A stretch of 64,000 nucleotides of DNA, from IMG/VR virus record IMGVR_UViG_3300042400_000593. One strand, given 5' to 3'. Numbering within the stretch: the first letter of the stretch is position 1; every line of letters begins with the position of its first letter. A program made the position numbers and the translations under genes. Positions 1 through 64,000 of this stretch are shown in pieces. The notes under the pieces were generated by a model. The model ran no database searches. It was not told where the DNA came from and saw only the letters and a list, made by a program, of their open reading frames with translations. This DNA comes from a virus (Duplodnaviria; Heunggongvirae; Uroviricota; Caudoviricetes).

Positions 1-468
1 GTCTTTGTGTTCTGGTTCGTTTTCTTCACCAGCTAAAAGTTGTTCAAATTCTGATTTTAATTCGTCTAATGCATCTTCTAAATCAAGAACGCGGTCTTCT
101 AGTTCGCTGTCGCTTTCTTCGTCGCCAAACTCGTCTCCGCCAAATTCGTCATCGCCACCGATGTCGTCATCGCTTTCTTCGTCGTCTGCACCAAATTCGT
201 CATCGCCTTCTTCGTCATCGCTGCCAAATTCGTCATCGCTTTCTTCGTCGTCTGCACCAAAGTTATCGGCTTCTTCATCATCGTCGCTTTCTTCATCATC
301 GTCGCCGAACGCTTCTTCAAATTCTTCTTCGGCTTCTTCAGATAATAAATTTTCATAAATTTCGCGAGATTTTGCTACTACAATATTGTGAAATATGTCT
401 TTTGCTGCTTCATGATCTTCATTGATCAATGCCTCAAGCATGGCTTCAAATTTTTTACGGTCAGTCAT
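1..468 (-). CDS. Highly acidic protein, putative prohead core/scaffold-like; truncated by the window edge and missing from the supplied ORF track
   Basis: Manual translation from ATG at 468 (SD CAGGAG at 480-475): MTDRKKFEAMLEALINEDHEAAKDIFHNIVVAKSREIYENLLSEEAEEEFEEAFGDD..., open to base 1, with D/E-rich repeats (GADDEESDDEF). It lies two genes downstream of the portal. Confidence 0.75.
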   Translation of the reverse strand, partial: MTDRKKFEAMLEALINEDHEAAKDIFHNIVVAKSREIYENLLSEEAEEEFEEAFGDDDEESDDDEEADNFGADDEESDDEFGSDDEEGDDEFGADDEESDDDIGGDDEFGGDEFGDEESDSELEDRVLDLEDALDELKSEFEQLLAGEENEPEHKD

Positions 469-510
469 GTTTATCTCCTGAATAGTTTCGTTTTCTACAA
501 GGCTGTCTTA

Positions 511-518
511 TATTTACA
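511..518 (-). promoter_or_regulatory. Late-promoter-like TGTAAATA inside an inverted repeat (TTTACACTA 513-521 / TAGTGTAAA 533-541)
   Basis: 43 nt upstream of the ATG at 468; resembles T4 late TATAAATA. A second copy (CATAAATA) is at 582-589. Confidence 0.5.
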
Positions 519-584
519 CTACTTATTAAAAATAGTGTAAAAACAGGGTCAAACCGGTGTTTTTTTTAATATTTTAAAATTTAT

Positions 585-821
585 TTATGCAGCAGGTGCT
601 GGTGTTGAATACATTGTGTTAATAAATTGTAATTCAACTTCTTGTTCTAAAATATGAGCTTCACTGCTCTTACGTAATTCGTTAATTTGCCTAAGTGACA
701 GTCTAGTTTTACGAGTATCTGAACGATGTAAACTTCCATTATCGTTATCAGCATCATATCGTAACTCACTTGCAACATGCCGAGTGTTAGGATCAATATA
801 AAAAAGTTCTCTTAATATCAT
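585..821 (-). CDS. Small hypothetical protein, probably head-associated (about 78 aa, likely start MILRELFY)
   Basis: ORF track 585..836. The internal ATG at 821 sits just downstream of GATAAATA (827-834). It lies between the portal and the acidic ORF. Confidence 0.7.
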   Translation of the reverse strand: MILRELFYIDPNTRHVASELRYDADNDNGSLHRSDTRKTRLSLRQINELRKSSEAHILEQEVELQFINTMYSTPAPAA

Positions 822-832
822 ATATCTATTTA

Positions 833-2581
833 TCACATTGGGGCTGCAGCACCGCCCATTGGTGCTGCTGGCGGCATACCTGAACCCATACCGCCCATAC
901 TTGCATCTAAATCCATCCCCATATCGGCAGGTGCAGAAAGATTTCCTGCCATTCCTAAATCGCCTTCCATCCCTGCGGCAGATAAACCTGCGCTACGAAG
1001 TTCTCCAGCAGCATCTGTATGTGTAGGTTGTCCTTTACCTTGCTCTTCGCCCCATAATCTTTCGTTTTCGGCTATTTCGTCTTCGTTTAAACCTAAGAAT
1101 CGTTTAAGGGCAAAGCGTTTACTCATATACGGAACTGTTTGAATAGTGTTAAATGTATTAATTCTTTCTGAATCTAATCCTGCTTGGCGTGCGCTTGCAA
1201 AATTTAAAGGAGGATTAAATGATAATTCAAATAAATTAGAGTCAATATTTGTTCCTCTTGAGTACATATACATTTTAAATTCGTCTGTAAACACTTCTGT
1301 AATTAAACTTTGTAATCGTTCGCAGTATTTGTTAAAGCGTAACTCTTGAATATATGCTGTACCAACACGTCCATCATTAAAACTTGCTTGACTATCGTCT
1401 GCACCTGTTGGCAAGTAACTACTTGGAATACGTAAACCACGGAATAATTTGTTTGTAAAGAATTTTAAGTCATCAATTTCGCCTAAATTAGTGCCACCTG
1501 GTAGGGTTTCGACTTTAGAACCACGACCTTCTGCAGTTTGAGGAAAGAAATAGTCTTCATTGATTGATAAAGGGTTGTACGCACTGTCAATTACATTCTG
1601 TCCGCCACCACTTTGACTTGGAATTCTACGCTGATGAATCTCATTTTTAACTCTTTCTACAAACGCCATGGCTAAATGACTCGGCATATTACCTACGTCA
1701 ATATGAAATACTCGTCTTTCTGGTGCTCGTTGTATACGATAAATTAAAATAGCATCTTCTAAAAGCTCTTTTTGTTTGTAAACTTTGAAAATATTCTCTA
1801 ATAAACTATTACCAAATGGGTAATTGTTATCTAAACCTTCAGAAAGTGATAAGTGAACAATGTGTTCAGCATTAATTGCGTGTTCGGTTTCAGCTAAACC
1901 AAATCTAGATCCGCTACTTGAACTAGGAAACGGCCCAGAAGACCCACGTTGAGCACCAGGTGCGCCCATATATCCTGCACCGGATGTCATACCTCCGCCT
2001 GCTTGTCTTGGATTAATGTTAGGTGTAATCTGCGTAACAACTAAGTTTTCAAAGTTAGGGGCTAAGTCTTTAATAATATATTGTTCTGGTTTCTTCCCAT
2101 CGCTTTCATTTGCAATGATTTTAATTATTTTACTGTTATCAATCCAGTTCCATTTTTGAGTTTCTGGGTCTCTAATAAAGAAAGCGTCACCGTATTTGAA
2201 TACATTACGAACAATACGGAAGATTTTGGTATCAAATTGCTGTAATTTATTCCATTGTTGTAAGTATTCGCCTAAAATTCGTATTTCTGAGTTAGTACCT
2301 TTGCTATTCCATCTAACAGTAAATGGACTTTTACCATCTTTTAGCTTTTGTGTACAAAATTCAGCAAGAATATCTAGTGCTGCATTAATTTCTGGATCAC
2401 TATCCATTACTTCATATTGCTGATAACGCTCTACACGGTTAGGACTACCTGTATAAACGTCAGGTAGGTAACTAGAATAGTTAGTTCTAGCTGGACCTGC
2501 TTTAGAATTTTGAGTTGTATTCGAAGAACGATTATGTTCATAGTTAACATCAACCGGTGAAAAGTGTTTTCGCCATGTCAT
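833..2581 (-). CDS. gp20: Portal protein (T4 gp20-like)
   Basis: gp20-type motifs: YEVMDSDPEINAALD, LEDAILIYRIQRAPERRVFHIDVGNMP, EDYFFPQTAEGRGSKVETLPGG, ELRFNKYCERLQ. Confidence 0.95.
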   Translation of the reverse strand: MTWRKHFSPVDVNYEHNRSSNTTQNSKAGPARTNYSSYLPDVYTGSPNRVERYQQYEVMDSDPEINAALDILAEFCTQKLKDGKSPFTVRWNSKGTNSEIRILGEYLQQWNKLQQFDTKIFRIVRNVFKYGDAFFIRDPETQKWNWIDNSKIIKIIANESDGKKPEQYIIKDLAPNFENLVVTQITPNINPRQAGGGMTSGAGYMGAPGAQRGSSGPFPSSSSGSRFGLAETEHAINAEHIVHLSLSEGLDNNYPFGNSLLENIFKVYKQKELLEDAILIYRIQRAPERRVFHIDVGNMPSHLAMAFVERVKNEIHQRRIPSQSGGGQNVIDSAYNPLSINEDYFFPQTAEGRGSKVETLPGGTNLGEIDDLKFFTNKLFRGLRIPSSYLPTGADDSQASFNDGRVGTAYIQELRFNKYCERLQSLITEVFTDEFKMYMYSRGTNIDSNLFELSFNPPLNFASARQAGLDSERINTFNTIQTVPYMSKRFALKRFLGLNEDEIAENERLWGEEQGKGQPTHTDAAGELRSAGLSAAGMEGDLGMAGNLSAPADMGMDLDASMGGMGSGMPPAAPMGGAAAPM

Positions 2582-2604
2582 ATATATTTTCCTTTGTTTT
2601 TATC

Positions 2605-5600
2605 TTATCCCAACAAATTACCCGATAAACTTTTAGTTGCTCTAACTTGTTTATGACTATTACTGCTAATAGTATCGGCATGTTGAACCATCTGTATCAT
2701 AGTCTTATTTAACTGTAATAGTGAATCATGTAAATCTTTTAATGTTGTCTCGTGTGCTACCGGTGCAGGTGTTGCAGGTGGCGGCGTAACTGGTTTTTCT
2801 GGTTCTGGTTGTTTAACAGGTTGTGTAGGTTTAGGTGGTTCTACATCTTTCTTTGTTAATACTGCATGATCTGATTTTACGTCTTTAATTGATGCATGCG
2901 ATTGTTTTACTTCTGCTGAAACTCTAGAATTATAGTCATTAAACGTTTCTAATCCAAACTTTTTGTACATTTCTTTAATATGCGCTTGCTCTTTTGTTTC
3001 TGCAGGCTTCTTAAGTTCAGGTTTAGGAGGTTCAACTTTAGAGTTATCGTTAATATTAGCAGGTTCTGCAGGTTTTTCACTTTCGACTTTAGGTTTTTGT
3101 TTGTAATAACTTGAATGTTGTCTATTAAGCTCTGCAATACGAGCTGCAGTTGCTTCTGGACTATGATCTATTTTACCTATTCCTTCTTGAGACCGTTTTT
3201 CTGAAGCAGCTAGTTCTTCTGGTGAAATTTCTTCGTATTTTACATTACCTTTAGCAAATGATGGCTTGTTATCACTCTTAAATAATCCAGATATAGACGA
3301 ACCTACATCACTAAACGTGTCTGTTATACTATCAAAGAACCCTTTTTCTTTAGGTTCTTCTTTAGTTGGTTCATACCTTATAGCAGTATCTTCTAATTTT
3401 GGAATACTTGCAGGTTTAATAGTAGCATCTAACGATTTAAAAGAACTTCCAAGCTGATTACTTAATTCTTCAAATGCTTTAGGTTTAACATCAGGTTTTA
3501 TACTTTCAGTGGACGGTAGTTCTTTTTTAGATCCACTGCTATAAATCACCATTTCTTTCTCAGCAGTTGTCATTTCTTTAATAGACTTATCAGTTACTTT
3601 AGATTTATCAGTTTTTTCAGGTTCTTTTGCACCGTGCTCCTTCATAAACTTCTTTTCGGCTTCTAATGCTTGCGCAACTTGGTTTGCATGAGCTTCTTGA
3701 GCGGTTTTATTTTTAATTTCAGCATGTTTAGCTTCTTCTTCAGCATGAAGTTTTAATTTACCTTTAGTTTTGATTAAATCATCTTCGTAACTGAGTGCTA
3801 TTTTTGCAACTTCTTCTTTTTTCTTAGCTAAACGTTCTGCAGCTTCGGCATTTGGCTTAGTATTAGCTGCTTTCATTTGTTCGTAGTCAAAAGATGCGTT
3901 TTCTAATGCTTCTCTTTTCTTTTGTAACGCCATTCTTGCAGCAGATGGGCCTAATTTGTCTTCAGCAGCTTTACCTGAGTCACTAAGATCCATCTGTGAC
4001 ATACCAATTTTAGAAATATCACCAGAATTCATTGATTGTTTAAACTTAGCTAAGTTTATTAAGCTTTCGTCTAACTTTGAAACATCTGGAGCTTTAGGTT
4101 TAGGTAGTGGAGCAATTGTAGTTTTAGGTTTTTCAGCATTTGCTATTTTAACTTCAGTTAATGACCCTGATACTGCTTTGCCTAGGTGTTCAAAATTCTG
4201 ATGTAATGCAGTAATAGCCGATTCTTCTAGAGACTTAGGTAGTTTAATTGCATCTAGATTAGGAGTAGTAATTTTTGGTGGTTCTTTAGGGGTAGCTGGT
4301 TTAATAAGTTTGTTAAATTGTTCTCCTAATTGTGCAATAGATTGTTGTTCTACAAACTTAAATTGATTTTCAGCTGGTTTTACTTCTGCTTTAGGTGGCT
4401 CAGCAGGTTTTACTTCAGCTTTAACCTCTGCTTTAGGTGGCTCAGCAGGTTTTACTTCGGCTTTAACCTCTGCTTTAGGTGGCTCAGCAGGTTTTACTTC
4501 GGCTGGCTTAGTTTGAGGAGTTGCTTTTTCAATTGCTTTAGTAACAGTTTCGTGCATTTCTTTTGCTTGTGGAGCAAATGTAATATTTTTAAATTTTTCA
4601 GCAATATCAGTAAACTGTTTAGCAACATTTTTCATTTCAGTATTAATATCTGTAAATGTTTTACCTAATTCAGTTAATTGCGGAGCAGCAGGTACTGTTT
4701 CCGATGTGGTTGTAGGAATTTTAATATCAGTAGTACTTGGAGATGGTGTTTTTGCTTGTTTTTGATCAGCTGATGCTACACCAGGTGGCATCATTTGCTG
4801 TACAAACCGTTTCATTTGATCTTCATTAGCTACAATTTCGTTACCATGAAGTTCTGCAAGCTCACCTTTTGGATCAAAGTGCGTAAACATGTCTTTAAAT
4901 CCGCCACCACCTGATAAGAATTTTTCAAAGTCAGGAGTTCCGTCAGCAAAATGATACTTAACTGGAGATGCACCTGTTTGTTCTGGAGTTAATGTTGGAG
5001 TGTTTTTATGTGCTTCAATAGCTTTTTGATGAGCAGTAGATAACGGAAGTGATGCTTTAAATCCATCAGTAATTTCCTTAGCCATGTTACCAGGTGTAGC
5101 TTGTTCCTGTGTTCTAGGTCTAAGTGCATTATTAATACCATCAAAAGTTCCAATTAGTTTATTACCACTGTCAACTAGCCCACCAAACATTTTAGATGCA
5201 CCTGCAGACATGTCTTTTAATGTGCGATCGGCTTTGTTTAGTGTAGTATCAAGCTCTGCACCTTTAAATTTTTCACCTTTTTCGTCTAATCCTTTTTGTG
5301 CATTATGAGCTTCTTCACGAATCATTCGTCTAGCAGTAGCTTCGTCGATATTATTACCTTTATTTCTCTCTTCATCAATTTTTGTTTGAATCTGAGGTAA
5401 TTCTCTATTGTTTGTTTGTGCTTCGATTGCTCGTTGTGTAACACCGCCTGAGCCATATTGCACCATATCTTTAAAGCCATCAGAATTTTGCCATCTATCA
5501 ACAGCTTCTAATGCTTTTTGCATTTGGATCTGTGCTGCAGCTTTTTGTTCTGGAGTGTTTGCAGATTTCATTGCTTCTGCAGCTTTTTGCAATTCTGGAC

Positions 5601-6540
5601 CAGCGTCGCCCATTGCAGCCATAGATTCTGCGCCTTCTTTAGTACGCAAACCGCCTGTGAACGTTTCTTGGAATACTCGTTTAGCAGCTTCTGGCATGCC
5701 TGCCATGTCTTGCATGGATTCATTAAATCTATTACGAGCATCTTTGTCTAATCTTGATAATGCAACTTGGACAACTGCATCTTCATTACGTTTTCTTAAA
5801 TCATCTTCTTGCGCTTTCCTACTTAAACCAGTTATTCGAGTAGTTTCATCCATTGCTGCGGTCATTCGAATAGCAGAATCGATTGCAGCATTTTTAGATT
5901 CAATATCTGACATGTCAATACCGCGTTGACTGCCCATTGCTGCTTTAGCTACCTCAGTAACGTCTTCAGTTTGAAGTCCAAATTCTTTTAATTTGTCAAC
6001 TACATCAGATTCTTGTAAACCTTTAGTAAATTCTAAGAAGTTTACTTGTGATCGGTTCATAGTTGAACCTAAACCATTTAGTTCAGTTGCATTTCTTTTA
6101 AGAATATCACCGTATTCTTCATGTGTTAACCTTGCACCTTTAACTAACCGATCCATGTCAGCTAAATTATTATTAAAGTTAGATCCGTATTCACCAAATT
6201 CAGTATTCTTTTTATGTGCATCAAGTACAGAGTCGCCAACTTTTTTGGTTAAATCACCTAAAGTTTTACCTAACAAGCCCCCATTGTTCTGTAATGCACC
6301 GGTAAGTACATGAAATCCGTCTGCTACTTTTGCACTACCTTCCCATACATTTTTAAGAGCACCGGTTGTTGCGCCTACCATGTCTACAAATCTATCAACT
6401 ACGCCTGAGCCAGAGTTTGAACCTTGCGAGATTGGTGTTCGAGGTGCAGAGCTAATTCCGCCACTACCGCCTCGACCGTTAAGTTGTCTAGTAAGTCCTT
6501 CTATCGCTTCAGTAAGTCGTTCTGTTTCTGTTTGAGCCAT
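2605..6540 (-). CDS. Tape-measure-like protein with a long low-complexity C-terminal half
   Basis: 1311 aa. The N-terminal ~500 aa are helical and Ala/Gln/Glu-rich, followed by an FADG...ELHGNE motif seen in tape-measure C-terminal regions. It is adjacent to the hub/chaperone-like genes. Confidence 0.65.
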   Translation of the reverse strand: MAQTETERLTEAIEGLTRQLNGRGGSGGISSAPRTPISQGSNSGSGVVDRFVDMVGATTGALKNVWEGSAKVADGFHVLTGALQNNGGLLGKTLGDLTKKVGDSVLDAHKKNTEFGEYGSNFNNNLADMDRLVKGARLTHEEYGDILKRNATELNGLGSTMNRSQVNFLEFTKGLQESDVVDKLKEFGLQTEDVTEVAKAAMGSQRGIDMSDIESKNAAIDSAIRMTAAMDETTRITGLSRKAQEDDLRKRNEDAVVQVALSRLDKDARNRFNESMQDMAGMPEAAKRVFQETFTGGLRTKEGAESMAAMGDAGPELQKAAEAMKSANTPEQKAAAQIQMQKALEAVDRWQNSDGFKDMVQYGSGGVTQRAIEAQTNNRELPQIQTKIDEERNKGNNIDEATARRMIREEAHNAQKGLDEKGEKFKGAELDTTLNKADRTLKDMSAGASKMFGGLVDSGNKLIGTFDGINNALRPRTQEQATPGNMAKEITDGFKASLPLSTAHQKAIEAHKNTPTLTPEQTGASPVKYHFADGTPDFEKFLSGGGGFKDMFTHFDPKGELAELHGNEIVANEDQMKRFVQQMMPPGVASADQKQAKTPSPSTTDIKIPTTTSETVPAAPQLTELGKTFTDINTEMKNVAKQFTDIAEKFKNITFAPQAKEMHETVTKAIEKATPQTKPAEVKPAEPPKAEVKAEVKPAEPPKAEVKAEVKPAEPPKAEVKPAENQFKFVEQQSIAQLGEQFNKLIKPATPKEPPKITTPNLDAIKLPKSLEESAITALHQNFEHLGKAVSGSLTEVKIANAEKPKTTIAPLPKPKAPDVSKLDESLINLAKFKQSMNSGDISKIGMSQMDLSDSGKAAEDKLGPSAARMALQKKREALENASFDYEQMKAANTKPNAEAAERLAKKKEEVAKIALSYEDDLIKTKGKLKLHAEEEAKHAEIKNKTAQEAHANQVAQALEAEKKFMKEHGAKEPEKTDKSKVTDKSIKEMTTAEKEMVIYSSGSKKELPSTESIKPDVKPKAFEELSNQLGSSFKSLDATIKPASIPKLEDTAIRYEPTKEEPKEKGFFDSITDTFSDVGSSISGLFKSDNKPSFAKGNVKYEEISPEELAASEKRSQEGIGKIDHSPEATAARIAELNRQHSSYYKQKPKVESEKPAEPANINDNSKVEPPKPELKKPAETKEQAHIKEMYKKFGLETFNDYNSRVSAEVKQSHASIKDVKSDHAVLTKKDVEPPKPTQPVKQPEPEKPVTPPPATPAPVAHETTLKDLHDSLLQLNKTMIQMVQHADTISSNSHKQVRATKSLSGNLLG
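4381..4505. repeat. 42-bp tandem repeat, about 3 copies, encoding KPAEPPKAEVKAEV
   Basis: The unit ctctgctttaggtggctcagcaggttttacttc(a/g)gctttaac is visibly repeated. Confidence 0.9.
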
Positions 6541-6565
6541 TTTAAAATTCCTAAAATTTTGAGTA

Positions 6566-6593
6566 TATAAATACGGTTAATTATATATTTATC
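6566..6593. promoter_or_regulatory. Pair of opposite late-type promoters between divergent genes: TATAAATA (+, 6566-6573) and GATAAATA (-, 6593-6586)
   Basis: Exact T4 late consensus on the plus strand and a one-mismatch copy on the minus strand, within the 64-nt gap between genes 6540(-) and 6605(+). Confidence 0.75.
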
Positions 6594-6604
6594 CGGAGAT
6601 AAAC

Positions 6605-7429
6605 ATGGCACAAAATCCTTTACAACAATATTACAGACAACCAAAAATTTATATTCCATTGCCTTCAGGCGGCATTTATAATAAACTTGGAAGTTTATCA
6701 GGTGATGCAACCCACATGCCAATTTATAGCATGACTGGTATGGATGAAATTATTGTTAAAACACCTGATGCATTAGTATCGGGGAAAAGTACAGTATCGA
6801 TTATTGAAAGCTGTTGCCCAAATGTTAAAAACGGTTGGGAAGTAACATCATTAGATACTGATTTATTGTTAGTTGCAATTCGTATTGCAACATTTGGGAA
6901 TATTTTAGAAATTACAAATGTATGTGATAAATGTGGAACAGAACACGACTACGATGTAGACTTAACTACAGTAGTTAATCATTTTGCACAGTGCAAATAT
7001 GATAGTGTTATTGAGTATAATGGATTGATTATTAAATTACAACCGTTAACTTATAAACAAACTACTGATTTTTCAATTCGTAACATGCGTTTACAGCAAC
7101 ACTTATCAGCAGCTGCAGCTCAATCAGCTGATGAACAGAAAAAGATTATTGAGGAGTTATTTAAAGACTTAGGCGCATTACAAAACGACATTTATTCTGC
7201 TAGTGTTGAGTCAGTTGATACTGGAACAGTTGTTGTAACCGAACCTAATTTTATTTACGATTGGTTAACAAACTGCGACAAAGATGTATTTGATAAAATC
7301 CGCGAGCAATTTAATAAAAATAAAGACGTTTGGAGAGTTCCAGATGTTAAAGTTAAATGTTCGTCATGTGGTCACGCTGCTGAATTGTCAATCGATTTAG
7401 ATCAATCAAATTTTTTCGCAGCCGCCTAA
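6605..7429 (+). CDS. Baseplate hub assembly protein / tail assembly chaperone (T4 gp26-like)
   Basis: NPLQQYYRQPKIYIPLPSGG start, TSLDTDLLLVAIRIATFG, CDKC and CSSC Cys pairs. SD GGAG precedes the ATG. Confidence 0.7.
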   Translation: MAQNPLQQYYRQPKIYIPLPSGGIYNKLGSLSGDATHMPIYSMTGMDEIIVKTPDALVSGKSTVSIIESCCPNVKNGWEVTSLDTDLLLVAIRIATFGNILEITNVCDKCGTEHDYDVDLTTVVNHFAQCKYDSVIEYNGLIIKLQPLTYKQTTDFSIRNMRLQQHLSAAAAQSADEQKKIIEELFKDLGALQNDIYSASVESVDTGTVVVTEPNFIYDWLTNCDKDVFDKIREQFNKNKDVWRVPDVKVKCSSCGHAAELSIDLDQSNFFAAA

Positions 7430-7471
7430 TTAGAATGTCATATAACGAAATTGTTAATTATCTAGTTAGGC
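7411..7471 (+). promoter_or_regulatory. Candidate -1 programmed ribosomal frameshift signal
   Basis: Slippery T_TTT_TTC (7411-7417), a 6-nt spacer, and an 11-bp stem (GCCTAATTAGA 7424-7434 / TCTAGTTAGGC 7461-7471). The -1 frame is open into ORF 7435. Confidence 0.75.
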
Positions 7472-7650
7472 TTGTAAACGAAATTAAACAATTTAAACTT
7501 GAACTTTATAGGTTATGTTGGTATATGCGAGGTGGTGTTAATATTAACGATCTTCTGTATACTCTAGGATCAGAAGATCGCGATATTATGTATGATATTG
7601 TTAAAGACAACATTGAATTAACTAAAGTATCAAGGATGCCGCTACTTTAA
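7435..7650 (+). CDS. Small gp51-like / gpT-like helical domain, probably expressed as a -1 frameshift extension of 6605..7429
   Basis: LCWYMRGG...EDRDIMYDIVKDNIE motif. No SD before the ATG; in the -1 frame relative to the upstream ORF. Confidence 0.7.
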   Translation: MSYNEIVNYLVRLVNEIKQFKLELYRLCWYMRGGVNINDLLYTLGSEDRDIMYDIVKDNIELTKVSRMPLL

Positions 7651-8490
7651 GTGCAATTGGCCATCTGGACCTCTTACAACTCTATCTAAAGAAGTATACG
7701 CACTATCATCTGTTGATGCTACAATTTGTTTCATTTGAGATGGGTCGAGTTTTTTCTTTGGAGGTTCAGTTGGTGTTTTCGGTTTAATAGTCCATGGATC
7801 GTTTGGATCTGTTGCAGACGGATCAACTGCATCGTTTGTAGATGGTTTTGCATTTGGGTCTGCAGGAGTAGTTATATCATGATAACCTTGTTCTACATGT
7901 TGTTTTGCCCATTCAAATCCTTTCTTAAACATTTCAATTATATCTGATCCGTAACCAGGAATATCTTCCATGTGTATGTTTATTAGTGGACTTGCTAATA
8001 AATTTGCGATAGCAATTCTTCCTGCATCTGATGATAACCATAACATAGCAGCAGATTGTACAGCTGGCCCTAGGACTTTAAATAATCTTCCAATTAATGG
8101 ACCTATTATAGGTATAAATCCAAATAGCTCAGATAATAAAAATATACCAACTTCGCCCATGGATAATGTTCCAGCAATTGCTGCTAATTCGGTAATTAAG
8201 TAACCACGTTCTATCTGTCTTCTTTGTTCAAGCTCATCTGGTTTATCTTTTAATTTACTTTCCCATTGTTCCATATTTAAAAAATAATCAGCAATTGGTT
8301 TAACAAAGATCACACTGTATGTTGATTTTTTTAACAGGTTCATGTATCTATCAACTGTGCTAAGTGCAGATCCTGTTCCGGTTGCATTCCTTAAACGACT
8401 TGCTCCAGCTGCTAATGCGCTATCGAGTGATTGACCAAATGTAGGTGCTTCATAAAGATTTGCTGGTGTTATAATTTCTCGAATTTTCAT
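7642..8490 (-). CDS. Hypothetical protein with a hydrophobic central segment
   Basis: 282-aa ORF starting MKIREII; hydrophobic stretch LAAIAG...IFLLSELFGFIPIIGPLIG; late motif AATAAATA at 8534-8527. Confidence 0.75.
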   Translation of the reverse strand: MKIREIITPANLYEAPTFGQSLDSALAAGASRLRNATGTGSALSTVDRYMNLLKKSTYSVIFVKPIADYFLNMEQWESKLKDKPDELEQRRQIERGYLITELAAIAGTLSMGEVGIFLLSELFGFIPIIGPLIGRLFKVLGPAVQSAAMLWLSSDAGRIAIANLLASPLINIHMEDIPGYGSDIIEMFKKGFEWAKQHVEQGYHDITTPADPNAKPSTNDAVDPSATDPNDPWTIKPKTPTEPPKKKLDPSQMKQIVASTDDSAYTSLDRVVRGPDGQLHLK

Positions 8491-8554
8491 AATATTCCTT
8501 TCAGGATATCCCTTATATAATATGAATATTTATTAAAAAATAAATCTCATATTA

Positions 8555-9120
8555 AAAGATGAACTATCGTTCATCTATATTTCGCTTTCGCTCAATATTG
8601 TTTTCTCTAAAAGCTATAATGAAAAAAATTAAATTATAACTGAAATATTATAATTTAATTATTTTATTTAAAGAGATATCACTTTTGAAGTCAGATGCAC
8701 CCTAATAAAACTGGATGCAAGAAATCACCCCATCGCCATGGAATCGCAGTAAGAATTTATCTGACTGTAGACTCTTGTTATCGGCTACCTCCCAACCGCC
8801 ACTTACAGGTATTTTTAAGATATAACTTTCAGGTGCTTCGTATATCATTGCAAGATTGTTACTATTACTAGTATTCTACAGATTTAAGAACTATGTATTC
8901 TGTTTCAAATACAGCTAGTCCACCATTCCGATTAAACAAAGCATTGACATCAATGGATGTTGCTTTTGGCATCCTCTCGCGTGAGGGTAGTGTTTAAAAG
9001 CCGTTGCACAATCAACGGTTTGAGCAGCGGTTCTCCTTCCAGAACTTAACTCAGCAGTATTACAAACTGGCCTGCCAACCTTATGTTAGTGTTAAAATAA
9101 AAGTGTTTTGTGTGTTTTGT
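8555..9120 (-). ncRNA. Candidate structured non-coding RNA (family not recognised; strand tentative)
   Basis: No ORF of 60 aa or more in 8491-9162. Numerous hairpins, a GC-GAAA-GC tetraloop on the minus strand, and TGTAAATA at 9132-9125 pointing into the region. Confidence 0.4.
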
Positions 9121-9162
9121 TCAGTATTTACAAATGTGTTTTGAACAAGGGATTAAAAGTGG

Positions 9163-9579
9163 CTAAATGCGAGCAGCAGCTTCTGCTAAATCATTTGCGC
9201 GTTCGTTACCAGGATTACCTGCATGGGCTTTAACCCATTGCCAATCTATAGTGTGTGCAGCAGCAACGGTTTCTAATTTAAGCCATAGATCACGATTTAA
9301 GTAATCAGTGCGCCCTTTCTTTTTCCAATTAGGAAACCATTGTGTAAAACCGTCAACAAGATATTTTGAATCAGAATAAATCCTAACTTTGCATGGTCTT
9401 TTTAAACGCGATAGTGCTTCAATAGCAGCTTGCATTTCCATGCGATTGTTAGTAGTTTGTGGTTCTGTTCCAGAAAATTCTTTAATGACGTCTCTGTATT
9501 GCATAGTAGCACCCCATCCGCCTTTACCTGGATTTGGTACACATGCGCCGTCTGTATAAATTATTACGAGTTCTTCCAT
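9163..9579 (-). CDS. rnhA: Ribonuclease HI
   Basis: IYTDGACVPNPGKGGWG, TTNNRMEMQAAIEAL, SDSKY, WVKAHAGNPGNERANDLA. The last acidic catalytic position reads ERAN-D rather than the usual ERAD. Confidence 0.95.
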   Translation of the reverse strand: MEELVIIYTDGACVPNPGKGGWGATMQYRDVIKEFSGTEPQTTNNRMEMQAAIEALSRLKRPCKVRIYSDSKYLVDGFTQWFPNWKKKGRTDYLNRDLWLKLETVAAAHTIDWQWVKAHAGNPGNERANDLAEAAARI

Positions 9580-9733
9580 AGTGTTTTGTTAGATTATATT
9601 GTGTTTAGTATTTTTAAACAAATATTTATCTGAACAACTTCTCCACCTTGTTAGAAACGATTATACAGTCATTAGTATCAAAAGTCAACTGCTATTATTA
9701 CCAATGGTAAATATACACAATATAGGAACACAT

Positions 9734-11419
9734 ATGAAAGTTACTGACATTTTAAAAGAAGAGTCTGAAGAAGAAATTAATCAAAATCGCGATAAAATTT
9801 TAGGACAGATACCTGCTGAATATACTAGTAAAAATTCACTTTATCAAAGCTGGAGGAAAGTAGTTGCAGGAGCACACAGACGATGTTGGTTTGCTAACGC
9901 TAAATCTGTTCAAGAAAGAACTCCATTAAAACTAAGTCGTGAATTTAATGTAACATATCAATATCTATGGGATTTAGTTAAGGTGCAACAATGGAAATGT
10001 GCAATTACTGGTGAACCATTAGCTCCGATCGGTAATAAAGATGATAATAATCGAATAAGTATTGATCGTATTGATTCAACTAAAGGATACATACCTGGTA
10101 ACATTCAATTTATTACAGCAAGAAGTAATTTAATGAAATGGACACATGATCAAAATGACTTTGTTAAGTATTGTCAGCAAATTGTTAGTTACACTAATAA
10201 GAATGGAATACCGTATGATCCTGCAGATCAATCGACTAAATTAAAAGAAGCATACATTAAACAACCACCGAGCATTTTAAGAACATGGAAAAACAAAAGT
10301 GGTCCATTACATTATTTTTTAACTTCACCTACTAATGAACCATTATATGCAGATTTAGCTGCTAAAATACCGTGGCGTAGTAAAACTGGATCTACTTTTG
10401 AAAAGATGTTTCTAACACCGCAAACTGCAGCTACTTTGCTTAATTGGGTTAAATTAGGAGATGCTGCTTACAGAGAACAAAATATTCCTGAGTTAAAAGA
10501 AATTAATTCTAGATTACTTATAGTAATGGGAAAATGTATCTCATCGGCTAGTAGTCAACTAGAACAAGGAAAGTATCCCGAAGAGCTAGGTGTACCAAAA
10601 TCTGTATTAGCATCTCTTAAGAATTTTAAAATTGCATTGCAAGATCTACATGATGGCAAAAAAATGATTCTTACAAAAAAAGCAGGCGAATCACAAACTG
10701 ATGGTAGATACATGACACAAATAGAACGTAAACAGTTTGAAGATTACATGTTACAAATTGATCAGTATTTACAAAACCGCCCTTCTTATGAGCAAGCAAA
10801 AGCTCTTTATGATCAAGTAAGACATCATATTGATAAAATTACACGACGTACCCTACAGAATACTGCACAAGGTATAACTCCTGCACAATTTCTTGCAAAT
10901 CAACTAGCGTCATCAAAATTTGATGTAGTAGATGATGATCGATTTACATCTAGTGATTTTGCAGCGTTAGATCCTCAACTTCAAAAACGCATTACCGCAC
11001 AGCAACAACGAGGAGCAATGCCAGATGAATGGGATAGATCAAAACCGGAACATAGATCGTGGAAAAAGGTTTTAAATAATGCTTTTACACGTATTTTGTC
11101 ACGCTCAAAAAAACGTGAAGAAACTGGTAAAACCGCGTTAGATCAACATAAGTTTAATGCTAGTAATGAAGAATTATGGAAAGTAATAAATGACCAAAAT
11201 TGGACATGTCCGTATACTGGAAACAAACTAGAAGCTACTGGAGAAGGTTCTGATAACCAACTTAGTCCAGATCGTATTAACTCAAGTTTAGGATATGTTT
11301 CGGGTAACATACGATTTGTTACTTACAGAGTTAACATTATGAAAGGGGATCGATCATCGGCGGATTTTGTAAACAGTTGTAGACAAATAGTAGCTAATCA
11401 AAAATCTAAGAAACCTTAG
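9734..11419 (+). CDS. Protein with two EndoVII/HNH-like (DRID-type) domains
   Basis: Likely start MKVTDILKEE at 9734 (SD AGGA). Duplicated domains: CAITG...SIDRIDSTKGYIPGNIQFITARSNLMK and CPYTG...SPDRINSSLGYVSGNIRFVTYRVNIMK. Confidence 0.75.
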   Translation: MKVTDILKEESEEEINQNRDKILGQIPAEYTSKNSLYQSWRKVVAGAHRRCWFANAKSVQERTPLKLSREFNVTYQYLWDLVKVQQWKCAITGEPLAPIGNKDDNNRISIDRIDSTKGYIPGNIQFITARSNLMKWTHDQNDFVKYCQQIVSYTNKNGIPYDPADQSTKLKEAYIKQPPSILRTWKNKSGPLHYFLTSPTNEPLYADLAAKIPWRSKTGSTFEKMFLTPQTAATLLNWVKLGDAAYREQNIPELKEINSRLLIVMGKCISSASSQLEQGKYPEELGVPKSVLASLKNFKIALQDLHDGKKMILTKKAGESQTDGRYMTQIERKQFEDYMLQIDQYLQNRPSYEQAKALYDQVRHHIDKITRRTLQNTAQGITPAQFLANQLASSKFDVVDDDRFTSSDFAALDPQLQKRITAQQQRGAMPDEWDRSKPEHRSWKKVLNNAFTRILSRSKKREETGKTALDQHKFNASNEELWKVINDQNWTCPYTGNKLEATGEGSDNQLSPDRINSSLGYVSGNIRFVTYRVNIMKGDRSSADFVNSCRQIVANQKSKKP

Positions 11420-11927
11420 AAAGCTTTTCAACAACATCTTTATTTTCACTCCAAAAAGAATCGTAATCAGTAAACACCCATTTACCGTTCTTTTTGGAGT
11501 AATAGTCTACACTTTTTTGTAGTTTGAATTTTTTGATATGTTTATGCTCAATCGCAACATAAGATCCTTTACGATTAAACTTCATCATAATGATATTAAA
11601 ATCATCCTTATCAGCAACTTCTAAAGTTTGCTCAATCCAAGTATCTAAAATCTTAATTTCACCTGCAGTAAACAATTGATGAAATGGAAAATCAGCATAA
11701 GATTTACATTCGGCATTAAAGTGCTTCCAATTTAATGGCGGTACAATATCACCTTTCATAGCACGGATTTGTCCTTCATGTAAGAACTCTTTACGTACTG
11801 CATTCTTACCTCCGATGTATGCACCGCTGCCCGGCACCCGCATGAAAGATGCATTATACAGTGAGCTTAAATGTTTTGATACTGTGTTTTCCCAACTGTT
11901 CCCTTTTGTTTTAGATTTACTTGGCAT
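11406..11927 (-). CDS. Holliday junction resolvase, Hjc-like PD-(D/E)XK family
   Basis: SKSKTKGNSWE, RVPGSGA, GDIV, AECKSY motif order; located next to gp46/gp47. Confidence 0.75.
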   Translation of the reverse strand: MPSKSKTKGNSWENTVSKHLSSLYNASFMRVPGSGAYIGGKNAVRKEFLHEGQIRAMKGDIVPPLNWKHFNAECKSYADFPFHQLFTAGEIKILDTWIEQTLEVADKDDFNIIMMKFNRKGSYVAIEHKHIKKFKLQKSVDYYSKKNGKWVFTDYDSFWSENKDVVEKLSKVS

Positions 11928-11942
11928 AAATTCCTTTTTACT

Positions 11943-12242
11943 TTAATTATCTTGATCATTCTTAGCGTCAATTGCATTTTGATTACGTTCCTTAATCATA
12001 GCAATTGCACGTTTACTTGGTTGCTTAGGAGAGAATTTTGCGTATCTAAAATCCTGTACAACTATGCGCTGTTGATCACACAGCTGTCTTAACTTAAGAC
12101 TAACTCTTTTTAGTTCTTGTAAACATTTACGAACTTGAACACAACTAATATCAGTTTGATTAGTAGCCCATCTTTGATTTGCTCTAAAGTACTCGTCAAA
12201 TGCTTTCATTATTTCTTCATGTAGTTCTTCATTTGGTAACAT
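11943..12242 (-). CDS. Hypothetical basic protein (likely start MLPNEELH)
   Basis: SD GGAG upstream of the ATG at 12242; late motif AATAAATA at 12267-12260. Confidence 0.7.
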   Translation of the reverse strand: MLPNEELHEEIMKAFDEYFRANQRWATNQTDISCVQVRKCLQELKRVSLKLRQLCDQQRIVVQDFRYAKFSPKQPSKRAIAMIKERNQNAIDAKNDQDN

Positions 12243-12277
12243 AATTACTCCTATATCTATATTTATTAGTCGTGAGA

Positions 12278-12303
12278 ATGCCACTCTAAAAATAAAGTGG
12301 CAT
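12278..12303. terminator. Inverted repeat ATGCCACT...AGTGGCAT, possible terminator
   Basis: 8-bp perfect stem immediately downstream of the stop of 12308..13036. Confidence 0.35.
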
Positions 12304-12307
12304 GAAA

Positions 12308-13036
12308 TTACAATTTTAATTTACAGTTGTCGCCGTGAAACAGAGTATAATGATTTTTTGCAATCGTCTTGTTACAATGCTCGCATGTTCGTTGATGTTT
12401 AGGTTGTTTCATCGGATTGTTATCTCCTGAATTTTTTAACTTGGACATTTGTTTATTATATTCAGATGCAGATTTTCCATACATTGGATTTTTTTCGCCT
12501 TTTAATCCTACTTTAGGATTTCCTTTTAATGATTTACTTATATTTTCATTATGGGTCGCCGGGCGAAATTCTGCATAATTTTTAACACCATTGCTTTGTT
12601 TTTGTTTAACTTCTGAAGAGTGCTTTTTTCCAAAGTGTGGACTTAATTCACCTCTTTTACCGTACATAGGATTTTTATCTCCTTGCCTTGCTAAACCTTT
12701 CTTTGCACGAGTTATTTCTGACTCAATTCTACCTAATCTATTTCCTGGATCAATTTTAGCATTTGATTGATTAAAACTCATAGGATCGTTTTTAGCATCT
12801 AAAATTGTAAGGTAATCAGATTCTAATTTTCTTATATATGATGCAGGACCAATTGCTAAGATTTCATATCTCCAGTCATTTCTATTTTCTAAAATTAACG
12901 GCTTTACTATTTTACTTGAACACAGGTAATTCTCATGGCAAGCTGGATTCCACCCAGCTTGCGTTTTTGATCCTATATACCATTTATTAGTAGGTATGTG
13001 AATCCACTTGTAAAGGTACGGTATTGACTGTTTCAT
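12308..13036 (-). CDS. GIY-YIG-like homing endonuclease with NUMOD3-type repeats (Seg-like)
   Basis: YLYKW...KWYIGSK, and NPMYGK / HFGKKHSSE repeats; free-standing, directly downstream of gp46. Confidence 0.8.
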   Translation of the reverse strand: MKQSIPYLYKWIHIPTNKWYIGSKTQAGWNPACHENYLCSSKIVKPLILENRNDWRYEILAIGPASYIRKLESDYLTILDAKNDPMSFNQSNAKIDPGNRLGRIESEITRAKKGLARQGDKNPMYGKRGELSPHFGKKHSSEVKQKQSNGVKNYAEFRPATHNENISKSLKGNPKVGLKGEKNPMYGKSASEYNKQMSKLKNSGDNNPMKQPKHQRTCEHCNKTIAKNHYTLFHGDNCKLKL

Positions 13037-14796
13037 TGTATAGTTGGATAATCGTAATTCGTAAAACCGTTTTCTTTGTAAACTCGCAATATGTTGTCTA
13101 CTCGTCCAATTAATTCTTCTTTATGACTAATTAACCAAATTGACGAATCTGATTGTCTAGCTTTAGCTTTTAAGATTGACAACGCACACTCAATGCCGTT
13201 CGAATCAAGCCCGTTGTCTAACAATTCGTCAACAAACAGTAGGTTAATTTTTTGATATAAGCTTTCCCATACATCTCGAAAAGCTAAACTTAACGAAATA
13301 ATAACTCTATTCATTTCTCCTCTTGAAAGATTATGAAAATCTAAGTCTTGTCCTAATTGTGTGATTTCAACACTTAAATCGTTTTGGAATACAACATTAT
13401 GCGGCAATCCCATCTTATCTAAGTAGTGAGTTAATCGGTTATTTAAGTATGCTAAGTTTTGATCTATAATCTTTTTACGGATAAAACTGTCTTTGTTTGT
13501 TAGTAATTTAAGCAAAAACTCCTGATGATCTTTGAGTGCATTTGCTTCATTAATAGTGTCCCAAACAATTTCTTGCAATGCAGCATTGCGTAATTCGTCA
13601 ACTTGTTCTTGATATGGATCAGTCTCGACTGCTTTAATTTCTAATTGTTGTTCTAATGATTTAAAGTTAGTTTGATGTTTTAATGCGTCTTCTAGTGTTT
13701 CGTAATAGGTGTCCGGACGCTTTTCAATTACTACAAACTTACTTAATTCTTCACAGATTTTAGTGTGATCTGCTAGTACTTTATCATAATATTTCTGTGC
13801 TTCGAGCAAATGTTGTGTAGCAGTTTCTAATAATTCTTCATGTTTATGATCATGCAAATCTTGGTCACAAGCATGACATTTTTTATTATCTAATGAATCG
13901 ATTTCTCTAACATATTTGTCTCTTGTTTTAAGAGCTTGAGTAGTTGCAGATTCTAATGTTGCTCTTTCTTTGTTAAGACTCGTCATTGTTGCACGTTGAT
14001 CTAAGTATTCTTTTAACAATGCATGATTGGCAATTTCAGCTTCGATATCTACACCTTCCATCTCTACGATAGCACGAGCGAGTTTTTCTAAGTCAGTTTC
14101 TTGTTGACTATACCATGCTTTTTGTCTTAATAATAACGTATCAATGCTCTGTTGAATCTTCTCATTTGACTTTTTAGCAGCTTCAATGTTAGCAGTTTCT
14201 TGATAAATTGTATCTTTAGTTTGTCTAATTAGTTCTTTAAGTGCTTCAGCTTTTTCACTTAGTAATGTAATACCTAGCAGTTGTTCAATGATCTCACGTT
14301 GATCATTTGCTCTCATTGATAAGAACGGTTCTGTATAAGTGTTTAATGCGACAATATGTTTAAACATATCATGACTCATACCAAATAAATGATGTAAGTC
14401 TTTCTGTGTCTCACGCATATCGCCTTGTGCATCATCGGCTAAAACTTGAGATTCTTCGTTAACAAAAAACTTAAGAACAGTTGGTTTACGACCACGTTCA
14501 ATGCGATAAGTGTTACCGTCCTTTTCAAAAGTTAAGGTAACTAGCATGTTTTTATTGTTAATTTTATTGATTAAATTGTCTTTTTTAATGTTAGTAAGAG
14601 CAGTACCGTAAAGCGCATAACTCAATGCGTTTACGATAGTTGTCTTGCCTGTACCGTTTCTAGATCCAGCGTCATCACCGCCTTGATCTAAGTTTTCTCC
14701 TAGTACAAGTGTTAAGTTTTCTTTCTCAAAATCTACAGCTTGAGTTTGATTCCCTACACTCATAAAATTCTTTACAGTTAAATTTTGTATTTTCAT
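13033..14796 (-). CDS. gp46: Recombination endonuclease ATPase subunit (T4 gp46 / Rad50 / SbcC)
   Basis: KNFMSVGN, Walker A NGTGKTT, coiled coil with CHAC zinc hook, LSRGE signature, Walker B LLFVDELLD, LISH. Confidence 0.95.
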   Translation of the reverse strand: MKIQNLTVKNFMSVGNQTQAVDFEKENLTLVLGENLDQGGDDAGSRNGTGKTTIVNALSYALYGTALTNIKKDNLINKINNKNMLVTLTFEKDGNTYRIERGRKPTVLKFFVNEESQVLADDAQGDMRETQKDLHHLFGMSHDMFKHIVALNTYTEPFLSMRANDQREIIEQLLGITLLSEKAEALKELIRQTKDTIYQETANIEAAKKSNEKIQQSIDTLLLRQKAWYSQQETDLEKLARAIVEMEGVDIEAEIANHALLKEYLDQRATMTSLNKERATLESATTQALKTRDKYVREIDSLDNKKCHACDQDLHDHKHEELLETATQHLLEAQKYYDKVLADHTKICEELSKFVVIEKRPDTYYETLEDALKHQTNFKSLEQQLEIKAVETDPYQEQVDELRNAALQEIVWDTINEANALKDHQEFLLKLLTNKDSFIRKKIIDQNLAYLNNRLTHYLDKMGLPHNVVFQNDLSVEITQLGQDLDFHNLSRGEMNRVIISLSLAFRDVWESLYQKINLLFVDELLDNGLDSNGIECALSILKAKARQSDSSIWLISHKEELIGRVDNILRVYKENGFTNYDYPTIQ

Positions 14797-15806
14797 AGGT
14801 TGCTATAGATTGATAATAATGTGTTTTTGTTATAAGTTTCAGAGTCAATGTTTACAATTTGAGTAGCTACAATTTCGTCTATACTTTCAAATGCTTCAAT
14901 GTCTACGTTACTAGTTACATCTATTGATTTACGTTCTTCAATTACTTTAAGTTCTCTTAGTTTGTAATCTCCAATGAACTTTTCTTTAATAAAGCTGGCT
15001 TCTTCAAAGCTAATATCAATGTCTAATGCTACACGTAAGTGTTGATTTGGTTTAAGAATCTTATCAGCATCGTCTAAAAGTTGACTTAATTTAACAGTTC
15101 TAAATGTAGGTTGATTTGGCCAAGTAAAGAATTCTGGTTGTCCTCCCCACTCTAAAGTCATCATACCTCTTGCATCATCCCATGCATCTGCATAGTTATG
15201 AGGAAATGCATTACCGATGTAATGCATGTTTTCACGTTGTTGTCTTTTGTGAAAATGACCACTAAAACCAAGTTCGTAACTGCTAAAAGAGTCTAAACTA
15301 ATCTCACCGTGATCAGGCATTTGTACCATTGCGTTCATAAAAAAATGAGGTAATTCGAAGTGTCCAAAGATATATTTCGCACCTTTCTTACCAATTTCTT
15401 TCCATTCATCATGTACTAACCAAGGACATAATGTAACATTTCCAACAGTAGTAGGATGATGAACTACGGTAATTCCAGGGATATATTTGCCAAATTCAAC
15501 GCTGTGTATGTCACGTTTATCTTTATAATATAGGTCGTGATTACCTGGAAAAAAATAAAAAGCATCAAACGCTTGGCCTAATTTTTCCAAGCATCTTAAG
15601 CTATAATCCATTGTTGTAATGTTTAAACTGTTGCGATTGTGATGCCAATCTCCCATGAAGATACCAACGTCGCACCCTTCTTCTTTTGCTTTCGCAATGT
15701 ACCAATCTACAAATTCTTCACAATCTTGATTGTGTACACTGCTGTTTGACTTAAGACCATAATGGATGTCGGTGAAAACGGCAGCTTTTTTAAATAAATT
15801 ATTCAT
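14793..15806 (-). CDS. gp47: Recombination endonuclease nuclease subunit (T4 gp47 / Mre11 / SbcD)
   Basis: Metallophosphoesterase motifs FTDIHYG, GDWHH, GNHD, GHFE, SGHFH. Confidence 0.95.
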   Translation of the reverse strand: MNNLFKKAAVFTDIHYGLKSNSSVHNQDCEEFVDWYIAKAKEEGCDVGIFMGDWHHNRNSLNITTMDYSLRCLEKLGQAFDAFYFFPGNHDLYYKDKRDIHSVEFGKYIPGITVVHHPTTVGNVTLCPWLVHDEWKEIGKKGAKYIFGHFELPHFFMNAMVQMPDHGEISLDSFSSYELGFSGHFHKRQQRENMHYIGNAFPHNYADAWDDARGMMTLEWGGQPEFFTWPNQPTFRTVKLSQLLDDADKILKPNQHLRVALDIDISFEEASFIKEKFIGDYKLRELKVIEERKSIDVTSNVDIEAFESIDEIVATQIVNIDSETYNKNTLLSIYSNL

Positions 15807-16032
15807 TATTTCCTGTTGATTCGTGTTTTAATAAAAACCAAACTAAATCTTTGTTTGTGTTAAATGTAACTGTACCGCTAGACATGCTATCAAACTTTAT
15901 ATTGCATTTGTAAGTTTCTTCAAATAGTTTTTCAATATGTGTATAGTCGGTGTTAGGGTGTTCTTCTTTAAGTTTTTTATATGCATCATCGAGTGCAGGA
16001 TGTGCTATATCCAGTGTATTATTCATAGTCAT
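15799..16032 (-). CDS. Small hypothetical protein
   Basis: 77-aa ORF tightly coupled to both neighbours. Confidence 0.6.
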   Translation of the reverse strand: MTMNNTLDIAHPALDDAYKKLKEEHPNTDYTHIEKLFEETYKCNIKFDSMSSGTVTFNTNKDLVWFLLKHESTGNNE

Positions 16033-17783
16033 TATTTTTTTAATTTAAATACTAGTTGTCCGCAGTCCCAAACTTTAAAAAACCCGTTGTTTTCCATATT
16101 TTGTGATGCAGTTAATGTGTTATCAAATGTTAATAGTTTGTGTTTCATTAAGTGTTTTTGCCATTGATACCGTGAACCTGCATACTTTCCGGATTTATCA
16201 ATATAAAAAAATCCTGGTGGTGATGTAGATTCTAACGTAAATCCTAATTTGTAATAAACATTACCAGTGCTATAACGACGATTGCAATACGACAGTAATA
16301 CATCATTGGGTTCCATATAACATTTAACAAAATGTTTAATAAGTTTACTTGCGCCGCCTACTACTTGCAACCCCGAGAATGAACATAATCGTAATAGTTC
16401 AAATGTATTAGTGGCTTTAGTAAATCTTGGCTTACCAAACGTTGCAACCATAATTAATCTATTAGTAGTATCGTACAGACCTAGGTTAATTAAACTGTTA
16501 ACGTCTCCCTGCAGGTGATGAGTTGATATAAACTGTGCCTTCTCAGCTGAATTAACTACTTGCAGGTTAGTGTGCCTTGCGTATAATTTAGAATGTAGCC
16601 CTAATCTGCTATCAATTAAATTAATAGTTTGTTCCCATTTTTCATTAATTTCTGTATCCCAAAATTGTAATAATGCAATGTTTTGTGATATACATGCATT
16701 AGTTTTTTGTAAATGATACATCTGTGTTTTGTTATACTGTTCTGAATGAAAATAACATCCGTTAATTTCTATTGCTAAATTATAGTCTGGAAAATATAAA
16801 TCTAATTCTTTAGGTGAAATTATAGTTCTATTATTCGTAATTATTTTAACACCTTTTTGATCATAATGCAAGTATAATCTTCGTTCTAATTCACTTGCAG
16901 AATGCCGGACGATATTAATATTTAATGAATGAAAAATTTTGCATAGTTGACTAGAACTAATACCTATATCATTAGCAATCTCGTGTACAGTTTTACCTGA
17001 ATGCTGTTCATTTTCTAGCCAAGATGCGTTTGTAAGTTTTTCTAATGTATCTGCAGAAAAATAGTGTTCTCGTTTAGTAGCAACGCTTTTTTCTCGTATA
17101 CTTGCATTACTTAGAGGATTAATATAACCGTATTTAATAATGTTAGTATCTTTAATTTGTTGTTGAATATCTAAATTTAGTAACGGATTAGTGCAGCCGT
17201 ATCTAATAAGATTCGTTTCTTTAATTTTAGATTGAACATTATAATTTTTTGCAGGATTATCAAAGCCGTATTTAATTAAATTAGTATTTTTAATTTTTTG
17301 CTTAGTCTCTGATAAGTGCATAACATGTGATACATTATATTTTTCTAAATTAGAAGTAATAACACGTTGTTTGTATTCGTCAGTTTGAGAATAATGGTCA
17401 ACACCGTATTTTTCTAAACTAGTAGATTTTACTTTAGTTTTCCAATCGTTGGTTTGAGTGTGCCATTCGACACCAAGAAGTTCTAAATTCTTTTTCTTTT
17501 TTATAACAGTAGAATAAGTTGCAGTGCATTTTGGACTGCAATATGCTCGGTATTGTTGTAAATCTAAATGCCAACTTAACTGGTTACTGCATTCACAACA
17601 CGGAATTACAAGTGATTGTTGTTTAATATGATAAATTATTTGTCTAGCATTTGTACTAGACAATAATGTAGAAATTTGTGATATTTGTTCAGCATACGGT
17701 GTTTTTAATAATGCTGTGTAAGACAGGCGAGGTCGCCTGTCTAAATCCGTTAATGTAGTTAAAATTTTTTGATATTCAATCAC
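16032..17783 (-). CDS. Hef-like putative homing endonuclease (Zn finger, KYG repeats, PD-(D/E)XK domain, GNAT-like C-terminus)
   Basis: CCEC...CSPKC, five 22-aa KxTNLxKYG repeats, ELDLYFPDYNLAIEINGCYFH, and ELLRLCS...GGASKLIKHF...GNVYYKLGF. Confidence 0.75.
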   Translation of the reverse strand: MIEYQKILTTLTDLDRRPRLSYTALLKTPYAEQISQISTLLSSTNARQIIYHIKQQSLVIPCCECSNQLSWHLDLQQYRAYCSPKCTATYSTVIKKKKNLELLGVEWHTQTNDWKTKVKSTSLEKYGVDHYSQTDEYKQRVITSNLEKYNVSHVMHLSETKQKIKNTNLIKYGFDNPAKNYNVQSKIKETNLIRYGCTNPLLNLDIQQQIKDTNIIKYGYINPLSNASIREKSVATKREHYFSADTLEKLTNASWLENEQHSGKTVHEIANDIGISSSQLCKIFHSLNINIVRHSASELERRLYLHYDQKGVKIITNNRTIISPKELDLYFPDYNLAIEINGCYFHSEQYNKTQMYHLQKTNACISQNIALLQFWDTEINEKWEQTINLIDSRLGLHSKLYARHTNLQVVNSAEKAQFISTHHLQGDVNSLINLGLYDTTNRLIMVATFGKPRFTKATNTFELLRLCSFSGLQVVGGASKLIKHFVKCYMEPNDVLLSYCNRRYSTGNVYYKLGFTLESTSPPGFFYIDKSGKYAGSRYQWQKHLMKHKLLTFDNTLTASQNMENNGFFKVWDCGQLVFKLKK

Positions 17784-18619
17784 TCGTAATCCTCTGATCT
17801 TCGCATTGCTACCTCATATTCTTCTGAACCTGTTCTAGTATACGACGGATTCATTCCATTCATTTCTAAAATATCGTCTCTAATATTCTGATTGCGCTTC
17901 TCTATATTTATAACTCTTACGAACGAATTGGTAACTGCAGCAGTAAAGTATGCAAATGGATTATCTGATTTAGATTCGTCAAATTGTAATCCAATTTGTG
18001 TTAGTTGTAATATTGCCTGTCCACGCATTTCATCGTTGTAGGTATAACCTCTAACATTACCTCTAGTAGCATAACGTTCACAAAGTTTAATCATCATACG
18101 AGCTAACGTATCAGTAATTTGTCCTGCATTTTTATCAAAATGCCCAGTTTCTAAGTCTCCCCTCCAGTGGCTTTTACCTACACATACAAGTTCGTCATCT
18201 ATAAATTTCCAATGTTGAAACGGCGGAAAATTAACTTTTTCTCTTCTATCTGCTTCTGTTTTTGGATTTTTCTTTCTTACTGAATTAAGAGGAATATGAT
18301 CGTAAGTCATAATTCTAAAAACTACATTTTCTTTTGCAATTTTTTTATAATCAACTTCGCAGTCAGCTTGTTTAATCTTTTCGCCGCTGCTTTTTCGAAT
18401 AGCGTAGTCTAAATCGCCTATTCTTTTTGCTTGATTTCGTTTAGCTTCTGCGATAGTGCGGATGTTTATCTTATCTAAGCTAGGTAAAATTATATCATAT
18501 TGGTGAAAAGATTTATCTGTAAACACACAGTAAGAGCTTTTTGATCTGTGTATTTCTAACAGCATATCCTTGTTGTTTAAGTAATTTACTTTTGGTGTAA
18601 GCATTGTTCGTATCTCCAT
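17780..18619 (-). CDS. gp55: Late-transcription sigma factor (T4 gp55-like)
   Basis: YLNNKDML, GYTYNDEMRGQAI, FDESKSDNPFAYFT...SFVRVINIEKR. Confidence 0.85.
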   Translation of the reverse strand: MEIRTMLTPKVNYLNNKDMLLEIHRSKSSYCVFTDKSFHQYDIILPSLDKINIRTIAEAKRNQAKRIGDLDYAIRKSSGEKIKQADCEVDYKKIAKENVVFRIMTYDHIPLNSVRKKNPKTEADRREKVNFPPFQHWKFIDDELVCVGKSHWRGDLETGHFDKNAGQITDTLARMMIKLCERYATRGNVRGYTYNDEMRGQAILQLTQIGLQFDESKSDNPFAYFTAAVTNSFVRVINIEKRNQNIRDDILEMNGMNPSYTRTGSEEYEVAMRRSEDYE

Positions 18620-18630
18620 GTACTGTATAT

Positions 18631-18659
18631 ATTATAAACTCTATACTTAATAAAGTCAA
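18631..18659 (-). promoter_or_regulatory. Host sigma70-type promoter driving the late sigma gene
   Basis: TTGACT (18659-18654), 17 nt, TATAAT (18636-18631). Confidence 0.8.
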
Positions 18660-18666
18660 ATAAATA
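18659..18666 (+). promoter_or_regulatory. Late-type promoter AATAAATA at the head of the baseplate operon
   Basis: Lies 23 nt upstream of the ATG at 18690. The same motif recurs at 24063, 40314 and 43948. Confidence 0.65.
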
Positions 18667-18689
18667 ATGTTATATAAGAGGATTTATTT

Positions 18690-19625
18690 ATGGCAATGAA
18701 TATGGCAGGCGCAGCTGCTGGCGTAGGAATGGGCGCAACTGCATTAGGCGGTGCATTTAGTTTTTTGAGTGACTCGAGATCAATGACATTGCCTAGAGCA
18801 GGTGAAGTAATCGGCGATACAATGAGTGTTGCACCGTATTTTGATGATTTAAAAATTGATGATTGGAGAGTTCGATTATCGTTACCGTTATGGCCGAGTT
18901 TTAGGTATACAAATGCAGTATTACAACCATTGCTTGATGCTGGAGGAATGATTTTTCCGTACACACCTAGTATTACTATTCATTCAAATGCATCGTACAC
19001 AGCAATGCAACCAGTACATTCAAACTACAAGTTTAATGCATATCAGCATAGTGATCCGGGTACAATTACAATTACCGCACCAATGAATGTTGAAGATCAA
19101 GAACAAGCATTATATTGGATTGCGGCACTGCATTACTTTCGATCAGTAACAAAAATGTTTTCAGGTAATGATCCAAAAGCTGGTAATCCGCCACCGATTG
19201 TAAAATTAAATGCATACGGAAGTTATGTGTTTAACAATGTACCAGTCGCAGTTACATCGTTTCAAACAACATTAGATGCACAATGTGATTATATTCCAGT
19301 TGCTACACACACTAGTATGGTAGGAAAAGTTAATTCGTTAGCAGAAGGTATTGGCGGATTAGCTGGAGCACTAGGTGGAGCATTTGGCATGCAAAAAGCT
19401 ACAAGCAAACTTACAGATATAACAGAAGGAGTTAGTAAAGTAGCAACACTAGCTAATGCTATGGGATTAGGTTTTGATGCTGAAGGAGGTATTGCATATG
19501 TACCAACTAGGAGCCAGTTTACAGTAAATTTAACACCTATGTATAGCAGAACAACTGCCCGTAAGTTTAGTTTAGATAACTTTGTTACCGGATCATATCT
19601 TAACAATAACACAGGATATATTTAA
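18690..19625 (+). CDS. Tail tube initiator / baseplate protein (gp48/gp54-like)
   Basis: MIFPYTPSI, GNPPPIVKLNAYG, FNNVPVAVTSF motifs typical of tube-fold initiators; first gene of the baseplate operon. Confidence 0.6.
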   Translation: MAMNMAGAAAGVGMGATALGGAFSFLSDSRSMTLPRAGEVIGDTMSVAPYFDDLKIDDWRVRLSLPLWPSFRYTNAVLQPLLDAGGMIFPYTPSITIHSNASYTAMQPVHSNYKFNAYQHSDPGTITITAPMNVEDQEQALYWIAALHYFRSVTKMFSGNDPKAGNPPPIVKLNAYGSYVFNNVPVAVTSFQTTLDAQCDYIPVATHTSMVGKVNSLAEGIGGLAGALGGAFGMQKATSKLTDITEGVSKVATLANAMGLGFDAEGGIAYVPTRSQFTVNLTPMYSRTTARKFSLDNFVTGSYLNNNTGYI

Positions 19626-19627
19626 AC

Positions 19628-19930
19628 ATGATAGCAAAATACAAAAATACAAGTCCGTGGTATAAAACTTCGGTTACACAGGATTACTTAGATATTTTAA
19701 AAATTCGTCCAGTTGCAGCAGAAGTAGTTGACTTTTTGTATACAATTGAAATACAATACAAGCATCGTCCAGATTTATTAGCATTTGATTTATACGGTGA
19801 TGCAGCATTATGGTGGGTGTTTACACAGCGTAATCTTGATGTAATTCAAGATCCAATTTTTGATTTTGTGCCAGGAACACAAATATATATTCCGCAAATG
19901 AGTAAATTAAAAGTATCATTAGGGATATAA
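19628..19930 (+). CDS. gp53: Baseplate wedge protein, LysM-like (gp53-like)
   Basis: YKHRPDLLAFDLYGDAALWWVF...DPIFDFVPGTQIYIP. Confidence 0.85.
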   Translation: MIAKYKNTSPWYKTSVTQDYLDILKIRPVAAEVVDFLYTIEIQYKHRPDLLAFDLYGDAALWWVFTQRNLDVIQDPIFDFVPGTQIYIPQMSKLKVSLGI

Positions 19931-19933
19931 ATT

Positions 19934-22234
19934 ATGACAGATTCAGCAACAACATTGTTTAATAGTGCAACGTCGTCAGATGTAGTAACTAGCATTTCGG
20001 CCTTTGCAAAAAGCATTACAACCAAATATCAAAAAATTGGTGATATTCCGCTACCGATACCAAATGTGTTACATGATTATGCATCTTACAATTATATTAT
20101 AGGATTTGCAGTAATAACAAATGATGATTTAGCAAATCCAGATTCAACATATATGTCGAACAAGTCAGTATTAAAAGATAAAAAAACAGGTGATTCAAAA
20201 ACATCAGACTTGCGATATATATTTAAAGCTGGTAATGCAGATCCTGATAATAGAATTTTAACAGCATATGGAAAGTTTGATTTCTTTATAGATGACTTGA
20301 ATATTGAAAGTGTTATCGGTCTTGAAAGAAGTAACAATACAAATACAACTAATATAACATTTAGTGTAACTGAGCCGTATAGCATGGGGTTGTTTTCAAT
20401 AGCATGCCAACAAGCTGCATGGGATGCTGGACATAAAAATTGGAGAGAAGCACCGTTTTTAATAACTATCGAGTTTCGTGGCAACGATGAAATGGGTGTA
20501 ATGTCGCAAATACCTACAACACAACGACATATTCTTGTTAAGTTTCAAGAGATGAGTATGACAGTTAATCATACTGGTTCTGTTTATCAGTGTAGTGTAT
20601 TTGCATGGAATAACTCGGCGTTAACTGCAAAAAATGCAACGTTAAAGAATGATATGTCGGTTAAAGGGTCGTCGGTACAAGAAGTATTGCAAACTGGTGA
20701 AAACAGTCTTCAAGCTGTATGGAATAGACGATTACAACAACTTAAAGAAGATAAAGTTCTTGAAGTACCAGATGAAATAATAATTTTATTTCCTGATGCA
20801 GTATACAGTGAAAACGATGAAGATAATAAAGGCAATACTGAAGAAGTATCGAGTGCAACTACTGGTTCAGCAGCTCCTCAGGATGCAATTTATAAAAAAT
20901 TAGGTGTAATGAAAGATGAAAAAAATAATAATCAAGTACAAGATCCTAAAAATTGTAATATAATCGGGCAAGCATTAATTGGAGTAGGGCAGGATAAGAA
21001 AGCAGACGCGCCTTTTGGTAAAGATCAAGAAGTGTACAACGAGCAAGCAAAAGTAAATGTGCGTCAGAATAATACACCTACAACAACTGAAACTGATTTT
21101 AGGTTTAGACAAGATATGTCAATACCAAATGTTATTAATCAAGTAATTTTGCAAAGTAATTTCCCACAAGAAGCGTTAGATCCAAACGCGTTATCACCAG
21201 AAGGATATGTAAAATGGTGGAGGATTGATACACAAGTTTATAATGTGTCAACTGATGCAAATTATAAATCAACTGGTACACAACCTAAAATTTTAGTGTA
21301 TAGAGTAATTCCGTATAATGCACATAATAGTTCAGGACCGGGCGCTGCAGGTGCTAAACCACAAGGATATGCCGAATTATACAAAAAAGCTGTGAAAAAA
21401 TATGATTATATCTATACTGGTAAAAATGTTGATGTATTAAATTTTGAAATTAAAATTGAAAATAGTTTTGCAGTGTCCATGGCAGCAGATGCAGGCGCAA
21501 GATCTCAAGATGTTGTAACAGCCGAAAAGCAAGGTTCGGCTCCTGTTGAAACTAACGTAATTAATCTACAAGGTGAAGAACCTGAAGAAAATACAACTCA
21601 TAATTCAGTATCGTATAATAACACAAAATCAAAAACTGATAAGTTAGGCGGTAGTGGAGTTGACACTAACATAACCCGAGCAGCTAGATTATTTCACGAT
21701 TCAATAACTGAAGGTCAAGATATGATAATGTTGGATTTAAAAATCGTAGGAGATCCGTTTTTTATTGCACAAAGTGGAATAGGAAATTATACATCAAAAC
21801 CAACAGAGCATTCGAATCTAAATTTAGACGGAACTGTTAATTGGCAAAATGGTGAAGTGCATATTATTGTTAATTTTAGAACTCCAATTGAAATTAATCA
21901 GTATACTGGTTTGTATCAATTTCAAGGAGAAACCCAACCACATGCAAAGGAAACTACTCCAGTTATGCAATATAGCGGATTATATAGAATAAATCGAGTC
22001 ACTAGTACATTTAAGAGTGGACAATTTGAACAACGATTACTTGGACAACGTTTAAGACTGCAAGAGAAAGAAAAAGAATCACAATCGTCATTTGGCACTG
22101 GTAATTTAACAGCTTCGGCTGAGAACATAATGAAAAAAATAAGCAATTTACCTGGTGACCTTGTAGATACGGTGAGTGATGTTGCAAGTTCGATAGGCAA
22201 GAATATTGTTACATTTATCACACCTGGAGATTAA
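19934..22234 (+). CDS. Baseplate hub protein (gp27/gpD-like)
   Basis: Position between the gp53-like and spike genes; LDLKIVGDPFFI and YSGLYRINRVTSTFKSGQFEQRL motifs. Confidence 0.6.
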   Translation: MTDSATTLFNSATSSDVVTSISAFAKSITTKYQKIGDIPLPIPNVLHDYASYNYIIGFAVITNDDLANPDSTYMSNKSVLKDKKTGDSKTSDLRYIFKAGNADPDNRILTAYGKFDFFIDDLNIESVIGLERSNNTNTTNITFSVTEPYSMGLFSIACQQAAWDAGHKNWREAPFLITIEFRGNDEMGVMSQIPTTQRHILVKFQEMSMTVNHTGSVYQCSVFAWNNSALTAKNATLKNDMSVKGSSVQEVLQTGENSLQAVWNRRLQQLKEDKVLEVPDEIIILFPDAVYSENDEDNKGNTEEVSSATTGSAAPQDAIYKKLGVMKDEKNNNQVQDPKNCNIIGQALIGVGQDKKADAPFGKDQEVYNEQAKVNVRQNNTPTTTETDFRFRQDMSIPNVINQVILQSNFPQEALDPNALSPEGYVKWWRIDTQVYNVSTDANYKSTGTQPKILVYRVIPYNAHNSSGPGAAGAKPQGYAELYKKAVKKYDYIYTGKNVDVLNFEIKIENSFAVSMAADAGARSQDVVTAEKQGSAPVETNVINLQGEEPEENTTHNSVSYNNTKSKTDKLGGSGVDTNITRAARLFHDSITEGQDMIMLDLKIVGDPFFIAQSGIGNYTSKPTEHSNLNLDGTVNWQNGEVHIIVNFRTPIEINQYTGLYQFQGETQPHAKETTPVMQYSGLYRINRVTSTFKSGQFEQRLLGQRLRLQEKEKESQSSFGTGNLTASAENIMKKISNLPGDLVDTVSDVASSIGKNIVTFITPGD

Positions 22235-22237
22235 TAT

Positions 22238-23599
22238 ATGAGTGAAACAACAGATACAATACCAGCATCGTACGGCGAATCAAAACCAGGTCCATTTTTA
22301 GCTAAAGTAATTAGCCATTTAGATTCGTCTTATATGGGCGGCTTAGAAGTTGAAATATTAAGAAGTGTAGGTAATGATGGGTCGTCAGGGCAAACACATC
22401 AAGTAAAATATATGAGTCCATTTTACGGAGTTACTAGTGCCGATTTTACAACTGGTAAAGAAAATGATTTTCAAAATACACAAAAGAGTTACGGCATGTG
22501 GATGGTTCCGCCCGATCCAGGAACAACTGTAATCGTTGTTTTTATTGACGGAGATCCAAAACGAGGATATTGGATCGGCTGTGTACAAGATGAAAGTATG
22601 AATTTTATGGTTCCTGGATTAGCAGCTACTGCAAATATAGTAGATCCATCAGGTGATAGATTGCCGGTAGCTGAATTTAATAGAACTTTGAATAAAAACA
22701 ATACGTTACCTGATCCTACTAAAGTTCCAAAACCAGTACATCCGTTTGCAGCAGTGTTGCAAAAAAGTGGGTTAGATAAGGATGATATTCGTGGTATAAC
22801 AACAAGCAGCGCACGCCGTGAAACTCCTAGCTCAGTATTTGGAATTTCCACACCTGGACCGTTAGATAAAAGTGATGGTGCAAAACAAGGAACGATTGGT
22901 AAAAAAGATCACCCTATTAAAAATGCGTATGTAAGTCGACTAGGCGGATCGACGTTTGTAATGGACGACGGTGACGATAAGTTTGTTAGATCAAAACCTG
23001 CATCAGCTGCTGGTCCGGAGTATATTGCAGTTGAGCAAGGAAAAGAGCCAGGCGATTCTGGCCATTCTATTCCACATAATGAATTAGTTCGTATTAGAAC
23101 TAGAACCGGGCATCAGATTTTATTACATAATAGTGAAGATTTAATTTATATCTCGCATGGTAGCGGAAATTCATGGATTGAGATGACTGCTAATGGTAAA
23201 ATTGACGTGTATGCAAAAGACAGCATTAGTTTTCATACCGAAAAAGATTTTAACTTTACTGCAAACCGTGATATAAATTTTACCGCATCACGTAATATTA
23301 ATACAAGTGCAGGCGGTTATATAAGAGAAACATCGGGTGGTGCAAATGAAACTAGTGCAGGCGGAAACATAGTTGAATCTGCAGCTCAAATTCAAATGAA
23401 TGGTCCGGCAGCACAAGCAGCACTTAAAGCAAATCGGATACCGCAACGTGAACCATGGTTAGGCCACGAGAATTTAGACCCAACTGTCGAAACAGACGCA
23501 ACTAAAGAACCAAAAGAACCTGCCGGAGCTCCGGCGTATACGCTCCCTAATGACACGTTTGAAAAACTTAAAGGACCTGAAGACGAGCAACAAGGATAA
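22238..23599 (+). CDS. Baseplate central spike (gp5/VgrG-like OB fold plus beta-helix), no lysozyme domain seen
   Basis: YGMWMVPPDPGTTVIVVF...GYWIGC, RIRTRTGHQILLHNSE, short beta-helix repeats. Confidence 0.8.
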   Translation: MSETTDTIPASYGESKPGPFLAKVISHLDSSYMGGLEVEILRSVGNDGSSGQTHQVKYMSPFYGVTSADFTTGKENDFQNTQKSYGMWMVPPDPGTTVIVVFIDGDPKRGYWIGCVQDESMNFMVPGLAATANIVDPSGDRLPVAEFNRTLNKNNTLPDPTKVPKPVHPFAAVLQKSGLDKDDIRGITTSSARRETPSSVFGISTPGPLDKSDGAKQGTIGKKDHPIKNAYVSRLGGSTFVMDDGDDKFVRSKPASAAGPEYIAVEQGKEPGDSGHSIPHNELVRIRTRTGHQILLHNSEDLIYISHGSGNSWIEMTANGKIDVYAKDSISFHTEKDFNFTANRDINFTASRNINTSAGGYIRETSGGANETSAGGNIVESAAQIQMNGPAAQAALKANRIPQREPWLGHENLDPTVETDATKEPKEPAGAPAYTLPNDTFEKLKGPEDEQQG

Positions 23600-23604
23600 T
23601 AAAA

Positions 23605-24042
23605 ATGAGTCAACAATACGACAGAATACAACTACCTGCAATTACAAAAAAAACAGAAGTAATTGCACCAAAAACATATAAAGGATTTTCAACTTTAAAT
23701 AGTAAAGCAGAGCATTATAGTTTATATGATTTTGAGTTAATCAAACAAGATATTATAAATCATTTTCACATTAGACAAGGAGAACGTCTAATGCAACCAA
23801 CATTTGGCACAATTATATGGGATATCTTGTTTGAACCGATTACAGAGCAGGTAAAATCTATAATTTTAGAAGATGTATCTAGAATTATTAATTATGATCC
23901 AAGAGTTAAGATAACTGATACGAATATTTCGGTATATGAATCCGGTATACAGATTTTGTTTTCATTAACGTATACCGCATACAATATCACTGAGAGAATA
24001 ACGTTACGATTTGACGAAGCAAACGGTTTAACTACAAGATAA
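23605..24042 (+). CDS. gp25: Baseplate wedge subunit (gp25-like)
   Basis: LIKQDIINHFHIRQGERLMQPTFGT...INYDPRV. Confidence 0.9.
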   Translation: MSQQYDRIQLPAITKKTEVIAPKTYKGFSTLNSKAEHYSLYDFELIKQDIINHFHIRQGERLMQPTFGTIIWDILFEPITEQVKSIILEDVSRIINYDPRVKITDTNISVYESGIQILFSLTYTAYNITERITLRFDEANGLTTR

Positions 24043-24089
24043 ACTGCATGGTTAATATAAACAATAAATATCATTATTAGGACAACATC

Positions 24090-27000
24090 ATGAGTGCAAC
24101 CGACAGACAAAATAGATTATTAGTAGCTGAAGATTGGAAAAAAGTATACCAATCTTTTAAAAATGCAGATTTTCAAAGTTATGATTTTGAAAATTTAAGA
24201 CGTACAATGGTCGATTATATTCGCCAAAATTATCCAGAAGATTTTAATGATTATATTGAAAGTTCCGAATACCTAGCATTGCTTGATGTTATTGCATTTT
24301 TAGGACAAAGTGTAGCATTTCGAGTAGATTTAAATGCTCGTGAGAATTTTTTAGAATTAGCAGAGCGTCGTGATAGTGTATTGCGATTAGCAAGATTAAT
24401 TAGCTATAATGCAAAAAGACATATACCTGCATATGGATTGTTAAAATTTACTTCAGTACAAACATCTCAAAATATCTTAGATAGCAACGGTCGTAATTTA
24501 TCTGGACAATCGGTTGTTTGGAATGATTCATCAAATGCTAACTGGTACGATCAGTTTATTAAAATAATAAATGCAGTAATGGATCCTACTCAACAGTTTG
24601 GAAACCCATCTGATAAGGATACAATTTACGGAATCCCAACTGAAAAATATACATTAAACACGACAACATCCGGAGTACCGTTGTATTCTTTTACTAAAAC
24701 TGTAGCAGGTCGTGTAATGAATTTTGAAGTTACAAGTTCGACATTTACAGGACAGAATTACGTATACGAAGAAGCTCCAAAAGTAGGTAGAAAACTATCG
24801 TGTATTTTTAGAAATGACGGACAAGGATATGGAAGTGCAGGAACCGGATTCTTTTTAAATTTTACACAAGGAACATTAGCATCGTCTGAGTTTACAGTTA
24901 CACAACCACGTAGTAATGAAATTGTTGATGTTGGTACAACTGGGATTAATAATACCGATGTATGGATGTATCGATTAGATAAAACCGGTGCCGAGTTAGA
25001 TGAAAATTTATGGACTAAAGTTTCAAATTTTGAAGGTAACAATATTATCTATAATAGTGTTAATAAGAGTATTAGAAATATTTATAGTGTAACAACCCGA
25101 GCAAGCGATGCGATTAGTTTAAATTTTAGTGATGGAACTTTTGGAAATAAACCGTTAGGTACATTTAAAGTTTATTATAGAACTAGCAATGGTATTTCGT
25201 ATTCAATTAATCCGCGTGACATTAAAAATGTGTCAATATCTATCCCATATACTTCTAATTTAGGAAAGAAGGAAACATTAACACTGTCTTTATCATTAGC
25301 AACTGCAGTAACTTCTGCGGAAGAGGCAGAAACTAATGCACATATTAAAGCAAATGCACCGTCTACATTTTATACACAAAATAGAATGATAACCGGAGAA
25401 GATTACAATATTGCGCCATTAAGTGTAAGTCAGCAAGTTTTAAAAGTAAAAGCTGTTAATCGATCATCGAGTGGTATTAGTAGATATTTTGATTTAGTAG
25501 ATCCAACTGGGAAATATAGTTCTACAAATTTATTTGCCGACGATGGTGTAATATATACAGAAGATTATCAAATTACTGATTCGTTTTCATATTATAGTAA
25601 AACAGATATTGAAGGGGTTATCTATAATATAGTAAATTCTCTTCTTAAAAAATCAGAGTTACGTAATTTTTATTATTCTCATTATCTTTCAGAATTCCCT
25701 CCGTTAGGATCAACGTTTTATTGGGAAGCTAATGTAACAACATTAGGATGTGTTAAACGAACTGGAATCGGGTCAATTGCACAAGTTGGGCCAACACAAT
25801 CGATCCCTGATGACTTGAGATACATTAGAACAGGTGCATTAGTTAAATTTATAAGTCCTGTAGGAAAGTATTTTAATACATTCTTAGATAATGCATTAAC
25901 AGACATACCCGAAAATACAAATATGTCTGATATTCCTGGTGCAGTTGATTACCTTTGGGCCGCAGTTGTAAGTGTAGACACTGCAATTGCAGGACAGTCA
26001 TTAACTGGTATAACGTTAAACGTGAAGATACCATCTAATGCTTATGTTTATCAAATTATTCCTCAATTTAGAGCTGCATTAGAAACAAGTGTAATTTTAA
26101 CAATGATAGATTTAATATTTGAAAATAAAGCTTTTGGTTTAAGTTACGATGCATTAACACAAAGTTGGAAAATTATTTACGAATCTAACATAAATTATCT
26201 ATCATCGTTTTCGTTAGGAAATCAAAGAGACGTAACAGCAACCCAACAAGATGCAAGTTGGATGTTACTATTTACAACTAACAATGAAAAGTATATTTTA
26301 ACAAGTCGAGAAACTAGATACATTTTTGAAAGTGATAAACAACTAAGATTTTTTTATGATAAAAATGATGTTATTTCAAAAACTATATCAAGTTCTGTAG
26401 TTCGAGATAAGATTAATGTATTAGGGATTAATCGGCATCCGTCTAGTACAAAACCATTTACTACTGATTTTATGTGGGACATTGTGTCTGAATATATAGG
26501 GTTAGACGGGTACGTAGATAATAAAAAAATTGTTATTTCGTTTGCTGATATCGACGATAACGGTGTAGTTGACAATCCGGAAATGTTTAATGTAATTGTT
26601 GAACCGTTAAATTTAAACATTTTACCAAATAAGAAATATGTTATTCAAGAAAGATATTCGATATCAGTAGGTCAAGATGATTATCGATACTATGATAATT
26701 TTACAAATGATACTGTTAAAATTTTAAATTTAGAAACAGAAGTAGTTGATTATCCTAATTATCAATATTATTATTTTATTGATACCGGAGTAGTAAAGAA
26801 AAGAACTACTAATTCTCTTATGCTGTCAACGGACTATAAAGTATATGCCGGTAGAGACAAATTAAAGTTTCAATATATACATAATGCTAATTATGATTCT
26901 AGAATAGATCCAGGTGCTAGCAATATAATCGATGTGTATATTTTAACTAAATCATATGATACGTTATTTAGAAGATGGATTAACGGTTCGATTTCGTATA

Positions 27001-27539
27001 AACCATTACCACCGGGATCAGACGAGTTGTATAATGTTGTAGCACCGTCTTTAAATTTAATTAAATCAATTTCAGATGAGATAGTATACCATCCGGTGGT
27101 TTATAAAGTATTGTTTGGTGCTGACGCAGATCCGGAATTGCAAGCAACTTTTAAAATTACAAAAACACCTGGTCGGGTAATATCTGATAATGATGTTAAA
27201 TCTCAAGTAATTGTTTCTATTAATGATTTCTTTTCGTTAGATAATTGGGACTTTGGCGACACGTTTTTCTTTACAGAGTTAGCAACATACGTTATGAATT
27301 CTGTATCGCCAAATATATCTAATTTTGTAATTGTGCCAAAACACTCTAATATTAATTTTGGCGGATTATACGAAATTAAATCAGACAACAACGAAATTTT
27401 AATTAACGGCGCATCAGTATCTGATATTGAAATTATTTCAGGAATTACAGCAACTAACATTAAATCGTCAAACGTAACAATTGACAATAACACAATAAAT
27501 CGACAATTTATAACTAGCTCAATATATGGGAGTAACTAA
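24090..27539 (+). CDS. gp6: Baseplate wedge subunit (gp6-like)
   Basis: DFQSYDFENLR, LLDVIAF, ENFLELAERRDSVLRLARLISY, QNRMITGEDY. Confidence 0.9.
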   Translation: MSATDRQNRLLVAEDWKKVYQSFKNADFQSYDFENLRRTMVDYIRQNYPEDFNDYIESSEYLALLDVIAFLGQSVAFRVDLNARENFLELAERRDSVLRLARLISYNAKRHIPAYGLLKFTSVQTSQNILDSNGRNLSGQSVVWNDSSNANWYDQFIKIINAVMDPTQQFGNPSDKDTIYGIPTEKYTLNTTTSGVPLYSFTKTVAGRVMNFEVTSSTFTGQNYVYEEAPKVGRKLSCIFRNDGQGYGSAGTGFFLNFTQGTLASSEFTVTQPRSNEIVDVGTTGINNTDVWMYRLDKTGAELDENLWTKVSNFEGNNIIYNSVNKSIRNIYSVTTRASDAISLNFSDGTFGNKPLGTFKVYYRTSNGISYSINPRDIKNVSISIPYTSNLGKKETLTLSLSLATAVTSAEEAETNAHIKANAPSTFYTQNRMITGEDYNIAPLSVSQQVLKVKAVNRSSSGISRYFDLVDPTGKYSSTNLFADDGVIYTEDYQITDSFSYYSKTDIEGVIYNIVNSLLKKSELRNFYYSHYLSEFPPLGSTFYWEANVTTLGCVKRTGIGSIAQVGPTQSIPDDLRYIRTGALVKFISPVGKYFNTFLDNALTDIPENTNMSDIPGAVDYLWAAVVSVDTAIAGQSLTGITLNVKIPSNAYVYQIIPQFRAALETSVILTMIDLIFENKAFGLSYDALTQSWKIIYESNINYLSSFSLGNQRDVTATQQDASWMLLFTTNNEKYILTSRETRYIFESDKQLRFFYDKNDVISKTISSSVVRDKINVLGINRHPSSTKPFTTDFMWDIVSEYIGLDGYVDNKKIVISFADIDDNGVVDNPEMFNVIVEPLNLNILPNKKYVIQERYSISVGQDDYRYYDNFTNDTVKILNLETEVVDYPNYQYYYFIDTGVVKKRTTNSLMLSTDYKVYAGRDKLKFQYIHNANYDSRIDPGASNIIDVYILTKSYDTLFRRWINGSISYKPLPPGSDELYNVVAPSLNLIKSISDEIVYHPVVYKVLFGADADPELQATFKITKTPGRVISDNDVKSQVIVSINDFFSLDNWDFGDTFFFTELATYVMNSVSPNISNFVIVPKHSNINFGGLYEIKSDNNEILINGASVSDIEIISGITATNIKSSNVTIDNNTINRQFITSSIYGSN

Positions 27540-30500
27540 TGGCTAACAACATCATCATACCTAGAACCGAATCAACTGACACGAGCGATGACGCAACGGT
27601 TGCATCGTTTTTACCTAGGCATTATAGATCTGATGCAAATAAAAAATTTTTGCATTCAACAATTACTCAATTAACACAGCCAGGACAAGTTAAAAAAGTT
27701 AGCGGATATATTGGAAGACAATATTCTAAGTCTACCGTTTCGGATGATGTATTTGTTAATGCTCCTACTAGAAATAGACAAAATTATCAACTTGAACCCG
27801 GATTTGTTATTGATGATATGTTAGATAATACTGTATTTTTTAAGGATTATCAGGATTATATTAATCAACTACGAGTGTTTGGCGCAAATGTGTCGGATCA
27901 CTCAAGATTAAACAAACAAGAATTTTATAGTTGGAATCCGCATATTAATTGGGATATGTTTGTTAATTTTCAAAATTATTATTGGATGCCACACGGTCCT
28001 GACACAATTACTATTAAGAACGTAGCTTCAACTATTGCAACTAGTACATATCAGGTAACTGTTGACACGTCAACAGCTGACAGCTCTTATATGTTTTCCC
28101 CTGACGGAATAACACGGAATCCTGTAATTGCATTATATAGAGGTCAAACTTATAAGTTTATAATTGACAGTATTGAAAATACATTTAGTATTAAGACACA
28201 GAGAACTAACGGACCTTTAAATCGATATGTAAGCCCATTGCTGATTAACAATTCTATTCAGTCTGGTGAAATTACATTTACAGTTCCGGATAATGCGCCT
28301 GATCAGTTATTTTATGTTAGCGAAAGTAATATAGATATGGGAGGGGTGTTTAATATTTTAGATCTAAGCGATAACAGTTACATTAATGTTGATGCAGAAA
28401 TTATCGGAAAGAAGACTTATAAATTTAATAATATTAATTTAAGTAATGGAATGCGAGTTCAATTCGCAGGTAATGTATATCCTAAGACCTATGCAACTGG
28501 TAGATATTTTGTTGAAGGAGTAGGCACTAGCATACAATTAATAAATGAAAAAGATTTAGAAATTATAACATCGTATACTACATCAAAATCGATGCTGTTT
28601 GAAAATGATTTATTTGATACAACTCCATTTAGTGATTCTACATCGTATGTAACTAATCCGGATTATATTGTAATTAATCGAGCAAGTAACGATAGAAATT
28701 TTTGGAGTAGAAACAATAAGTGGATTCACAAAGAGGTGATTGAGAAGAGTGCGTTAGCAAACGACATACCTGCAACTTACGATCAAGCTTTTAGAGCAGT
28801 TAGACCAATTATCGAATTTGAAAAAAATTTAAAATTATTTAATTTTGGAACTCGTGCAATCGTTGATGTTGATGTAATTGATACAGTTACTCGTGATGCA
28901 TTTTCAACAATTGAAGGGTCGTTAGGATATAACATCGATGGCATTAATTTAATCGAAGGACGACGAGTAATATTCACTGCAGATACCGATGTTCTTGTAA
29001 CAAATAATGTATATCAAGTAGATTTTATTGATGTGTTGCATGAAGTTACTACACGAAAAATAAGCCAAACTGGAGTAATTGAGAAAGTTAACGCAATTAA
29101 TTCAGGATGGACTGCAGTTGTTACAGGATTAACCTCAGTTGCAGGATTAACAGTCGGAGGGAATCTAATTGCAACTGCAGGAACCGGGCAATTATATAGC
29201 GGAACACTCGATCCTGATGTTATTAAAATAACTGCAATTCTTAGTTCTTCTAGCATTGCATATACTATCTTAGGTGGAGCAAAACCGATTGAAGGTACGA
29301 TTACTAATATTTCTACTACAATGGATACTAGTCGTCAAATCCGACTAGTGAAAGTAGCCGAACCTGAACAAAACCAAGTTGTTTTAGTAAAACAAGGTAC
29401 AACATATCAAGGTAACATATTTTGGTATAACGGAGTATCGTGGAACTTAGGTCAGCAAAAAACAAAATCAAATCAAACTCCTCTATTTGATATAGTAGAT
29501 GTTAATTTAGTAAGTGTCGGTGATACAAGTTCATATCCAGGTACTACATTTAAAGGCACATCGATTTTTTCTTATAAAGTCGGAACTGGAACAACAGATT
29601 TAAATTTAGGGTTTGCATTATCGTATAAAAATATTAACAATATCGGTGATATTGTTTTTAAATTTGCATTAATTAACGATGTATTCAAATACGAATTAAA
29701 TGAAAAAACGATTACACAATCGATTGATACTGGATTCTTAGTTAAAACTAATGATGATAACAGTGTACAATATGTTAACGGATGGGAAACATCTAAAATC
29801 AAAAATTCACAAGCTGCAATTCGATTATACAAGGATTCGGCTATAGTTAATAACTTTGATATTGACATTTTTGATAGTCTTCCTGATATTAATGATATTG
29901 AAATTCGTGTATATGTGAATAATGACAGAATTATATCTGCAGATCAACAGCCTGCAGCATCTACAGAAAACAATTGGCAATTAGTTTCGACTAATTCAAA
30001 AAATGTTAAATTACCTTATTATCAAATAAAGTTTAAAAACGACGTTGAGTTAACTGATATAGTATTAATTAAAGTAATTTCAATGATACCGATTAATTTA
30101 AACGGATACTATGAAATACCTATCAATGTTCAAAATAACCCGTTAAATAGTATGTTGACAGAGTTTACATTAGGTGAAGTTCGCGACCATGTTAGCAGTA
30201 TAATTGATAACATTTACACACTTGGGTATTTAGAATTGCAACCTAATGTTGGTAATCTAAGAGATTTAGGACCTGTGTCAGCTTACGGAACACGGTTTGT
30301 ACAGCATAGTGGACCTGCAAGTTTGTCGTTATACCATATTACTTCTGATACTAGCAATGTAATTAGAGCAATAGAACAGTCAAGAGACGATTATTGTAAA
30401 TTTAAAAAATCGTTTTTAACCGTATCTGAAACATTAGGTGTTGACACATCACCGGTTCACCACGTAAATTTAATACTGCAAGAGTTGTTTATTAATTTTT

Positions 30501-33500
30501 CTAAAACATCACCGTATTATTTTAGTGATATGATACCGTATAATGCAAAAACACAAGTTGACTTTACCGTTTCGGCTCCTGAAGATAACATTTTTTCATT
30601 GTCGGCGGTTTTTGATTTACAATCACTGTCTAGTAAAGCAGTCGGCGTATATTTAAATGATGTTCAATTAATTCACGGTAAAGAATATACATTTAATAAT
30701 CAAGGATTTGTAGTAGTAACTGCATCAATAGTTGCAGGTGATGTTGTATCTGTGTACGAATATGATAGTACTGACGGATGCTTAGTGCCAGAAACTCCTA
30801 CAAAATTAGGATTATGGCCAAAATATGAACCAAAACTATTTTTAGACACCTCATTAATTACACCTAGGATGATGATACAAGGGCATGACGGTAGTCTAAC
30901 ATTAGCATATGATGATTTTCGTGATGAGTTATTGTTAGAATTAGAAAAACGAATTTACAATAATATTAAAGTACAATACGATCCTCATATTTTTGATTTA
31001 ACAGATATTATACCGTCTTATTCTCGTAAAACTGATTACAGTTTACATGAGTTCAATGATGTGTTAATGCCAAATTTTAATAAATGGGCAGTCGACGCAG
31101 GTGTTGATTTTTCAACATTGTTAAGTTATGATAAAACAAACTCTTTTACTTTTAATTATAATAATCACCGTGCTCCGGACGGTAGGATTGTTCCGGCATT
31201 TTGGAGAGGAATATACCAATGGATGCTAGATACTGATCGTCCGCATTTATGCCCATGGGAAATGCTAGGGTTTAGTGAAGAACCAGCATGGTGGATAGAA
31301 GTATACGGACCAGCACCGTATACAGGTAACAATTTAGTATTATGGGACGATATTAGTAACGGTCTTATTAAAGAACCAAATAAATCGGTTGTTAGAGTTA
31401 CAAAGTATATTAAACCATATCTATTAAACCATATTCCGGTCGACGAAGATGGGAATTTAATTAGCCCGTACTACAGCGGATTAGTATCTGGTGAAGAAGT
31501 TCGCAGTCTACAAGGTGATTTTACATTTGGCGACGGATCTCCAATTGAATCTGCATGGAGAAGAAGTTCTCATTACTCATTTAGTGTATTAAAAACTGCA
31601 ATTTTGTTATATCCGGCTAACACAATAGGTAAATTAATTGATCGATCAAGGTTAGTTAGAAATAATGCAGGCCAGATCGTTTATGCTGATACAGGAGTAA
31701 GGATCACTCCTGCATCAGTTAAGTTTCCGAGTGTTTATTTAAGTAATACTCGTATTCAAACTGCAGGATTAATAAATTATTTAATTAACAATATCAATTG
31801 CGATACATTGGATGCATATACCGAATATAAAACTGAATTAGAAACTATTACTGCAAAATTATCTTATCGAGTTAGTGCATTTACATCTAAAGAAAAGTTT
31901 AACCTATTGCTAGATTCAAAATCTCCTACATCTGTAGGTAGTGTTTTTATCCCTCAAGAAGATTATAAAGTTATATTAAATACATCATCTCCTCTTACTA
32001 CGTTAACATACAGTGGTGTAATTATAACCAAAGTAGCAAGCGGATACGAAATTAAAGGTTATAGTCAAATACAACCATTTTTTAAATATTATACTCCAAC
32101 TTCGTCTGCAGGTGCATATGTAAATATCGGAGGCATTTCTGAATCTTATATAGAATGGGGCATAGGCAATAGATATGTTGAAGGAAATATAGTTTCATAT
32201 CAAGGAGGATTTTATCGTGTAACTGCATCGCATTTATCAACGGTTAATTTTGACACTTCTATATATGTTAAACTTGATTCTTTGCCAATAGTCGGAGGAG
32301 TCGATGTAATCTTTAAAACAAACTGGAATTCAAATGCAAAAGTTATTCAATACGGTACTCGAATTACAGATATTCAAGACGTTGTTGATTTCTTATTAGG
32401 ATATGGTCAATGGTTATCTGCTCAAGGATTTAGATTTAATGAGTTTAGTTCTAGTTTAGAAACAGTATCAAACTGGGAAACTAGTGCTAAAGAATTTATG
32501 TTTTGGACTACACAAAACTGGACAGCACCGACAGTTATTTGGATAGAGTGGCAGCCTGAAGTTAGTATTAAATATGGTGACATTGTAAGATATAATGGAG
32601 AATTTTATAAAGCATTACTTACTATGAAACCTGGTTGGTTTAATGAAGATGATTATTTGTTATTAAACGGGGTTGATTTAACTGGTAATTCAGTAATATC
32701 GTTAAGTCCTGCAGCAAATAAGTTGTCATTTAACACAGTGTTAACAGTAGTTGATGATATTAGTAATCCAAGTAATATCTACGAATTGTTTGATGCTAGT
32801 GGTAATCCTATTACTACACATTTTTTAAATACGTTCAGAGTAAACAATGAAGTATCGTATTCACCTCGAGGTGACGTAGGCATATATTGTGCAAGTTTTT
32901 ATCTAATTCAACGTGAACATGTTGTAATTATCAACAATACCACAATGTTTAATGATACAATATATAATTTGGAAAGTGGGTATAAACAGGATAAACTTAA
33001 AGTTTCTGGCTATGTTAGTATTAATTGGAACGGATCGTTAGCAGTTCCTGGTTTTGTAGTTGATAGAGCAATATTAACTGAATGGACACCGTGGAAGGCA
33101 TATTCGATCGGTGACATTGTACGTCATAAATCATTCTATTATAGTGCTAATGAATCATATCAAGGCGAAGAACTATTTGACAATACAAAATGGGTAAAAT
33201 TAGATAACAAACCAACAGCTAAACTATTGCCAAATTGGAATTACAAAGCAAGCCAGTTTAATGATTTTTATAGTTTAGATAGTGAAAATTTTGATATAGC
33301 ACAACAACAAATGGCACAACATTTAGTTGGTTATCAAAAACGCCAATATCTTGAAAACATTATACAAGATGATGTAAGTGAATATAAATTTTATCAAGGT
33401 ATGATTATTGAAAAAGGAACACAAAATGTTCTTAATAAATTATTTGACGTGTTAAGTGCATCAAACAAAGAAAGTTTAGAATTTTATGAAGAATGGGCAG

Positions 33501-36500
33501 TTCGCACTGGCCAATACGGGGCATGCTCGTCTTTTGAAAATATCGAGTTTGTACTTCCTGAATCAAAATTTACAGTAAATCCTCAAGGATTTAATTTAGT
33601 TAGTGATCGTACTACCGAGTCTAATGTAGTTATTCAGTTAATCCCAACAGACATATATTTAAAACCAGCTGGATATAAACCTGCAATATGGCCAACTGCT
33701 AAATCATTAAAAACTGCAACAGTGTATGCAAGAACTGACGAAGTTGATGTTAATTTTCAAACGTTGGATGATTTTTTAAACACAGCAGATATATCGTCTA
33801 TTAGTTTTGGTCAATATATAATGTGTACATTTGCACCATTAGACTGGAATGTGTATCATTATGTTAGCAGATCATACACAATAACAGACATTTCTAATGA
33901 TGCAGAAACAGTTAAATTTTCCATTGAAAATATTAACGATATTGTATTAGGATCAATAATTAGCATTAATGATTCTACTGTTACTATAGCAGCCGAAGTT
34001 AGTAAAGTGTATGTTCAGTATACTAATATTATACCGACTATTACAACTAGTAGCGGCACAGGTGCAACATTTGTAGTTCTTCGAACAGAGTTAGCATACG
34101 AGGTATCTGTATCTAATGCAGGCGAAGGTTATGCAGTTAATGAAACTATTACTATTTTAGGAAATAAGTTAGGCGGTGCTAAGATAGCAAATAATTTAGT
34201 CATTACAATTAAAGAAGTAACTACTACTGGTGAAATTAGTGTTATCGAGTGGAGTGGTGTAGGAACTGTTGTTACAGGTACTGCAGTTATTGAAATTTCA
34301 TCAGTATCATCATTCTCGTTATCAGACACTTCGATAACTGGAATGTTTGTATCTCGTAGAATTAAACAGTCAATTGATTATAACAATTACAAGGAAGATG
34401 ATATTGTTAATGGTGTAAAATTATGGACTGATAACGACGACGATTCTAGTGATTTTTATGATAATACTAGTAATTGGAAAGTATGGCAATACGATAAAAT
34501 TTATAAGCTTAATGCATTACACAAAGCATTAACACCTAAAATAACTCAATTTGGTCGTTCGGTATCAACAACTGAGAATGGTAAAATTGTTGCTGTTTCT
34601 GCAATAACAACTGAAAATTTAGAAGCTGAAGGTTCAGTAATGATTTATAATAATACTGTATTGCAAGGATGGGTATTAGCTCAAGTTCTTACAAGTCGTT
34701 TTCCAGTATATAATAAATCAAACTTTGCTACTGAAGTTGCTATTTCTAGAGACGGAATTTGGATTGCACTCGGGTCACCGAGTGCAGATCAATATAGTAG
34801 AGGAGCTGTGTCGATATATAAAAGAGATTTAAGTAACGCATACAGTTTGTATAGTACAATAGAGAACCTCAATCCTGATTCCGATACAACTAACTTAAAC
34901 AATGAACAATTTGGTAAATCTTTAGCATTTGGTAATAATAAGTTAATTATCGGAACAGCAATCGGTAATGTGTATTGTGTAAATTATACATCTGTAGTAT
35001 ATGCTGCTCCAGTTTATATTTCAGCAGGAAGTAAAGGAACAACTGTAAAAGTGTCATCAGTTGAGAGTATAATACCTGGCATGATCGTTTCTGGTAAAGG
35101 GTTTACGAGTGGTCAAGTTGTTATGCTAGTAAATGAAGAAACCTCAACTATTGAAGTTAATAATCCGCCAACTGAAAAACCTGCAGGTATTATTAGTTTT
35201 TCATTATACGGATGGGATCAAAATTTAGATAATGTAGTGACACTTACCGGTTCTTTACAATTTGGAAAATCGATAGCAATTTCGTCTAAAAATACACTAG
35301 TTGTATCAGAGCCGTATATGTCAACTACTATCAGAACAGGTCGGGTTCATGTTTATTATGATAATGAAAATTACGCAGTATCGCATAATATTAATGCTCC
35401 GTATAACTCGGTAGTATTTGGAAAATATGTTGATATATCTAAAAACGATGATTACATTGCAGTGTCGTCGTTAGTCGATGGTGATGTTTACGAAGGAAGA
35501 GTTGAAATATACGGTAAAACTGAAAATGGTTACATACTACCTGAACCGACTGCGTTAGTATCTCCAACAGTTGCAGTATCAGGAGAGTTTGGTAGTAACT
35601 TAAAATTTGCAAATGATTATACTACATTAGTAGTAGGTTACGAGATCGAGCCGTTATTAGTTGATGCTAATTTTACTGATGTATCGTTTAGTTCATTTTT
35701 TAATAATGCATATTCGTCATCGATTGCTGTATTTGATAGATATGAGTCTAAGTGGTTATTTAGCGAGCACTTAACACCGCCTGCACCGGTTAGTAATAAT
35801 CGTACATTTGGAGCAGCAGTAGTAGCTACTCCAACTGGTGTTATTGTCGGTGCTCCTGGGTCTGATAATCAACTAGGAGTGGTATATGAATTTGTAAAAC
35901 CGATTGTATCGCAATACACTTGGAATATTAAGAATAAACATATAGCTAAACCTGATATTACTAAAATTAAACAAGCATTTTTATATAATAAACGTACAAA
36001 TAAGCTAGTAAAATATCTAGATATTGTCGATCCTATACAAGACAAGCATGTAAATGTTGCCGAACGTGAAATTAAATATAAATTTTCTTATGATCCGGCA
36101 GTTTACACAACCGGTAATACGTTAGTAACTGTCGATGCAGGAGTTGCATGGACCACTGCGCAAGTCGGATCACTATGGTGGGACTTGCGTACTGCTAAAT
36201 TTGTTGATAATTTTACCGATAATGTAATGTATAGAAATAGCATGTTAAGTACGTTAGCATACGGTGCATCAGTTGACATTTATGAATGGGTAGCAAGTAG
36301 ATATAAACCGTCCGAGTGGGACAAAAGAGCCGACACTGATGCTGGATTGTCTTTAAACATAAGTGGAAAATCGTTGTACGGCGATGATGTTTATTCGGAA
36401 TTAAACCGATATGATACTATTAGCCAAACATTTTCGTCTATCTATTATTTTTGGGTTAAAAATAAAGAAGTTGCATCTACTGGAAGAAGTATTTCAGCAG

Positions 36501-39500
36501 CAACAATTTCTAAATTAATTAGTAATCCAAAAGGCCAAGGATATGAATACTTAGCATTAACTGGGTTAGATTCATTTAGTTTAGTTAATGTAAAATCGTT
36601 ATTATCACATAATGATGTAGTGTTATCGGTTGAATATTGGACAGTTGATAATATTAATCAAAATATTCATACTCAATGGAAACTTATTAGTAATGCATTA
36701 ACTACGACCTTACCAGGTAGTGTGGAAGAAAAATGGTTTGATAGCTTGTGCGGTAAAGATATTAACAATCGAATAGTACCAGATCAGTTATTGCCTATGA
36801 AACTTCGATATGGTATAGAAAATAGACCTCGTCAAAGTATGTTTGTTAATAGATTTGAAGCATTAAAGCAATTAATTGAACAAACAAATATTATTTTAAA
36901 ATCAAATTTAATTACTGATACACGTAATCTAACAAATTTAAAGAAATACGATATTGCACCAAGTGAAGTAACTCGATTATACGATACTACTGTTGATACG
37001 TATGAGGAATTAAGATTTTCAATTACCAAATATTATTCGTTACCGATATTAACTCCAATAATCGTTAATGGTAACATTTCGTCTGTTGTCATTAATGATG
37101 CAGGGCGAGGATATTTGATTGCTCCGACCGTTATCATTTACGGTAACGGGTCTAATGCATCTATAAAAACAGTTATTAATGAAATTGGCCAAATTGTTAG
37201 TATTATTATTGAAAATAGCGGTTTTGGTTATGATGACAATACTGTCTTAAGTGTTAGAACGTTTTCGACGTTAGTTTTAAGTGATTCAACATCTAATGGA
37301 AATTGGAGTATTTACTCTTATAACACTAGTAATAATTTATGGTTTAAGATATTAACAGCATCTTATGATGTGAATAAATATTGGAATTATGTAGATTGGT
37401 ATGAAACAGGATATAATCAATTTACTATTATTCAACATTCGGTTAATACTTACGCTGATTTATACCAACTCGATGCATCGATTGGTGATAATGTAAAAAT
37501 TCGAATTACTAATTCGGGTAGATGGGTTTTATTAAAAAAATATCAAGAATCAACATCGATCGATTGGACAGAATCATACAAGGTAATCGGTAGTGAAAAC
37601 GGAACAATACAATTTAGTTCGTTATTGTATAATTTTAAAGATACTGTAATAGGGTATGATGGTGCAATTTACGATTCGATAGTATACGATAATTATGCAG
37701 ATGTAGAGTTACGAATTATTTTAAATGCTATTAAAACTGATTTATTAATAGGGATCGATTTAAAACCTAAATATCTAGATTTATTTTTTACAAGTGTCCG
37801 ATATGCATTAAGTGAGCAAACGTATATTGATTGGATATTTAAGACTAGTTTTGTTAACGTAACACACAATGTTGGTAATTTACACCAATCTGCTACTTAT
37901 AAAAATGATAATTTATCTAATTTTGAAGATTACGTATCAGAAGTAAAACCGTATCGCACACAGGTTCGAGAATACACAAGTGTCTATGATGTTCTTGAAA
38001 ATAGTAATTTTAGTGTTAGTGACTTTGATTTACCAGCTGCATACGATTCAACAGCAAAAAAGATTGATGTTGTTGATGTTAATAGTCCATTAATTAATAC
38101 GTATCCTTGGAAAAATTGGGTTGATAATGTAGGATATTCTGTAATTGATATAAAGATTATTAATGGTGGTTCAGAATACGTTACTGAACCGGTAGTAACA
38201 ATAGTGTCGGACACAGGCGAAGGTGCAACTGCAAGAGCATTTATTGTTAATAATCAAATTTCTAGAATTAAGTTATTAACTACCGGATTAAAGTACACAA
38301 CGACACCGATTGTTAAAATTGAAGGTGGAAATAGAAGTACAGGAACTACTGCACAAGCTATTGCAATTTTAGGTAATAGTTTAATAAGAACAAGTAACAT
38401 TAAATTAAAATTTGATCGAATTTATCAAGATTATGTCATTGATGATTTGCAACAAATAGATACAATTAACAGCAGTATAGTAACAGGAAATAAAGTGCAA
38501 TTTGTTCTTACCTGGTTACCTGATGTAACAATTGGAAGAACTACAGTAACTATTAACGGGTTGCCTGAATTAAGAAACAACTACACAATAGGATCAGTAA
38601 CATCTATTGTTAATGGGCATACGGTTCACACAGGAGTTGTTACATTTAAGACCGCACCGGCAAAAAGTAGTATAATTGTTGTGACCTATTATAAAAATAT
38701 TGAAGTGTTAACTGCAACTGATAGAATACATTACTATTATAATCCAACTTCGGGAAATATAGGTAAAGATTTACCGCAGTTAATGTCGGGCATTGATTAT
38801 GGCGGTGTAGTTGTAGGCGGTCTTAATTTTGATATAGTACATGGTTGGGATAGTATGCCGTATTATTCAGAACGATGGGATAATATTGATCCTGCTGACA
38901 ACGATTACACAGTAGTAGTTGGGAGTTCGTTTTCGTATTCTATTGCATTACCGTATGTTCCGGAAATCGGAACACGGTTTAACGTGTATTATAAAAAAGT
39001 AGATACTACTGATACGGTTAGAGTTGATGCATCTGATTATAGTTTTGGGGTAGTAAACACTAATGTTGATGTAGTAATGTTAACTCCAGTAACAACGGGT
39101 GAATCTAACATTATTGAGTTACCTGGATCACTTAACGTGTCAGCTGGTGATACTATTATTATTCGCAAAGAAACTAGCGACGGATCAGTTGTTAATGATT
39201 ATGATACGTTATTATCGGGTGGTAATTTTGCAATGGGATCAGCAGCAGGGATAACACCGGAAGATATAGTCGTCGACGGTGATGAATTTTATTCAACTGT
39301 TAACGGATACGGACCTGAAGAAGTTGTACCTGGTCAAGTAGTTGATACTCTTGCTATCAAGGTTTACACTAAATTAGAAACCGGTGCATTTATGCAGTTT
39401 AAAGACATGTTAAATACGGTAAAATATACTAGATTAGAAAGAGATAAAAAAACTAAATTAGCTAAAGATTTACTACAAGGAGATACTACTATTACGTTAG

Positions 39501-40294
39501 TTGATTCAACTAATTTTGAGAATCCAAATCAACTAGTAAACAGACCGGGAGTTATTGACATTAATGGCGAAAGAATTGAATTTTTTACAAATGAAAACAA
39601 TACTTTAGGTGGGTTACGTAGGGGAACAATGGGAACAGGTGTTGCGAGTATTCATAAAGCTAATTCAGTAGTTCAGGAAATTGGATCAGCTGAATCTATT
39701 TCATATACCGATACAGTAAAAATTGATCAATTTACAATAACTGATGCTAATATTACAATATTATCGGACGGAACAGCGGCAACAGTAATCGAATTATCAT
39801 ATATTCCTAAAAAATCATCTGCTAGTTGGGTAATTGATTCGGTATATGGCCAAACTGATGAAATTGAAGTGTTTGTTGGTGGTTATAAATCGGATGAAAT
39901 GTGGGAATCAAATGTTAGTTATTTGGTAAATGATATTGTTAATGTAGGTGTGTATGCATATCGATGTATAGTTGCGCATACTAGTAGTGTTAATTTTAAA
40001 AATGATCGCAATAAATGGATTTATTTTATAGGAAATATACGATTGAAAAAAGCACCATATACTGTTCATAATATAAATTTAAGTACATTAAGTTCGACAG
40101 GCGATATTCAATTTAATGCTGATTTTGCTGTTACAGGAGCATCAAGACGAGTATTAATAACTTGCCCAATAACTCCTGGAACATTAGTTAGTGTTATTAG
40201 AAAAACCGGAGTATATTGGCAAACAGGGTCTGAAGAAATAACTGCGTTCATAAATGCAGTGCCATCTGCAGAATACGAACCGCCAACTATTTAA
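27539..40294 (+). CDS. Giant (4251 aa) baseplate/virion structural protein, gp7-like position, with an FG-GAP-like propeller and CBM5/12-like motifs
   Basis: Single uninterrupted ORF directly after gp6; repeats are described in the findings. Confidence 0.75.
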   Translation: MANNIIIPRTESTDTSDDATVASFLPRHYRSDANKKFLHSTITQLTQPGQVKKVSGYIGRQYSKSTVSDDVFVNAPTRNRQNYQLEPGFVIDDMLDNTVFFKDYQDYINQLRVFGANVSDHSRLNKQEFYSWNPHINWDMFVNFQNYYWMPHGPDTITIKNVASTIATSTYQVTVDTSTADSSYMFSPDGITRNPVIALYRGQTYKFIIDSIENTFSIKTQRTNGPLNRYVSPLLINNSIQSGEITFTVPDNAPDQLFYVSESNIDMGGVFNILDLSDNSYINVDAEIIGKKTYKFNNINLSNGMRVQFAGNVYPKTYATGRYFVEGVGTSIQLINEKDLEIITSYTTSKSMLFENDLFDTTPFSDSTSYVTNPDYIVINRASNDRNFWSRNNKWIHKEVIEKSALANDIPATYDQAFRAVRPIIEFEKNLKLFNFGTRAIVDVDVIDTVTRDAFSTIEGSLGYNIDGINLIEGRRVIFTADTDVLVTNNVYQVDFIDVLHEVTTRKISQTGVIEKVNAINSGWTAVVTGLTSVAGLTVGGNLIATAGTGQLYSGTLDPDVIKITAILSSSSIAYTILGGAKPIEGTITNISTTMDTSRQIRLVKVAEPEQNQVVLVKQGTTYQGNIFWYNGVSWNLGQQKTKSNQTPLFDIVDVNLVSVGDTSSYPGTTFKGTSIFSYKVGTGTTDLNLGFALSYKNINNIGDIVFKFALINDVFKYELNEKTITQSIDTGFLVKTNDDNSVQYVNGWETSKIKNSQAAIRLYKDSAIVNNFDIDIFDSLPDINDIEIRVYVNNDRIISADQQPAASTENNWQLVSTNSKNVKLPYYQIKFKNDVELTDIVLIKVISMIPINLNGYYEIPINVQNNPLNSMLTEFTLGEVRDHVSSIIDNIYTLGYLELQPNVGNLRDLGPVSAYGTRFVQHSGPASLSLYHITSDTSNVIRAIEQSRDDYCKFKKSFLTVSETLGVDTSPVHHVNLILQELFINFSKTSPYYFSDMIPYNAKTQVDFTVSAPEDNIFSLSAVFDLQSLSSKAVGVYLNDVQLIHGKEYTFNNQGFVVVTASIVAGDVVSVYEYDSTDGCLVPETPTKLGLWPKYEPKLFLDTSLITPRMMIQGHDGSLTLAYDDFRDELLLELEKRIYNNIKVQYDPHIFDLTDIIPSYSRKTDYSLHEFNDVLMPNFNKWAVDAGVDFSTLLSYDKTNSFTFNYNNHRAPDGRIVPAFWRGIYQWMLDTDRPHLCPWEMLGFSEEPAWWIEVYGPAPYTGNNLVLWDDISNGLIKEPNKSVVRVTKYIKPYLLNHIPVDEDGNLISPYYSGLVSGEEVRSLQGDFTFGDGSPIESAWRRSSHYSFSVLKTAILLYPANTIGKLIDRSRLVRNNAGQIVYADTGVRITPASVKFPSVYLSNTRIQTAGLINYLINNINCDTLDAYTEYKTELETITAKLSYRVSAFTSKEKFNLLLDSKSPTSVGSVFIPQEDYKVILNTSSPLTTLTYSGVIITKVASGYEIKGYSQIQPFFKYYTPTSSAGAYVNIGGISESYIEWGIGNRYVEGNIVSYQGGFYRVTASHLSTVNFDTSIYVKLDSLPIVGGVDVIFKTNWNSNAKVIQYGTRITDIQDVVDFLLGYGQWLSAQGFRFNEFSSSLETVSNWETSAKEFMFWTTQNWTAPTVIWIEWQPEVSIKYGDIVRYNGEFYKALLTMKPGWFNEDDYLLLNGVDLTGNSVISLSPAANKLSFNTVLTVVDDISNPSNIYELFDASGNPITTHFLNTFRVNNEVSYSPRGDVGIYCASFYLIQREHVVIINNTTMFNDTIYNLESGYKQDKLKVSGYVSINWNGSLAVPGFVVDRAILTEWTPWKAYSIGDIVRHKSFYYSANESYQGEELFDNTKWVKLDNKPTAKLLPNWNYKASQFNDFYSLDSENFDIAQQQMAQHLVGYQKRQYLENIIQDDVSEYKFYQGMIIEKGTQNVLNKLFDVLSASNKESLEFYEEWAVRTGQYGACSSFENIEFVLPESKFTVNPQGFNLVSDRTTESNVVIQLIPTDIYLKPAGYKPAIWPTAKSLKTATVYARTDEVDVNFQTLDDFLNTADISSISFGQYIMCTFAPLDWNVYHYVSRSYTITDISNDAETVKFSIENINDIVLGSIISINDSTVTIAAEVSKVYVQYTNIIPTITTSSGTGATFVVLRTELAYEVSVSNAGEGYAVNETITILGNKLGGAKIANNLVITIKEVTTTGEISVIEWSGVGTVVTGTAVIEISSVSSFSLSDTSITGMFVSRRIKQSIDYNNYKEDDIVNGVKLWTDNDDDSSDFYDNTSNWKVWQYDKIYKLNALHKALTPKITQFGRSVSTTENGKIVAVSAITTENLEAEGSVMIYNNTVLQGWVLAQVLTSRFPVYNKSNFATEVAISRDGIWIALGSPSADQYSRGAVSIYKRDLSNAYSLYSTIENLNPDSDTTNLNNEQFGKSLAFGNNKLIIGTAIGNVYCVNYTSVVYAAPVYISAGSKGTTVKVSSVESIIPGMIVSGKGFTSGQVVMLVNEETSTIEVNNPPTEKPAGIISFSLYGWDQNLDNVVTLTGSLQFGKSIAISSKNTLVVSEPYMSTTIRTGRVHVYYDNENYAVSHNINAPYNSVVFGKYVDISKNDDYIAVSSLVDGDVYEGRVEIYGKTENGYILPEPTALVSPTVAVSGEFGSNLKFANDYTTLVVGYEIEPLLVDANFTDVSFSSFFNNAYSSSIAVFDRYESKWLFSEHLTPPAPVSNNRTFGAAVVATPTGVIVGAPGSDNQLGVVYEFVKPIVSQYTWNIKNKHIAKPDITKIKQAFLYNKRTNKLVKYLDIVDPIQDKHVNVAEREIKYKFSYDPAVYTTGNTLVTVDAGVAWTTAQVGSLWWDLRTAKFVDNFTDNVMYRNSMLSTLAYGASVDIYEWVASRYKPSEWDKRADTDAGLSLNISGKSLYGDDVYSELNRYDTISQTFSSIYYFWVKNKEVASTGRSISAATISKLISNPKGQGYEYLALTGLDSFSLVNVKSLLSHNDVVLSVEYWTVDNINQNIHTQWKLISNALTTTLPGSVEEKWFDSLCGKDINNRIVPDQLLPMKLRYGIENRPRQSMFVNRFEALKQLIEQTNIILKSNLITDTRNLTNLKKYDIAPSEVTRLYDTTVDTYEELRFSITKYYSLPILTPIIVNGNISSVVINDAGRGYLIAPTVIIYGNGSNASIKTVINEIGQIVSIIIENSGFGYDDNTVLSVRTFSTLVLSDSTSNGNWSIYSYNTSNNLWFKILTASYDVNKYWNYVDWYETGYNQFTIIQHSVNTYADLYQLDASIGDNVKIRITNSGRWVLLKKYQESTSIDWTESYKVIGSENGTIQFSSLLYNFKDTVIGYDGAIYDSIVYDNYADVELRIILNAIKTDLLIGIDLKPKYLDLFFTSVRYALSEQTYIDWIFKTSFVNVTHNVGNLHQSATYKNDNLSNFEDYVSEVKPYRTQVREYTSVYDVLENSNFSVSDFDLPAAYDSTAKKIDVVDVNSPLINTYPWKNWVDNVGYSVIDIKIINGGSEYVTEPVVTIVSDTGEGATARAFIVNNQISRIKLLTTGLKYTTTPIVKIEGGNRSTGTTAQAIAILGNSLIRTSNIKLKFDRIYQDYVIDDLQQIDTINSSIVTGNKVQFVLTWLPDVTIGRTTVTINGLPELRNNYTIGSVTSIVNGHTVHTGVVTFKTAPAKSSIIVVTYYKNIEVLTATDRIHYYYNPTSGNIGKDLPQLMSGIDYGGVVVGGLNFDIVHGWDSMPYYSERWDNIDPADNDYTVVVGSSFSYSIALPYVPEIGTRFNVYYKKVDTTDTVRVDASDYSFGVVNTNVDVVMLTPVTTGESNIIELPGSLNVSAGDTIIIRKETSDGSVVNDYDTLLSGGNFAMGSAAGITPEDIVVDGDEFYSTVNGYGPEEVVPGQVVDTLAIKVYTKLETGAFMQFKDMLNTVKYTRLERDKKTKLAKDLLQGDTTITLVDSTNFENPNQLVNRPGVIDINGERIEFFTNENNTLGGLRRGTMGTGVASIHKANSVVQEIGSAESISYTDTVKIDQFTITDANITILSDGTAATVIELSYIPKKSSASWVIDSVYGQTDEIEVFVGGYKSDEMWESNVSYLVNDIVNVGVYAYRCIVAHTSSVNFKNDRNKWIYFIGNIRLKKAPYTVHNINLSTLSSTGDIQFNADFAVTGASRRVLITCPITPGTLVSVIRKTGVYWQTGSEEITAFINAVPSAEYEPPTI

Positions 40295-40341
40295 CTTAGC
40301 ACTTAATAATTGTGATAAATATAGAATAACGAGAGAATACT

Positions 40342-40953
40342 ATGCAGACTATAGATTTAACAGGGATACATATCGAAGGGCATCTTAAGATTTTTGATCC
40401 TACTAATGACGAAGTTTTCGTCAATAAACGCAATGCAATACATTATGAAAATATGAGTATTGCATTAGCAAGAAGCATTGCAGATAGGGGGCAAGGCTTT
40501 ATATATGAGATGAGTTTTGGAAACGGCGGTACTTCAATTAACGATACTGGCATTATTACGTATTCGACCCCTAATAGTTCAGGATCAAATGCTAGTTTGT
40601 ATAATCAGACATTTACTAAAATAATCGATGATCAACAAAAAACTAATTTAGATCCAACACGAAATTATATTGAAACACGACACGAAACAGGTAAACACTA
40701 TACAGATGTTTTCATTACGTGTTTGTTAGATTACACAGAACCTGCCGGACAAGGGGCATATGATAATACAACTGATGTATCAAATGCATTTATTTTTGAC
40801 GAATTAGGTTTAAAAGCTTATAGTTTAGATGGGAATAATTTGTTATTAACACACGTTATCTTTCATCCAATACAAAAGTCATTAAATCGGTTGATTCAAA
40901 TTGACTACACCGTGCGCATACAAAGTTTAACTAGTGTAGTAGGAGTTCAATAA
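40342..40953 (+). CDS. Putative virion structural protein
   Basis: 203 aa with late motif GATAAATA at 40314-40321, inside the tail operon; MSFGNGG and FDELGLK motifs. Confidence 0.65.
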   Translation: MQTIDLTGIHIEGHLKIFDPTNDEVFVNKRNAIHYENMSIALARSIADRGQGFIYEMSFGNGGTSINDTGIITYSTPNSSGSNASLYNQTFTKIIDDQQKTNLDPTRNYIETRHETGKHYTDVFITCLLDYTEPAGQGAYDNTTDVSNAFIFDELGLKAYSLDGNNLLLTHVIFHPIQKSLNRLIQIDYTVRIQSLTSVVGVQ

Positions 40954-43037
40954 TGTCTTATGATGTATATTTTACAAATATTTTAAAAAACAATAAAATA
41001 ACTGTAGAAGATCAAGTTATTAATAATTCTACGTCTCTTAGTTTTGTTGGAAAGAATTATATGGGATATGGAAAAGTATTAGCAGAAAACTTTTTACATT
41101 TATTAGAAAATTTTGCCAGTGAAACATCACCTTTAAATCCTGTTGAAGGGCAGTTATGGTATGATACTACTACTAAGAATCAGTTACTTAAAGTTTATGA
41201 CGGTTCTAATTGGAATCCTGCAGGTTCGGTAAAGAAATCAGTTAGTGCGCCATCGGTAGATAAAAGTATAAGTGGTGATTTATGGGTTAATTTAAGTACT
41301 AATCAATTATATATGTATTCAGGAACTACGTGGGATTTAATAGGACCTCAATATAGTACGGGTTTAAAATCAGGACCAGTTGTTGAAGTTATCGATGATA
41401 TTCTTGATGAGTCCTATGCAGTTATGGTAGTGTATTCAAACAACGATATAATTGCAATTTTTAGTTCAACAACATTTACACCAAAAAATATTATTAGCGG
41501 TTTTGATATAATTAAAAAAGGTATTAACTTATCAACAAGTGCAGCAACCGCTGATGTAAATAAATTATGGGGAACTGCTGAAAGTGCAGATGGATTGATT
41601 ATCAATAATGAATTTGTAGGATCATCTAATTTTTTAAGAGCTGATGCAACTTCGATTACTAACAAGTCGTTAAGTGTTCAAACAGTTGACGGTATTAGTG
41701 TCGGTAGTGGATTAGAGTTTAAAATTAGTACTGATGATACTGCTAAGTTAATAAATCTTACTGCTAAAAATAATAGAAGTTTTAAATTTGAATTTATTGA
41801 TTCAAACACTAAGGCATCGACTACTGGTTTGTTTATTGATAACACACTTAAGATAGGAATAGGAACAAATTTACCGTTGGCATCACTAGATGTAAATGGT
41901 AGTACTATCATTCGTAATTCATTAACTGTTGGTGTATCGGGAACACCTGGTAGTATTACGGCAACTAGCAAATTCACAGTAGGAACAGGCGTATTGTGGA
42001 GTACATTAGTAGCAGATGTAATAACAGTTCCACCAGCAGTTGCAACACAACCGACTGCACAAATAGGCGGGAAATCTGTATTTTCTGATACTATCGGTGT
42101 GTATAAAGAATTAGGTGGTCCGATACTTATACCAAAATATACAGCGGATCAATTAGCACACAATCAGAATGAGCCGCAATATGATATTGGATCAGAAGAA
42201 AGACCGTTTAGAGATGTATATGCAACTACATTTCATGGTATTTTTTCAGGTACGCTTCAAGGAAGTATTACCGGTAGTATAAACGGGAGTGCTACAACAT
42301 TAAAAACAGCAAGATCTTTTAAATTAGACGGTGATATTACAAGTGAACCTATATCGTTTGACGGATCTTCAGCTGTAACACTTGCAGCAGTTGTGAGTCC
42401 AAATATCATATCAAAAAGAACTGCAGCAACAAGCACGTTAGACACTGATTTAATTTTAACATATAATCCAAATCGCGGACTGTTAAAGACAAGTAAAAGT
42501 TTGTTCTTATCTACAGTTCCTGCAGTGCCAGTTGGTGCAATTCTTCCATATGCGGGTGTTAATCCGCCAACTGGTTATTTGTTTTGCGATGGCAGCGAAT
42601 TACCAATTGCAAGTTATACTAAGTTGTACGAAGTACTTGGATTTTCTTATAGAAGCCAAGCAGCATTAGTTGGTGATAAAACGTTTGCTCTTCCGGATTT
42701 AAGAGGCCGGTTCCCGTTAGGTAAGGATAATATGGATAACAATTTAACAGTTGTAAGTAAAACATCAACTACAACACCTATTATAGTTAATGCCGGTGGA
42801 AATCGAAATAGTTCAGTTGCTGGCAGTATCAGTAGTGATCCTGCAAAACGAGTAAACCATGAATCTAGTAAAACACTTGGATCAAGTTCTGGCAATGAAG
42901 CATTAGGTCCAATTGCGGTTAACGGTGTATCAGGCACAGTTTCATCGACATTGCCTACAGGCACATCTAATGCAAGTTCGGTTATGAATCCATACCAAAC
43001 AATCAATTATATTATTTTTACTGGTATATTACAATGA
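40953..43037 (+). CDS. Tail fibre protein with phage tail collar domain
   Basis: VPVGAILPYAGVNPPTGYLFCDGS...FALPDLRGRFPLG collar motif; shared N-terminal GKNY...ENFLHLLENFA domain. Confidence 0.85.
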   Translation: MSYDVYFTNILKNNKITVEDQVINNSTSLSFVGKNYMGYGKVLAENFLHLLENFASETSPLNPVEGQLWYDTTTKNQLLKVYDGSNWNPAGSVKKSVSAPSVDKSISGDLWVNLSTNQLYMYSGTTWDLIGPQYSTGLKSGPVVEVIDDILDESYAVMVVYSNNDIIAIFSSTTFTPKNIISGFDIIKKGINLSTSAATADVNKLWGTAESADGLIINNEFVGSSNFLRADATSITNKSLSVQTVDGISVGSGLEFKISTDDTAKLINLTAKNNRSFKFEFIDSNTKASTTGLFIDNTLKIGIGTNLPLASLDVNGSTIIRNSLTVGVSGTPGSITATSKFTVGTGVLWSTLVADVITVPPAVATQPTAQIGGKSVFSDTIGVYKELGGPILIPKYTADQLAHNQNEPQYDIGSEERPFRDVYATTFHGIFSGTLQGSITGSINGSATTLKTARSFKLDGDITSEPISFDGSSAVTLAAVVSPNIISKRTAATSTLDTDLILTYNPNRGLLKTSKSLFLSTVPAVPVGAILPYAGVNPPTGYLFCDGSELPIASYTKLYEVLGFSYRSQAALVGDKTFALPDLRGRFPLGKDNMDNNLTVVSKTSTTTPIIVNAGGNRNSSVAGSISSDPAKRVNHESSKTLGSSSGNEALGPIAVNGVSGTVSSTLPTGTSNASSVMNPYQTINYIIFTGILQ

Positions 43038-43939
43038 GCTATACAATAAACAAAACAGACGGTACAGTATTAACTACAATAATCGATGGCACTATCGATC
43101 AAGTTAGAACTGATTTAACCTTAATTGGTAAAAGTGCAAGTGCATATGGCGAGTATATAAATGAAAATTTAGTTCATCTTTTAGAAAACTTTGCAAATAC
43201 TTCTCAACCAAGTAATCCAATATCAGGGCAGCTATGGTATGATACATTAGAAGGAAGATTAAAGGTATACGACGAGTATGCTGGATTTAAGTTAACGAGC
43301 GGGACTATTGTATCGAAAATTATTCCGTCGTCGATTGCACAAGGAGATATTTGGATAGATACTGCTCGTCAGCAATTATATTTTAATGACGGAGTTTCGA
43401 CTATATTAGCTGGACCATTAGATCCAGCTATAACTGGATTTAAGATAGTACAAGTTTCAGATACTGCAGGCACGTCTCATAATGTATTAGTATTAACTGT
43501 TGGGTTAACACCGTTGGCAATTTTTAGTACGGTTGAGTTTAAACCCGATTCGGAAGGATTATTATATACTGCATCTGATACTATCAAAGTTGGTTTAAAC
43601 TTTTTTAATTCGTCTTTTATTAGAAATGTTTCTGATCCAATCGATCTTACAGATGCAGTAAACAAAAATACACTCCAAAAAACGTTAAAATTAGCAACGT
43701 TATCACTTACTGTTGATATTGCTGTTTCTGGTATTACCGGAAGTGATACTGAAAAACACACTGTAATTATAGATCAGTTTATTAATAAAATTTATCCTGC
43801 AAGCAGTTACACTGTTCTAAATGTTGAAGGCCCTATATGTAGAGTCATTTGTAATGATAATACATCATTAGATAAACCAGTAACTATTAAAGAGTTTATA
43901 CTAAGAGGCGGTGAATGGGAATACAACCGTGATTTATAA
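43034..43939 (+). CDS. Tail fibre-associated protein (paralogous N-terminal domain)
   Basis: LIGKSASAYGEYINENLVHLLENFA...GQLWYD. Confidence 0.7.
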   Translation: MSYTINKTDGTVLTTIIDGTIDQVRTDLTLIGKSASAYGEYINENLVHLLENFANTSQPSNPISGQLWYDTLEGRLKVYDEYAGFKLTSGTIVSKIIPSSIAQGDIWIDTARQQLYFNDGVSTILAGPLDPAITGFKIVQVSDTAGTSHNVLVLTVGLTPLAIFSTVEFKPDSEGLLYTASDTIKVGLNFFNSSFIRNVSDPIDLTDAVNKNTLQKTLKLATLSLTVDIAVSGITGSDTEKHTVIIDQFINKIYPASSYTVLNVEGPICRVICNDNTSLDKPVTIKEFILRGGEWEYNRDL

Positions 43940-43976
43940 TTAATACAAATAAATATATTAAAATAAGGAATAAAAG

Positions 43977-45707
43977 ATGGCGTATATCATCAACAAATAC
44001 AACGGTGATCAAGCAGCATTAGTAGAAGATGGAACTATTAATACTACTCTTGATATTAAATTAATTGGTAAAAATTATGCCGGTTATGGCGAAGCTCAAA
44101 ATGAAAATTACACATGGTTACTTGAAAACTTTGCAAGTCAAACCGCACCTCCAAAAGCAGTAGTTGGGCAATTGTGGTATCAAACAAGTACACAAAAACT
44201 AAAAGTTAATTACGGTACCGGCGTTTGGCATACAGTTGGTATAAATGATGTAGTGTCGTCTGTTTCGGATATAACAGGGTTAACACAAGGTGATTTATTT
44301 TGGGTATCTGACGAACAACAATTATGGTGTAAAGGTTCTACAGAGAATATTTTAATTGGCGGAAAACTAACAAACATTTCTACTCAAATGCGATCAACAA
44401 CTGTATTGTCAAATACTAATCCTGCAGTACCGTATGAGATTATTGAAGCAGTTGTAAACGGAGTAACTACATACGTTATTAGTAGTGCAGCAGCAATGTT
44501 TACACTAGCAACGTCAGAACCATTAAGGTCTGAAGAATTTAGTAGCATTTATCCAGGCATAACAGTTAGAGGATTTAGTGCAACAGGTAACTTATCAGAT
44601 ACTTATAAATATTGGGGTTCTGCATCTAATTCGGATAGACTAGGCGGAACACTTGCATCAGGGTATGTTACAAAAAGCGGTGCAACATTTTCCGATCTTG
44701 CAAAGTTTGCAGAAACTGGATTCTCTTTAGGAACATCAGGCAGTGACATACTATCAGTTACAACTCCTAGCAGTGTTCCTACTATCACTTCAACAGTTAA
44801 TTCGATTGTATTTAAAACAAAAGTAAGTAATACTATAAAACAGCCTATGACGTTAGAAGGACAAGATATACTTCCTGGGACACCGTATGCTAGTTCAGCT
44901 GGATCAAATATAGGATCTTTAACTTCAAAGTTCTATCAAGTCTATGCAACTGAATTTAAAGGTAACTCAGATTCAGCCAGTGCGTTAACCTTAAGTAGTG
45001 TATCGTATGCGCCAGCAATTGATGCTTCTAGCGGTACTGCTGTACTAAGAGCCCCAACTGGTGGAACGTCTATTACTGTAAATGGTGTGTCGTATACGTT
45101 ACTTGCAGGTGGTATTGCAGCAACCCAAGTTGTTGCACCTGATCTTAAAGGCAATGCATCGTCTGCAACAGGATTACTTATTAACACTGCTACTGTATTA
45201 CCGTCAACAGCTGCTACTGCAAATACAGTTGTAGTAAGAACAGCAGTGGATGATAATACTGTAACCGTAAATGATGGGTCATTAGTTACGTTGAAAGCTG
45301 GATCTATAAAAGTAGTTCAATTATATGCATCTAATGGAGTAGGCACATTGTTAGGCGACTTAGCAGAAAAATATCTAGCAGATGACGTATACGAAACTGG
45401 TACAGTAATAATGGTCGGCGGTGATAAAGAAATAACCGCAGCAATTTCTGGAAATCGCGCTCTAGGGGTAGTGTCAGAAAATCCAGCGTACTTAATGAAC
45501 ATTGGACTTAAAGACGGTACTGCAGTTGCGTTAAAAGGTCGAGTACCTGTAAAAGTAACGGGAACTGTTAAAAAAGGAGATAGATTAGTTGCTTCTGCTA
45601 TTGCAGGCGTTGCAACTGCATTAACAAATTCTAATGAATCAGAGTTTGTATTTGCAATATCATTAACTAACGACAATAATAATACCGTTGAAGCAATTAT
45701 AATTTAA
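43977..45707 (+). CDS. Tail fibre protein with a C-terminal intramolecular-chaperone-like domain
   Basis: Shared N-domain LIGKNYAGYGEAQNEN...LLENFA; C-terminal DLAEKY...GVVSENPAYLMN...VALKGRVPVKV. Confidence 0.75.
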   Translation: MAYIINKYNGDQAALVEDGTINTTLDIKLIGKNYAGYGEAQNENYTWLLENFASQTAPPKAVVGQLWYQTSTQKLKVNYGTGVWHTVGINDVVSSVSDITGLTQGDLFWVSDEQQLWCKGSTENILIGGKLTNISTQMRSTTVLSNTNPAVPYEIIEAVVNGVTTYVISSAAAMFTLATSEPLRSEEFSSIYPGITVRGFSATGNLSDTYKYWGSASNSDRLGGTLASGYVTKSGATFSDLAKFAETGFSLGTSGSDILSVTTPSSVPTITSTVNSIVFKTKVSNTIKQPMTLEGQDILPGTPYASSAGSNIGSLTSKFYQVYATEFKGNSDSASALTLSSVSYAPAIDASSGTAVLRAPTGGTSITVNGVSYTLLAGGIAATQVVAPDLKGNASSATGLLINTATVLPSTAATANTVVVRTAVDDNTVTVNDGSLVTLKAGSIKVVQLYASNGVGTLLGDLAEKYLADDVYETGTVIMVGGDKEITAAISGNRALGVVSENPAYLMNIGLKDGTAVALKGRVPVKVTGTVKKGDRLVASAIAGVATALTNSNESEFVFAISLTNDNNNTVEAIII

Positions 45708-45716
45708 GGAACATTC

Positions 45717-48700
45717 ATGGCAACACCAGAAATAATTACATTAAAGGAATTTAATGATGCACAAGTAATAGTAGCTAAGGTATTAGGTGCAGGGTCAGGA
45801 GATTACGGTTATAATCAAACAGTAACTAGTTCTCAACAACTATCAGTAACTGGACCTGAAGTTGCTAAGTTGCGTAATGATATATATCGAGCATTACATC
45901 ATCAAAAAGGCGTAGCAAATGCTAATACATTAATGCCAGCATTTGTTGCACTTAACGGTACAGTATCTCAATCGATACGAATTGCAACAACTGGAACTCC
46001 GGCAATAGGAACTACTCCTGCAGTACTTGGTACAATAGATAGTGGTAGATTTTCAATGTTTACCGGTACTGGTGCAAAAGTAACTAATGCAGATACATTT
46101 CCTAATTTCATAACCGATCAAAATTGGAACGGAACAACTACACAAACTACTACAGTAACGTTTATTGACGCAACTCATATGCGTTCTTTCTTTAATGCTG
46201 GTTCTACAATACAAATATTACCATCAAAATCTGGTGTTGTAACTGTAAAAAATACAGCATGGACTAATTTGCTTAATTTAGGAACAATTACATTTCAACG
46301 TTCTGGTGTTACTACTGCATCAAAGCCATTAGTTACTGATACAACAGGCACTGGATTTGATACATTAACTAGTACTAATGCTGTTATTTTTTCAAGATCG
46401 TCAGATACAAAAACTGAAGTATATACAATTAATGCTAAATTAAGTGGTGATCATACAATCATATTTACAAGTACATTTTCAAATTCTGGATCAGATGTTA
46501 CTGGAACATTATCAAGTACTGTTAAATTATTGCGTGCAAGTTATGATCAAACTGATATAGTTAATGTTACTACTTTAAGCATAGGAGCTCCAGTTAGCAT
46601 CGTATCACTTGGATCAACTACTAATGAACAGTGGAATACATTAGCCGGAACAACTGGCGTAACATATTCAGTAGGATCAGTACTTACTACAGTAGTAGCA
46701 GGTACGGGATTAGGTACCGGTACTGTTACGTTCCCATATGTAACTATTCCAGCACCTGGTGTTATATCAACAATAGTTCCTGGTTTAGCTAGTCCGACAT
46801 ATACAATTACTAAAAGTCCAGTTACTTCGCAAATTAGTGAAACAGGAGCATTTGTTTCAGTTTCATTTACAGTTAATACACATAATTATACCGGTACACA
46901 CATTTATTATCGTATAGTTAAAGCTAACAGTAGTGCTTCGGATATCATCGAAGCTGATTTTGTAGATAAACCACTAGCAGGTGCTCTTGCAATTAATCAA
47001 TCTACAGGTGTATCTGAAACATTAGCGTTAACTGCAAATGCAGATAATGCAACAGAAGGGCTTGATAAATTTGATATTGAATTCCGTACAACAGAAAATG
47101 TAAATGATCCAGTAGTAACAAGCATTTTAAAAGCGTTTAACGATGTTCCTATATCAATTATAGATACGTCAATTACACCTAAAGTTATACCGCGCACGAT
47201 ACGATTTGCATCACTAGCGGCTGGTAAAATGTCTGCATCAACAACCGAAGGTGCTACAATATCGTTTGGTATTATTAGTACTGGGATATCAGAACCATAT
47301 GATACAGTAACCTGGAGAATATATCCAGTAGCAACAAATCCAGTTGTTATTACTGCATCAGATTTTAAAGAAGGGATTGAAGGCACATTTACTATGCCAA
47401 GCAACCAGCTGTATACATTAGATTTGCATATTAGTGCAGATACAGATGTTACTGAAAAGTTAGAAGAGTTTCAAGTATATTTGTATCTAACTGATCCGGT
47501 TACAAATGCACCAAATAAAACTAAAAATGCTAATAGTTACATGGTGCAAATTGGTGCAGATGCGGCGTTGGTTACACAAGGATATGAGGTTCTCACACCA
47601 TTGCAATTAACAACTGTAGAAGGCGATCCTGTTGGTATTTCAGTTCCTTTTAAAACACCATATCTACCACCTGCAGGACAGAAAGTATGGTATCGTATTT
47701 CAGCACCAGACTCATTAAATGCAGCAGATGGTGCAGATTTTACGGACGGGTTATCATCTGGTTCGTGTCCAGTTACGGTAACTGGAAATTCTACTACAGG
47801 ATCAGGGTCAGGTACTCTTAGAAAGTATGCAAAGAATGATAAAATAACGGAAGGTACTCAAGGGTTTATTGTAGAGTTTTTTAAAGATAGTGCATTTTCA
47901 CAAAAATTTGGTGAAACTACTACATTAACAATTACAGAAAATGTTGGATATACAGTCACACGGTCGACACCGTCAATGATTGAACCATTAGCCGATGGGT
48001 CAACTGCAGGAAAAGTAACAGAAATTACATTTACGTTAAATACTCCATTTATTCCAAATTCTCCTGAAACACTAGTAGACTGGGAAGTTAAAAAAATTAA
48101 TTCCGCCGGCGGAATTGGCGAATTTACTACTAACGATTTTATAGACGGAGAAATTAATGGATCTAACCCAGTTGTCGATAATAAAGTAATAGTTACATTA
48201 CGAGCAAATAACGACGGTCTAACAGAAGGAACTGAGCAGTTTTTTGTAAGATTCACTTACCCAGACGGTGACGGTACTGCATATAAAGATAGTCCGATTG
48301 CATCAATTACTGAAACTGTTAAGTACACGATCGATGTAGCAGCTGGTAGCTCAACTTCAATGGTTGAAGCACTAGCGAGCAATTCTCAAGGTGTGGTATT
48401 TGATATTACTACGCCATTTTTACCACCAAATACACCGGTATATTGGGAAACAGTAGTTCCTGCAGGAAACAGGACTTCTAAATTTTTACCAAGTGATTTT
48501 GCTGATAATAAAACATCAGGCACGATTTATATAAATCAAGGTGGAACTATTACTAATCAAGCAACTCTTACTAGAATTGCAATTATTGATACAGACATTG
48601 AAGGCAACGAAACATTTCAAATTATTTTAAAAACCGGAACTGCTAAATCGACCGAAGTTGCAAGAAGTCCAGTTATTACTATTACAGAAGATATTAAAGG

Positions 48701-51700
48701 TAAGATCGATAAAGGTTCGACTACTACACTTGTTGAAGGTGCAACTGGTGCAACATTTAAAATTACTACACCTAAACTGCCAGATGGTACAAAGGTATTC
48801 TGGAATATTAATCAAGGTAGTGCAGGTAAAATACAAAATATTGATTTCTTAGTATCTGATGCTAAAGGTAAATCAGAGCAACGACTAAGTGGCTATGTTC
48901 TTACTAAATCTAATGCAGCTACATTAACAATTGCAGCTAGAAAAGATGTAGTTCTTAATAGTTCAGACGGAACAGAACCTGATGAAAAATTTACTATTTC
49001 GATAAGAATTGGATCAGAAACTGCTGACATTGAAGATACCACCTCGGAGATTACAATACAAGATGTTTCATCATATGTAATCACTGCTGATCAGACTGCA
49101 GTTAAAGAGTCTGACGGTTTATCATTAGCAACGTCTAGAACAGTAACATTTACTGTATATACTCCATATATGGATGACGGAACAGTATTGTACTGGACAA
49201 CAGCATCGTCTGCTGGAACGATTACTGCTTCTGATTTTAAAGATGGTTTATTAAGAGATACTGTTAAGGTATATAAAAATAAAGCGACTATTATTCGATC
49301 AATGAATGATGATCAAACTTCAGAAGGAAATGAAAAATTTTATATACAAATTAGAGAAGGCGGATACGACAATCCTGTAGTTAAAGGAGGTGTAAGTCCG
49401 GGCGTGCTAATATATGACAATTCTCAAGGAGCACCTGAGCCGGAACCACCAGGAAAACCAACAGCAGTAGTAACCACCTTAACAAATAGTTTAACATTTG
49501 TTGAAGGCAGTACAATTAGGTTACAAGTTGCTACTACTAATGTATTACCGACTGATAATTGTTTTTGGTCGGCATATAGTGTAGCACCGGGCGGAATAGT
49601 AGATGATTTAAGTAAAATTCAAAGTTCTGCAGCAATCCATGTACAGGGATCAAGTGATCCACGAACAGTTACTATAGAAGATATTGTAGTAACTCCTGAT
49701 TTAATAAATGAAGGTGCTGAAGTATTTATTTTTCAATTTCATAAAGGGTCGGTAGCATCTAAAGCTATTGGGTATCTTCCAATAACATTAGTCGACACGG
49801 TTAAATATTCAATTTTTGTAACTAATTCGTTAATTTCTGAAGCAGGAAATACTCAGACAACATTTAATATTACAACGCCGTTAACAAACACATTGTTAAA
49901 ATGGACAATTGTACCTGAATCTGGTAATTCAGGTACTGGTGTATCTGGCGCAGATTTTACTGTTGCAAATATTTATAATTTTGATTCACCGTCAATGACT
50001 GGAACTGTAGCAATTGGCGCAAATGGTACTGGTGCATTTGCATTATCTGCTGCAACTGATAGTATTGCTGAAGTTACTGAAAAATTCCATATTATACTTA
50101 AAAAACCAGGAACTGGCGGTGCATATGAAGTTATTCCGGATTTGCAATCAGACGTAGTTAGTATACAAGATCTTACAGGATACACATTGACTCCTACTGC
50201 AGTAGGATACAATTTACCCTCAGCATCTTATACTGTTACTGCAGGTACATCTATAACTTATACATTAACTACTCCAAAGATATCTAAATTATCAAATCCT
50301 TGGAAATGGGAGTTACTTGGTAGCAATTTAGTAGGTATGATGTCTACATCTGGATATATTACAGTTAATGCAACTGATATTTCGTATTCATTTATTGTTA
50401 CAACCAATGCTGAAAAAATTCTTGATACTAAAAAGTTTACAGTTCAAATTACTGATTTTGACGGTGGTAAAAAAACGGTATCAGGTAATCCAACAATAAC
50501 TATAACCGCAGGTGTAAAAAATACAATTGTTCCAAAAGTTAACGGTGCAGTGCTTGAATCACCATATAACATAACTGAGTCAACCGCAGTAACATTTGCA
50601 GTTGTATCAACATTGCCAAAGGTATATTGGTATCTTGCTCAAACTACAACTGAAGAAACTGCAAATACTAATAAAATAGATTCAAATGATTTTTCAACTA
50701 ACCAACCGTTAGCTGGTACACTAGTACCAAGCCCTACCGCTAAAACAGCAAGTTTTACATTAACATTTGCAAATAAATTGAATAGAAAACATGGTAATAA
50801 GAAATTTCATATTATTTTAAGTGATGTTGCACCTAGTACTCCAATTCAGTCAGCGTTACCTACTGCATTAGTGTCAACTGAAACTATTACCAGAACTGAA
50901 AATACAGTATACACAATTACTCCAAGTTTGTCAGCGCCGTATTATACAAATGAAGGAACTGCAGTTACATTTACAGTAACTACACCGTTTATTTCAGCTG
51001 ACACGTTCTATAAATGGGAAGTTGTTTCGACTGGTGTTTCGTCTATTTCGACTGTTCAGGTTAATACTAGTGCTAATGTTACACAAACTACTCCTGGCGC
51101 GTTGTCTGGTACATTTAAAGTGTTTTCTGCAACTAACTCAGGAACGTTTGCAATAACAGTTACAAATGACAATATTGATAATACTAGATCGTATCAAATT
51201 AGAATTTCTGATACATCTAATGCTGTAAAAATTCAAACTAATGATCCGGGAAATCAAATAATTTATGTTGAATCTAACCCAACATGGGGAATTATTGCAA
51301 CTGCATCAGCAACTAGCGACACAGAAATTGCGAGTATAATGGAAGGAGATCCTATTACTATTACTGTTACTCGTCCTGCGTCGGCTCCTGATAACACAAT
51401 TAAAAAAATAAGATGGTCAGTAGTTAAAAGTGATAATGATTCAACCTTTATACCATCTCATGTTGTTATGCCATCTTCTAATACTGCTTCAGTAAAATCA
51501 GACGGCACATTTATCTTTTCATTTAAGGCAAGTATTGATAATCCGTTATCAAGTCCTAACACTAATCGAACATTTAAGATTGCATTAACTGATGATTCGT
51601 TAAATCCAATTAGTAATGTTGACGATCTTGTTATTACTATTACTGATTACTTATGTTTATCAGTAGTTGATGACGGTTCTCCATCTACCGGAAATCCAAC

Positions 51701-54700
51701 AATTAATGAAGGTGTAAGCGGTAATACTATAAAATTTACTGTTACTGCTAAAGAATCAGATATCGGACATGCATTAACATATAAAATATTCCCAGTTGGA
51801 ATGCAGACTACTGATTTTGTTAATATATCATCGTTTACAGGTACTACTGATTTAGTAAGTGCAAATAAAACTGTAGAGTTTACATTATCTACTACTCCTG
51901 ATTCAACTACTAATAAAACTGCTAAATCGTTTTATGTAACATTTACAAGTACAGTAACACCTACAGGTAACATAAACACTTGTAAGTCAAGAGTTGTTAA
52001 TGTAGCAGATTCGTCAAAGACTGCAGCACCGGAAAATTATGCAGTTGAAGACAATGGTACAAATCCATTACCGTCAAAATTATTACCGTCTATAAATGAA
52101 GGCGGCGACGGTAGTAGCATAACATTTACTGTTACTACTAAAACTACTGACAATGGAAATCCATTATATTGGCGAATAAAAAACCCATCAGGGGCGTATA
52201 TTAATGAAAAATGTTTTTCAATTGGATCATTAACAGGTCAGACTGCTAATGTTGCAAGTAGAACAGCAACATTAACATTAACTGCAGTGGCAGACACCGC
52301 AGATAATAAACCAGCTAAAAAGTTTTATGTCGAATTTAGTACAACTTCTACGTTCCCAAAAACAATTGCAACTGGGTTAACATCTCGTACTGTTGATATT
52401 GCTGATACATCTAAAACATATTATCCGCCTTCTGCAGTTAGTATCGAGGTAACATATATGCCAGCAGTAGTGTATCCGGGGGATAAATTTGTAGTTCAAT
52501 GTAAATTAGCATCGACTACTTCAACTCCATTACCTGCATCGCCATTATTAAAGGTATCATGGGTTATTAATTCGGCTAACACTACCATTGCGGCAAATGT
52601 TAGACAACAATCTAAAGCTGATACACAAATTGGCGGAGTAGCGATGTCTCAAACTGCTACACTTAAAAATCGTACAGGAACTACATTAGCAAATTCACAA
52701 TTTTGTGTTCTTCCTTTGTTAGCATATAATAATCCTAATTTTGTAAGTAATAATGACCCATGTGGTAATTTTACAATAACATTTACAGTGACTGATCCTG
52801 TTACAAATAAAACAGTTTCGGCAACAACTGATCCAATTCAGTGGAATCATATAGTAATAAAACAAACGATAAAAAACTCTGGACCATGGTCTATTCCAAA
52901 AGATGCTAATTTTGTTAATATAAAACTTTATGGTGGTGCCGGTGACGGTGGCGTTGATACTGGTGGTAGTAGAACAGGCGGGTACGGTGCAACTGGTGAC
53001 ATTGTTATTGGTACTGTTAATGTTCAAAATATTTTATCAAAAAGTTTATATTTTAAATTTATACGTGGTTCAGACGGTGGCCCTGCTAAAACAAGTGGCT
53101 GGAAAATTGCAGCAGGAACAACAGGCGGTGGCGCCGCAGTAGTATATCCTGGTATAAATGATAAAGGAACAGTAATTGCAGTTGCAGCAGGCGGCGGCGC
53201 AGGTGGTAATCAATGGACCAATGACGGCGGATCTGGTAGAAATGGAGCAGCACCGACATTTGTTACAACGTATAGCTCATCAGTTGATAACGTTGGATTT
53301 TCAGTTGCACCAACATATGGCAACGGTGGTGCAGGGGCACCCAGAGGTACAAACAATACTACTGGTATTGATGACAACAATGATAGACGCGGACCACGTT
53401 ACGGCGGTGGCGGCGGTGTGTCGTATGTTCCTGCAACCTTTTCTCGTATAGCAGGAGAAATAGGAATAAACGGAGTGCCGCCAGGAGCTGTAGGTGAAAA
53501 TCCGTTTGCGGTAGTTTCGTATTCACCGATATGTGCTGGACAAGCTATAGAGTCTTATGAATATATTGAATCGGGAACATACAAAGTTACTGTTCCTGCA
53601 GGAATTGCACATGCTAATGTTGTAGTAATTGGTGCAGGAGGCGGTGGCGGTGGTGCAGGCGGAACTGCATTAACTATTGATAATTCTGTTTATACATCTT
53701 ATCCAACACAAACAGCTTCAAGTGACGTAACTGCATTTTTAAACAAATATGGAATCTACGGCGGTGCCGGAACAACTACGATTAAAGCATCGTATAGAAC
53801 ATCATTTGCTGCACCAAAACAATTAACAAATTATATATTAACCTATTATGGAAATAATTCAGGATATATCACACTTAATGGTACTAAACATTCGTTTAGT
53901 TCTAGTACATGGGCATTAGTAACTAAATCTATTACGCTAACTAATAAATTTGATCGTAAAATTGAAGTATCCGCAACAATTAAGGCCGCGTCGTATTCAG
54001 CCTTAGTAGGAACAAATGTTACAGGTACCGGTACTGGTGCAAAGTTTAATGTAACAATAGCCGGAACAGTGTATACGACTGTTAAAATATATGCAGCGGG
54101 TAAAAATTATGCAGTAGGTGATCAAATTACAATTAGTGGTCGTAATTTAGGTGGTACTGACGTAAATAATCTCGTAATTACAGTTGCAACAGTAAATAGT
54201 GGAAAGATTGCTACTATTACTACAGTTGGTACAGCGGATGGGCATTATATTGCTGCAACGTTAAGAGTTGATGACGGGTCAGACACATTATTTGATCCTG
54301 CTATTCATAGTACAAACGATAACAAAAATTTTTATAGAGAAGAAGATATCTTATGGACGACACGTAAACCTAAAAATCTTATTACTGCTGGAGTAGGCAC
54401 AAGTAATGGTAGTAGCGGAGCAGGCGGCGGTGCAGGCGGCGGTGAAGTTACCACTATAGCTGTTACAAGTGGGGACGAACTTACAGTAGTAGTCGGAGCA
54501 GGCGGTAAAGGTGGTACTGGACAATACGACACATCTGCAGGTGCAGCTGGGCAAGTTGGCGGTTCTAGTTCAATAACAGGAACAGGTGTATCAGTTACTG
54601 TATCGGGCGGTAATTATGGAAGCAGTTCTTCGTCAGGAGTTGCAGCTGCAGGCGGTGCTGGCGGAGCTGGTGCTGCAGAAGTCGGAGGTGCAGGATTACC

Positions 54701-54881
54701 AGGTAAAACTAATACATCTACATCTGTTACTACAACTGCAGGCGGTGCTGGCGGCGTAAACACAACATCGTACGGTGGAGGTGGTAGTGGCGGGAGTTTA
54801 GTCGAATCTACCCAAGAAACTATATTTAATTCAGGTACAGCCGGACGTCCGGGATATGTGTTAATAGCATGGCGTCCGTAA
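45717..54881 (+). CDS. Giant (3054 aa) tail fibre/adhesin with about 15 Calx-beta-like Ig repeats and a Gly-rich C-terminus
   Basis: Repeating EG..(I/V)TFTV and D..xEGxExF motifs; GAGGGGGG-rich tip; last gene of the tail operon. Confidence 0.75.
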   Translation: MATPEIITLKEFNDAQVIVAKVLGAGSGDYGYNQTVTSSQQLSVTGPEVAKLRNDIYRALHHQKGVANANTLMPAFVALNGTVSQSIRIATTGTPAIGTTPAVLGTIDSGRFSMFTGTGAKVTNADTFPNFITDQNWNGTTTQTTTVTFIDATHMRSFFNAGSTIQILPSKSGVVTVKNTAWTNLLNLGTITFQRSGVTTASKPLVTDTTGTGFDTLTSTNAVIFSRSSDTKTEVYTINAKLSGDHTIIFTSTFSNSGSDVTGTLSSTVKLLRASYDQTDIVNVTTLSIGAPVSIVSLGSTTNEQWNTLAGTTGVTYSVGSVLTTVVAGTGLGTGTVTFPYVTIPAPGVISTIVPGLASPTYTITKSPVTSQISETGAFVSVSFTVNTHNYTGTHIYYRIVKANSSASDIIEADFVDKPLAGALAINQSTGVSETLALTANADNATEGLDKFDIEFRTTENVNDPVVTSILKAFNDVPISIIDTSITPKVIPRTIRFASLAAGKMSASTTEGATISFGIISTGISEPYDTVTWRIYPVATNPVVITASDFKEGIEGTFTMPSNQLYTLDLHISADTDVTEKLEEFQVYLYLTDPVTNAPNKTKNANSYMVQIGADAALVTQGYEVLTPLQLTTVEGDPVGISVPFKTPYLPPAGQKVWYRISAPDSLNAADGADFTDGLSSGSCPVTVTGNSTTGSGSGTLRKYAKNDKITEGTQGFIVEFFKDSAFSQKFGETTTLTITENVGYTVTRSTPSMIEPLADGSTAGKVTEITFTLNTPFIPNSPETLVDWEVKKINSAGGIGEFTTNDFIDGEINGSNPVVDNKVIVTLRANNDGLTEGTEQFFVRFTYPDGDGTAYKDSPIASITETVKYTIDVAAGSSTSMVEALASNSQGVVFDITTPFLPPNTPVYWETVVPAGNRTSKFLPSDFADNKTSGTIYINQGGTITNQATLTRIAIIDTDIEGNETFQIILKTGTAKSTEVARSPVITITEDIKGKIDKGSTTTLVEGATGATFKITTPKLPDGTKVFWNINQGSAGKIQNIDFLVSDAKGKSEQRLSGYVLTKSNAATLTIAARKDVVLNSSDGTEPDEKFTISIRIGSETADIEDTTSEITIQDVSSYVITADQTAVKESDGLSLATSRTVTFTVYTPYMDDGTVLYWTTASSAGTITASDFKDGLLRDTVKVYKNKATIIRSMNDDQTSEGNEKFYIQIREGGYDNPVVKGGVSPGVLIYDNSQGAPEPEPPGKPTAVVTTLTNSLTFVEGSTIRLQVATTNVLPTDNCFWSAYSVAPGGIVDDLSKIQSSAAIHVQGSSDPRTVTIEDIVVTPDLINEGAEVFIFQFHKGSVASKAIGYLPITLVDTVKYSIFVTNSLISEAGNTQTTFNITTPLTNTLLKWTIVPESGNSGTGVSGADFTVANIYNFDSPSMTGTVAIGANGTGAFALSAATDSIAEVTEKFHIILKKPGTGGAYEVIPDLQSDVVSIQDLTGYTLTPTAVGYNLPSASYTVTAGTSITYTLTTPKISKLSNPWKWELLGSNLVGMMSTSGYITVNATDISYSFIVTTNAEKILDTKKFTVQITDFDGGKKTVSGNPTITITAGVKNTIVPKVNGAVLESPYNITESTAVTFAVVSTLPKVYWYLAQTTTEETANTNKIDSNDFSTNQPLAGTLVPSPTAKTASFTLTFANKLNRKHGNKKFHIILSDVAPSTPIQSALPTALVSTETITRTENTVYTITPSLSAPYYTNEGTAVTFTVTTPFISADTFYKWEVVSTGVSSISTVQVNTSANVTQTTPGALSGTFKVFSATNSGTFAITVTNDNIDNTRSYQIRISDTSNAVKIQTNDPGNQIIYVESNPTWGIIATASATSDTEIASIMEGDPITITVTRPASAPDNTIKKIRWSVVKSDNDSTFIPSHVVMPSSNTASVKSDGTFIFSFKASIDNPLSSPNTNRTFKIALTDDSLNPISNVDDLVITITDYLCLSVVDDGSPSTGNPTINEGVSGNTIKFTVTAKESDIGHALTYKIFPVGMQTTDFVNISSFTGTTDLVSANKTVEFTLSTTPDSTTNKTAKSFYVTFTSTVTPTGNINTCKSRVVNVADSSKTAAPENYAVEDNGTNPLPSKLLPSINEGGDGSSITFTVTTKTTDNGNPLYWRIKNPSGAYINEKCFSIGSLTGQTANVASRTATLTLTAVADTADNKPAKKFYVEFSTTSTFPKTIATGLTSRTVDIADTSKTYYPPSAVSIEVTYMPAVVYPGDKFVVQCKLASTTSTPLPASPLLKVSWVINSANTTIAANVRQQSKADTQIGGVAMSQTATLKNRTGTTLANSQFCVLPLLAYNNPNFVSNNDPCGNFTITFTVTDPVTNKTVSATTDPIQWNHIVIKQTIKNSGPWSIPKDANFVNIKLYGGAGDGGVDTGGSRTGGYGATGDIVIGTVNVQNILSKSLYFKFIRGSDGGPAKTSGWKIAAGTTGGGAAVVYPGINDKGTVIAVAAGGGAGGNQWTNDGGSGRNGAAPTFVTTYSSSVDNVGFSVAPTYGNGGAGAPRGTNNTTGIDDNNDRRGPRYGGGGGVSYVPATFSRIAGEIGINGVPPGAVGENPFAVVSYSPICAGQAIESYEYIESGTYKVTVPAGIAHANVVVIGAGGGGGGAGGTALTIDNSVYTSYPTQTASSDVTAFLNKYGIYGGAGTTTIKASYRTSFAAPKQLTNYILTYYGNNSGYITLNGTKHSFSSSTWALVTKSITLTNKFDRKIEVSATIKAASYSALVGTNVTGTGTGAKFNVTIAGTVYTTVKIYAAGKNYAVGDQITISGRNLGGTDVNNLVITVATVNSGKIATITTVGTADGHYIAATLRVDDGSDTLFDPAIHSTNDNKNFYREEDILWTTRKPKNLITAGVGTSNGSSGAGGGAGGGEVTTIAVTSGDELTVVVGAGGKGGTGQYDTSAGAAGQVGGSSSITGTGVSVTVSGGNYGSSSSSGVAAAGGAGGAGAAEVGGAGLPGKTNTSTSVTTTAGGAGGVNTTSYGGGGSGGSLVESTQETIFNSGTAGRPGYVLIAWRP

Positions 54882-54898
54882 TACGATAATAGAGAAAT

Positions 54899-54926
54899 AA
54901 AAAAAGCCAGCAATGCTGGCTTTTTT
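54899..54926. terminator. Bidirectional intrinsic terminator
   Basis: AAAAAGCCAGC-AAT-GCTGGCTTTTTT between the convergent giant fibre gene and thyX. Confidence 0.9.
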
Positions 54927-54930
54927 GTGA

Positions 54931-55713
54931 TTAGTGTTTATAAAAATTAAATAAGTGTTGCCACCAGTTAACCAGTTTATGTTCAACAAGATCTTCTTTA
55001 ATAACATCGGGAATAGTAACAAATGTCTCTGATTCTTCCTTATAAACAAAGTCATTTACCATTGGAAATACTGCGCTAATTGCTTGCGCACATGCTACAG
55101 CAACTTGTTTGTGTTCAAGCTGTGTATCCACGTTACTGCGCACTTGTATGTAGTGAATCCATGAGCGCAACGTCCCGTTAACATACACGCGACTTTTAGT
55201 ATTACCTTCTGGAAGAACAACACGAGCTTGTTCTTTAGCAATTCCTTTGCTAATTGCCCATGCATACTGTACTTTTGCTGCTTCAATAAGATATTGCTGT
55301 CTTAGTTTCCATTCGTTATTAATTGCTTCTTCTTCAACAGTATTAACTGTGATAGAGTTTTGACGATTCTTAGGATCTTGGAAACGTGCTTCACGTATTT
55401 CAAAAGACAAGTCATCAGTTGGATCTGCATAACGTTGACTAAACTCTTGGAATCTAAATGAAGCGTGGCGTAGTAATTGACGTGCAATATCACGGGTGGT
55501 ATTGATTTCTAAACATACATTAACCATTTCAAGTGGTGACCAATGTTTATGTTTAATTAAGTAGTTGATGAGTTTTTCTGAAGTTTCTGTATTAAACTGA
55601 TTTGAAGGATTACTTACTCTTGCACAAAATGCTATAAGTTCTTGTGCATCGGTAATTCCTAACTCAGCAAATTCTTCAGTTGGTTGAGAATATGATACTA
55701 ATTTAATGTTCAT
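54931..55713 (-). CDS. thyX: Flavin-dependent thymidylate synthase
   Basis: CARVS, HKHWSPLE, RHASFRFQEFSQRY (RHRx7S motif with an R-to-A change), EQARVVLP, EHKQVA. Confidence 0.93.
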   Translation of the reverse strand: MNIKLVSYSQPTEEFAELGITDAQELIAFCARVSNPSNQFNTETSEKLINYLIKHKHWSPLEMVNVCLEINTTRDIARQLLRHASFRFQEFSQRYADPTDDLSFEIREARFQDPKNRQNSITVNTVEEEAINNEWKLRQQYLIEAAKVQYAWAISKGIAKEQARVVLPEGNTKSRVYVNGTLRSWIHYIQVRSNVDTQLEHKQVAVACAQAISAVFPMVNDFVYKEESETFVTIPDVIKEDLVEHKLVNWWQHLFNFYKH

Positions 55714-56030
55714 AATTTATTTTTTTTAAAAAATTTATTAGTTGATTTTTCAATGTCTTTTTTAATTTTAACTGCGTCAATTTTAAAATTAACATCGTCT
55801 ATGCGATCTTCGTATGAAGTGAGTAAGTCAGACAAACTTGTTTGAAAACTTTCCCAGCCTTCTTTTTTTAATTTTGCTGTTAATTTTATTTCCCAAGACT
55901 TATTATCTTTAAAATTAACAATTACGGAATGTAAATAAAGAAGAGGTATCTTATTAATAGACACCTCTTCTAATACTTCAGGCCAAACTGCAATCACATC
56001 CTCAGGAAGTGGTTTCTTTTGGACTGTCAA
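55710..56030 (-). CDS. Hypothetical protein
   Basis: 106-aa ORF coupled to thyX by a 4-nt overlap. Confidence 0.7.
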   Translation of the reverse strand: MTVQKKPLPEDVIAVWPEVLEEVSINKIPLLYLHSVIVNFKDNKSWEIKLTAKLKKEGWESFQTSLSDLLTSYEDRIDDVNFKIDAVKIKKDIEKSTNKFFKKNKL

Positions 56031-56709
56031 CTTTTGCCTTAGCTACTTTTTTAGTAGTTACTTTGTCTGATTCTAGTGCCTCAGCTACTGCCTCAGCTAC
56101 TGCTGCGTCTCTTGCTTCTAGCAAATCAGTTTTAGATTTTTTAACTGTAGGAACAAGTTCTTCGGCTTGTCTACGTAAAGAAGCAGCTTCTTTTGATAAC
56201 CGATCTGCTTCTGAACGATAGTGTTTAGCTTTTTGCTCGGGAGTTAAAAGCTCTACTAATGCTGATTTTGGTTCTTCAGATTTTACAGTTTCTTTTTCTT
56301 GGAACGGTTCAATTTTAGTTGGCGATTTAAGTGATAATTCGTCAACTGTTGTACCACGTTGTTCTGCAATAATTTGATTTAACTCGGACAATTTAATTGA
56401 AACTGTATGCGTTGGTAACATTTCGACTTGATCTGTTGAAATTTTTACCAATCTATTTTGACTATGTAATGCAGTTAACATAACATACCCATCTGGAAAA
56501 TTAGTACGTGCTAATGCTTCCGCAAATTCATAAGCAGCTTGTCCGGCATTGCTTTCTACTAAATTAATAATCGCATCGTGATAACTATCTGGTAAATTTT
56601 CAGTAGGAACAATTAGGCAATTATATGCCTCACCGGGTAATGTACGATATGCAACAATGCATTTTTTGCCGGAGCTAATAACTCTACCAACATGTTTAAG
56701 TTCGGCCAT
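56002..56709 (-). CDS. Hypothetical protein (likely start MAELKHVGR)
   Basis: ORF track 56002..56763; the ATG at 56709 abuts the stop of the upstream gene. Confidence 0.75.
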   Translation of the reverse strand: MAELKHVGRVISSGKKCIVAYRTLPGEAYNCLIVPTENLPDSYHDAIINLVESNAGQAAYEFAEALARTNFPDGYVMLTALHSQNRLVKISTDQVEMLPTHTVSIKLSELNQIIAEQRGTTVDELSLKSPTKIEPFQEKETVKSEEPKSALVELLTPEQKAKHYRSEADRLSKEAASLRRQAEELVPTVKKSKTDLLEARDAAVAEAVAEALESDKVTTKKVAKAKVDSPKETTS

Positions 56710-56710
56710 A

Positions 56711-56962
56711 TTATGCGCCTTGTTGTTCAGCTTGTTGTGCTTCAGCTTGTTTAGCAACAACAATTAAAAAGTTTTCTAATTTAGCATATGTCTGACCAAC
56801 AGGTACTAATTCATTTGGTTTAAATGCACCTCTTGAAATTGCAATATCAAAAATAGTTTTGATTGCATTTAAGTCATTAATAGTAAGATCATTCGATGCT
56901 GTTTCTTGAGCTGTTTCTTGTGCTACTTCGTCTTGTACTGCGTCTTGAGTTGTTTCTGTCAT
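56711..56962 (-). CDS. Small hypothetical protein
   Basis: 83 aa; SD AGAGGA upstream. Confidence 0.7.
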   Translation of the reverse strand: MTETTQDAVQDEVAQETAQETASNDLTINDLNAIKTIFDIAISRGAFKPNELVPVGQTYAKLENFLIVVAKQAEAQQAEQQGA

Positions 56963-56994
56963 GTGTTTTCCTCTATGGTTAGTAATATAATTAA

Positions 56995-57282
56995 TTATCT
57001 TAAATTAATTTCAGGGCAAGCAATTGTGAAAAAGCTAAGATCTTTTTCAGATTCAAACCCAATAGTAATGTTATAGACAATGGAATTAGATGAATCTAAT
57101 GAAATCCCCTTGTCTATGTAATATCGATTATTTAAATTTTTAGCAATCCAACTGTCAATAGATCTGACTAATTCTGGATTAAATTTATTAATTTTGAAAT
57201 ACGTAAAGTGAGGGCAGGCAAAGCCCACCCTACGCATGTTAAAGTAATTTAATGGATTCGGTTTTCCATTTTTTAGAGCCAT
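56995..57282 (-). CDS. Hypothetical protein
   Basis: 95 aa; its start overlaps the stop of the vWA gene. Confidence 0.7.
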   Translation of the reverse strand: MALKNGKPNPLNYFNMRRVGFACPHFTYFKINKFNPELVRSIDSWIAKNLNNRYYIDKGISLDSSNSIVYNITIGFESEKDLSFFTIACPEINLR

Positions 57283-58463
57283 TATGCTGGCTCCTTAGCA
57301 AACTCATAGTAAGCAAACTCACCCCATGGTGGAACAATTGTATTATTGCCATGTATGATAAACACTGTGTCGCAGTAAGCTTCATCACCCCAACTACCAA
57401 ATGGGTAACCGTCAGTAAACATAATAAACTTTTTAGGTTGAATATCATGTTCTTTCATGTATTCCCAGTTAGCATCAAAGTCTGTGCCGCCACCTCCTTT
57501 TGGCTGATACTGGTCAAACTCTGTAATAGTGTAAGCATTGAAATCAGCTTCGTTATATACTTGTGTATCAAAGCACCACAGTTTAATATTAAACTCTTGA
57601 TACTCTTGCATAATGCCTTTAATCTCACTTAAGAAATCTCTAGCTTGATCATCGCCGATCGATCCTGACATATCAATAGCAACACAGATATCAATAGTTT
57701 CATCATAATTAGTACCTGGCAAAATAGCATTCATATGCCAGCCTTTTCTGTTAGGACGCATGAATGAAAAATCATTTTTAATAGTACTTTGAATTTGCTG
57801 ACGTAAAATTTCACGCCAGTTCATTTTAGGTTCAGTAAGTTCTTTAATCATACGCGCAACACTAGCCGGAGTATTACCAGCACCTGCAGCTTGTGCAGCA
57901 GCCATAGTAGCTTCGCGAATCTCGTCTCGAATCTTTTTCAATTCGTCTTTAGTATATTGCGGACGGCCACTGCCGTTAGGATTACTTTCCCAGTCAACGT
58001 GTTCATCTAACATTTCACCAATTTGAGAAAGTGACTGTTCGTCATGATCATCCATTAGCTTGTCATAAATCTCTTCAGAACCCATACCGTAATAGTTAGT
58101 GTCATGAAAGATTTTAATAACAGGCGGAACTTCGCCGATTTTATCACGAATTAATTGACCGTTTACATTGTAGTCACATGCAATGTTAAAGATTTTAGGA
58201 TTACGACCATCTCTGCGTGACATGTGATCAAATACGTTGTGCAGGATCTCATGGCCAATAACGAATTCAATTTGTTTTACAGTTAGTGGTTCAAAGAACT
58301 CGCGATTATAAAAGATAGAACGACCGTCAGTAGCAGCAGTTGGACACCAATCTGTACCGTCGACAATTTTTAAACGTGTAGCCATGTTGCCAAAGAATGG
58401 ATGACGTAATAATAAGCCTACGCGAGCTACGATAATCTTGTCTACGATTGTATCTAATGCCAT
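57282..58463 (-). CDS. Metallopeptidase-vWA fusion (DUF2201-like), partner of the MoxR ATPase
   Basis: TAATDG, HEILH (HEXXH), MIDAS-type DMSGS, GGGGTDF, FTDG; likely start MALDT with SD AAGGAG. Confidence 0.85.
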   Translation of the reverse strand: MALDTIVDKIIVARVGLLLRHPFFGNMATRLKIVDGTDWCPTAATDGRSIFYNREFFEPLTVKQIEFVIGHEILHNVFDHMSRRDGRNPKIFNIACDYNVNGQLIRDKIGEVPPVIKIFHDTNYYGMGSEEIYDKLMDDHDEQSLSQIGEMLDEHVDWESNPNGSGRPQYTKDELKKIRDEIREATMAAAQAAGAGNTPASVARMIKELTEPKMNWREILRQQIQSTIKNDFSFMRPNRKGWHMNAILPGTNYDETIDICVAIDMSGSIGDDQARDFLSEIKGIMQEYQEFNIKLWCFDTQVYNEADFNAYTITEFDQYQPKGGGGTDFDANWEYMKEHDIQPKKFIMFTDGYPFGSWGDEAYCDTVFIIHGNNTIVPPWGEFAYYEFAKEPA

Positions 58464-58495
58464 AAAATACTCCTTAATTTTGTTAGTAAGTGTAA

Positions 58496-58524
58496 AGTAT
58501 AACACCGCCTTGCGGCGGTGTCAA
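58496..58524 (-). promoter_or_regulatory. sigma70-type promoter whose spacer is a perfect GCAA-loop hairpin
   Basis: TTGACA (58524-58519), 17 nt, TATACT (58501-58496); ACACCGCC-GCAA-GGCGGTGT spans 58521-58502. Confidence 0.8.
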
Positions 58525-58535
58525 CTGCTTTGAAA

Positions 58536-59627
58536 TTACTGACCGCTAGCAGCAGTAATATATTTGCCATACTTAGCATGGAAATCGTCAAAACATTCAA
58601 TTTCGTCTGGCTCTAAAGGTAATTTGTATTGGCACAATGCAAGTTTAGTACCCATAATTGCAATTTCTGTTTCAAAATTATTCATTAAAAACAGGAAGTA
58701 ATTGTTAACTTGGTCATTCCAATTAGGTACTTTTTTACTAGCAGCCTCTTTTAACTCATAGCATAAACTAATTGTTAATGAGTACATTGCTGAAATCTCT
58801 TTAGTTTCACATTTTGTAATTTTGCCTTCAAGTACTGAGCGTGGATCAGGCAATTTACTTGCAAACTGTCTGTGTGCCATAAACTTAATACCAAGTCCTT
58901 CGCCAATTGAACCTGCAACTAGATCGGACAATGTGTCAGAATCAACATCGTTATCTGCAAGCAACTCACTTACAAAGCTCCACGAACGTGGCGTAGCAAA
59001 TGCACGTGAACTCGATTTAGTATCAAATGTATACAAGTCCTGTTTGCTTGCTGTTAAGAAACCAACTACGTCTGGATGAATATTGTTTTCTGTAGCCCAG
59101 TCAAAATAATCATCCCATTCAACAGCCATTTCTAAATGCACAAATCTGTTAGCCAACGGGGCTGGCATACGATAAGTAACACCTTTGTCTGTTTCTCTGT
59201 TACCAGCAGCAACAATTACAACATTTTCTGGCAACTCATATTGACCAACACGACGATTTAAAATAAGCTGATAAGCAGCAGCTTGAACACTAGGCGCAGC
59301 AGAATTCATCTCGTCTAAAAACAAAATGATGCTTTTGTGTTTTGCAGCAAACGCTTTGCTAGGAAGTTCTGAAGGTGGAGCCCATACCATTGTTTGGTCT
59401 ACTGAATCAAAGTATGGAATACCTTTAATATCTGTTGGCTCCCATAAACTTAATCGCACGTCGATCACATGTGCAGTTAACTCACTACCTAATTGTTTAA
59501 TAATATCAGATTTACCAATGCCTGGAGGACCCCAAATAAAGATTGGACGTTTGCTGTTAAACGCTTTACGTAAGCATTTTTTAGCGTTTTTAGGACCGAC
59601 TGTACGTGAAGTGATTTCGTTGCTCAT
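58536..59627 (-). CDS. MoxR-like AAA+ ATPase
   Basis: Walker A GPPGIGKS, Walker B LFLDEMN, AAGNR, PAPLANRF; likely start MSNEIT. Confidence 0.9.
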   Translation of the reverse strand: MSNEITSRTVGPKNAKKCLRKAFNSKRPIFIWGPPGIGKSDIIKQLGSELTAHVIDVRLSLWEPTDIKGIPYFDSVDQTMVWAPPSELPSKAFAAKHKSIILFLDEMNSAAPSVQAAAYQLILNRRVGQYELPENVVIVAAGNRETDKGVTYRMPAPLANRFVHLEMAVEWDDYFDWATENNIHPDVVGFLTASKQDLYTFDTKSSSRAFATPRSWSFVSELLADNDVDSDTLSDLVAGSIGEGLGIKFMAHRQFASKLPDPRSVLEGKITKCETKEISAMYSLTISLCYELKEAASKKVPNWNDQVNNYFLFLMNNFETEIAIMGTKLALCQYKLPLEPDEIECFDDFHAKYGKYITAASGQ

Positions 59628-59721
59628 AGTGTAATTCCTCATAGTGAGTTAAAAAAATAAAGTTAAATATAATAAGTAAGCAGTGCGTAAGTTGTTGCGT
59701 TGCTAACTAACTATGCTGCAT

Positions 59722-59749
59722 ATTATACAGTATTTTTAACAAACGTCAA
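59722..59749 (-). promoter_or_regulatory. sigma70-type promoter upstream of the AAA ATPase
   Basis: TTGACG (59749-59744), 16 nt, TATAAT (59727-59722). Confidence 0.7.
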
Positions 59750-59756
59750 GAACTTT

Positions 59757-60146
59757 TTACAAGTTGTTTTGCCGTTCTCGCATTGCTTTAGATAATCCAT
59801 ATCTCCGTATGTCATCTGAAAAGAAATACAATTCAACACATTTGCGTTCGTTGAATACTGTTATGCTTTTATAAGTTAAGTAATAAGGGCAGTCAATATA
59901 TCTTTCTAAAAAAATGATTGTTTGCGGACTGAGTTCTATTGTATCTGTAAATGGAATTTCGTATGCTTTGAGGTCTAATGTTTTAGTTAGAAATTCAAAT
60001 CCGTCGTCAGATAATCTTAATGCAGCAGGTTTTTCTGATCGAACTGATTGCCACCATTTACGAGAAAATAATTTCACGTTAGTGTCATCTGAACTCTTAC
60101 CCCACTGCTCTAAGAAGATTTTTGTTAATGCAGCTTGCGTGATCAT
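59757..60146 (-). CDS. Hypothetical protein
   Basis: 129-aa ORF with a 4-nt overlap to its upstream neighbour. Confidence 0.7.
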   Translation of the reverse strand: MITQAALTKIFLEQWGKSSDDTNVKLFSRKWWQSVRSEKPAALRLSDDGFEFLTKTLDLKAYEIPFTDTIELSPQTIIFLERYIDCPYYLTYKSITVFNERKCVELYFFSDDIRRYGLSKAMRERQNNL

Positions 60147-60418
60147 CGTACTATAACCCCTTTAAATAGCTTTAGTACAGCGAAGTCGCTACAATTAAAT
60201 GTAGTGTTTAGCTTTTTAGCTAAGTTGTGTGCATGCCCTTCATTTGAGAAGCTGGTCTTTTTGTACTTGTAACTATTGTTGCTAGATATATTTTTTAAAT
60301 TAATCGGTTCATTACGATAGTATACAGCCCATATTGCATCAGCTTCTAAAATTTGGTCTATTTGATTTGTATTTGGATCAGTGTATTCTAAAAGTATACG
60401 TGGTTTAGGTCTCGACAT
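60143..60418 (-). CDS. Hypothetical protein
   Basis: 91 aa (MSRPKPRILLE...); SD GGAGG; GATAAATA at 60449-60442. Confidence 0.75.
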   Translation of the reverse strand: MSRPKPRILLEYTDPNTNQIDQILEADAIWAVYYRNEPINLKNISSNNSYKYKKTSFSNEGHAHNLAKKLNTTFNCSDFAVLKLFKGVIVR

Positions 60419-60449
60419 GAGGTCCTCCTATTAACTACGTATATTTATC

Positions 60450-60698
60450 CTATTTTTCTTCACTAAAGAAACCGCCATCGAGATTAACAGTAATAACTTC
60501 GCTGCTTTGTTGTTGCTTTAACGCTTCTAATAATTCACCGTAGTCACGATTAATTTGATCTAAAAGTTCAGTTAGTGCTAAATTAAGTAATCTAGCTTGT
60601 TGAATTGGCATTTTTACTTCTTTTTGTTGAGATAACTCAGTTGCACGCAACAACTGAGCAAACTGTGTAATAGGACTTGTATTAATCGTTTTTTGCAT
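60450..60698 (-). CDS. Hypothetical protein
   Basis: 82-aa ORF in a tightly packed run. Confidence 0.65.
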   Translation of the reverse strand: MQKTINTSPITQFAQLLRATELSQQKEVKMPIQQARLLNLALTELLDQINRDYGELLEALKQQQSSEVITVNLDGGFFSEEK

Positions 60699-61164
60699 TT
60701 GCTAATACCATTTTCATTTCAATTTCTGTTTTAAAAGGACCTTTATGGTCGTTGCGTTCTATAGTAATTGCCTTAGGACAAAAGCTCTTAACCCAGCCTT
60801 TTTCAAATTTAATTACATAATAACCAGCACAATACAAACTTTTACTTTGATCGCTCTTGGTAAATAACGGTAATTTACGTTTAACATCGTATACTGAATT
60901 ATATGGTTTACAGCTAGTTGGAAACCCATAACATTCATTAGTATCAACTGATGATACTTTTACATTGTTGTTAGATAAAAAGAATCCTGATCCAAATTGC
61001 TTAGTAAGTTCTTCTTTTTTGTTAAACATTACTTCGTTGTTATTGCTACTTAGTACATACTTATTTTCTTTTTTATGTAAAGTAGCAATTTTTAAACCGT
61101 CTTGTTCTACAATCCAAAATTTACCATCTACGATCGGTTTTGCATGTAGTTCGATTTCTACCAT
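60682..61164 (-). CDS. Hypothetical protein
   Basis: 160-aa ORF with SD AGGT; packed with its neighbours. Confidence 0.7.
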   Translation of the reverse strand: MVEIELHAKPIVDGKFWIVEQDGLKIATLHKKENKYVLSSNNNEVMFNKKEELTKQFGSGFFLSNNNVKVSSVDTNECYGFPTSCKPYNSVYDVKRKLPLFTKSDQSKSLYCAGYYVIKFEKGWVKSFCPKAITIERNDHKGPFKTEIEMKMVLANAKND

Positions 61165-61358
61165 GTATCTACACCTGATATTTCAATTGTTTGAGTAGTA
61201 GCAACCTCATTTACTATGTACGGAAACGAAATTTCTAGCAAGTATCCAATACCACTAGATCCGTCATACCCTACTTCTATTTTTTCTACATCTGGAAATT
61301 TTTCTAAAACTTCTAAAATTTCAAGTAATTCTTCTTTAAGTAATGTAATTTTTTTCAT
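61158..61358 (-). CDS. Small hypothetical protein (likely start MKKITLL)
   Basis: The ATG at 61358 directly follows the stop of the exonuclease gene. Confidence 0.55.
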   Translation of the reverse strand: MKKITLLKEELLEILEVLEKFPDVEKIEVGYDGSSGIGYLLEISFPYIVNEVATTQTIEISGVDTW

Positions 61359-61359
61359 A

Positions 61360-62346
61360 TTATTGTTTTGAATAGTTAGCTTGGAAAGGGATGCAATACT
61401 GTTGTATGCTATCGACAATGCGTTTCATTTCGTATGATTGACAAAATTTCATCATTCGGACACCCACTTGTGATATCTCTTTTGGTTTAGCATTTTCGGT
61501 AATAGTATCCTCAATTATTTTACGAATGTCTTCTGGTTGTTGTGTTAAATCAATCAATGTTCTGTTACGTTCGTAATCGTCCATTACACGATGTTCTACG
61601 CCGTTGTGATCAGTCCATCTTTGTAATAAAAAGTTATTCCACGAATATCCTTTAGTATTACGATCTTCAAATGCTTCAGTTAATCCTACTTTTTTCGAAG
61701 TGCCTTTTGTTCTAGCACCTGGATATGCTGAAAATACATTATCGCTAGTATCACCACGTATACACTTTTCAAACAACATCCACTCTGGATCAAATGGTTG
61801 TTTGTTTTCACCTGTCTTTTTATCTTTAATAGGTTTGCCTTTAGCATCAAAGTACCCTTCGTGTGTAATGTGATGATCAGCAACACCGTTATACTGACTA
61901 ACAGTAGGACTAATTAATTGTTGAAAGTCAGTATCTGTACTAAAAATGATATGTTTATCATTTGGGTGCATTTGAATAAATCCGGCAATTAAATCATCTG
62001 CTTCTAGTCGCGGATGTTGTAATACAGTACAATTAGTTTTATCACGTACAAATTCGCAAAACTCGTTAAATGCCTCCCAAAATATTTTATCTTCTTCTTG
62101 CTCTTTAACAGTCATTGCTGCACGAGTTTCTGCACGATTAGCTTTGTATGGCTTGTAAAAATCTTTACGCCAACTACGCCCTTCTAAACAAAATACTACG
62201 TGATGTCCGTCAAAATCATTCCATGTTTTCTTAATACCATTAAACATAATATGTAATGCCATACCGAGCTTAATATCGTCACTTCCTTTTACAGAATGAC
62301 GCGCTCTAGAAAACAAGTTTGCTGTATCTACTTCAATAAATGCCAT
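61360..62346 (-). CDS. 5'-3' exonuclease / flap endonuclease (T4 RNase H-like)
   Basis: EVDTANLF, SWRKDFYKPYKANR, EADDLIA, STDTDFQQL, GDTSDNV (FEN/PIN acidic residues). Confidence 0.9.
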   Translation of the reverse strand: MAFIEVDTANLFSRARHSVKGSDDIKLGMALHIMFNGIKKTWNDFDGHHVVFCLEGRSWRKDFYKPYKANRAETRAAMTVKEQEEDKIFWEAFNEFCEFVRDKTNCTVLQHPRLEADDLIAGFIQMHPNDKHIIFSTDTDFQQLISPTVSQYNGVADHHITHEGYFDAKGKPIKDKKTGENKQPFDPEWMLFEKCIRGDTSDNVFSAYPGARTKGTSKKVGLTEAFEDRNTKGYSWNNFLLQRWTDHNGVEHRVMDDYERNRTLIDLTQQPEDIRKIIEDTITENAKPKEISQVGVRMMKFCQSYEMKRIVDSIQQYCIPFQANYSKQ

Positions 62347-62355
62347 GTTACCTCT

Positions 62356-62793
62356 CTATAGTTTGTTAACTTTAAGGATTCCAAAATCTTGATCTGTAAT
62401 ATCAATACCTTCCGCTGCTGCAGCATTGTAACAGATATCTCTATACCAACGACCTACAATTTCATCTTCTGGATCACCATCAAAACCGTACCCTTCTTGT
62501 TTTAATTTTTCAATCCAGTAATCATTCCAATCGATTTCAAAGAATCCGTTTCTGACATTGTCTGGATTAACTCTAAAACCGATTACATCTACCCATGGTT
62601 CTTGTTTTAGTGTTGCTTTTTCTTTTTCAGTTAACGGTGCTTTCTCGACAGCAACTTTAGCTTTTGGTTTAGCTTTAGTTTTTGGTTTAGCTTTTAACTG
62701 TTGTTTAGCTTTAATTGCCGCTTGTACTTCTTGTTGGTGTTTTAATTGTGGATTTTCGCCACTAAACACTTTTTTTATAAAATTTCCAAACAT
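62356..62793 (-). CDS. Hypothetical protein
   Basis: 145 aa with a basic N-terminal half and EPWVDV...GFFEIDWN. Confidence 0.7.
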   Translation of the reverse strand: MFGNFIKKVFSGENPQLKHQQEVQAAIKAKQQLKAKPKTKAKPKAKVAVEKAPLTEKEKATLKQEPWVDVIGFRVNPDNVRNGFFEIDWNDYWIEKLKQEGYGFDGDPEDEIVGRWYRDICYNAAAAEGIDITDQDFGILKVNKL

Positions 62794-63635
62794 TATGTTC
62801 CCCAGTTGTTGCCGAAGAGAGGGAGGTGAAGTCTATCACTATATCTCAATCCGTGTTGTAATGCAAGTTCAGCTACACGCTGATTATTAAGATTGTATAC
62901 TTCAGTTACTCCGCCTACTGGCATTAAGTAAATTTCACCTTTAAATCCTTTATCTTTGTATAACTGCATTACTTCGAGTGCTTCAGTAACATCATCTTCA
63001 GACGCTACTACAAACTTTAAATATGACCCATGCCCTGAAAATTGATATTCGGTTACAATTTCAGGACGTATCGCTTTTTCTCTAGGCTCACCACTTACAC
63101 TTAGTTTAGGACTAATTGAAAACGTAGTTTGATACCGACGTTCTTGATATAAGTAATCTTCAAACGTGTTTAATAGTTCTTGTGTACCATTAGTTTCAAA
63201 TGTAATGTTTTTTAAGTCTGCAAGTTTAGGATGTCTTAGTAATTCTGGATATATTTGTTGCCAACCTGGTAATAATGGTTCGCCGCCTGTAATTACTAAG
63301 TGTACTCCACCCCATTCACCGTTAGGTAACAGCGCAATCATTCTGTCTACAATTTCATCAGTAGACATAGCTGGACTTAAATGCTTAAACTGCGGATATA
63401 TCGCAGCATATGAGTCACAACCAGTAGTTACTAATGGAAGTAAATTATAGCTTGTATATAATGATGCAGATTTTGCAAGATCCAAAGCTTCCGTACTTAA
63501 TTCACCGTTTTGCATTCCAAAACCTCTACAGCGAAAATTGCAACCAAATGTTCGTAAAAAAATTGACGGTACTCCCATAAATCGCCCTTCGCCTTGCAGT
63601 GAGTAAAATATCTCGCTTATTTTAATGTGTGACAT
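62793..63635 (-). CDS. queE: 7-carboxy-7-deazaguanine synthase (radical SAM)
   Basis: EIFYSLQGEG, FLRTFGCNFRC...GCDS, ITGGEPL, FETNGT, SISPKL, RLHLPL. Confidence 0.9.
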   Translation of the reverse strand: MSHIKISEIFYSLQGEGRFMGVPSIFLRTFGCNFRCRGFGMQNGELSTEALDLAKSASLYTSYNLLPLVTTGCDSYAAIYPQFKHLSPAMSTDEIVDRMIALLPNGEWGGVHLVITGGEPLLPGWQQIYPELLRHPKLADLKNITFETNGTQELLNTFEDYLYQERRYQTTFSISPKLSVSGEPREKAIRPEIVTEYQFSGHGSYLKFVVASEDDVTEALEVMQLYKDKGFKGEIYLMPVGGVTEVYNLNNQRVAELALQHGLRYSDRLHLPLFGNNWGT

Positions 63636-64000
63636 GTATTATCCTTGATTAATTTAGTTATACCAAATTCTTTAAAAGATTTTCCAACAAACGTTGAAAA
63701 CTCATTATGAATTGACGCAAATTTATGTGTTATAATAACATCATTATTAATAATAGTCAATGTATTTTTAGTAAATGTTGGATAAACTGTTAGTAGTTCT
63801 TTACTAGTGTTACAAAATCCTTTAGGTGTACAGTAAGAGTATTTAGATGCAGTTTGGCTTCTAACTATAGATTGTTGACAAACTATGCGTGGTCGTTTAC
63901 TAGCTTCTCTTTTTTTGTTAACAGTTGCTATACTGTCTTTTCTACCCTTTGCTAATGCAACATATATAATACCGTTATATTTGTCAAAAAGTTCTTTAGG
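63617..64000 (-). CDS. C-terminal part of an ORF truncated by the window edge, possibly a homing endonuclease DNA-binding tail
   Basis: Manual translation: 127 sense codons open from base 64000 (PKELFDKYNG...YSYCTPKGF...HTLK*), ending just inside the queE start. Basic composition. Confidence 0.5.
   Translation of the reverse strand, partial: PKELFDKYNGIIYVALAKGRKDSIATVNKKREASKRPRIVCQQSIVRSQTASKYSYCTPKGFCNTSKELLTVYPTFTKNTLTIINNDVIITHKFASIHNEFSTFVGKSFKEFGITKLIKDNTCHTLK

Follow-up and report, generated by a model that had tools for sequence, protein, structure and literature searches.

Tail assembly genes with a programmed frameshift are regarded as a hallmark of long-tailed phages. In phage lambda, the short G form binds the tape measure, the extension of GT binds the tube protein, and neither form is found in the virion; to our knowledge, no T4-type counterpart of tail-assembly frameshifting has been described. 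The lambda proteins gpG and gpGT are made by a -1 shift in the chaperone genes (Levin et al. 1993; Xu, Hendrix & Duda 2004, both as cited in PMC5009743). In T4, gp51 is an assembly factor absent from particles, and gp26 and gp51 are listed together as hub-assembly chaperones (PMC3004832). As reported for cyanophages and marine vibriophages, their 'gp51' has only about 20% of the T4 length and matches only the C-terminus of the T4 protein (Sullivan et al. 2010, PMC3037559).

The window examined here (the whole stretch of 64,000 nucleotides that was analysed) belongs to an uncultured freshwater giant phage, represented by a 372,016-bp IMG/VR record that carries direct terminal repeats, and whose DNA recurs in lake and freshwater metagenomes. 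Based on comparison with related loci, a programmed -1 frameshift site very likely ends the single gp26/gp51-family gene of this phage. For most ribosomes, translation would stop after NFFAAA, and a 274-aa gp26-like protein would be released. A minority, paused by a hairpin 6 nt downstream with both tRNA-Phe on UUU_UUC, would slip back one base to U_UUU_U by tandem slippage of the two tRNA-Phe, and would then read 77 more codons in the -1 frame to complete a 348-aa protein with a helical gp51-like C-terminal tail. A single gene would in this way supply both hub-assembly factors in a fixed ratio, where T4 uses genes 26 and 51.

Gene layout at the locus

The features of the locus and its neighbours are listed below.

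833..2581, minus strand: portal gene, a neighbour of the gp26-like gene
2605..6540, minus strand: gene for a probable tape-measure-like virion protein of 1311 aa, the divergent neighbour of the gp26-like gene
6605..7429, plus strand: gp26-like baseplate-hub assembly gene (ORF1), zero frame, 274 aa, stop TAA at 7427-7429
7411-7417, plus strand: slippery heptamer T_TTT_TTC, on the invariant C-terminal Phe-Phe, in X_XXY_YYZ phase
7411..7650, plus strand: -1 frame extension, the gp51-like tail of the predicted long form, 79 codons, TAA at 7648-7650
7418..7423, plus strand: 6-nt spacer from heptamer to stem, of the same length in 10 of 10 window-clade members
7424..7471, plus strand: putative stimulatory hairpin, 11-bp stem 7424-7434/7461-7471 with a 26-nt loop
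7435..7437, plus strand: ATG used by gene callers for a separate 71-aa ORF, not conserved
7435..7650, plus strand: ORF2, 71 aa, in the -1 frame relative to ORF1

The end of ORF1 (7409-7429) reads AAT TTT TTC GCA GCC GCC TAA. Its codon starts are congruent to 2 mod 3, and T_TTT_TTC therefore lies in the X_XXY_YYZ phase; the codon frame confirms this claim of an earlier sequence-only reading of the window. From 7411 the -1 frame begins FFRSRLIRM and is stop-free until its TAA. The predicted products are 274 aa for the short form and 269+79 = 348 aa for the long form, the sizes that the same reading had given. It had also described the -1 frame as open into an ATG at 7435 that lacks a Shine-Dalgarno sequence, and this agrees with the sequence: the ATG stands 5 nt past the ORF1 stop, and the 20 nt upstream of it contain no GGAG-type Shine-Dalgarno sequence.

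Besides the portal gene and the 1311-aa gene, RNase H and endonuclease VII-like genes also neighbour the gp26-like gene. The order portal, large virion protein, gp26-like gene recurs in RaK2, 121Q, XaC1, Phosso, and phAPEC6, and is absent in Atu_ph07, XacN1, Xoo-sp13, and RAS14. Homologues of the 1311-aa neighbour are virion proteins by mass spectrometry, including those in the published CBB and phAPEC6 lists. The sequence-only reading had named this neighbour as the tape-measure gene. The divergent gene does adjoin, while its identity is suggested only by two leads: the RaK2 homologue is annotated as similar to tape measure, and language-model feature matches (Atlas) fall mostly in tape-measure clusters (score 0.91, to be read as a lead only). 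On the RaK2 annotation and these features only, the protein is probably tape-measure-like. It has no match in Pfam or PHROG, and a comparison of T4 gp29, the tape measure, with the genome of the window gave no match, which is uninformative either way.

Relation to T4 gp26 and gp51

ORF1 matches PF12322 (T4_baseplate) with an E-value of 2.2e-15 and 57.4 bits, against a cut-off of 24.5, as well as phrog_150 'baseplate hub'; the PF12322 match upholds the label 'gp26-like' given to it earlier. In a six-frame search, it was the sole PF12322 gene in the 372-kb genome (56.5 bits). ORF2 has no match in Pfam or PHROG. Its protein has two CxxC pairs and the C-terminal Phe-Phe. In an alignment with T4 gp26 and jumbo-phage homologues, C110, C252, C255, F270, and F271 are invariant; within the window clade, C107 and C252 do not vary, while C110 and C255 are nearly invariant.

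In T4 gp51 (249 aa), residues 1-201 match the whole PF12322 profile and are followed by a tail of about 48 aa. Consisting of a PF12322 body plus a tail, gp51 is thus a paralogue of gp26 that differs from it by that tail. In precomputed annotations, the gp51 tail is listed as PF28602.

Local hhalign comparison of 20 extensions with 19 gp51 proteins aligned columns 42-74 to gp51 223-255 with an E-value of 4.5e-4. A gp51-tail profile was also built, from tails cut at the VFKLL motif together with the KVP40 and S-PM2 extensions. Against this profile, the extension gave an E-value of 1.7e-5 and a probability of 78% (reversed control, E-value 0.18), and the aligned stretch begins in the first column, where FF faces VF/FF, and continues to the last. 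Global alignment of 22 conceptual trans-frame fusions with the gp51 profile reached an E-value of 7e-10 and a probability of 96.5%, with most of this score due to the shared PF12322 body. Moreover, KVP40.0327 and S-PM2p208, both annotated as gp51, are -1 extensions past the T_TTT_TTC of single-copy gp26 genes. These annotations and the tail homology also sustain the earlier label 'gp51-like'. Collectively, the alignments indicate that the extension and the C-terminal tail of T4 gp51 are homologous, and that the predicted short form corresponds to gp26 and the predicted long form to gp51. The gp26-like homologues are missing from the published virion mass spectrometry lists of CBB and phAPEC6.

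The AF2 model of the short form is confident (pLDDT 85, pTM 0.79), with its last 7 residues, including the Phe-Phe, disordered. The fold of the long form was judged from the AF2 model of a natural gp51-type protein (pLDDT 91), in which the tail forms four confident helices. When the short-form and gp51-type models were compared with the PDB by Foldseek, no match was obtained at E <= 0.001, and the wide VIA-align search returned generic helical-hairpin matches only (Z <= 8.2). The structural comparison proposed in the sequence-only reading has thus yielded models of both protein types and, among the solved structures searched, no match to a tail-assembly-chaperone fold, although such a likeness may still exist. 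As judged from these models, the PF12322-family fold is not represented among solved structures.

Probable slip site, open frame, and hairpin among relatives

The junction was compared across 33 loci: 17 jumbo phage isolates together with an uncultured phage of 595 kb; 4 IMG/VR contigs from single-protein scans; 9 relatives from metagenomes whose proteins are 56-88% identical to that of the window; and vibriophage KVP40 with cyanophage S-PM2. RaK2, 121Q, PA5oct, XacN1, Atu_ph07, SCTP-2, KVP40, and S-PM2 are among the named phages in this set. A blastn search of the window region against the phage collection gave no match, and a search for related loci with the window protein alone found none.

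At all 33 loci, the C-terminal Phe-Phe is coded NNT_TTT_TTY. The first Phe codon is invariably TTT (33/33 against a background of 70%), and the third base of the codon before the Phe-Phe is invariably T (33/33 against 38%). For the second Phe codon, TTC is used in 29 loci and TTT in 4, despite the local preference for TTT. The sequence-only reading had expected a conserved terminal NFF with an open -1 frame. The Phe-Phe, the heptamer, and the open frame are present at every locus, but the preceding residue is not fixed as N and is of eight kinds (S, N, H, D, A, R, G, T). This codon usage points to synonymous-site constraint: the heptamer is kept more strictly than the amino acid sequence alone would demand.

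In 33/33 loci, the -1 frame contains no stop for 59-82 codons. The extensions align from the heptamer onward, almost without gaps, and are collinear and homologous in the 22 distant and 9 close loci, with the consensus FFRxxLLxxxPEEI...Y..G...Y..L.NM...ERD. In contrast, the zero-frame tails past the heptamer show no conservation and measure between 1 and 21 codons. Homologues without the heptamer or with stops in the -1 frame, which had been named beforehand as the finding that would tell against a shift, were not seen in the 33 loci. T4 served as a negative control: its gp26 ends EFFELL-stop, the Phe-Phe is coded G_TTC_TTT, and the -1 frame closes two codons past the Phe-Phe. The comparative evidence for recoding at gp26-like loci is strong, and on this evidence slippage very probably takes place. 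By analogy with T4 gp26/gp51 and lambda G/GT, we infer that the role of the two forms would lie in assembly of the hub and tape-measure complex.

These data also bear on the possibility that one gp51-like gene was split by a homopolymer error or a recent frameshift mutation. Some sequencing chemistries are indeed error-prone at T runs. However, the same break occurs in 33 loci from isolates and metagenomes obtained by many sequencing groups, and contigs from four other freshwater runs span the T run of the window without an indel. Furthermore, the 120 homologues listed of 1808 are all short-form proteins of 232-289 aa, with no fusion of about 350 aa among them. The independent loci and indel-free contigs exclude sequencing error, and we give an artefact or a decayed gene hardly any credence.

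The same run of T residues could in principle act at the level of transcription. In bacteria, transcriptional slippage is usually efficient only at runs of at least 8-9. A polymerase adding one U in the U6 run would lead, by standard translation, to an identical fused protein, and homopolymer runs can cause such slippage (PMC5009743). This process would favour longer runs, whereas the run is just 6 T in 29/33 loci, capped by C although 70% of Phe codons are TTT. In addition, the run is always in X_XXY_YYZ phase, and the window clade keeps a hairpin at 6-nt spacing. Transcriptional slippage is therefore very unlikely.

The start codons within the extension address a further alternative, in which ORF1 and ORF2 are two separate genes, the 71-aa peptide is translated from ATG 7435 by termination-reinitiation after the TAA at 7427-7429, and both the -1 relation and the T run merely follow from the conserved Phe-Phe and from ordinary overlap of genes. 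The short distance between stop and ATG in the window would suit such coupling, Phosso and 121Q carry the ATGA and TAATG overlaps typical of it, and the small ORF is annotated as a gene of its own in public records. However, an ATG at extension codon 9, the position of ATG 7435, is kept in just 4/10 window-clade members, with a TTG in one more; in the other 5/10, the first start of any kind is codon 39. For most metagenomic contigs of this clade, gene callers give no ORF2 or a 41-aa stub. Among the 22 distant loci, the first potential starts are scattered over extension codons 4 to 37. The 75 extension codons of PA5oct include neither ATG nor GTG nor TTG, and in RaK2 the first extension start is codon 33; there and in one IMG/VR relative, at least a third of the conserved sequence precedes the first start. 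Separate genes would also leave unexplained why protein conservation reaches back to the heptamer, across the zero-frame stop, and why the T before the Phe-Phe and the TTT-TTC choice are so constant. The T4 gp51 tail, moreover, works as the C-terminal part of a gp26-like body, and ATG 7435 lacks a Shine-Dalgarno sequence. The pattern of start codons and conservation is the one expected of a recoding site and agrees poorly with a small gene that has its own initiation, which we consider improbable. Reinitiation may add some free peptide in the phage of the window, but it cannot explain the family-wide pattern.

Downstream of the heptamer, the 11-bp stem of the window, with one G-U pair, is the minimum free energy structure (-14.5 kcal/mol, z = -3.1), and 2 of 200 shuffled sequences fold equally well. 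The stem and its 6-nt spacing had been predicted from the sequence alone, together with an inner TAACG/TGTTA helix. Both helices are present in the minimum free energy structure, but the inner one sits in a loop that varies among relatives. Within the 10-member window clade, the stem begins at the same +7 position throughout, and RNAalifold predicts the same 11 pairs from the ten sequences. In this clade, 97.3% of sequence-pair cells are paired, compared with 20-60% when the 3' arm is slid. The covariation sought in the earlier reading is also seen, as one compensatory change from A-U to G-C (loci L033 and L034, a single evolutionary event); in addition, five stem pairs show one-sided changes compatible with wobble pairing. 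The 26-nt loop is far more variable than the stem. A natural variant from another lake sample, G7465A, converts the G-U pair of the stem to A-U. Part of the stem conservation is at the protein level, since both arms encode conserved -1-frame residues. The cassette is more than a chance arrangement: relatives keep its heptamer, its open frame, and its stem.

A hairpin starting from +7 or +8 is common across the family and occurs in PA5oct, XacN1, Xoo-sp13, two IMG/VR loci, and SCTP-2. However, a clearly stable downstream structure is significant in only 7/22 diverse loci, and the structure is weak in the enterobacterial RaK2-like phages. The hairpin therefore appears to belong to the signal only in certain lineages, whereas the heptamer is universal. 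In E. coli, U_UUU_UUY is less shift-prone than A_AAA_AAG (review PMC5009743), and for this reason shifting may be inefficient; a low ratio of long to short form would be in keeping with this.

Comparison with known systems

In the openly accessible full-text literature searched, we found no report of frameshifting in gp26/gp51 or in related jumbo phages. The word 'frameshift' is absent from the genome papers of RaK2, PA5oct, 121Q-like phages, XacN1, Atu_ph07, and CBB, and public records either annotate two genes or miss the extension. A -1 shift in tail-assembly genes is already known; what appears to be new is its occurrence in the T4 lineage and in a protein family unrelated to the known chaperones. 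With this finding, such a system would extend to relatives of T4 that range from cyanophages and vibriophages to giants of 600 kb. It would also correct hundreds of genome annotations that lack the long form and call a 'short gp51' or a small hypothetical ORF in its place, and would account for the puzzle raised in 2010, namely that about 80% of the T4 length is absent from marine 'gp51'. Probably it is the proportion of the short to the long form that counts, and the site would therefore offer a direct handle on the mechanism of the gp26/gp51 hub factors.

Compared with T4, ORF1 shares PF12322, the zinc-ribbon cysteines, and the C-terminal Phe-Phe with gp26 (208 aa) and gp51. In contrast, T4 has two paralogous genes on opposite strands, while the genome of the window has one. 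The gene that follows 26 in T4 is 25, gene 51 is divergent, and there is neither a tandem 26-51 arrangement nor a slip site. The jumbo-phage extension is also longer than the T4 tail by about 25 residues, corresponding to an extra helix.

KVP40 and the cyanophages share the architecture of the locus: a single PF12322 gene, whose terminal Phe-Phe carries T_TTT_TTC, is followed by a -1 ORF of 59-62 codons. At 79 codons, the extension of the window exceeds that length, and it carries a hairpin of its own. Moreover, in the KVP40.0327 and S-PM2p208 records and in PMC3037559, the small ORF is treated as an independent short gp51, and no frameshift is mentioned.

The E. coli dnaX gene, which yields tau and gamma, resembles the locus in its bacterial-type -1 shift, with a heptamer and a stem-loop at 6-nt spacing and two products. 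In dnaX, the heptamer is A_AAA_AAG with an upstream Shine-Dalgarno-like stimulator, the shifted frame ends at once, and the shifted product is short. In the window, the shifted frame would instead lengthen the protein, and no upstream Shine-Dalgarno-like element was seen.

With lambda G/GT, the locus as interpreted here shares a -1 slip site that precedes the stop of a tail-assembly gene by a few codons, and it would likewise yield a major short and a minor C-terminally extended form with a common N-terminal body. A tape-measure-like gene also adjoins the gp26-like gene. Unlike in lambda, this neighbour is divergent and not downstream and co-oriented, the family has a zinc ribbon, and the T4 factors gp26 and gp51 act on the baseplate hub. 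Tail-assembly-chaperone families were absent from the Pfam and PHROG matches at E-values up to 0.1. The sequence-only reading had proposed a G/GT equivalent. From this comparison, the likeness holds for the expression logic, since a tail-assembly factor would be made in short and extended forms at a fixed ratio; family membership finds no support in the sequences and folds compared.

Tentatively, and as a reading that may well prove wrong, the gp26/gp51 frameshift could be the T4-superfamily counterpart of lambda G/GT, in an unrelated family whose fixed-ratio pair of short and long forms either converged on the lambda design or shares it from ancient times, with the single frameshifted gene being ancestral and the T4 pair a later duplication. 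The short form would then handle the tape-measure or hub protein, and the gp51-type tail would recruit the next assembly partner. If true, a counterpart of this kind would explain both the 'catalytic' action of gp51 and the truncated look of the cyanophage 'gp51'.

The -1 extension and its gp26-like gene in other phages

L013 1534-1758, conserved -1 extension of PA5oct; unannotated in the reference genome
L005 3322-3540, conserved -1 extension of RaK2; unannotated in the reference genome
L023 689-1564, gp26-like gene of fHe-Yen9-04; public name 'Lead, cadmium, zinc and mercury transporting ATPase'
L024 3437-3646, extension ORF of phAPEC6; public name 'RIP and coiled-coil domain-containing 2'
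L022 2238-2462, site in the uncultured 595-kb phage LR756511

The PA5oct extension contains no ATG, GTG or TTG, and this phage therefore provides the cleanest test case for a trans-frame product. The public names of the fHe-Yen9-04 gene and the phAPEC6 ORF are evidently misannotations. The most divergent case is LR756511, where the heptamer is embedded in GGG_TTT_TTC_TTC, the zero-frame stop lies 63 nt after it, and a strong GC-rich hairpin (-23 kcal/mol) is located downstream; the gp26-like body comprises 346 aa.

Stem-loop variants and the convergent ORF

7642-8490, -, convergent 282-aa ORF

As observed in a contig from another freshwater run, G7465A converts the sole G-U pair of the frameshift stem to A-U, and the same contig carries T7443C in the loop. 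The convergent ORF shares 9 nt with the end of the extension frame. Its position is kept in close relatives (268-304 aa), and its sole match, to DUF6601, is weak and below the cut-off (E 8e-4).

Nuclease-like ORFs in the window

12308-13036, -, homing-endonuclease-like ORF immediately 3' of the SbcC/gp46-like gene
13033-14796, SbcC/gp46-like gene, partial profile match
16032-17783, -, homing-endonuclease-like ORF abutting the late sigma factor gene
17780-18619, late sigma factor gene
9599-11419, +, 606-aa ORF with a TTG start

The SbcC/gp46-like match covers only profile positions 296-952 of 967; thus, this gene for a recombination nuclease is possibly interrupted. Similarity to endonuclease VII / HNH proteins occurs in two distinct parts of the 606-aa ORF, residues 112-200 and residues 477-602, and this ORF might be a duplicated or fused nuclease; the endonuclease VII of relatives is approximately 160 aa long.

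What the first reader, a model, noticed from the sequence alone, without database searches (positions are those of the whole stretch)
8555..9135. ~570-nt ORF-free, hairpin-dense region: candidate large structured ncRNA with its own late-type promoter
Seen: this is the only large gap in a tightly packed window, and its core is visibly more GC-rich than its flanks. Helices include AGATGAAC-tatc-GTTCATCT (8557-8576), minus-strand ATATTGAGC-GAAA-GCGAAATAT (GNRA loop), minus-strand TGCATCC/GGGTGCA and ATTCCAT/ATGGGGT with G-U pairs, TGTATT/AATACA, GGATGTT/GGCATCC and CCGTTG/CAACGG (9001-9018). TGTAAATA at 9132-9125 points into it on the minus strand; the same variant precedes the head gene at 468. 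Some G-U pairs favour the plus strand, so the strand is unresolved. It matches no tRNA, tmRNA or rRNA that I recognise. Inference: an uncharacterised phage RNA, for example one involved in packaging, protein scaffolding or priming.
Basis: partly seen in the sequence, partly recalled or inferred. Interest (0 to 1): 0.75.

Follow-up and report, generated by a model that had tools for sequence, protein, structure and literature searches.

The report
Large folded phage RNA gene
The only gene-free gap in this stretch of a 372-kb uncultured freshwater giant phage is a real gene for an intricately folded non-coding RNA of about 420-570 bases, which belongs to a widespread, almost undescribed RNA family of aquatic T4-like phages whose job is unknown.

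Summary
Window 8491-9162 has no conserved ORF and is the only gap of 450 nt or more in the window.

It encodes a structured RNA on the minus strand. Across 14 distinct relatives, 98% of the cells in 111 proposed pairs are paired. Seventeen pairs change on both sides, against 5.0 +/- 1.5 in shuffles and 0-2 in slid controls. G-U pairs, the terminator and the promoter boxes all point to the minus strand.

No Rfam model matches it directly. My covariance models link it to a second paralogue in the same genome. The Rfam Polynucleobacter-1 model (RF01718, function unknown) aligns to that paralogue's counterpart in a sister genome, below threshold. A canonical RF01718 copy is a third paralogue.

The 5' hairpin module occurs in more than 118 viral contigs. 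The RNA lies downstream of gp46 on the same strand in 78 of 78 loci, and RNase HI is beside it in 0 of 109. The RNase HI neighbour is therefore a lineage-specific insertion, which makes an R-loop primer unlikely.

The late promoter is doubtful, and co-transcription with RNase HI is likely. The function is unknown. I could get no expression data.

This scan has already found the family on other DNA.

The parts
8674..9093 (-). Conserved core of the structured RNA (about 420 nt)
   Evidence: It is 76-100% identical among the five lineages. 111 pairs are 98.1% paired, and 17 pairs change on both sides, against 5.0 in shuffles.
8928..9087 (-). 5' domain. It holds a three-way junction (H1 9053-9076, H3 9022-9052, H2 9030-9045) and hairpin H4 (9001-9018). 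An outer helix (8992-8997 with 8932-8937) encloses ACUA, H5 (8973-8986) and H7/H6 (8938-8966). The layout is collinear with Rfam Polynucleobacter-1.
   Evidence: Model R1 scores 197 bits here and 52.6 bits on paralogue B. With the B rows added, 23 of 41 pairs change on both sides. RF01718 aligns over its full length to the same architecture in B.
8888..8921 (-). H8, a peripheral hairpin of variable length (35 nt here, 61 nt in L170, 28 nt in L164)
   Evidence: Different sequences and lengths all close with GGNC/GNCC, and the closing pairs covary.
8765..8881 (-). 3' multi-helix domain. Py (CUGUAGA/UCUACAG) stacks on Px (UCUUGC/ACAAGA, three covarying pairs). Together they enclose H9 (GNRA loop), H10 and H11. 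The domain includes a 36-nt invariant stretch and a GGAGGU loop.
   Evidence: Model R3 finds the same domain in paralogue B with compensatory Py, Px and H10.
8696..8719 (-). H14 hairpin, UGCAUCC/GGGUGCA
   Evidence: It is 95.9% paired, with C-G changing to U-G in seven sequences.
8600..8673 (-). AT-rich variable linker (about 18-22% GC)
   Evidence: It is only 47-86% identical to relatives and carries many indels.
8577..8598 (-). T1 hairpin with a GNRA tetraloop and tandem G-A internal loop
   Evidence: Two pairs covary: A-U to G-C and C-G to U-A.
8554..8576 (-). T2, an intrinsic-terminator-like hairpin (AGAUGAAC-GAUA-GUUCAUCU) with a U tract
   Evidence: The terminator scan finds it. It is invariant in 14 sequences.
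9125..9132 (-). TGTAAATA, a late-promoter-like box about 32 nt upstream of the core
   Evidence: The box is TATAAATA in L175, L026 and L164, and CATAAATA at a shifted site in L170. TGTAAATA is not enriched between genes.
9660..9688 (-). Sigma-70-like promoter (TTGACT-17-TATAAT) upstream of RNase HI, a probable source of read-through transcripts that cover the RNA
   Evidence: It matches 11 of 12 consensus positions, and no terminator lies between RNase HI and the RNA.
9163..9579 (-). RNase HI gene, the upstream neighbour. It is probably co-transcribed, but it is not a conserved partner of the RNA family.
   Evidence: Pfam RNase_H, E = 2.8e-44. It is absent from 109 other family loci.

Best explanation
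Window 8554-9124, minus strand, is a stand-alone gene for a large structured non-coding RNA. It consists of a core of about 420 nt (8674-9093), an AT-rich linker, a conserved GNRA hairpin and an intrinsic terminator. It is copy A of three paralogous RNAs in this 372-kb phage. Copy B lies at genome position 240.0-240.6 kb in the tRNA/tmRNA island. Copy C lies at 322.6 kb and is a canonical Rfam Polynucleobacter-1 RNA. Copy A is the positional counterpart of an RNA found behind the gp46 recombination-nuclease gene in many uncultured aquatic T4-like phages. In this lineage, RNase HI and several nuclease genes were inserted between gp46 and the RNA. Shown here: conserved structure with covariation, the strand, the family links and the synteny. 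Inferred: it is transcribed by read-through from the RNase HI promoter and perhaps also from a weak late-type box. It would then act in trans through its three-dimensional fold, as a scaffold that binds a protein or nucleic-acid partner or self-associates as the ornate phage RNAs GOLLD and ROOL do. On this view it does not act by base-pair priming or by cis regulation. I put the RNA gene and its family placement at about 0.8-0.9, and the trans-acting fold mechanism at about 0.45.
For: No coding potential, and indels are 1 nt. One relative is 83% identical to the window overall but 89% identical in the gap, while its flanking 282-aa protein is only 73% identical. Structure on alignment A4: 98.1% of cells are paired, and 17 pairs change on both sides, against 5.0 +/- 1.5 in shuffles (0 of 500 reach the observed value) and 0-2 in slid controls. 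The strand follows from G-U pairs and from the terminator. R1 hits paralogue B at 52.6 bits (E = 5.7e-10) and its G001 orthologue at 63.1 bits. RF01718 hits that orthologue at 28.7 bits, E = 3.6e-5 genome-wide, over its full length. R2 hits the canonical RF01718 copies at exactly the Rfam site, with E = 0.0013 and 0.011. R3 finds the 3' domain in B directly downstream of its 5' domain, with compensatory helices. The H1-module pattern occurs in more than 118 viral contigs. The RNA is downstream of gp46 on the same strand in 78 of 78 loci, the hub gene lies beyond it on the opposite strand in 49 of 49, and RNase HI is present in 0 of 109. The window has the same gene order.
Against: I have no transcript evidence. 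RF01718 itself does not match this copy, even in a 176-nt search, and the R2 and R3 links to copies C and B are significant only in small, pre-chosen search spaces. Pairwise sequence comparison of A with C is no better than shuffles. The alignments hold only five real lineages, so some covariation counts reflect few events. The model-fitted alignments A6 and A8 lean towards the structure. The 5' end is undefined, because TGTAAATA is a poor match to the promoter form that is enriched in this genome. The mechanism is an inference by analogy, not a result.
Confidence: 0.8

Rival explanations
1. A ColE1 RNA II-like or T4 ori-type primer. The structured transcript would form an R-loop in the AT-rich tract, and the adjacent phage RNase HI would process it to prime replication.
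For: RNase HI lies directly upstream in every member of this clade. The transcript is a long structured RNA followed by a tract of 18-22% GC. The sibling note e1-5437653 proposed this.
Against: RNase HI is absent from all 109 other loci that carry the family's 5' module, where the RNA sits behind gp46. Paralogues B and C have no RNase H neighbour. A more distant phage with RNase HI (L030) has no gap there. The unit ends in an intrinsic terminator. The AT-rich tract is the least conserved part. The locus shows no strand switch in gene orientation, and the cumulative GC skew has only a shallow local minimum near 100 kb.
Confidence: 0.04
2. A cis-acting element of a messenger RNA. It could be a 3' UTR structure that stabilises or processes the gp46/RNase HI transcript, or a conditional terminator or leader that controls the downstream 282-aa late gene.
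For: The RNA is always downstream of gp46 on the same strand. No terminator separates RNase HI from the RNA. Weinberg et al. 2010 marked Polynucleobacter-1 as possibly cis-regulatory (PMC2864571).
Against: Its size, multi-domain junctions and a 36-nt invariant unpaired stretch go far beyond known stabilisers. The downstream gene has its own AATAAATA box after the terminator. Copy C has its own sigma-70 promoter and terminator, so it is a free-standing unit. Copy B sits among tRNA and tmRNA genes.
Confidence: 0.12
3. A decayed protein gene, a recoded gene or a self-splicing intron remnant.
For: Short ORFs of 48-58 aa exist in the gap, and homing endonuclease genes are nearby.
Against: The 48-aa ORF is broken by a 1-nt indel in relatives. 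Each frame has at least 7 stops in every lineage checked. There is no Rfam intron match, and the flanks are not exons. The substitutions are compensatory in helices rather than periodic.
Confidence: 0.02

Closest known systems
Polynucleobacter-1 RNA motif (Rfam RF01718; Weinberg et al. 2010, PMC2864571)
   Same: The order of elements in the 5' domain is the same. It runs: a hairpin with a GGCC...AAUA loop, a second hairpin, and a GUUG/CAAC-type hairpin. Then comes an outer helix that encloses ACUA, a CC/GG hairpin, AUG/ACG and a further hairpin. Both come from freshwater metagenomes, and neither has a known function. A canonical copy sits in the same genome.
   Different: The Rfam model does not score this copy at all. 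The link runs only through paralogue B. This RNA is three to four times longer, with a 3' multi-helix domain that the 141-nt motif lacks. The 2010 paper found the motif in no purified phage.
The RNA behind gp46 in aquatic T4-like phages
   Same: It shares the 5' ACAC-N-UAAGGUU lead-in and the H1 hairpin with a GGCC...GUAAUAC loop. It also shares the H3/H2 junction, the CACUNCCC and AAUCGGAA motifs, and the position between gp46 and the baseplate hub gene.
   Different: In this clade the RNA is longer, with H4, the outer helix and a large 3' domain. It is separated from gp46 by about 3.9 kb of inserted genes that include RNase HI. The twin 7-nt boxes (ACAUGAA in most members and in paralogue B) survive here only as AGAUGAA and AUAUGAG around the terminator.
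GOLLD and ROOL (large ornate RNAs, often phage-borne; cryo-EM in PMC12286853)
   Same: They are of the same kind: several hundred nucleotides, many junctions, conserved unpaired nucleotides, variable peripheral hairpins, a phage location, and one paralogue next to tRNA genes. Their function is also unknown.
   Different: There is no sequence or structure match to either Rfam model. Self-assembly is untested here.
ColE1 RNA II pre-primer and T4 oriF/oriG R-loop origins
   Same: A long structured transcript, an RNase H gene nearby and an AT-rich tract downstream.
   Different: The RNase H link is specific to this lineage (0 of 109 other loci). The transcript has a terminator, and the AT-rich tract is not conserved.

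Membership tests
Polynucleobacter-1 (RF01718) | Match to the Rfam covariance model at or above the gathering score of 37 bits | tested here: not met
   There is no RF01718 match at E <= 10 in an 851-nt search, a whole-genome search or a 176-nt search. Paralogue C scores 59.6 bits. The G001 orthologue of paralogue B scores 28.7 bits.
Polynucleobacter-1 (RF01718) | Consensus architecture: hairpin A, hairpin C, and an outer helix that encloses ACUA, a CC/GG hairpin and hairpin E | tested here: met
   R1 and R2 align the full 161 positions of our 5' domain onto the exact RF01718 sites in L179, L180 and L181. RF01718 aligns positions 1-141 onto paralogue B, using the same helices.
Polynucleobacter-1 (RF01718) | Statistically supported homology chain to seed-type members | tested here: inconclusive
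   The A-to-B link is strong (E = 5.7e-10 and 2.2e-12 genome-wide). B to RF01718 gives E = 3.6e-5 genome-wide. The A+B model against the canonical copies gives E = 0.0013 and 0.011, but only in a 6.3-kb search space. A direct comparison of A with C is no better than shuffles.
RNA behind gp46 in aquatic T4-like phages (undescribed) | The 5' UAAGGUU lead-in plus a hairpin with a GGCC...UAAUAC loop | tested here: met
   The pattern derived from A and B hits more than 118 IMG/VR contigs, this clade among them. R2 scores 98 of 100 of these loci at E < 0.01, but they were pre-selected by the pattern.
RNA behind gp46 in aquatic T4-like phages (undescribed) | Position downstream of gp46 on the same strand, with the gp26/51-like hub gene beyond it on the opposite strand | tested here: met
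   This holds in 78 of 78 loci for gp46 and 49 of 49 for the hub gene. In the window, gp46 is at 13033-14796 (-), the RNA is on the minus strand, and the hub gene is at 6605-7429 (+).
RNA behind gp46 in aquatic T4-like phages (undescribed) | Two identical 7-nt boxes near the 3' end that change together | tested here: inconclusive
   The boxes are present in most family loci and in paralogue B. Here there are only AGAUGAA, within the terminator stem, and AUAUGAG after it. L176 and L164 carry AGAUGA twice.
GOLLD / ROOL / HEARO / OLE | Match to the Rfam covariance model | tested here: not met
   There are no matches at E <= 10 here, or at E <= 5 in four relatives.
ColE1 RNA II-type primer or T4 R-loop origin | A conserved functional link to RNase H, and a transcript that runs into the origin without release | tested here: not met
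   RNase HI is present in 0 of 109 family loci, and the unit ends in an intrinsic terminator. R-loop formation itself cannot be tested with these tools.
Group I/II intron, RNase P RNA, tmRNA | Rfam or ARAGORN match; flanking exons for an intron | tested here: not met
   The flanks are a stop codon and a promoter box, not exons.

The most novel reading that the evidence does not exclude
The RNA behind gp46 is a new class of functional RNA machine of aquatic T4-like phages: a ribozyme, an RNA-only assembly, or a guide-like scaffold whose short repeated boxes are read by one partner. Giant phages would carry three diverged paralogues (A, B, C) to give three specificities. This would make it a phage counterpart of GOLLD and ROOL with a fixed place next to the recombination genes.
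Probability: 0.2. Interest if true: 0.85.

Novelty: new variant of a known kind. Interest (0 to 1): 0.68.

Why it matters
Large, intricately folded RNAs outside the ribosome are rare, and several of them have turned out to be ribozymes or self-assembling RNA cages. This family is common in uncultured aquatic T4-like phages and keeps a fixed genomic position. It occurs in three paralogues in one giant phage, yet only a 141-nt fragment of one branch is catalogued, with no function assigned. Defining the full-length RNA, its strand and its helices makes it ready for synthesis, probing and cryo-EM. The work also removes a tempting but wrong link to RNase H and replication priming.

Tried and rejected
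That is neither evidence for nor against a transcript.

Searches that found nothing:
- blastn and tblastn against deposited phages found nothing for the gap, for the 282-aa protein, or for a marine family member.
- nhmmer of the core against the genome found only this locus. The paralogues needed covariance models.
- Smith-Waterman alignment of A against canonical copy C gave z = -0.86.
- A search for twin boxes in the core of A found none. UGCAUC/UGCAUC co-changes only in L170, a single event.

Scans that misled:
- The 14-mer scan CCATGGCGATGGGG was unspecific.
- L148, L158, L172 and L178 were chance matches in unrelated DNA.

Helices rejected or unresolved:
- GGAUGCC/AACAUCC loses to H6.
- GAGUC/GACUU and CAGU/ACUG conflict with Px and Py.
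- GGAAU/AUUCC against UCCAU/AUGGG is unresolved, because L170 breaks each of them once.
- The pseudoknot GUAAG/CUUAC, the closing helix CACU/AGUG and several loop-loop pairings are invariant or are broken in L164, so they are unproven.

Origin reading: cumulative GC skew has only a shallow local minimum near 100 kb, and gene orientation shows no strand switch at the locus.

Full report
**The object.** The window is bases 88249-152248 of a 372,016-bp IMG/VR virus record with direct terminal repeats. It is T4-like: it carries a gp20-type portal gene, a gp26/51-type baseplate hub gene and a gp46 (SbcC/Rad50-like) gene. Between the RNase HI stop (9163, minus strand) and the start of a 282-aa gene (8490, minus strand) lie 672 nt without a credible ORF. 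Every frame has at least 10 stops here and at least 7 in the four other lineages checked, and the indels between relatives are mostly 1 nt. It is the only stretch of 450 nt or more in the window without an ORF of at least 90 aa. The core has 41-47% GC, and a 74-nt linker has about 18-22%. The minimum free energy is better than shuffles on both strands, with z = -3.79 for the minus strand and -2.07 for the plus strand.

**Relatives and conservation.** Searches with the flanking proteins and with exact DNA words found the element in about 18 IMG/VR contigs and six JGI freshwater metagenome contigs. All belong to one clade of phages of about 372 kb, and in all of them the element lies directly behind RNase HI. 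In one relative the locus is 83% identical overall and the gap 89% identical, while the 282-aa protein is only 73% identical. Fourteen distinct sequences fall into five lineages whose cores are 76-100% identical, counting gaps and leaving out the two partial rows. The window's RNase HI is 99-100% identical to one group whose RNA is only about 92% identical. That points to recombination between co-occurring phages.

**Structure.** I assembled helices from a covariation scan and from RNAalifold and counted them on alignment A4.
- 111 pairs are 98.1% paired.
- Seventeen pairs change on both sides, against 5.0 +/- 1.5 in shuffles (0 of 500 reach the observed value) and 0-2 in slid controls.
- The best-supported helices are H4 (CCGUUG/CAACGG), H6, the closing pairs of the variable-length hairpin H8, H9 (a GNRA loop), the long-range helix Px (UCUUGC/ACAAGA, three covarying pairs), which stacks on the invariant Py (CUGUAGA/UCUACAG), H11, and the 3' hairpin T1.
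- 97 G-U cells make the minus strand 98.1% paired, against 92.1% for the plus strand. This agrees with the terminator-like hairpin at 8557-8576 followed by a U tract.

One search gives the window coordinates of all helices.

**Transcription signals.** TGTAAATA lies at 9125-9132 on the minus strand, about 32 nt upstream of the core. At that place L175, L026 and L164 carry TATAAATA. L170 has lost the box there but has CATAAATA closer to the core. In this genome, however, the forms enriched between genes are NATAAATA (for example, 19 of 37 GATAAATA copies are intergenic), whereas only 4 of 43 TGTAAATA copies are. A sigma-70-like promoter at 9660-9688 precedes RNase HI, and no terminator lies between that gene and the RNA. 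Read-through from RNase HI is therefore likely, and the RNA's own late promoter is unproven.

**What family it belongs to.** No Rfam 15 family matches here or in four relatives. Earlier notes of this scan on other genomes called this RNA a divergent relative of Polynucleobacter-1 (RF01718), so I tested that claim.
- RF01718 does not hit this locus. It does hit genome position 322605-322749 at 59.6 bits (copy C), a free-standing unit with its own sigma-70 promoter and terminator.
- My model R1, built on the 5' domain (161 positions, 41 pairs), finds a second paralogue (copy B) at 240402-240558, with 52.6 bits and E = 5.7e-10. It also finds B's orthologue in the sister genome G001 at 63.1 bits.
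- RF01718 aligns over its full length to that orthologue at 28.7 bits, E = 3.6e-5 genome-wide, using the same helices.
- R2, a model built from A and B together, hits the canonical copies at exactly the Rfam site, with E = 0.0013 and 0.011 in a 6.3-kb search space.
- R3, built on the 3' Py domain, finds that domain in B directly downstream of B's 5' domain. The scores are 18.6 and 16.4 bits, and Py, Px and H10 show compensatory changes.
- With the B rows added, 23 of 41 pairs in the 5' domain change on both sides, against 7.8 in shuffles. That alignment was fitted to the model.

I conclude that A and B are full-length paralogues, and that both are distant relatives of Polynucleobacter-1. Direct membership by the Rfam threshold is not met.

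- In all 78 loci that hold a gp46 homologue, the RNA lies downstream of it on the same strand, at 682-4377 nt.
- In all 49 loci that hold a hub gene, that gene lies further downstream on the opposite strand.
- None of the 109 loci holds an RNase HI homologue.

The window has the same order: gp46, then the RNA, then the hub gene. Between gp46 and the RNA this lineage has a homing endonuclease gene, a 113-aa gene, a PDDEXK nuclease gene, RNase HI and, in this phage only, a 606-aa EndoVII/HNH gene. The RNase HI neighbour is therefore a lineage-specific insertion. Many family members, and paralogue B, carry two identical 7-nt boxes about 58 nt apart, mostly ACAUGAA. In copy A only a degenerate pair remains around the terminator. 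The family is absent from deposited phage genomes at BLAST sensitivity. Polynucleobacter-1 appears in only one paper, which assigns it no function.

**Mechanism.** The shown facts are these. The RNA is large and multi-domain, has long invariant unpaired segments and a variable peripheral hairpin, is conserved at a fixed position, and is present in three paralogues, one of them in the tRNA/tmRNA island. From these I infer, at about 0.45, a trans-acting folded RNA that binds a partner or self-associates, as GOLLD and ROOL do (PMC12286853). A cis-acting messenger RNA element remains possible (0.12). An RNase H-processed primer is unlikely (0.04). A coding or intron origin is excluded for practical purposes.

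**Verdict.** It is a distant, extended variant of a barely described RNA family, and its function is open.

Noticed in passing
window 9599-11419 (+): The 606-aa ORF with two EndoVII/HNH-like domains is missing from relatives L005, L010 and L012, whose DNA joins window position 9690 (9672 in L010 and L012) directly to 11426. It looks like a recent insertion of a mobile nuclease gene in this phage only.
   Followed up: partly
outside the window: G000:C1:240024-240631 (locus L183:1100-1700, minus strand): This is a second, full-length paralogue (copy B) of the RNA, with twin ACAUGAA boxes. An HNH/NUMOD3 homing endonuclease gene follows it. It lies about 2 kb from the tmRNA gene.
   Followed up: partly
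outside the window: G000:C1:322605-322749 (locus L179:1490-1835, plus strand): This is a canonical Rfam Polynucleobacter-1 RNA (59.6 bits). It has its own TTGACA-17-TATAGT promoter, extends to about 340 nt, carries twin UAAUGCU boxes and ends in a terminator. The 2010 paper reported the motif in no purified phage.
   Followed up: partly
outside the window: G000:C1:242613-243039 (-), locus L297:13114-13540: The phage carries a permuted (two-piece) tmRNA of betaproteobacterial type (RF04321 at 101.9 bits, RF01850 at 90.4 bits). It lies next to a cluster of tRNA genes. This hints at a freshwater Burkholderiales host.
   Followed up: partly
window, whole; genome-wide count: TATAAATA occurs only 5 times in the window, against 14.7 expected. 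Genome-wide, NATAAATA words are strongly enriched between genes. This fits a T4-type late promoter whose first base is free.
   Followed up: partly
window 12308-13036 (-): A free-standing NUMOD3 homing endonuclease gene abuts the end of gp46. Together with the PDDEXK gene and the HNH gene, it makes this junction a hotspot for mobile nuclease insertions.
   Followed up: no
locus L290:2065-5346: In one marine contig the gp46 homologue matches in two pieces, residues 1-58 and residues 52-582, about 1.5 kb apart. This suggests an intron or an inserted gene inside gp46.
   Followed up: no
loci L188-L296, about 330 and 390 nt after the UAAGGUU motif: Most RNAs of the gp46-linked family carry the same 7-nt word twice (ACAUGAA; variants include GCAUGAA, ACAUAAA and AUCAUCA). 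The two copies flank a hairpin and change together between contigs.
   Followed up: partly
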